Shown here: piece by piece, positions 1-29,619 of the stretch
How the letters are laid out: the number at the start of each line of letters is the position of its first letter
Position numbering within the stretch: the stretch's first letter is position 1
Assembly (NCBI GenBank): GCA_028292065.1
Contig: JAQGNC010000477.1
Span: 1 to 29,619, forward strand
Length of the DNA stretch: 29,619 nucleotides
From: Betaproteobacteria bacterium
Lineage (GTDB): Bacteria > Pseudomonadota > Gammaproteobacteria > Burkholderiales > SG8-41
Direction of reading: 5' to 3'
Notes under the pieces: model-generated
The model's input: the letters and a program-made list of their open reading frames with translations, nothing else
The model's database searches: none
Told to the model about the DNA's origin: nothing
Made by a program: the position numbers and the translations under genes

Positions 1-72
1 GTGTCTTGCTACACGGCGTGGAGTGCGCTTCGATCACGCCGGCGCGCGTGTTTCAATCCCGGTTCCACACCG

Positions 73-1941
73 ATGACCCGACCCGCTGACGGAGCACGCC
101 GCTACGCGATAGGCGCCGAAGCCGACGGCGCGGGCGCGACCTCGTTCAGGGTGTGGGCGCCCGGGCGCAGGCGCGTCTCGGTCGTCGTCGACGGCGAGCC
201 GGACTTCGATCTCGTCCCCGACGCGGGAGGTTATTTTTCAGGCACGCGCAGTCGGACGCCCGCGGGCACGCTCTACAGCCTGCGCCTGGACGAGGAAGCG
301 CAGCGCTACCCCGATCCCGCATCGCGGTTTCAGCCGCACGGTCACGACGGCCCCTCGCAGGTCGTCGACCCCGACGCCTACCGCTGGAGCGACGCGGCAT
401 GGACAGGCGTGGACGCGCACGACGCGGTCGTCTACGAAATGCACATCGGCACGTTCACGCCCGAAGGCTCGTGGCGCGCGGCTGCCGCGCAACTGGGCTG
501 GCTCGCCGATATCGGGATCACCACGCTCGAATTGATGCCGGTGGGCGAATTCCCGGGACGCTTCGGCTGGGGTTACGACGTGGTCCATTTCTTCGCCCCG
601 ACCCGGCTTTACGGCATGCCTGACGACATGCGCGCTTTCGTCGACGACGCTCACCGGCTGGGCCTGGGCGTGATACTCGACGTGGTTTACAACCACTGCG
701 GCACGCTGGGCTGTTTCCTGCCGGCGTACAGCGACGATTATTTCAGCACGCGCTATCGCAACGACTGGGGACACGCGCTCAATTTCGACGGTAAGGACGC
801 GCACGCGGTGCGCGAGTTCTTCCTCGCGAACGTCGAGTACTGGATCAGCGAATTCCATCTCGACGGTTTTCGCTACGACGCGACGCAATCGATGTTCGAC
901 GGCTCGCCGACGCACATCCTCGCGGACATGAACGCGCGCGCTCGTGCAGCGGCGGGGCCGCGGCGGGTGTACCTCGTCGGCGAGAACGAGCCTCAGGACG
1001 CGCGCCTGCTGCGCCAGCCGGCGCACGGCGGCTACGGCCTCGACGCTTTGTGGAACGACGACTTCCATCACACCGCACGGGTCGCGCTGACCGGGCGTAT
1101 CGAAGCGTATTACAGCGACTACCGCGGCACGCCGCAGGAATTCATATCGGCCGCCAAGCGCGGCTTCCTCTACCAGGGCCAGCACTACGGCTGGCAGAAG
1201 AAGAACCGCGGCACGGCGACACGCGGCCTCGACCCGTACCGGTTCATCACGTTTCTGCAGAACCACGACCAGGTCGCGAACTCGGCGCGTGGACGTCGCC
1301 TTCACGAGCTCACGAGCCCTGGGCAACTGCGCGCCGCGACCGCATTGCTGCTGCTCGCGCCGCAGACACCGCTCTTGTTTCAGGGCCAGGAATTCGCCGC
1401 GTCGGCGCCTTTCCTGTATTTCGCCGACAACCCGTCCGAAAATGCCGAGGCGGTGAGGCAAGGACGGGGTGACTTTCTCAGGCAGTTTCAGAGTATTGCG
1501 GCAGGCGGCCACGTCCTGCTGGCCGACCCGGCATCGGTCGAAACATTCGAACGATGCAAGCTCGATCTGTCCGAGCGCGAGACACACGCCGCCGCTGTCG
1601 CGCTGCATCGCGACCTGCTCAGCCTGAGGCACGGCGACCCGGTATTCGCGCGGCATAACGCGGGTGCGCTCGATGGAGCGGTGCTCGGCGAGCAGGCGTT
1701 CGTGTTGCGCTTTTTCGAAGACGCCGACGATGACCGGCTGCTCATCGTGAACTTCGGCGCCGAGCTCGCGCTGTCGCCGCTGCCGGAGCCGCTGCTCGCC
1801 CCGCCGCCGGCCTGCGAATGGAAGCTCGCGTGGTCGAGTGAAGACGTCGCTTACGGCGGCGACGGCACGGCGCCGCCTGAATGCGGCGCGGCGTGGCGCG
1901 TCCCTGCGCATGCCGCGCTGGTCTTCACGATCGAGCGCTGA
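73..1941 (+). CDS. treZ: malto-oligosyltrehalose trehalohydrolase (GH13)
   Basis: Motifs FRVWAP, YPDPASRFQPHG, YEMHIGTFT, WGYD, LDVVYNHCG, GFRYDA (nucleophile Asp), GENE (acid/base Glu), WNDDFHH, QNHDQVAN. The ORF is open from position 1, but ATG at 73 (MTRPADG) is the more plausible start. Confidence 0.9.
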   Translation: MTRPADGARRYAIGAEADGAGATSFRVWAPGRRRVSVVVDGEPDFDLVPDAGGYFSGTRSRTPAGTLYSLRLDEEAQRYPDPASRFQPHGHDGPSQVVDPDAYRWSDAAWTGVDAHDAVVYEMHIGTFTPEGSWRAAAAQLGWLADIGITTLELMPVGEFPGRFGWGYDVVHFFAPTRLYGMPDDMRAFVDDAHRLGLGVILDVVYNHCGTLGCFLPAYSDDYFSTRYRNDWGHALNFDGKDAHAVREFFLANVEYWISEFHLDGFRYDATQSMFDGSPTHILADMNARARAAAGPRRVYLVGENEPQDARLLRQPAHGGYGLDALWNDDFHHTARVALTGRIEAYYSDYRGTPQEFISAAKRGFLYQGQHYGWQKKNRGTATRGLDPYRFITFLQNHDQVANSARGRRLHELTSPGQLRAATALLLLAPQTPLLFQGQEFAASAPFLYFADNPSENAEAVRQGRGDFLRQFQSIAAGGHVLLADPASVETFERCKLDLSERETHAAAVALHRDLLSLRHGDPVFARHNAGALDGAVLGEQAFVLRFFEDADDDRLLIVNFGAELALSPLPEPLLAPPPACEWKLAWSSEDVAYGGDGTAPPECGAAWRVPAHAALVFTIER

Positions 1942-1978
1942 CGCGCGCAGCGTCCAGCGTCTCCAGCCGAAAAGCGCG

Positions 1979-2656
1979 TCAGAAGTCGCAGCCTTTTTCC
2001 CGCAGGCTGCGGTCGACCCAGCGCCGATCCACGGTCCCGCCCGAGCGTATGGTTTCGAGCAGCGCGTTTTCCTCCGCAGCCTGCGCCTGCGCGCGTTCGA
2101 GCACTTCCGCCGCGATGTCGGGTGCAAGCACGATGAGCCCGTCGTCGTCGCCCACGACGATATCGCCGGGATTGACGACCAGGCCGCCGATCGACACGGG
2201 CACGTTGATTTCGCCGGGTCCGTTCTTGTACGGACCGCGGTGCGTCACGCCGCGCGCGTAGACCGGGAAGGGCGACAGCCGCAACGCGTCGGCGTCGCGT
2301 ATCGCGCCGTCGATGACCATGCCGGCGACACCGCGGCTCGCCGCCAGCGAGGACATGATTTCGCCGATGATCGCCTGCTCGAGCACGCCTGCGGCATCGA
2401 CCACGATCACGTCGCCGGGACGCGCGATGTCGATCGCCTTGTGCACCATCAGGTTGTCGCCGGGCGAGGCTTTGACGGTGAGCGCGGGTCCCGCGAACCT
2501 GCCGCCCTTGTGATAAGGGCGCAGTGCTGCTGACACCGAATACAGGCGATTCATATTGTCGCTGAGGTGCGCGGTCGCGGTGCGGGCGAGCTCGTGCACG
2601 AGCGCGGCCGGCGCCGCGGGCGCGAAGGGCATGATGCGAAAACCGATGTTGGCCAT
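1979..2656 (-). CDS. RraA family protein (HMG/CHA aldolase-like)
   Basis: TAHLSD, GPALTVK, GDNLMVHKAID, AIIGEIM, GMVIDGAIRD, PGDIVVGDDDG. Start is ATG 2656 or 2662. Confidence 0.85.
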   Translation of the reverse strand: MANIGFRIMPFAPAAPAALVHELARTATAHLSDNMNRLYSVSAALRPYHKGGRFAGPALTVKASPGDNLMVHKAIDIARPGDVIVVDAAGVLEQAIIGEIMSSLAASRGVAGMVIDGAIRDADALRLSPFPVYARGVTHRGPYKNGPGEINVPVSIGGLVVNPGDIVVGDDDGLIVLAPDIAAEVLERAQAQAAEENALLETIRSGGTVDRRWVDRSLREKGCDF

Positions 2657-2783
2657 GATCAACTTTCAAGAGCGGTGGAAGCCCGCGATTCTAGCCGCAG
2701 CGCCTGCGCGGCGCGCGCAGCGTGCAGCAGTGTGCGATCCGCCGAGTCGAGCGGGTTCGACGGAGGAGGCGGTGGGTGGCGCG

Positions 2784-2792
2784 TGATACAAT
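2784..2792 (+). promoter_or_regulatory. putative extended -10 promoter (TGn-TACAAT) for surE-pcm-nlpD
   Basis: TG-A-TACAAT about 95 nt upstream of the surE ATG; no clear -35. Confidence 0.45.
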
Positions 2793-2885
2793 CGGCCGTG
2801 TTTTCTCTTGCCTTTCAGACATGCAGCGACCTGATCGACAAGCACCATCCATAGATCCAGGTCACCCGCGCTGCAGCGCGACCCC

Positions 2886-3632
2886 ATGCGCATACTGGTG
2901 AGTAACGACGACGGCTACTTCGCGCCGGGCATCACCGTGCTCGCCGCAGCGCTCGCGTCGTGCGCCGAAGTGACCGTGGTCGCACCCGAGCGCGACCGCA
3001 GCGGCTCGAGCAATTCGCTCACGCTCGACCGTCCGCTGTCGGTGCGCCGCGCGGCGAACGGCTTTCTGTATGTCAACGGCACGCCGACCGATTGCGTCCA
3101 CCTCGCGGTCACCGGCTTGCTCGAAGCGCTGCCCGATGTCATCGTGTCCGGAATCAACTACGGTGCGAACATGGGCGACGACACGATCTACTCCGGGACC
3201 GTTGCGGCGGCGACCGAAGGTTTCCTGCTCGGCATCCCGTCGATCGCGATTTCGCTCGTCGCCGAAGGCGGCGGCCATTTCGATACTGCTGCACGCATCG
3301 CGTGCGAGCTCGTCCAGCGTTTCGCTTCACGCCCCCTGAACCAGCCCGTGCTCCTCAACGTCAACGTTCCCGACGTCGCGCACGCGGATGTACGAGGCGT
3401 CGCCGTGACCCGGCTCGGCAAGCGCCACAAGGCCGAGCCCGTGGTGAAGTCGACCACGCCGCGAGGCGAGGTGGTCTACTGGGTCGGCGCCGCCGGCGGC
3501 GCTCAGGATGCGGGCGCCGGAACCGATTTTCACGCCGTCGCTAACGGTATGGTGTCGATTACGCCGCTGCAGGTGGATCTCACGCGCTATTCGCAGATGC
3601 AGACGGTCACCGACTGGCTGGACGGCGCATGA
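2886..3632 (+). CDS. surE: 5'/3'-nucleotidase SurE
   Basis: [55 protein letters not shown]. Confidence 0.97.
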
Positions 3633-4300
3633 CGCGCCAGCACAGCGGCATCGGCATGACCTCGCAGCGCACCCGCATGCGCATGGTCGAGCGCCTGCGC
3701 GAGCAGGGCATCCGCGACGAAGTCGTCCTCGCGGTGATGGGGGAGGTGCCCAGGCACCTTTTCGTCGACGAGGCGCTCGCGAGCCGTGCGTACGAAGACA
3801 TCTCGCTGCCGCTCGGTTTCGGCCAGACGATTTCGAGTCCCTATACCGTGGCGCGCATGACCGAGCTCGCGCGCAGCGGCGGTGCGCTGACCAAGGTGCT
3901 CGAGATCGGAACCGGCTGCGGTTACCAGGCGACGGTGCTGTCCCGCTTGGCGAAAGAGGTGTACTCGATCGAACGTATCGCGGGATTGCTCGCCAAGGCC
4001 CGCAAGCACTTTCGCGAGTTGCGCGCGCTCAACGTGAGGCTGCGTCACGGCGACGGTCACGCGGGTATGCCGGAGGCCGCGCCTTTCGACGCGATCGTCA
4101 TGACCGCGGCCGCGACCCACGTGCCCCGCGAGCTCATGGAGCAGCTGGCGGTGGGTGCTAGAATGATTTTGCCGATGGCGCAGACCGGTGAGCAGCGAGG
4201 CGAGCAGCGTCTGTGCATGATCGAACGATCCCCGCACGGCTACGTCGAAAAGAAAATGGATATCGTCAAGTTTGTGCCGTTGCTGCCCGGCGTCGCGTAA
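3629..4300 (+). CDS. pcm: protein-L-isoaspartate O-methyltransferase
   Basis: [47 protein letters not shown] overlap with surE; conserved surE-pcm-nlpD order. Confidence 0.96.
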
Positions 4301-4307
4301 AGCCGCT

Positions 4308-5336
4308 GTGTCTTCCTCATCTAGAACGTTTGCGCTGTGCGTGTTCGCGGTTGTGCTTGCCGCGGGCTGCGTATCCAATCGCCCCGCGCCTGTGGTCGAG
4401 CGCGCGGTTCCGGGCCGGCAGAGCGCGCCGGTCGCAGCCTCGCCCATCCCGCCTTCCGGAAGCCGTCCGGCGCCTGCGCGTAGCGCCGAGTCGCGGCCCG
4501 ACTCGTATACGGTCAAACCCGGAGACACCCTTTACAGCATCGCGCTCGAGCACGGCCTCGACTATCGCGAGCTCGCGCTGTGGAACGGTCTCGACAACCC
4601 CGGCGCGCTGAAAATCGGGATGCAGCTGCGCCTGTCAGCGCCCGGTGCAGTGGCCGGCGCACCCGGCGCAGTCGTCGCGGCGCCGCTGAGGATGCCCGGC
4701 GGCAGCGTGGAAGCGCGCCCGCTCGGCACCGGTCCCTCACCGGCGCCGTCCGCGGCAGCGCCTGTTGGCGGCGCAGCCGCTTCGGGGACGGTGCTGACCG
4801 AGCCCAAAGGGGTGCGCGTGCCGTATTCCGAGCAGGCGCTCGCGCAGGTCGCGAGGCCTGAACCTGCCGCGCCCGCACGAACCGAAACCCCGAGAGCGGA
4901 AGCGCCGAAGGCCGCCGAAGCGCGTGCAGACGCGAAAGCCGAAGCGGGCGACGCCGCGCGCGGCCCTGAAGACGTCGACTGGTCGTGGCCGGTCAAAGGC
5001 AAGGTCATCGGGACTTTCAACGACGCGTCGAGCAAAGGCATCGCGATCGCCGGCAAGCTCGGTCAACCGGTGCTCGCGAGCGCGCCGGGCAGGGTCATCT
5101 TCAGCGGGACCGGCATCCGCGGCTTCGGCAAGCTCATCGTCATCAAGCACAACAACACCTACCTGAGCGTGTACGCGCACAACAGCGAGCTCAACGTGAA
5201 GGAAGGCCAGTCGGTGACCAAAGGCCAGAAGATCGCCGAGATGGGCAGCACCGATGCCGACCAGGTGAAGCTGCACTTCGAAATCCGCCGCTTCGGAAAA
5301 CCGGTCGACCCGGTCAAGCTCCTGCCGCCTGCTTGA
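4308..5336 (+). CDS. nlpD: NlpD-like lipoprotein (LysM + M23 domain)
   Basis: Lipobox LAAGC, LysM YTVKPGDTLYSIA, Pro/Ala linker, M23 region WSWPVKG, YAHNS, LHFEIR. GTG start at 4308 inferred; the ORF is open from 4272. Confidence 0.92.
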   Translation: MSSSSRTFALCVFAVVLAAGCVSNRPAPVVERAVPGRQSAPVAASPIPPSGSRPAPARSAESRPDSYTVKPGDTLYSIALEHGLDYRELALWNGLDNPGALKIGMQLRLSAPGAVAGAPGAVVAAPLRMPGGSVEARPLGTGPSPAPSAAAPVGGAAASGTVLTEPKGVRVPYSEQALAQVARPEPAAPARTETPRAEAPKAAEARADAKAEAGDAARGPEDVDWSWPVKGKVIGTFNDASSKGIAIAGKLGQPVLASAPGRVIFSGTGIRGFGKLIVIKHNNTYLSVYAHNSELNVKEGQSVTKGQKIAEMGSTDADQVKLHFEIRRFGKPVDPVKLLPPA

Positions 5337-5361
5337 GTGCAGCGTTGCAGCACTCAAGCAG
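5329..5361. terminator. 12-bp stem hairpin spanning the nlpD stop codon
   Basis: CTGCTTGAGTGC (5329-5340) pairs with GCACTCAAGCAG (5350-5361), 9-nt loop. No U-tract, so terminator function is uncertain. Confidence 0.5.
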
Positions 5362-5372
5362 AGGGATAAGAG

Positions 5373-5525
5373 ATAGCGGCGATAGCTGCATAAGGGGCCC
5401 TCAACGCGGCGAACTACGCAGCCGCACTGAAGCAGCGCCGCATATGAATAAATAGCGGCGATAGCCGCCTAAGGGGGCCCTTAAACGCGGCGAGGTGCGG
5501 CGAAGCCGCGCCGAAGCAGCGGCGT
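5373..5525. repeat. two diverged ~79-bp direct repeats with internal palindromes
   Basis: Unit 1 starts at 5373 (ATAGCGGCGATAGCTGCATAAGGGGCCCTCAACGCGGCGA...GAAGCAGCG). Unit 2 starts at 5452 (ATAGCGGCGATAGCCGCCTAAGGGGGCCCTTAAACGCGGCGA...GAAGCAGCG). Confidence 0.8.
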
Positions 5526-5530
5526 ACCTT

Positions 5531-7468
5531 TCAGGCTTCGAACTCCCGCGCCAGCTTCTTCAGGCGGCCGACATTCTCCCCGCTCGCATCGCCATAGCGC
5601 AGCGCTACGTACAGCGCGACGAACTCGCGCACCGCGGCTTCGAGATCCGGGCGCACGCGGGCGATCCTCAGGGCGTAAGCGAGCGGGCCTTCCGCGGGGT
5701 CGCGTGCGAGTCCGCGGCGCGCGAGCTTGGCGCAAAAAGCCGCGTAAGCCCGGCTCACCGGATCGTGCACTCGCACGCGCAGGCGCCGCAGGGTGACGAA
5801 CGCGAGGACGAGCACGATGAGGCCTGTCGTCGCGAGCAGCAGCCCGGCGAGCGTGCGCCACGTCGCATCCTCGAGTCCCGCACGGGAGAGGAGGGCGCGC
5901 TGGCGCTCGGGGGTGTAGCCGAGCACCCACTGGTTCCAGCTGTTGGCCATCGAGTCCCACGTGAGCCGCATGCGCCGCAGCACCAGGTTGTCGTGCATGA
6001 AAAGCGGCAGCGCGCTCGCCGCCGCGGTCGCGCCGATACCCTGCTCGACACGCGCCGGCGACACCGCCGCGGTCGGATCAACCCTGACCCAGCCGCGGCC
6101 TCGCAGCCAGACTTCACCCCACGCGTGCGCATCGGCCTGGCGCACGATCACGTAATCGCCGATCGGGTTGGTCTCCCCGCCGAGGTAACCGGTGACCACG
6201 CGCGCCGGTATGCCCGCGGCGCGCATGAGCACGACGAACGCCGACGAGTAGTGCTCGCAGAATCCGCTGCGCGTGTTGAAAAGGAAATCGTCGACGCTGT
6301 TGTCGCCGAGTCGCGGCGGCGCGAGCGTGTAGCTGAAGCCTTCGGACCGGAACATCGCGAAAGCCGCCTGCATCACCGCCTCGTCCGTGCCGTGCTGGCG
6401 CCTCAGGCGCTGGGCGAGCTCGAGCGTGCGCGGTTTGTAGCCGGCAGGCAGCGCGAGGTTGCGCTTCAGCACCTGATCGGACTCGTCGAGCCCGTAGCTG
6501 TAATCCAGGAAAGACGTCATGTCATACCGCACTCGCGCCGTGACCGGCTCCGGCGAGAGCAGCTGGAAGTCCGACGTGGCGAGCGCGCGCGGCGGCAGAC
6601 GACCCGGCAGGTCGAGGGCGAAAAGCCACATCTTGCCGTGGGGCTCGACGGTCACGGTGTAGTCGACGGGGTAGAACTCGGTGTTGTACGAAGGACGCGC
6701 GTAGCGTGTGCGCGGCGCCCGCCAGGTGCGCCCGTCGTAATCCCAGAGCACCGGACCCCGCCAGTACAGCCTGTTCAGCTCGGGCACACGCCCTTTGAAG
6801 ACCACTCGAAAAGCGACCGCGTCGGAAAGCGTGAGCTGGCTCACACTGCCGGGCGCCATGGTGTCGGAGAGCCCGCTCGATGCGCGCTGACTGTCGGTGG
6901 GCATGCCCCAGAGCGGCCCTTGCACGCGCGGGAAAAGCACGAACAGCACCAGCATGAGCGGTGTCGCCTGCACCAGCAGCACGGCCGAGGTGCGCAACTG
7001 CGGACCGACGCTGCGCGGTGCGCGCGAATAGTGGATCCCGATCATGCCGGCGGTGATGAACCATACGCACGCGAGCATGTAGAGCGCAGTCGGTATGGTC
7101 TGCGAGTACAGGAAATTGGTGATGACGAGGAAGTAGGCGAGGAAGATGAGCAGCATCGCGTCGCGCACCGTGCGCATTTCCAGCAGCTTCAGCGTCAGCA
7201 TCACCACCAGGAGCGCCACGCCGGCGTCGCGGCCGAAAAGCGTCGCATACTGCAGATACACCCCCGCGCTCGCGGCGGCGACGATGACGATGAGCAGCGC
7301 GCGGTGCGGCAGCTCGCGCCGGGTGCGCGCCAGATAAAGCCTCCACGTGATGAGCAGAGCGGCGAGCAGACTCACCCATGTCGCCAGGCGCTCGGCGTGC
7401 GGCGCCGCGACGAGTGCGAGCGATACCGTCAGCCACACCGTGTCACGCAGCTCGAGGCGCTCTCTCAT
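5531..7468 (-). CDS. DUF3488 + transglutaminase-like membrane protein (TgpA-like)
   Basis: N-terminal multi-TM region, LFVLFPR, SGLSDTMAPG, LYWRGPVL, catalytic Cys-His-Asp in GFCEHY / DAHAWGEV / VRVDPT. ATG 7468 overlaps the DUF58 stop (ATGA); the longer ORF start at 7900 is spurious. Confidence 0.9.
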   Translation of the reverse strand: MRERLELRDTVWLTVSLALVAAPHAERLATWVSLLAALLITWRLYLARTRRELPHRALLIVIVAAASAGVYLQYATLFGRDAGVALLVVMLTLKLLEMRTVRDAMLLIFLAYFLVITNFLYSQTIPTALYMLACVWFITAGMIGIHYSRAPRSVGPQLRTSAVLLVQATPLMLVLFVLFPRVQGPLWGMPTDSQRASSGLSDTMAPGSVSQLTLSDAVAFRVVFKGRVPELNRLYWRGPVLWDYDGRTWRAPRTRYARPSYNTEFYPVDYTVTVEPHGKMWLFALDLPGRLPPRALATSDFQLLSPEPVTARVRYDMTSFLDYSYGLDESDQVLKRNLALPAGYKPRTLELAQRLRRQHGTDEAVMQAAFAMFRSEGFSYTLAPPRLGDNSVDDFLFNTRSGFCEHYSSAFVVLMRAAGIPARVVTGYLGGETNPIGDYVIVRQADAHAWGEVWLRGRGWVRVDPTAAVSPARVEQGIGATAAASALPLFMHDNLVLRRMRLTWDSMANSWNQWVLGYTPERQRALLSRAGLEDATWRTLAGLLLATTGLIVLVLAFVTLRRLRVRVHDPVSRAYAAFCAKLARRGLARDPAEGPLAYALRIARVRPDLEAAVREFVALYVALRYGDASGENVGRLKKLAREFEA

Positions 7469-8409
7469 ACGAGCGCGAGCGCTTCGAGACAGCGGTCGCG
7501 GTGCGCTTCTCCGCTGCCGATGTCGATCGTGGCGTGCGGCAGCTTCAGGCCGTAAGCGATGCGCTGCGCATGCGCATCGAGGATCCAGCGCGTGAGCCGC
7601 GAGAGCTTTTCTTCGAGACCGAGCGCCTGCGGCACGAGGTCGAGGGTCAACCAGAGCTCGGAAGGGGCGATCCCGGCGAACTGCTTGGTGAGCAGCACCT
7701 GTTCGCGCGCCGCGGTCTTCCAGGCGATGTGCCGCGGCGAGTCTCCGGGACGGTACTCGCGCAGTCCCGCGAAGTCGTCGTGCCCCTGGCCGTGTCCCGC
7801 GCCTTGCGCGCCGCTCGCCTGCAGCGGCGGCAAAGGCAACCCCGGCGGCGCGGGACGGGGGTAGACGAGGCAGTGCGTGTCGAGCTCGACGTACGACCAC
7901 GCGTAGTAGATGCCCACGGGAAAACGCGTGTACAGCGTGAGCCGCCCGGGACTGAGCCTGCCGCGGCGCTCGGCCGGAACGCTCGCGATCGCGATGGCGT
8001 CACCGGCGGCGGGTACGTCGACGACGTGCGCATCGGTTTTGTCGCGGGTCAGGGCGACGCTGTAGCGCGGCGTGCGCGTCGGATTGCGCAAAGACACCCC
8101 GAAGCGCGCGGTCTCGCCTGCGAAGACCGACGCGGTCTTCGCCGCGGCGACGTGCAGCCCCGCGAGATTGCGGAAGGTGTGGATCATCGCAGCGATGCCC
8201 ACGCCCGCGAGCAGGAAAGTCAGGATGAAGCCGAGGCTCAGCTGATAGTTGATCGAGCCGGTCAGCATCAGCACGAGCACGAACGCGAACACCGCGCCCG
8301 CGCGCGTGGGCAGGATGAAGATGCGCCTCTGCACGAGCACCACTTCCCCGCGCTCGGGGCCGCGCAGCTGGAACAGCCATCGGGTAAGCGGTTTGAGGAG
8401 GGCGGGCAT
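7465..8409 (-). CDS. DUF58 domain-containing protein
   Basis: RRIFILPTRAG, two TM helices, DDFAGLREYRPGDSPRHIAWK. Lies between MoxR and the transglutaminase. Confidence 0.9.
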   Translation of the reverse strand: MPALLKPLTRWLFQLRGPERGEVVLVQRRIFILPTRAGAVFAFVLVLMLTGSINYQLSLGFILTFLLAGVGIAAMIHTFRNLAGLHVAAAKTASVFAGETARFGVSLRNPTRTPRYSVALTRDKTDAHVVDVPAAGDAIAIASVPAERRGRLSPGRLTLYTRFPVGIYYAWSYVELDTHCLVYPRPAPPGLPLPPLQASGAQGAGHGQGHDDFAGLREYRPGDSPRHIAWKTAAREQVLLTKQFAGIAPSELWLTLDLVPQALGLEEKLSRLTRWILDAHAQRIAYGLKLPHATIDIGSGEAHRDRCLEALALV

Positions 8410-8435
8410 TCAGGATTCAGGAATCAGGATTCAGC
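8408..8435. repeat. 4 x 7-bp tandem repeat (AWTCAGG)
   Basis: ATTCAGG ATTCAGG AATCAGG ATTCAGC. One inverted copy (CCTGATT) at 8464-8470 overlaps the MoxR stop. Confidence 0.85.
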
Positions 8436-8468
8436 ATGCAGAGGCAGAACCGCGATACGCGTGCCTGA

Positions 8469-9386
8469 TTACGGAATCGGGACCTGCTTCATCAACTGTT
8501 CCGCGGCGTCGAAGCCGTTGACGCGCCGTCCTTCGACGGTGGACATGAGGCGGTGGCCGACGACGCCGGGAAGCACCGCCTGCACGTCTTCGGGAACGAC
8601 GTGCCTGCGCTTTTCCATGAGCGCCCATGCGCGCGCGGCGTGCAGCAGCGCGAGCGCGGCACGCGGCGAAAGCCCGTTCGCGTACTCGGTCGACGCGCGG
8701 GTGTGGTTGACCACGGCCTGGACGTAATCGAGCAGCGCCGGCGCGACGTGCACCTGCTGCGCCTCCTGCTGGAGCTCGGCGAGATCTTCACCGCGCAGGC
8801 ACGCGCCGAGCTGCTCGAGTAGGTCGCGCCGGTCCTCGCCCTTGAGGAGCTCGCGCTCGGCCTCGACGTTCGGGTAACCGAGCTGTATGCGCATCAGGAA
8901 ACGATCGAGCTGCGATTCGGGAAGGGGGAAAGTGCCGACCTGGTACGACGGATTCTGGGTCGCGATCACGAAAAAAGGCGCGGGCAGGCGGCGCGTCTCG
9001 CCGTCGATCGTCACCTGGTGCTCTTCCATCGCTTCGAGCAGCGCGCTTTGCGCTTTGGGCGTGGCGCGGTTGACTTCGTCCGCGAGCACCACCTGCGTGA
9101 AGATCGGCCCCGGATGGAACTGGAAGGTGCCGTTGTCGCGGTTGTAGATCGACACCCCGAGGATGTCCGCGGGCAGCAGGTCGCTCGTGAACTGGATGCG
9201 CTGGAAAGACAAGCCCAGCGACGTTGCGAGCGCGTGCGCGAGCGTGGTCTTGCCGACACCCGGGATGTCTTCGATCAGCAGATGGCCGCGCGCGAGCAGG
9301 CACGCGAGCGCGAGGCGGATCTGCAATTCCTTGCCGAGAATGACGCCGCCGACCTGCTCGACGATTTTATCGATGCGTTCGCTCAT
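8469..9386 (-). CDS. MoxR family AAA+ ATPase
   Basis: LLIEDIPGVGKTTLA (Walker A), RIQFTSDLLPADILG, LADEVNRATPKAQSALLEAMEE, TQNP, FPLPESQLDRF, SPRA. Start ATG 9386. Confidence 0.95.
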   Translation of the reverse strand: MSERIDKIVEQVGGVILGKELQIRLALACLLARGHLLIEDIPGVGKTTLAHALATSLGLSFQRIQFTSDLLPADILGVSIYNRDNGTFQFHPGPIFTQVVLADEVNRATPKAQSALLEAMEEHQVTIDGETRRLPAPFFVIATQNPSYQVGTFPLPESQLDRFLMRIQLGYPNVEAERELLKGEDRRDLLEQLGACLRGEDLAELQQEAQQVHVAPALLDYVQAVVNHTRASTEYANGLSPRAALALLHAARAWALMEKRRHVVPEDVQAVLPGVVGHRLMSTVEGRRVNGFDAAEQLMKQVPIP

Positions 9387-9541
9387 GATGACTCGAGTTT
9401 GCCATACGCGGCGCGGGTTAGTCCCTGCGGCTGTCACGGCGCGGTGACTTCGTTGGCACTATGCGCCGCTGGAAGGCGCACGGCGGCGCCGCCTCGGTGC
9501 GAGTGTGCGGGCTGAGATGCCGCGCAGGAACACGCGACGCG

Positions 9542-9910
9542 CTAGACGAGGATCGCCGCGATCACCCTGCGGCCTTCGGCCATCAGGATGTTGAAAGTGC
9601 GGCACGCCGCTTTGGTGTCCATCGCCTCGAATCCCGTTCCAGCCGCGGCAAGCGCTCGCGTGAGCTCGGGACGCGGAAAGCGCAGGGTGTCACCCGTGCC
9701 CAGCAGAACGAGCTCGGGACCGCGCGCGAGGAGCGCTTCGAAGTGCTCGCGAGTGAGCGCGTCGAAGCTCGACGCGTCCCAGGGTTCGATCGCGCCTTCG
9801 GGCGACACCAGCACCGGGTGCTCGTAGCGCTCGCTGTTGATCGCGACGTAGCCGTCGCCGTATCCGGTGAAGAGGTTCTGCCCTGCGGGCGTGGTGACGT
9901 GGAATTTCAT
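9542..9910 (-). CDS. Mth938-like (DUF498) protein
   Basis: [38 protein letters not shown]. Usually sits divergent from alaC-hom-thrC in Betaproteobacteria. Confidence 0.92.
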
Positions 9911-9960
9911 GATGCGTGGACGGTGCTGGCCATCGATCGAGAGGCGATCGGTATACGAGG

Positions 9961-10039
9961 CAGTGCCGCAGTTACGAACCGCGGCACTGTCGGCATAAGA
10001 CAGTGCCGCAGTTACGAACCGCGGCACTGTCGGCATAAG
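9961..10039. repeat. perfect tandem duplication of a 40-bp hairpin unit
   Basis: CAGTGCCGCAGTTACGAACCGCGGCACTGTCGGCATAAG at 9961 and at 10001. Each copy folds CAGTGCCGC/GCGGCACTG with an inner GTT/AAC pair. Confidence 0.95.
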
Positions 10040-10047
10040 CCGCTGAT

Positions 10048-10076
10048 TTGCTGTGGGTTAGTCGCTCCGATAGAAT
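10048..10076 (+). promoter_or_regulatory. putative sigma70 promoter for alaC-hom-thrC
   Basis: TTGCTG (10048-10053), 17-nt spacer, TAGAAT (10071-10076). Confidence 0.6.
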
Positions 10077-10153
10077 TATACGCTTTCACCCGGCGGCTGC
10101 CCCGCCCGCGCTCGCGTCACGCGGCGCCCTCCGAGCCTCACACGACTGGAACA

Positions 10154-11338
10154 ATGGAAGAATTCCCCCGGATCAAGCGCCTGCCGCCGTACGTCTTCAA
10201 CGTCACCGGAGAGCTCAAGCTCAGCGCCCGCCGCCACGGCGAGGACGTGATCGATTTCAGCATGGGCAACCCCGACGGCCCGACCCCGGCGCACATCGTC
10301 GACAAGCTCATCGAAACCGTCAGGCGTCCGGACACGCACGGCTACTCGGTGTCCAAAGGCATTCCGCGCCTGCGCCAGGCGATCTGCAACTGGTACAAGC
10401 GGCGCTATGACGTGGACCTCGACGCCGATTCCGAAGCGATCGTCACGATCGGCTCGAAAGAAGGCATCGCCCATCTCGCGCTCGCGACGCTCGACGCGGG
10501 CGACATCGTGCTCGTGCCGAACCCGAGCTATCCGATCCACATCTACGGCCCGGTGATCGCCGGCGCGGACATCCGGCACGTGCCGATGCACGCGGGCGTC
10601 GATTTCTTCGCGGAGCTCGAAACCGCGATCCGCGACAGCTATCCGAAGCCGAAGATGCTGATCGTGAACTTTCCGAGCAATCCGACTGCGCAGTGCGTCG
10701 ACCTCGCGTTCTTCGAGCGGCTGGTCGCGATCGCACGCGAGCATCACATCTACGTGGTGCACGATCTCGCTTACGCCGACATCGTCTTCGACGGCTACAG
10801 AGCGCCGTCGATCCTCGAAGTGCCCGGGGCGCGCGAGATCGCGGTCGAGTTCTTCACGATGTCGAAAAGCTACAACATGGCGGGCTGGCGAGTGGGCTTC
10901 ATGGTCGGCAACCGCGAGCTCGTCACTGCGCTGGCGCGCATGAAAAGCTATCACGACTACGGCACGTTCACGCCGATCCAGGTCGCCTCCATCGTCGCGC
11001 TCGAAGGGCCGCAGGAGTGCGTCGAGGAGGTCCGTCTCTCGTATCAGAAACGGCGCGACGTGTTGTGCAGCGGTCTGCACGCGGCGGGGTGGAACGTCGA
11101 CATCCCGAAGGCGACGATGTACGTGTGGGCGCCGATACCCGAAGCGTACAAGGCGATGGGCTCGCTCGAGTTTTCCAAGAAGCTGCTGGCCGAAGCGAAA
11201 GTGGCGGTCGCACCCGGTGTGGGTTTCGGCCACTACGGCGACGGGCACGTGCGCTTCGCCATGATCGAAAATGAAGCACGGACGAGACAAGCGGTGCGGG
11301 GGATCAAGGAAATGTTCAGAAAGGACGGATTGCTGTGA
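10154..11338 (+). CDS. alaC: alanine transaminase (class I/II PLP aminotransferase)
   Basis: [45 protein letters not shown]-Lys motif [13 protein letters not shown]. The ORF-track start at 9461 is over-extended. Confidence 0.93.
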
Positions 11339-12645
11339 AGCCGATCAACGTAGGACTGCTCGGCATCGGCACGGTCGGCTGCGGCGCTTATACCGTGCTC
11401 CGGCGCAACCAGGAGGAGATCGCGCGCCGGGCGGGATCTTCGATCACCATGAAGATGGTCGCGGACAAGGACATCGACAAGGTCCGCAGCATCGTCGGCG
11501 ACGGCGCGAGGGTCACTGCCGACGCTTTCGAAGTGGTCAACAGCAAAGACATCGACATCGTGGTCGAGCTGATCGGCGGCACCGGGATCGCGCGCGAGCT
11601 GGTGCTGAAAGCGATCGCTAACGGCAAGCACGTCGTCACCGCGAACAAGGCGCTGCTCGCGCAGCACGGCAACGAGATATTCGCGGCCGCGCAGAAACAC
11701 GACGTCATGGTGGCGTTCGAAGGCGCGGTCGGCGGCGGCATCCCGATCATCAAGTCGCTGCGCGAAGGGCTGACCGCCAATCGCATCGAGTGGATCGTCG
11801 GCATCATCAACGGCACCAGCAACTTCATCCTGTCCGAGATGCGCGAAAAAGGCGCGGGCTTCGGCGACGTTCTCAAGGAAGCCCAGGCGCGAGGCTACGC
11901 CGAGAGCGATCCGACTTTCGACATCGAAGGCGTGGACGCGGCGCACAAGCTCACGATCATGGCCGCCATCGGCTTCGGCATTCCGATGCAGTTCGGCTCG
12001 GCGTACGTCGAAGGCATCTCGAAGCTCACGCGCGAAGACATCCGCTACGCCGAAGAGCTCGGCTATCGCATCAAGCTCCTCGGCATCGCCAAGCGCCGCG
12101 ACACCGGCATCGAGCTGCGCGTGCACCCCACGCTGATCCCCGAGAAGCGCCTCATCGCGAACGTCGAAGGGGTCATGAACGCGATCCTCGTCAAAGGCGA
12201 CGCAGTGGGCCAGACGATGTATTACGGCGCGGGCGCGGGCGCCGAGCCGACCGCCTCCGCGGTGGTCGCGGACCTGGTCGACGTCGCGCGCATGCTGACT
12301 TCCGACCCCGAGCACCGCGTGCCGCATCTCGCTTTCCAGCCGGGGCAGCTCGCCGATACGCCGATCCTGCCGATCAGCGAAGTCGAAACGTCGTATTACT
12401 TCCGCATGCGGGTGTATGACCGTCCCGGCGTGCTCGCCGACATCACGCGTATCCTCGCCGATTCGGCTATTTCGATCGACGCGATGGTCCAGAAGGAGCC
12501 CAGCGAAGGCGAGGACCAGGTCGACATCATCATGCTGACCCACCGCACGATCGAAAAAAACGTCGACGCGGCGATCAAAAAAATCGAAGCCCTGCCGGTG
12601 GTCGCGGGTGCGATCACGCGCATACGGCTCGAACAACTGAACTGA
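11335..12645 (+). CDS. hom: homoserine dehydrogenase with C-terminal ACT domain
   Basis: [63 protein letters not shown] segment [14 protein letters not shown] overlap with alaC. Confidence 0.97.
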
Positions 12646-12647
12646 TA

Positions 12648-13772
12648 ATGGCTCACTATCTAGGTCTCATCGAAAACTACCGCGACCGCCTGCCGGTCGA
12701 CGAGAACACGCCCGTCGTCTCGCTTTGCGAAGGCAACACCCCGCTGATCGAGCTTAAGAATTTGCCGCAGCGCCTCGGCAAGAACGTGCGCATCTACGCC
12801 AAGTTCGAAGGGCTCAATCCCACCGGCTCGTTCAAGGACCGCGGCATGACGATGGCCGTCACCAAGGCGGTCGAAGCCGGTGCGAAAGCGATCATCTGCG
12901 CGTCGACCGGAAACACGTCGGCTGCGGCCGCGGCATATGCGGCGCGGGCGGGTATCGCGTGCTTCGTGCTGATTCCCGAAGGCAAGATCGCGCTGGGCAA
13001 GCTCGCCCAGGCGATGATGCACGGCGCGCTGGTGATCCAGATCCGCGGCAACTTCGACGACGGCATGCGCCTCGTTCAACTCGCGGCCGAGACCACCGGG
13101 GTCGCGCTCGTGAACTCGATCAATCCTTTCCGGCCGCAGGGGCAGAAGACCGTCGCGTTCGAGGTGATCGAAGCCCTCGGCGACGCGCCGGACTATCACG
13201 CGCTGCCGGTCGGCAACGCGGGCAACATCGGCGCGCACTGGGCAGGCTACAGCGAGATGGCGTGCGAGCAGACGAAAGCGTGCGCGTACTGCGACGGCAA
13301 ATGCCCTTTCCACCGCGAGAAGCTCGCCACGCGCAGGCCGATCATGGTCGGCTACCAGGCGTCGGGCGCCGCGCCTATCGTCCACGGCAAGCCGGTGGAG
13401 AACCCCGAGACCGTCGCCACTGCGATCCGCATCGGCAACCCGGCTTCGTGGGAGCTCGCGCTCAACGCCCAGCGCGAATCGGGCGGCTGGTTCGCCGAGT
13501 GCACCGACGAAGAGATCCTCGCCGCGCAGAAACTGCTGGCGCAGACCGAAGGCGTCTTCTGCGAGCCCGCCTCGGCGATCTCGATCGCGGGCATCACCAA
13601 AGACCTCGAGGAGGGCCGCATACGTGAAGGCGCGACGATCGTCTGCACCCTCACCGGTCACGGCCTCAAAGACCCCGACACCGCGATCGGCCAGTGCGTG
13701 AAGCCGCTGACGGTCGATGCGGAGCTTCCGGAGATAGAGCGCCTGATCCGGCAGAACCTGCCGAAGGCGTAG
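12648..13772 (+). CDS. thrC: threonine synthase, short (Bacillus-like) type, with a Cys-rich insertion
   Basis: [22 protein letters not shown] (PLP Lys), [41 protein letters not shown]; lies directly downstream of hom. Confidence 0.93.
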
Positions 13773-13782
13773 CCTTCGGCAG
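13758..13782. terminator. 11-bp stem hairpin over the thrC stop
   Basis: CTGCCGAAGGC-GTA-GCCTTCGGCAG; no U-tract. Confidence 0.5.
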
Positions 13783-13838
13783 CTGCCCGGTGAACGACGC
13801 GGAAGGAAACCTGCGGTTTTCCCTGCCCGTGCGCCACG

Positions 13839-13877
13839 GGATCGCAGCGTCGCGCTGCCGCGGCTCCTCGCGATGAC
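13839..13877. repeat. REP-like element ending in GCGATGAC
   Basis: GGATCGCAGCGTCGCGCTGCCGCGGCTCCTCGCGATGAC resembles the widespread GGATTGC...GCTCCTCGCAATGAC palindromic repeat type (recognised from memory). Confidence 0.55.
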
Positions 13878-13912
13878 CCGGTGGTTTATCTCCCTTTCCA
13901 CTGCGCCGCAGA

Positions 13913-14011
13913 GCCGTCATTCCGGACCGGCGCGAGCGGGAGTGATCCGGAAGTCTGTTTTGACCTTTAAGTAACGTCAAGATGGATCTTGGCCTGCGCC
14001 AGGATGACGGC
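13913..14011. repeat. CGTC-tagged REP doublet / MITE-like element
   Basis: Terminal inverted repeats GCCGTCATTCC and GGATGACGGC. Left hairpin TTCCGGA..TCCGGAA, central TTGAC..GTCAA, right unit TGGATCTTGGC-CTGC-GCCAGGATGAC. Abuts the nadC stop. Confidence 0.75.
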
Positions 14012-14012
14012 T

Positions 14013-14843
14013 TTAAACGAAGCGCATCGACAGGTCTACGGCCTTGATATCTTTCGTCAGGCTGCCGATCGAGATGCGGTCGACGCCGGTCTCGGCGATC
14101 GCGCGGACGTTGTCGAACGTGATGCCGCCGGAGGCTTCGAGCTCGGCGCGGCCGGCTGCAATCTTCACGGCTTCGCGCATCTGATCGGGCGTCATGTTGT
14201 CGAGCAGGATCATCTTCGCGCCGCCTTCGAGCGCTTCGTCGAGCTGCGCGAGAGTCTCGACTTCGATCTGGATCCACACGCCTTCAGGGGCGACCCGGCG
14301 CGCCGCCTGCAGCGCCGGTGTTACGCCGCCCGCGGCCGCGATGTGATTTTCCTTGATGAGGACGCCGTCGTAGAGTCCCAGGCGGTGATTCTTTCCGCCG
14401 CCCACCCGCACGGCATATTTCTGAGCGAGCCTCAAACCCGGCAGGGTCTTGCGGGTGTCGACGATGGCACCGCGGGTGCCGGCGACCGCGTCGACATAGC
14501 GGCGAGTGGCCGTAGCCACTGCGGACAGGGTCTGCAGGAAGTTGAGCGCGGTGCGCTCGCCGGTGAGCAGCGCGCGCGTGTCCGCGGTGATCTCGCATAC
14601 GCGGGCGCCGGGCTCGAGTGACTGCCCTTCGTGCGCCAGCCACTGCACTGCCGATGCGCCATCAAGCGCACGAAAACACGCGGTAACCCAGGCCTGTCCG
14701 CACAACACCGCGGCGCTGCGGCAGATCACCACCGCCCGCGACGTCTGTCCCGGCGGCGTCAGCAGCGCGGTCCAGTCGCCGGCGCCGACGTCTTCGGACA
14801 GGGCGGCTGAGACGTTCTGCTCGACCTCCGATACAAGCTCCAA
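14013..14843 (-). CDS. nadC: nicotinate-nucleotide diphosphorylase (quinolinate phosphoribosyltransferase)
   Basis: ALSEDVGAGDWT, ERTALNFLQ, DTRKTLPGLR, HRLGLYD, LIKENH, EVET, LLDNM, EASGGI, ISIGSLTK. TTG start at 14843 inferred from GAGG 6 nt upstream. Confidence 0.95.
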   Translation of the reverse strand: MELVSEVEQNVSAALSEDVGAGDWTALLTPPGQTSRAVVICRSAAVLCGQAWVTACFRALDGASAVQWLAHEGQSLEPGARVCEITADTRALLTGERTALNFLQTLSAVATATRRYVDAVAGTRGAIVDTRKTLPGLRLAQKYAVRVGGGKNHRLGLYDGVLIKENHIAAAGGVTPALQAARRVAPEGVWIQIEVETLAQLDEALEGGAKMILLDNMTPDQMREAVKIAAGRAELEASGGITFDNVRAIAETGVDRISIGSLTKDIKAVDLSMRFV

Positions 14844-15106
14844 TGAATGCCTCGACGCTGAATGACGAAACCGGTAGTGTACTCGCTCGACGGTAAGACG
14901 CTCATAAAGCGTAAGGCCGCTGCCCCCGCCGCGCGAGCGGCCAGGTCCGCCGCAGGCCCCTCGCAACGATCGGTGTTCTCCGGTTTGCGCGTCATCAAAT
15001 CACCCACGGAACCCACCATGTTGTGCCTTGAAGCACCCGCTTGCAGTGCATCCCCCAAGCGCGATCCGGCTGAGGACAATGCGTCGTCACAGCGGGTGGT
15101 GCGGCT

Positions 15107-15931
15107 ATGAAGAGGCTGTTGGCGATTTTGCAGCAGTGGTTCGGCCGATCGCGCATCTGCGCGCGTCTGGCGGTGAAAATACGCAACCAGGCCGACGCTG
15201 TCATCCGCAACCATCTGAACGACGGCGTGGACATGGCGAGCAACGGCGAGCTGTGGCTGCTCGAGAAGGTCGCTCCGCGTGCGTCGTGTTTTGTCGATGT
15301 CGGCGCGAACGTGGGCGCATGGAGCACAGCGTTCCTGAAGCGGATGACCGCGCAGGGCCGCGGCCTTCTATTCGAGCCCTCACCGTCGGCACTCGCGTTG
15401 CTCGAGACGAACATGCACAAGACCGGCAGGGCGGGCTCGCTCGAAGTCATACAGGCTGCTGTCAGCGATCGGGTCGGGACGCAAGTATTCTTTACCGAGG
15501 CGGCGGCGGGCGAAACATCGTCGCTCGTCCCGGGGCACAGTCTTTCCAATGCTCAGCGGATTGAGGTTGCGCTGACGACAATAGACGCGGAGCTGGCGCA
15601 TCGAGGCATCGACGTCGTCGACATGCTCAAGGTGGATGCCGAAGGTTTCGATCTTCACGTGCTTCGAGGCGCCGATCAAAGTCTGAGAGCCGGTAAGATC
15701 GCCGTCGTGCAGTTCGAATACAACACCCCGTGGGCCATCGCAGGAAGCACGCTCGCCGATGCAATACGCTTGTTCGAATCGGTGGGTTATGACCTTTATC
15801 TGCTGAGGGCGGATGGTGTTTACGCGTTCGATTACCGTTTTTACGGTGAGTACTTCGGGTACTCCAATTTCGTGGCGTTTGCGCCGGGCGCCATGGCGCG
15901 CTTCGGCATTACCGCGAAGGGCACCGTCTGA
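15107..15931 (+). CDS. FkbM family SAM-dependent methyltransferase
   Basis: FVDVGANVG, FEPSP, AAVSD, MLKVDAEGFDLHVLRGA, VQFEY. Confidence 0.88.
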   Translation: MKRLLAILQQWFGRSRICARLAVKIRNQADAVIRNHLNDGVDMASNGELWLLEKVAPRASCFVDVGANVGAWSTAFLKRMTAQGRGLLFEPSPSALALLETNMHKTGRAGSLEVIQAAVSDRVGTQVFFTEAAAGETSSLVPGHSLSNAQRIEVALTTIDAELAHRGIDVVDMLKVDAEGFDLHVLRGADQSLRAGKIAVVQFEYNTPWAIAGSTLADAIRLFESVGYDLYLLRADGVYAFDYRFYGEYFGYSNFVAFAPGAMARFGITAKGTV

Positions 15932-15988
15932 GCGCGCCCGCCAGCGCTCGGCACAACTTTTGAGCGACGGCTGAGGGAGTGAGTGAGG

Positions 15989-17554
15989 ATGGACGGCATG
16001 CTGAGTGTGGTGTCCTACGGGCTGGGCACGGTGCTCGGCCTGGTCGTGCTCGGCGCCATACTCGTACTCGTCATCCACGACGTCACCCAAAAGAAACATA
16101 CCGTCCTGCGCAACTTCCCGGTGATCGGGCACCTGCGCTTCTTCTTCGAGAACCTCGGCGAGTATTTCAGGCAATACTTCTTTGCCGGCGACCGTGCCGA
16201 GATGCCGTTCAACCGGGCGACTCGCGCCTGGATCTACAAGAGCGCGAAGAACGAAGGTGGACTGATCGGTTTCGGATCGACCAACGACCGGCGCGAGCCC
16301 GGCTCGATCATTTTTGTGAACCATCCGTTCCCGGTACTGGAAGAAGACCGGCTGCCGACGCCGTCGATCCTGATCGGCGACGGCTATTGCAAACAGCCTT
16401 TCGAAGCGAGGTCGATCGTCAACATCAGCGGGATGAGCTTCGGGGCCATCTCGGAACCCGCGGTGCGCGCGCTCTCCCGCGGCGCCGCGGAGGCCGGCTG
16501 CTGGATGGATACCGGAGAAGGCGGTTTCTCGCCTTACCACGGCGAAGGCGGGTGCGACGTCATCATGCAGATCGGCACCGCCAAGTACGGGATACGAAAC
16601 CACGACGGCACGTTTTCCGCCGAGCGTGCGAAAGAGCTCGCCAGGCACGTCAAGGCGTTCGAGATCAAGCTCTCGCAGGGGGCCAAGCCCGGCAAGGGCG
16701 GGGTGCTGCCGGGGATGAAGGTGACCGACGAGATTTCGCGCATCCGCGGCATCCCGGCCGGATACGACTCGATCAGCCCTAACCGCCACCACGACATCGC
16801 GAATGTGACCGAACTGCTCGATCAGGTCGCGTACATCCGGGATCTGACCGGCAGGCCGGTCGGGGTCAAGACAGCGATCGGCGGATGGGATTTCATCAAC
16901 GACCTCTGCGAAGAGGTGCTCAGGCGCGGTCACGAGTACGCACCGGATTTTCTGGCCATCGACGGGGGCGAGGGCGGGAGCGGAGCCGCCCCGCAGACGC
17001 TCATGGACCATATGGCACTGCCGATCGCCGAAGCGTTGCCGCGAGCCGTCGATTCGCTGCTCCAGGCAGGTCTCAAGACCCGCATCCGCGTCGTGGCCGC
17101 GGGCAAGCTCGTCAATTCGGCGCGCGCGGCGTGGGCGCTCTGCGCCGGCGCCGATTTCGTGAACACCGCGCGCGGTTTCATGTTCGCGCTCGGCTGCATC
17201 CAGGCGTTGCGCTGCCACACCAACACCTGCCCGACCGGGGTCACCACCCACAACAAGCGGCTGCAGCGCGGCCTCGTCGTGGAAGAGAAGTATCTGCGCG
17301 TCGCCAACTACTGCCGCAACATGAACACGGAGATCGACATGATCGCGCACTCGTGCGGGTGCCGCCACGCGCGCGAGCTCAGACGCGAGCACGTGCGCAT
17401 CGTGCAGTCGGCCGACCACAGCATGGCGCTGAATATGCTGGCTCCCTATCCGGTGCAGGGCGAGCGGCCGTCGCCGCGAGCGGTCGATACCCCGGCAGCC
17501 ATCGAGCAAAAGCCCACTGAAGCGCTTGAAAAAGCGTCGGTCGGCCCGATTTAG
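15989..17554 (+). CDS. FMN-binding glutamate synthase family protein with N-terminal TM anchor
   Basis: [48 protein letters not shown], Fe-S motif [15 protein letters not shown]. Start is 15983, 15989 or 15998. Confidence 0.9.
17525..17552 (+). promoter_or_regulatory. putative sigma32 (RpoH) promoter for clpB
   Basis: CTTGAA (17525-17530), 14-nt spacer, CCCGATTT (17545-17552); consensus is CTTGAA-N13/14-CCCCATNT. Lies about 45 nt upstream of the clpB ATG. Confidence 0.7.
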
Positions 17555-17596
17555 CTTGGGTAAAGCCTTGTCCGCCAGCAATTCGAGGTAAAAATC

Positions 17597-20191
17597 ATGC
17601 GTTTCGACAAATTCACGACAAAATTCCAGCAAGCGTTCGCCGACGCGCAAAGCACCGCGGTCGGCAACGACAATTCGTACATCGAGCCGCAGCACCTGCT
17701 GTACGCCCTGCTCAACCAGGACGACGGCAGCACCACGTCGCTCCTGCAGCGGGCCGGCGTGAACGTGACGAAGCTCAAATCCGATCTCAAGTCTGCGATC
17801 GACCGCCTGCCGAAAGTCGAGGGCACGGGCGGCGAGGTCAACGTCTCGCGCGATCTCGCGAACCTGCTCAACCTGACCGACAAGGAAGCCCAGAAGCGCG
17901 GCGACCAGTTCATCGCCTCCGAGCTTTTCCTGCTCGCGGTGGTGGAAGACAAAGGCGAGACCGGGCGCCTCCTCAAACAGGCGGGCGCGAACAAGCTGGC
18001 GCTCGAACAGGCGATCAGCGCGGTTCGCGGGGGTGAAAGCGTGCAGGACCAGGAAGCCGAGGGCGCGCGCGAAGCGCTCAAGAAATACACCACCGACTTG
18101 ACCGAGCGCGCGCGCGCCGGCAAGCTCGACCCGGTCATCGGCCGCGACGACGAGATCCGCCGCTCGATCCAGATCCTCCAGCGCCGCACCAAGAACAACC
18201 CGGTGCTGATCGGCGAGCCCGGCGTGGGCAAGACCGCGATCGTCGAAGGCCTCGCCCAGCGCATCGTCAACGACGAAGTTCCGGAGACCCTCAAAGGCAA
18301 GAAAGTCCTGTCGCTCGACATGGCTTCGCTGCTCGCGGGCGCGAAATACCGCGGCGAGTTCGAAGAGCGCCTGAAATCGGTGCTCAAGGAGATCGCCCAG
18401 GAGGAAGGCCGCATCATCGTCTTCATCGACGAGATCCACACGATGGTCGGCGCCGGCAAAGCCGAAGGCGCGATGGACGCGGGCAACATGCTCAAACCCG
18501 CGCTCGCGCGAGGCGAGCTGCACTGCATCGGCGCGACCACGCTCGACGAGTATCGCAAGTACATCGAGAAAGACGCCGCGCTCGAGCGCCGCTTCCAGAA
18601 AGTGATGGTCGACGAGCCTTCGGTCGAAGCGACGATCGCGATCCTGCGCGGCCTGCAGGAAAAATACGAGCTGCACCACAGTGTCGAGATCACCGACCCC
18701 GCGATCGTCGCGGCGGCCGAGCTGTCGCACCGCTATATCACCGACCGGTTCCTGCCCGACAAGGCGATCGATCTCATCGATGAGGCTGCGTCCCGCATCA
18801 AGATGGAAATCGATTCCAAACCGGAGGTGATGGACCGGCTCGAGCGCCGGCTGATCCAGTTGAAGATCGAGCGCGAAGCGGTCAAGAAGGAAAAGGACGA
18901 AGCGTCGAAGAAGCGCTTCGAGCTGATCGAGCAGGAGATCGAGAATCTCGAGCGCGAGCTCGCCGATCTCGAGGAGATCTGGAAAGCCGAGAAAGCGATG
19001 GTGCAGGGCACCGCGCACATCAAGGAAGAGATCGAGCGGGTCAAGGCAGACATCGTGAAGCTCCAGCGCGAAGCGAAGTTCGACAAGGTCGCTGAGCTTC
19101 AGTACGGCAAGCTGCCGGCGCTCGAAGCGCAGCTGAAGCAGGCCGAGACCGCCGACGAAGGCAAGGTCAAGCCGAAGCTGCTACGCACGCACGTCGGCGC
19201 GGAAGAGATCGCCGAAGTCGTCTCGCGCATGACCGGCATACCGGTCTCGAAGATGATGCAGGGCGAGCGCGACAAGCTGCTCCAGATGGAAGATGCGCTG
19301 CACCGCCGCGTCGTCGGCCAGGACGAAGCGGTGCGCCTGGTGTCGGACGCAATCCGGCGCTCGCGCGCAGGGTTGGGTGATCCGAAGCGCCCGTACGGCT
19401 CGTTCCTCTTCCTCGGACCGACCGGGGTGGGGAAGACCGAGCTCACCAAAGCGCTCGCCGAGTTCCTGTTCGATTCGGAAGACCATCTCATCCGCATCGA
19501 CATGTCCGAATTCATGGAGAAGCATTCGGTCGCGCGCCTGATCGGCGCGCCGCCGGGTTACGTCGGCTATGAAGAAGGCGGTTACCTCACCGAAGCGGTG
19601 CGCCGCAAGCCGTACTCGGTGATCCTGCTCGACGAAGTCGAGAAGGCGCACCACGACGTCTTCAACGTGCTGCTCCAGGTGCTCGACGACGGGCGCATGA
19701 CCGACGGGCAGGGCCGCACGGTCGATTTCAAGAACACCGTGATCGTGATGACCTCGAACCTCGGCTCGCAGATGATCCAGGCGATGGTCGGCGAGGAGTA
19801 CGCCGCGGTCAAAGGCGCGGTCATGGCGGAAGTGAAGAACCATTTCCGTCCGGAGTTCATCAACCGCATCGACGAGATCGTGGTGTTCCATTCGCTCGAC
19901 GAGAAGAACATCAGGGAAATCGCGCGCTACCAGCTCCAGTACCTCGAGAAGCGTCTCGCGGCGATGGACATGAAGCTCGAAGTCACCGACGCCGCGCTGC
20001 GAGAGCTTGCCTCGGCCGGTTTCGACCCGGTCTTCGGTGCGAGACCGCTCAAGCGCTCGATCCAGACCCACATCGAGAACCCGCTCTCGCGCGCCATTCT
20101 CGAAGGGCGGTTCGGGCCGAAAGACACGATCAAGGTCGATGCTCGAAAAGGCGAGATCGTGTTCGAGAAGGAACTGGCGGCCGCGGCATAG
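17597..20191 (+). CDS. clpB: ATP-dependent chaperone ClpB
   Basis: MRFDKFT N-domain, [18 protein letters not shown], coiled-coil M domain, [40 protein letters not shown]; 864 aa. Confidence 0.98.
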
Positions 20192-20223
20192 CCGCCGAAG
20201 GGGGCGGGCGATGTGTGCAGGCG

Positions 20224-20375
20224 TTTCCCCTCACCCCGACCCTCTCCCCGCCGCGCGGGGCGAGGGAGAGTTAGCGGCACCGCCGCTGCCGGTTCCCTCT
20301 CCCCTGTTGGGGAGAGGGTTAGGGTGAGGGGAAAACGGCCCGCGAAGGCTCCCTCGCCCCGCAGAGCGGAGTGGG
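20224..20375. repeat. CCCTCTCCC/GGGAGAGGG-type palindromic repeat cluster
   Basis: Outer inverted arms TTTCCCCTCACCCCGACCCTCTCCCC and GGGGAGAGGGTTAGGGTGAGGGGAAA (20224-20334), each arm with its own hairpin. A third degenerate unit at 20349-20375 has CTCCCTCGCCCCGC exactly inverted to 20255-20268. Confidence 0.85.
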
Positions 20376-20392
20376 CGCGTTGTTCACCATCC

Positions 20393-21535
20393 TCACAGCT
20401 TCATCGGTCTCCAGTATCCCGTCAGTTCGAGGTAGCCGCGCCCGACGGCCTTGCCTGCGGCGAGCGCGCGCACCGCGCCTTCCCAGTACACCGTGCCGAC
20501 CGACGCGCGGCTGTCGCTTTCCTGGTCGTCCATCAGCGCCTCGAGCGTGAGCTCGAGTGCCCCGGCGCGAATCCGCCACGCGACCGGGTAAGTCGCGCCG
20601 GTGCGCGATGAGCGCCACTGGCGCAGCGGGGTGAAGTCGACCTCGGCCGGGGTGAAAGCACGACGCACCCCTCGCGCCTCGCGGTAAGCGCCGCCGGCCC
20701 ACACCTTGCCGCCTTTGGAATCGCGCATCCTGAAAGCCATCAGCGCGCCGCCGTCTTCCAGATTGATCCCGATCCAGTCCCAGCCTGCGGCGCGTTCGTC
20801 CATGTAGCTCGACGACCACTCGTGATCGAGCCACGCGCGGCCGGTGACGCTCGTGCGCTTTCCGGACTCCTGGATCGCACCGGTCACCGCGAGGTGCGGG
20901 ACGCTGTAGTAGTAGCTCGCCGACTCCGGATGCGGTCCTTTGCGGCTGTAGCCGCCGTCGCCCTGCACGAGAGGCGGCTGCGTCTGCGTGAACGCGAGAT
21001 CGAGCGCGAAGTCGCCGGCGGGTATGCGCGCGCGGTAGACCTTTGCGTCCTGGGTGAGCGACCAGTCGTCTATCCACACTTTCGTCGAACCGGGCGACGC
21101 ACCCGCGAGCTCGAAAGCCGCACGCGCGACGCGCTGGTCATGCAGCAGCCTGCCGCGCGCGGGGTCGCTCAACGCCGCGTGCGCGATCAGGACCTGTCGC
21201 GCAGTGAAAGCGCTCGGGTTGCGCTCGTCGATCGCGGGCCGGGTCCTGAAGAACGTGATCTGGAAGCCGAGCGGCGCGTGTGCCTCGCGGTCGAGCCAGC
21301 CGGTGACGTACCACCACTCGGTGCGAAATTCGGGGTGGCTGCCTTCGTCGTCGGGAAAGAGGATGCGGTAGCCGGGAAGCACCTGCTTGAAAGGCGTGAA
21401 GCGTGAGGTGGGAGGCGTGAGGCTGGATGTTGCGCCGAGCGCCTGCGCGAACGATCGCGATGGGCCGGCCAGCAGCGCCAAGGTGGTCAGTAGGCGGCGC
21501 CTGCGGGACGCCTTAGCGAGCGGACTACGCCTCAC
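20393..21535 (-). CDS. secreted lipocalin-like / CrtC-AttH family protein
   Basis: Twin-arginine-like signal RRRRLL, HPEFRTEWWYVTG, GFQITFFR, SYYYSVP, AWLDHEWSS, GWDWIG, YWEG, GRGYLELTGY. Confidence 0.88.
   Translation of the reverse strand: MRRSPLAKASRRRRLLTTLALLAGPSRSFAQALGATSSLTPPTSRFTPFKQVLPGYRILFPDDEGSHPEFRTEWWYVTGWLDREAHAPLGFQITFFRTRPAIDERNPSAFTARQVLIAHAALSDPARGRLLHDQRVARAAFELAGASPGSTKVWIDDWSLTQDAKVYRARIPAGDFALDLAFTQTQPPLVQGDGGYSRKGPHPESASYYYSVPHLAVTGAIQESGKRTSVTGRAWLDHEWSSSYMDERAAGWDWIGINLEDGGALMAFRMRDSKGGKVWAGGAYREARGVRRAFTPAEVDFTPLRQWRSSRTGATYPVAWRIRAGALELTLEALMDDQESDSRASVGTVYWEGAVRALAAGKAVGRGYLELTGYWRPMKL
21393..21422. repeat. degenerate 4 x 7-bp repeat inside the lipocalin coding sequence
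   Basis: GGCGTGA AGCGTGA GGTGGGA GGCGTGA GG; inverted relative to the 21530 repeat. Confidence 0.65.
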
Positions 21536-21564
21536 TCCTCACTCCTCACTCCTCACGCCTCATC
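21530..21564. repeat. 5 x 7-bp tandem repeat (CCTCACT)
   Basis: CCTCACT CCTCACT CCTCACT CCTCACG CCTCATC between the permease stop and the lipocalin start. Confidence 0.9.
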
Positions 21565-24133
21565 ACCAGTCCTCGCGCACTGCGCGAGTCACTTCCCCGC
21601 TCATCGCGCGGCGGCCGCTGAGCATCGCGGTGACCGTCGCGGCGGCGACCAACGCGGCGCCGAGGACCGCCAGATCGCGCCACGGGATGGTCATGTCCAT
21701 GCTCCAGTGGAACGACTGGCGGTTGATCACGTGCACGAGGATGAGGCTGATGAGCCAGCCGAACGCCAGCCCCGCAGCGACGCCGAGGCTGCCGACGACC
21801 GCGCCTTCGCACGCGAGCATCGCGCCGACTTGCCGCCGCGTCATCCCGAGGTGACGCAGCACGCCGAACTCGCGGCGCCGCGCGAGCGCCTGCGCGCTGA
21901 AGCTCGCGCTGACGCCGAACATGCCGATGAGCACCGCCGCGACTTCGAGCGCGTAAGTCACGGCGAACGTGCGGTCGAAGATCGCGAGCGAGACCGCTTT
22001 GAGCTCGCGAGTCGAGATCGTCTCCACGCCGGCCTCATTGGCGACCGCGGCGCGCACCCCTTCGGCCACCGCGTCGGCGCGAGCGCCGGGGTCCAGGGTC
22101 AGCGCGGCTTCGTTCGCCCGCTCGTCCCCGGTGAGCGCGACGTAGGTCGCGCGGTCGACCACGATCGCGCCGTTCTGGCGCGCGTAGTCGCGCCAGATTC
22201 CCGCGACGACGAAGCGCTTTGCCGCGGTGCCTTTCGGCTGCGTCCCCGTGCCGATCGGCAGGTCGATCGTCGCGCCCACCGTGACGCGCAGCACGTCCGC
22301 GGCGACTTCGGACAGCCACGCGGGCGGGGCGTCGCCAGCGCCGGGCGTCAGCACGGGCCCTTCGAAAGGCAGCGCCGGCGCCGAGCCCCCTCGCGGCAGC
22401 GGACGCGCGAGCAGCGACAGCGGCGGACGGTCGGTCCGCAGGTACACGTTCTGGCTGCGTATGAACGCGGCGCTCGCCACGCCGGCGACGCGGCCGATGC
22501 GCGCCTGCTCGTCAGGCGTAAAGAACCCGGCGTCACCCAGACGCCCGGCGCGCACGTAGAGGTCGGCGGGAAGCATCTGGTCGAGCCACGCCGCGAGCGA
22601 ATCGCGGAACGACCCAACCATGATCAGCATCGACACCATCAGGCTGAAGCTCGCCAGGATCGCCGCGAGGCTGACACCGACCTGCCGCGGGGTCGCCTGC
22701 AACTGCGCGGCGGCGAGCGTCGCCGGCGCGTACCTCAGCGGCGGCAGCCGGCTCAGGACTGCTTGCGCGAAGCGCGGCATCGCGAGGATCGCACCGACGA
22801 GTATTGCCGCCACCGCGAAATAACCGGCGATCGGAAGGTCGCCCACCGGCGGTGCCTGAGCGAGCACCCATGCGGCGGCGAACAGCGCCAGGCTCGGAAC
22901 CACGCTTTGCAGGGCGCTCAGCGCCTCTTCCTCGTCGCCCGCTTTGAGGGCGAGGGCGGGCGCACGCCGTGCCGCTTCGAGCGCCGGCAGCGCGGCGCCG
23001 AGCATCGCGAAGAGCAGGCCGAGCGCAAAGAACACCGCGAGCGCTGCAGGGTCTACGTGCAGCGCGGGCGCGACCGAGTGGAAATAGCCTGCGCCGAGAT
23101 CGCCGCCGAGGCGCGCGATGCCGATTCGCGCGAGCCCGACGCCGAGCGCCACGCCCAGCGCCGAGCCCGCGATCCCGAGGACAGCCCCTTCGATGACGAG
23201 CGCTCGCGTGAGCTCGGCGCCGGTGACTCCGATGACTCGCAGCAGCGCAAGCTGCGAACGCCGCCGCACGAGCGCGAGAAACTGGGTCGAGAACACCAGG
23301 AAAGCGCCGGTAAAGAGCGCAACGAGTGCGAGCATGTCGAGGTTGGTGCGGTAGGCGCGCGACAGGCTCGCGCTGCGCTCGGCTTCGGCTTCGGGTGTCG
23401 CGATGATCGTGCCCGCCGGAAGCAGCGGCGCGAGCTCGCGCGAGAACCGGGCGGTCGAGGCGCCGGGCTCGAGCTTCACGTCGATCCGGTGCAGCTCGCC
23501 GACGCGGCCGAAGATCCATTGCGCCTGCGCGATGTCCATCACCGCGACGCGCTGCCCCGTCGCGCCCGCGGGCAGCAGCGCGGCGATTCGCAGGGTGACG
23601 ACCTGCGTGCCCGACTGCAGCCGCAGCGTGTCGTGCGGTTTGAGTCCGAGCTCGTCCGCGGCGCTGCGCGAGAGCAGGACCACGCCGGGCTTCAGCATAT
23701 CGAGCAGCGCGTCGCGGCTTTCGAGCAGCAGGTGCGGCTGGACTTGAAGTGCGCGAAACGGATCGAGACCGAGCACCTTTATCGTTTCGTGCCGGCCCGC
23801 GAGCTGGGCGTCGAGCTCCACGCCCGGGCTCGCGGCGCGTACGCCTGCGCGCTTCGCGATGTACGGATAGAGCGAATCAGGGAATCCGCTGCGCGGACCG
23901 CGCACCACCAGGTCGGCTTCACCGGCGAGCGAGCGCACCGCGAGATTGAATTCATTCGCCGCGCTCGCGTTGATGAGGTGCACCGCGACCCCGAGCGCGA
24001 CCCCGAAAGCGATGCCGAGGATCGCGAGGACAAGCCGTCCGGGGTGATCGCGCCAGGCGCCGCCGGAGGAAGCCCGCAGTATCGCGCAGTGTGTCCGCAA
24101 TATCGCGAACCTCGCGCGCAGCGACCGCGTCAC
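21563..24133 (-). CDS. ABC transporter permease, FtsX/MacB-like duplicated type (AttF/G-like)
   Basis: LAILGIAFGVALGVAV, AVMDIAQAQ, RRRSQLALLRVIG, RRREFGVLRHLGMT, HVINRQSFHWSM; two periplasmic domains; 856 aa. Confidence 0.92.
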   Translation of the reverse strand: MTRSLRARFAILRTHCAILRASSGGAWRDHPGRLVLAILGIAFGVALGVAVHLINASAANEFNLAVRSLAGEADLVVRGPRSGFPDSLYPYIAKRAGVRAASPGVELDAQLAGRHETIKVLGLDPFRALQVQPHLLLESRDALLDMLKPGVVLLSRSAADELGLKPHDTLRLQSGTQVVTLRIAALLPAGATGQRVAVMDIAQAQWIFGRVGELHRIDVKLEPGASTARFSRELAPLLPAGTIIATPEAEAERSASLSRAYRTNLDMLALVALFTGAFLVFSTQFLALVRRRSQLALLRVIGVTGAELTRALVIEGAVLGIAGSALGVALGVGLARIGIARLGGDLGAGYFHSVAPALHVDPAALAVFFALGLLFAMLGAALPALEAARRAPALALKAGDEEEALSALQSVVPSLALFAAAWVLAQAPPVGDLPIAGYFAVAAILVGAILAMPRFAQAVLSRLPPLRYAPATLAAAQLQATPRQVGVSLAAILASFSLMVSMLIMVGSFRDSLAAWLDQMLPADLYVRAGRLGDAGFFTPDEQARIGRVAGVASAAFIRSQNVYLRTDRPPLSLLARPLPRGGSAPALPFEGPVLTPGAGDAPPAWLSEVAADVLRVTVGATIDLPIGTGTQPKGTAAKRFVVAGIWRDYARQNGAIVVDRATYVALTGDERANEAALTLDPGARADAVAEGVRAAVANEAGVETISTRELKAVSLAIFDRTFAVTYALEVAAVLIGMFGVSASFSAQALARRREFGVLRHLGMTRRQVGAMLACEGAVVGSLGVAAGLAFGWLISLILVHVINRQSFHWSMDMTIPWRDLAVLGAALVAAATVTAMLSGRRAMSGEVTRAVREDW

Positions 24134-24801
24134 CCGGTCTGCACCGCCAGGCCGTCCTGCGTCAGTACGTAAACACGATCGGCGGTGCGCGCGGCCGACC
24201 CGGAATGCGTCACGAGTATGCCGCCGCCCGCGCGCTGTTTGACCTGCTCGCGCAGCAGCGTGAGCACCTGGGCGGCGGCTTCGCGATCGAGGTTGCCCGT
24301 CGGCTCGTCGGCGAGCATGAGCTGAGGCTCGTGCACGAGCGCGCGTGCGATCGCGGCGCGCTGCGCTTCGCCGCCCGAGATCGAGCGCGGAAAATCATTG
24401 GCGAGCTTCAGGATGCCGACCGCCTCGAGGATGGCGCCGACGCGCCGGTTCGCCTGGTCGCGAGGCATCTCGGCGATGTCGAGCGGCAGGCGCACGTTCT
24501 GCGACACCGTCAGGTGCGGCAGCAGGTGGATCGCCTGGAACACGAAACCCATGCGGTGGCGGCGCAGCCGGGTGCGCGCGTTGTCGTCGAGCGCGGAGAG
24601 ATCGGTCCCGTCGAGGACGACGCTGCCTGCGTCGGGCAGATCGAGGCCGGCGATGAGATTGAGCAGTGTCGATTTCCCCGCGCCCGATTCGCCCATGATT
24701 GCGACGAACTCGCCGTCGCCTACGCTGAGCGAAACGTCGCGCAGCACCTGGCGCGCCCGCGGGCCTGCATAGGATTTGGTGACGGCGTTCAGAGTCAGCA
24801 C
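24130..24801 (-). CDS. ABC transporter ATP-binding protein (LolD/MacB-like)
   Basis: Walker A GESGAGKS, signature ISGGEAQR, Walker B LMLADEPTGNLD, H-loop VTHS. GTGA overlap with the permease. Confidence 0.95.
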   Translation of the reverse strand: MLTLNAVTKSYAGPRARQVLRDVSLSVGDGEFVAIMGESGAGKSTLLNLIAGLDLPDAGSVVLDGTDLSALDDNARTRLRRHRMGFVFQAIHLLPHLTVSQNVRLPLDIAEMPRDQANRRVGAILEAVGILKLANDFPRSISGGEAQRAAIARALVHEPQLMLADEPTGNLDREAAAQVLTLLREQVKQRAGGGILVTHSGSAARTADRVYVLTQDGLAVQTG

Positions 24802-24871
24802 GGTGGTTTCGGACGAGCGCGGTGGAATCGGAGCGCGGCAACGGCGGCGCGGGAGCGTGCAACGCGCTCGA

Positions 24872-24880
24872 TGCTATCAT
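24872..24880 (+). promoter_or_regulatory. putative extended -10 promoter for the Bug gene
   Basis: TG-C-TATCAT about 40 nt upstream of GTG 24922; GAGGAG RBS at 24909-24914. Confidence 0.45.
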
Positions 24881-24921
24881 GCTCGGCGTTCGTTACTCAG
24901 TAAGCTCCGAGGAGAATAACC

Positions 24922-25899
24922 GTGAAATCAACGACATTACGCGTGTGCGGGTTCGCCGTCGCGCTGGCTGCCGCGTTCGCCGGCGCCGCCGCCGCACAGA
25001 GCTACCCTGCGCGCCCGGTGCGTCTGATCATCCCCTTTTCGCCGGGCGGCGCCGCCGACGTCCCCGGCCGCATTCTCGGCGATCGCCTGACCAAGGTGCT
25101 CGGGCAGCAGGTCGTCATCGAGAACCGCCCCGGCGCGGGCTCGACGATCGGCGCCGAAGCCGCGGCCAAATCGCCGCCCGACGGCTACACCCTGTTCATG
25201 ATCAGCAACACTCATTTCGTGAGCGCAGGCCTCTACAAGAAGCTCACTTACGATTCGCTGAACGACTTTACCCCGATCACCCAGATCACCGCGGCGCCGA
25301 ACATCCTCGTCATTCATCCTTCGCTTCCCGCGAAGAACGTGAAAGAGCTGATCGCGCTCGCGAAATCGCGGCCGGGGCAGATCAATTACGCGTCATCGGG
25401 CAACGGCAGCACCCAGCATCTGACCGGGGCGCTCTTCTGCAAGATGGCCGGCATCAACATGACGCACATCCCGTATCGCGGCAGCGGTCCGGTCACCGCC
25501 GACTTGATCGGCGGGCAGGTGCAAGTCGGGTTCCCGGGGATCGCCGGCATGCTGCCGCACATCAAGGCCGGCAAGCTGCGCGCGCTCGGCATCAGCAGCG
25601 CGAAGCGCTCCCCCGAATTGCCTGACGTGCCGACGATCGCGGAAGCGGGCGTCAAAGGCTACGAGATGGTCGCGTGGTTCGGTATCGCGGCGCCGAAAGG
25701 ACTGCCGCGCGAGATCCAGACGCGCATTCACGGCGATCTGCTCAAGGTGCTCAAGACACCCGACATGCAAAAGAGCATGAGAGACGTCGGCCAGGAAGTG
25801 GCGTACCAGGAAAAACCCGAGCAGTTCCACGACTTCATGAAAGTCGAAGCCGCGAAGTGGGCGAAGGTGGTGCACGAGAGCGGCGCCAAAGTGGAGTGA
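24922..25899 (+). CDS. Bug / TctC family tripartite tricarboxylate transporter substrate-binding protein
   Basis: Signal peptide ending AAAQ-S, YPARPVRLIIPFSPGG, VVIENRPGAG, PPDGYTL, YASSGNGS, HIPYRGSGP, LPDVPTIAEAG. Confidence 0.95.
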   Translation: MKSTTLRVCGFAVALAAAFAGAAAAQSYPARPVRLIIPFSPGGAADVPGRILGDRLTKVLGQQVVIENRPGAGSTIGAEAAAKSPPDGYTLFMISNTHFVSAGLYKKLTYDSLNDFTPITQITAAPNILVIHPSLPAKNVKELIALAKSRPGQINYASSGNGSTQHLTGALFCKMAGINMTHIPYRGSGPVTADLIGGQVQVGFPGIAGMLPHIKAGKLRALGISSAKRSPELPDVPTIAEAGVKGYEMVAWFGIAAPKGLPREIQTRIHGDLLKVLKTPDMQKSMRDVGQEVAYQEKPEQFHDFMKVEAAKWAKVVHESGAKVE

Positions 25900-25901
25900 C
25901 G

Positions 25902-26129
25902 ATGAACATTTCTGCGACGATCGGAGTCTTTGCGGCGGTCGTATTCGCCACGGTATGCGCAGGCTTTGCCGTGACCGGCTTCATGTCTCTCGGATCGATG
26001 ACCGATCCGGCGCAGGCCGCCGACGCCCGAGGCTTCTCGTGGTTCTGGACTTTTCTCGGCGCGGTCGCCGTGGTATTCGGCGCGGTCTCGTTGTGGATCG
26101 CTCGCACCCAAGCGGGCAGGGATGCATGA
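25902..26129 (+). CDS. small hypothetical membrane protein (75 aa, 2 predicted TM helices)
   Basis: ATG 2 nt after the Bug stop with GGAG upstream; two hydrophobic segments (IGVFAAVVFATVCAGFAVTGF and FSWFWTFLGAVAVVFGAVSLWI). Confidence 0.7.
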   Translation: MNISATIGVFAAVVFATVCAGFAVTGFMSLGSMTDPAQAADARGFSWFWTFLGAVAVVFGAVSLWIARTQAGRDA

Positions 26130-26281
26130 GCCTATAGTTCGTTCAGTGCATGGAAGAGGCTTTCTGATGAGCGAATCGCCCATCTGATCGCCGATGCGCG
26201 GACTGCTTGACGAACGTGTTCCGTCGCACGGCCGCATTATCCCGCTCGCGAGCGCCCGCCGCGTCCCGCATTCGCGTTCCC

Positions 26282-26287
26282 TATAAT
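26282..26287 (+). promoter_or_regulatory. putative -10 box for the aldehyde dehydrogenase gene
   Basis: Perfect TATAAT 29 nt upstream of ATG 26317 with a GGAGG RBS; the -35 position is poor, which may imply activator dependence. Confidence 0.5.
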
Positions 26288-26316
26288 GGGCCTCGACGAA
26301 TATTGGAGGATTCCGC

Positions 26317-27744
26317 ATGTACGAAAAACTAGCGATGTATATCGACGGCGCGTTCGTCGAAGCCGAAGGCCGCAAGACCGAGCCCGTGGTGAACCCCGCC
26401 AGCGGTGAAGTGCTCGGCCAGTTGCCGCACGCGAGCCGCGAGGATCTCGATCGCGCACTGGCCGCCGCGCAGCGCGCTTTCGAAACGTGGAAGAAGTCGT
26501 CACCGCTCGATCGCTCGGCGATTTTGCGCAAAGTGGCCGAGCTCGCACGCAGCCGAGCACAGGACATCGGGCGCAACATCACGCTCGACCAGGGCAAGCC
26601 CCTCGCCGAATCCATCGGCGAAATCATGGCGTGCGCCGAGCACGCCGAGTGGCACGCCGAAGAGTGCCGCCGCATCTACGGGCGCGTCATACCGCCGCGC
26701 CGCCCCGACGTGCGCCAGTTCGTGCTGCGCGAGCCGGTCGGGGTGTGCGTGGCGTTCACGCCGTGGAATTTCCCGTTCAACCAGGCGATCCGCAAGATGG
26801 TCGCGGCGATCGGCGCGGGTTGCACGCTCGTCCTCAAGGGACCCGAAAGCTCGCCGAGCGCGGTCGTCGCGCTGGCGCGTCTCTTTCACGATGCCGGCCT
26901 CCCGCCGGGTTGCCTCAATATCGTGTGGGGTGTTCCCGCGGAGATATCGGACTACCTGATCAAGTCGCCGATCGTGCGCAAGGTTTCGTTCACCGGTTCG
27001 ATACCGGTCGGCAAGCAGCTCGCGGCGCTCGCCGGCGCGCACATGAAGCGCGGGACGTGGGAGCTCGGCGGGCATTCGCCGGCGCTCGTCTTCGATGACG
27101 CGGACGTCGATCAGGCCGCGGTCACCCTCGCCAGGCTCAAGATACGCAACGCCGGGCAGGTGTGCGTATCGCCTTCGCGCTTTTACGTCCAAAGCAGGAT
27201 CTACGATCGCTTCGCCGCCAAGTTCATCGAGACGATCAAGGCAATCAGCGTCGGCAACGGCCTCGACAAGGCGACGCAGATGGGCCCGCTCGCGCACGCG
27301 CGGCGAGTCGACGTCATGCAGGCTTTCGTCGAAGACGCGGTGTCGCACGGGGGCGAGATCGTCACCGGCGGCACGCGCCTCAAAGGGTCGGGATTTTTCT
27401 TCCCGCCGACGGTCATCACCGGTCTTCCCGACCACGCGAAGCTCATGACCGACGAGCCTTTCGGTCCGATCGCGCCGCTGGTGCCGTTCACCGATCCTGA
27501 AGACGCGATCCGGCGCGCGAACAGCCTGCCTTACGGCCTCTCGTCCTACGTCTTCACCGAATCGCTGAAGACTGCGACGTATGCGGCGAACGCGCTCGAA
27601 GCCGGCATGGTGAACATCAACCACTTCGGCATCGCGCTGTCGGAGACGCCATTCGGCGGGGTCAAGGATAGCGGCATCGGCAGCGAGGGTGGAACCGAAA
27701 CCTTCGACGGTTATCTCGTCACCAAATTCGTGACGCAGGTCTGA
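26317..27744 (+). CDS. NAD-dependent aldehyde dehydrogenase, succinate-semialdehyde / 2-oxoglutarate-semialdehyde (AraE-like) type
   Basis: [21 protein letters not shown] (catalytic Glu), NAGQVC (catalytic Cys), [14 protein letters not shown]. Substrate cannot be determined from sequence alone. Confidence 0.9.
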
Positions 27745-27769
27745 TTCGCCCTTGGACCGAAGGTCAGAA

Positions 27770-27796
27770 TGGATGCTGGCCTTCGCCAGCATGACG
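27770..27796. repeat. single CGTC-tagged REP unit
   Basis: TGGATGCTGGC-CTTC-GCCAGCATGACG; same family as 13983-14009. Confidence 0.75.
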
Positions 27797-27806
27797 TAGA
27801 GGCGTG

Positions 27807-27821
27807 CGGCACGTCGGTTGC
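27807..27821 (+). promoter_or_regulatory. putative sigma54 (-24/-12) promoter
   Basis: CGGCACG-TCGG-TTGC versus consensus TGGCACG-N4-TTGC; GG at 27808-27809 and GC at 27820-27821 with exact N10 spacing. Confidence 0.65.
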
Positions 27822-27833
27822 CTCTACCACGAC

Positions 27834-27920
27834 GGTGACCCGATCGGTGTTTCATGAAATGTCCGGCTCGGGGTGACCAGAGTCCGGGGTGGCCCACACC
27901 CGCCCCGGACTCTTTCTTTC
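27834..27920 (+). ncRNA. candidate sigma54-dependent small RNA (~87 nt)
   Basis: Hairpin 1 (27834-27878) begins at the predicted +1; hairpin 2 (27879-27913) is followed by TTCTTTC. No convincing CDS lies between promoter and terminator. Confidence 0.5.
27879..27920 (+). terminator. Rho-independent terminator
   Basis: AGAGTCCGGGG / CCCCGGACTCT 11-bp stem followed by a T-rich tract. Confidence 0.75.
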
Positions 27921-27970
27921 GTGCAGCGCTCGCTCCTCCGCCTTGAACCAAACGTCCGAAGTCTCGCGAC

Positions 27971-27983
27971 GGGGTCGGACCCC
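27971..27983. repeat. GGGGTC-N-GACCCC palindrome
   Basis: GGGGTCGGACCCC, nested inside CCAAAC...GTTTGG just downstream of the recQ stop. Confidence 0.5.
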
Positions 27984-28007
27984 GGTTTGGATACAGGCGA
28001 CGCGGAC

Positions 28008-29618
28008 TTACCCGCGGATGACTGAAAGCACTGCCGGCCCGTAGCGCTCGAGCTTCTTCGCGCCGATGCCGCTGATGGTGCCGAGCGCGTCGAGGTCTTC
28101 AGGTTGCTCGGCGGCGATCGCCGCGAGGGTGCTGTCGTGGAAGATCACGTACGCGGGCACCGACTGCTCGCGCGCTTCGGTCGCTCGCCACGTTTTGAGG
28201 CGGCCGAGCAGGGCTTCGTCGGCGCCTGCGGGAAGCGCCGCCTGGACACGACGGCGCGACGCGCCGCGCGCGCGGGCGACGGTGCGCCGCATCTGGACGG
28301 GGGTCTCGCCTTTGAGCACCGGGCGGCTTTGTTCTGTGAGGCGCAGCGCACCGTAGGCGTCGTGATCGGGTCTCGCAAAACCGAGGGCGACGAGCTGGCG
28401 AAACACGTTGCGCCACGCGTCGTCGTCGAGATCGGCCCCGATACCGAAGACGCTGAGCTTGTCGTGCTCCCATTGCGTCATGCGATCGGTCGTGCGGCCT
28501 CTGAGCACGTCGATCAGGTGTCCCGCGCCGAAACGCTGGCCGGTGCGATACATGCACGAGAGCGCTTTGCGCGCGGCTTCGGTCGCGTCCCAGGTCTCGG
28601 GCGGCTCCAGACACGAATCGCAGTTGCCGCACGGCGCCGACGGTTCTCCGAAATACTCGAGCAGCCGCACGCGCCGGCACGCCGCGCTCTCGCACAATCC
28701 CAGCAGCGCTTCGAGCTTGCTCATCGACACGCGCTTGTACGCGTCGCTGCCTTCGGACTGGTCGATCATGCGCCGCTGCTGGACCACGTCGCCGAGGCCG
28801 TAAGCCATCCACGCGTCCGCAGGCAGCCCGTCGCGGCCGGCCCGGCCGGTCTCCTGGTAATAGCCTTCGATGCTCTTGGGCAGGTCGAGGTGCGCCACGA
28901 ATCGCACGTCCGGCTTGTCGATTCCCATGCCGAACGCGATCGTCGCCACGACGACGATCCCGTCATCGCTCTGGAAGCGCGCCTGATGCCTGCTGCGGCT
29001 CGCGGTATCCATTCCGGCGTGGTAGGGCAGCGCGCGCACGCCCTGCGTCGCGAGCCACGCCGAGGTCTCGTCGACTTTCTTTCGCGACAGGCAGTAGACG
29101 ATGCCCGATTCGCCCGGATGCTCGTCGCGGATGAAGCGCAGGAGCTGGGTGCGCGCGTCGTTCTTGTCGACGATGCGATAGCGGATGTTCGGCCGGTCGA
29201 AGCTCGAGATGAAGACGTGGGCTTCGTCGAGCGCGAGGCGGTGGATGATCTCTTCACGCGTCTGGGGATCGGCAGTCGCGGTCAGCGCGATGCGCGGAAT
29301 GTCGGGGAAACGCTCGTGCAGGAGCGAGAGCTGGAGATATTCCGGTCGGAAATCGTGTCCCCACTGCGACACGCAGTGCGCTTCGTCGATCGCGAACAGC
29401 GCGATCTTCGACTGTGCGAGCGCATCGAGCATGCGCGGCATCACGAGGCGCTCGGGCGCGACGTAGAGCAGATCGAGCTTGCCGGTGCGCAGCGCACGTT
29501 CGGTCTCGAATACCGCCTGCCCGTCGAGCGTCGAGTTGAGGAAAGCGGCGCTCACGCCGAGCTGCGTGAGTGCGGCGACCTGGTCCTGCATGAGCGCGAT
29601 CAGCGGCGACACGACGAG
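28008..29618 (-). CDS. recQ: ATP-dependent DNA helicase RecQ (5' end beyond the window)
   Basis: [72 protein letters not shown], Zn-binding CRR..CGNCDSC, winged helix, C-terminal HRDC (VPAYVIFHD). Confidence 0.97.
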
Positions 29619-29619
29619 C

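Follow-up and report, generated by a model that had tools for sequence, protein, structure and literature searches.

The 263-nt spacer between two converging genes, i.e., an aldehyde dehydrogenase gene and recQ, raised the question of whether it carries an sRNA gene of its own under a sigma54 promoter, as an earlier note on this DNA had proposed. The window, i.e., the whole stretch of 29,619 nucleotides that was analyzed, came from a 4.66-Mb soil MAG of an uncultured Burkholderiales genus (685 contigs, 86% complete). The nearest named relative was deposited as 'Betaproteobacteria bacterium RYN_570'. The predicted features and the neighboring genes are listed in Table 1. It is probable that the unit is an independently transcribed, sigma54-dependent sRNA gene. 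The conserved boxes, their fixed distance to the RNA stem, covariation, independence of orientation, and recovery of the promoter by a promoter-blind search supported the self-contained unit that the note had described.

Table 1. Predicted features of the unit and its neighboring genes, in positions of the window
Feature	Position	Strand	Basis or description
TctC-type carboxylate-binding protein gene	24922-25899		
Aldehyde dehydrogenase gene	26317-27744	+	homologues named succinate-semialdehyde dehydrogenase by sources
Sigma54-type promoter	27807..27822	+	CGGCACG-TCGG-TTGCC; GG 27808-9 = -24 box, GC 27820-1 = -12 box
Predicted transcription start	27833	+	deduced from sigma54 promoter geometry, 12 nt past C27821 taken as -12
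Whole predicted sRNA	27833..27921	+	about 87-90 nt; covariance-model match 27833-27922, 106-113 bits
Hairpin 1	27834..27878	+	fold: 3 bp, 1x1 mismatch, 4 bp, bulge, 2 bp, bulge, 4 bp; variable A/U-rich apex
Intrinsic terminator hairpin	27879..27913	+	fold: 14-bp G+C-rich stem, 7-nt loop
U-rich tail (UCUUUCUUUCG region)	27914..27922	+	read from sequence; predicted transcript end
recQ	28008-29618	-	

The near-consensus -24/-12 motif with exact GG-N10-GC spacing was found where the note had placed it, i.e., CGGCACGTCGGTTGC at 27807-27821, with a gap of exactly 10 nt between GG and GC. Compared with the consensus TGGCACG-N4-TTGCW, 10 of the 12 positions were matched. The deviations were C instead of T at -26, before GG, and C instead of A/T at -11, after GC. 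The C before GG was frequent among the intergenic GGCAC-N5-TTGC matches of the same genome. This 10/10 core match was the only one in the 29.6-kb window. By base composition, GGCACG-N4-TTGC was expected approximately 19 times in the genome and was observed 26 times, and GGCAC-N5-TTGC was observed 62 times vs. approximately 59 expected. The chance of approximately 2e-6 per position given in the note was right in order of magnitude, but at 26 vs. approximately 19 the motif by itself is not rare and is not beyond chance. Its significance comes from a spacing control in intergenic DNA and from conservation, not from the motif count.

In the spacing control, the two boxes were kept and the distance between them was varied. 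In the whole genome, N5 gave 62 matches vs. 21-48 for N1-N4 and N6-N10. In intergenic-like DNA, i.e., DNA selected by a GC3-based ORF test under which 10.6% of random positions count as non-coding, N5 gave 19 matches vs. 0-7 (mean approximately 3) for the other spacings. Many of these 19 matches lay ahead of a ribosome-binding site and a start codon. Sigma54 genes (PF04552) were found at three loci of the genome, i.e., two full-length rpoN genes plus a partial third gene (G000 contigs C443, C415, and C354). Enhancer-binding ATPase genes (PF00158) were found at six loci, which means at least six in view of the 86% completeness. Because of the intergenic spacing control and the presence of rpoN and enhancer-binding protein genes, most intergenic GGCAC-N5-TTGC matches in this organism appear to be real sigma54 promoters. 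A promoter match in a convergent spacer needs support beyond these intergenic statistics.

This support was searched for in relatives. By BLAST of the element, only 1 of 158 other genomes of the family was matched, i.e., G009. The homology extended from the C before GG to just past the U-tract, and both flanks were unalignable. The element was 82% identical between G009 and the window, and the 19-nt promoter block was identical at 19/19 positions; the four-fold degenerate sites of the neighboring dehydrogenase gene were 63% identical. The same boundaries were found in six metagenome contigs and one contig of a soil DNA run, and their upstream flanks were scrambled by repeat insertions. In the contigs reached through close dehydrogenase homologues (L197, L231/L232, L233, L235, and L234) and in the soil-run contig, REP-like insertions rebuilt the upstream flank and left CGGCACGTCGGTTGCCTCT untouched.

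Across 12 homologous units, GGCA(C/T) and TTGC were invariant, and the spacer between the boxes (TCGG, CACG, CGCG, CGCA, AAGGA-type, and GCAC), the -11..-1 stretch, and the sequence further upstream were variable. The two boxes were present in every relative with the RNA body, so that their conservation was confirmed. Two fixed boxes without compensatory change would be the footprint of a two-box promoter and not of an RNA helix, because a helix would covary. The -12 C and the base of hairpin 1 were also a constant distance apart in the members, i.e., 12 in G009 and 11 nt plus one base in the others.

The promoter was also recovered by models that did not contain it. Covariance models were built from the RNA body only (27833-27922 and homologues), and the promoter was left out. 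The search of 151 family genomes and then 13 genus genomes gave new matches in G012, G001, and G005. All three new members (3/3) had GGCA(C/T)-N5-TTGC, with GC ending 12 nt before the match, i.e., GGCACGCGCATTGC in G012, GGCATAAGGATTGC in G001, and GGCACGGCACTTGC in G005. By composition, the chance of such a motif at a fixed position is approximately 2e-5 per sequence. Four weak model matches in another genus (G123, G133, and G138) had no promoter motif and looked like ordinary terminators.

Other searches set the range of the RNA family. It was seen in 6 of the 13 species genomes of the genus, a count that includes G011, where only the promoter and hairpin 1 were recognizable, and several of the other genomes were incomplete. 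No match was found in an order-level sample of 150 genomes, and no unit was found in the recQ downstream regions of 27 other family genomes. The dehydrogenase homologue contigs P0004, P0005, P0007, P0009, and P0011 had other neighbors or no DNA to inspect. A match in G002 lay in a coding region and was attributed to chance. The scan of the metagenomes with one RNA-body 21-mer gave 0 matches, and the scan of the genome collection with one 18-mer of the 3' arm gave chance matches plus G009. The promoter 18-mer scan of the metagenomes gave 34 unrelated loci, of which some were evidently sigma54 promoters of other organisms and others were coding. The exact 18-mer GGCACGTCGGTTGCCTCT recurred in unrelated metagenome contigs (L043/L053/L055, the L041/L068 group, L048, and L074). 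Several of these occurrences had T before GG and lay upstream of apparent gene starts, and they probably represent genuine sigma54 promoters in other organisms. On the genomes searched, the RNA family appears to be confined to the genus.

The RNA body was composed of two hairpins. In the RNAfold prediction, hairpin 1 starts 12 nt past the -12 box with the pair G27834-C27878 and contains one G x G mismatch and single-base bulges. The bulged hairpin and its apex palindrome, i.e., TTTCATGAAA at 27850-27859, were as the note had described them. The second hairpin adjoined hairpin 1 with no gap as claimed, but its G+C-rich stem was 14 bp and not 11 bp, with 13 Watson-Crick pairs and one G.U pair followed by UCUUUCUUUCG. 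The reported U-rich tail was present, and a U-tract followed the terminator hairpin in every member. The folding energy of 27833-27922 was -47.3 kcal/mol (z = -4.4), and 0 of 200 shuffles were as stable. The segment with the highest conservation was the 3' arm of hairpin 1, GGCUC(A/G)GGGUGACC. The best-kept RNA bases were CCGACC in the 5' arm and GGCUCAGGG(U)GACC in the 3' arm, both bulged bases included. The apical loop of hairpin 1 differed in every lineage, and the conserved bases were in the stem.

Compensatory changes were found in both helices. In an alignment of only 11 related sequences fitted to the model, 96.7% of cells were paired, and 12 of 27 pairs were changed on both sides. For hairpin 1, the values were 96.3% of cells and 6 of 13 pairs, although four of the double changes came from one sequence and several from single sequences. 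For the terminator hairpin, they were 97.1% and 6 of 14 pairs. In the shuffle control, 0 of 500 shuffles reached any of five measures, and in the control with the partner moved by 1-3 columns, the pairing dropped to 26-58%. The fold of L199 had the architecture of the window, i.e., 3 bp, 1x1 mismatch, 4 bp, 1-nt bulge, and 2 bp, with four pairs changed on both sides. The 14-bp G+C-rich stem, UCUUUCUUU after it, and the compensatory changes at six pairs are those of a Rho-independent terminator.

No conserved ORF was found in the unit among relatives. In the window, a frame of 30 codons starts with the ATG at 27854, but it was absent from G009, and the small-ORF reading was rejected. A CsrA-type GGA motif was found only in G012 and G005 and was not a feature of the RNA family.

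The genomic setting of the unit varied. In metagenome contig L199, whose dehydrogenase is 92% identical, and in genome G011, the synteny of dehydrogenase and recQ was kept and the unit was on the opposite strand. These inverted units read GGCACACACGTTGC and GGCACGCGCGTTGC, followed by the hairpin, the junction GUGAC(C/U)AGAG, and the terminator. In L198 (dehydrogenase 97% identical, contig cut short), the terminator was also inverted. In three species, the unit was placed behind other genes. G012 had the order TctC (+), unit (+), and TauD (-). G001 had TctC, the unit, and a converging EF-hand protein gene. G005 had a gene without name, the unit, and a co-directional GAF-EAL gene 170 nt on. In most settings, the flanking genes converge and no co-directional gene lies downstream. 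Because the TctC of G012 was 84% identical to that of the window, the TctC receptor gene appears to be a conserved neighbor of the unit. In the lineage of the window, TctC is separated from the unit by a 75-codon ORF and the dehydrogenase gene. This ORF, at 25902-26130 between TctC and the dehydrogenase gene, was called in all close relatives and had no Pfam hit; its product looks like a small membrane protein.

These settings bear on the best surviving alternative. The conserved RNA could be the 3'UTR of an upstream mRNA, made by read-through and processing to a shared terminator, and the GG-N10-GC block could be an RNA or protein site unrelated to sigma54. The unit of the window is co-directional with the dehydrogenase gene, no U-tailed terminator was found from the stop codon to 27879, and the units of G012 and G001 lie 5-25 nt past the TctC stop codon. 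3'UTR-derived sRNAs are also well known, e.g., GlnZ (PMC9731577). However, the upstream genes differ, i.e., dehydrogenase, recQ, TctC, or another gene, and the units of L199 and G011 lie on the strand opposite to that of the dehydrogenase gene. The two boxes alone were invariant upstream of the stem, and they showed no compensatory change, which fits recognition by protein rather than an RNA helix, and the distance from box to stem was fixed. We therefore consider the 3'UTR explanation unlikely. Since the promoter, body, and terminator were retained on inversion, the unit would be a self-contained gene and not merely a dehydrogenase 3'UTR, in agreement with the note.

The second alternative is that the cassette acts mainly as DNA or in cis, i.e., a bound sigma54 holoenzyme and two hairpins insulate or terminate between converging genes, and the short RNA is a by-product. 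The unit lies between convergent genes in four of the five contexts, and its terminator is the only strong hairpin between the two genes. The terminator of G009 and an opposite half-copy form a two-way terminator, and a mostly closed complex would fit with no detectable enhancer. Against these points, the geometry of hairpin 1 is kept by compensatory changes and has conserved bulges, which are needless for a terminator or roadblock. The fixed distance from promoter to stem suggests a defined 5' end, and in G005 a co-directional gene follows the unit. This role is given a small chance only.

The G009 half-copy was located on L108 at about 4385-4470, on the opposite strand just past the unit's terminator (AAAAGAAGAGCCCGGGCGGG). 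Beyond it, on the - strand, TGGTATGTGCTTTGC kept the GG-N10-GC spacing. The half-copy and TGGTATGTGCTTTGC may represent a decayed second copy placed tail to tail. The two orientations of the unit may descend from such a tail-to-tail pair by differential loss instead of repeated inversion.

It is hardly probable that the unit is a small mobile or repeat-type element, i.e., MITE- or REP-like, with an incidental promoter-like motif. It occurs in various contexts and in both orientations within one genus, and it lies among the REP-like repeats at 27760-27796 and 27968-27992, which have tens of copies. However, one copy per genome was found in all five genomes matched by the model, and no terminal inverted repeats or target duplications were found at the ends of the unit. 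The identity of TctC in G012 and the window points to retained synteny and not to transposition. In the source genome, 27807-27920 had no second copy by BLAST or by covariance model, and the REP-like repeats only flank the unit, so that the high-copy dispersed repeat considered in the note did not apply.

A chance motif beside ordinary terminator hairpins agrees with the genome-wide count of GGCACG-N4-TTGC and with the ready folding of GC-rich spacers, but it is very unlikely on the comparative data, i.e., boxes at a fixed distance in 12 units and at least four contexts, promoter-blind recovery in all three new members, and covariation, and we give it almost no weight.

For the sRNA gene that we prefer, the following mechanism is proposed. 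The sigma54 RNA polymerase would bind the -24/-12 boxes at 27808-27821, and one of the enhancer-binding ATPases of the genome would open the polymerase complex. Transcription would start at approximately 27833, run through the bulged 45-nt hairpin, and stop at the adjoining intrinsic terminator. The predicted product is an RNA of approximately 87-90 nt with its 5' end buried in a stem. By comparison among relatives, selection acts on the promoter boxes, on the constant spacing of promoter and stem, and on both helices, and the cassette behaves as a unit independent of its neighbors. As in sRNA genes, a predicted promoter and terminator of its own, a covarying structure, and no conserved ORF were found. 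Transcription of the unit is a prediction from comparative sequence data. In three metatranscriptomes of the soil study (approximately 120 Mb each), the element was not covered and a single 151-nt contig was found, inside the dehydrogenase gene, and these data sets were too small to count against expression.

The predicted RNA would act in trans. The conserved accessible seed of trans-acting sRNAs was not found in it, i.e., the apical loop varies and the conserved bases are in the stem. A seed in a loop would agree less well with the conserved bulged stem CCCGACC / GGCUCAGGG than a protein or chaperone contact or a masked site for pairing. The signal might be a carbon or nitrogen cue, as suggested by the orthologous TctC-type neighbor and, in the window, by the adjacent succinate-semialdehyde dehydrogenase gene.

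For the enhancer, no 8- or 9-mer common to the four contexts was found within 350 nt on either side, and only GC-rich 7-mers were shared; degenerate or distant sites would escape this comparison. Known sigma54 sRNA promoters have upstream activator sites, and the enhancer of a sigma54 promoter is usually placed 80-150 bp upstream. The absence of a detected shared enhancer is the main weak point of the sigma54 reading. An enhancer can be far from its promoter and on either side of it, and some activators do not need to bind DNA. The motif GTCAC-N7-GTGAC lay approximately 80 nt upstream inside the dehydrogenase gene and was kept in G009, but the coding sequence explains its conservation.

A further-reaching idea is rather unlikely. 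The unit could be a portable sigma54 cassette of 115 bp, composed of promoter, bulged hairpin, and terminator, that does without a linked enhancer and is activated from solution or from distant sites. Its RNA would bind protein via the CCCGACC/GGCUCAGGG stem and would not be a seed-pairing sRNA. The cassette would have been inverted within one spacer, or retained there out of a tail-to-tail pair, and would have spread to the ends of other converging genes.

Few sigma54-dependent sRNAs are known, i.e., GlmY/Z, Qrr, CrcZ/Y, NrsZ, and GlnZ via its mRNA. The unit was compared with these and with Rfam 15 (4227 models, including GlmY/Z, Qrr, CrcZ, NrsZ, and Burkholderia sRNAs), and no family match was found at E up to 10. 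The best scores were 18 bits for mir-3155 (gathering 70) and 16.8 for RT-13 (gathering 69.1), both on the terminator hairpin only. As in the note, no named family was recognized, and the scan gave only noise on the terminator.

CrcZ and CrcY of Pseudomonas have CbrB-activated sigma54 promoters. NrsZ of Pseudomonas is cited as a sigma54-driven sRNA in PMC9731577. These NtrC- or CbrB-activated sRNAs resemble the proposed sRNA in being sigma54-driven, in their link to nitrogen or carbon status, and in having metabolic or regulatory genes as neighbors. However, they are much longer and contain repeated modules (NrsZ) or CA-rich protein-binding motifs (CrcZ), whereas the RNA of the window has no such repeats and no Rfam match to them. 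GlmY and GlmZ of Enterobacteriaceae are transcribed from sigma54 promoters activated by GlrR (PMC3045617). Like the proposed sRNA, they have genes of their own, in which a -24/-12 promoter precedes a structured body that ends in an intrinsic terminator. GlmY and GlmZ have upstream GlrR and IHF sites, whereas no shared upstream site was found here. No sequence or structure match to them was found, and the RNA of the window is half their size and restricted to one betaproteobacterial genus.

The Qrr sRNAs of Vibrio depend on LuxO plus sigma54 (PMC10162802). They share with the unit a short length (about 90-110 nt), the terminator end, and copies in varied intergenic contexts. Qrr has a conserved single-stranded seed, upstream LuxO sites, Hfq dependence, and known targets, whereas the conserved segment of the RNA of the window is in a bulged stem, the loop is variable, and no Rfam match was obtained. 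NcS25 of Burkholderia cenocepacia is an intergenic Burkholderiales sRNA of approximately 84 nt with a terminator common to its neighboring gene. It adjoins a porin gene and has a single-stranded anti-SD seed, and its authors found no sigma54 motif upstream (PMC10117139). Its context and architecture differ from those of the unit, and NcS25 was rejected as unrelated. The unit also lies just behind a co-directional coding gene and would share its terminator. In this it is similar to MicL/DapZ-type sRNAs, which are transcribed from a promoter of their own close to the 3' end of a gene. Here, the promoter does not overlap the coding region. Because relatives carry the unit inverted or downstream of other genes, its association with the dehydrogenase mRNA does not define it.

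The kind of gene is known from GlmY/Z, Qrr, CrcZ, and NrsZ, and the genus-restricted family appears to be new, with no Rfam match. In the literature search, no characterized sigma54-dependent sRNA was found in Betaproteobacteria. If real, the unit adds a non-coding arm to the sigma54 regulon of uncultured soil Burkholderiales. It would also be a very small, well-bounded cassette in which sigma54 promoter activation without an obvious enhancer can be asked, and a first hypothesis on the signal can be drawn from the neighboring TctC-type carboxylate receptor gene.

Several inverted repeats overlapped the promoter. In the window, an 8-bp inverted repeat, GTAGAGGC...GCCTCTAC, at 27797-27827 encloses the whole -24/-12 motif. 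GCCGTTC...GAACGGC was found in L233 and L235, and GACTGTC...GACAGGTC in G009. They could have arisen by chance, given the GC-rich DNA, could form a hairpin in dehydrogenase mRNA that is read through, or could serve to occlude the promoter.

Three families of dispersed hairpin repeats were found in the spacer, two of them in the window and a third in relatives. The REP-like repeat at 27760-27796 (AAGGTCAGAATGGATGCTGGCCTTCGCCAGCATGACG; hairpin TGCTGGC-N4-GCCAGCA) had at least 17 copies in the genome and many in relatives of the genus. In L197 and L231, two to three repeats of this type were stacked at the same spot in alternating orientation. The second family, at 27968-27992 (GGGGTCGGACCCCGG hairpin units), had approximately 50 matches in the genome, which often formed tandem arrays of alternating orientation. 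One extra GGGGTCGGACCCCGG unit was present in relatives, i.e., a 25-nt insertion after 27971 in the soil-run contig. The third family (GGAGGGAAACCAAGGTTTCCCTCC then TTTCCTTTACC) was found in the same spacer of L012 (G011) at 1715-1790 and of L234 at about 2810-2900. In G011, it replaces the unit's own terminator.
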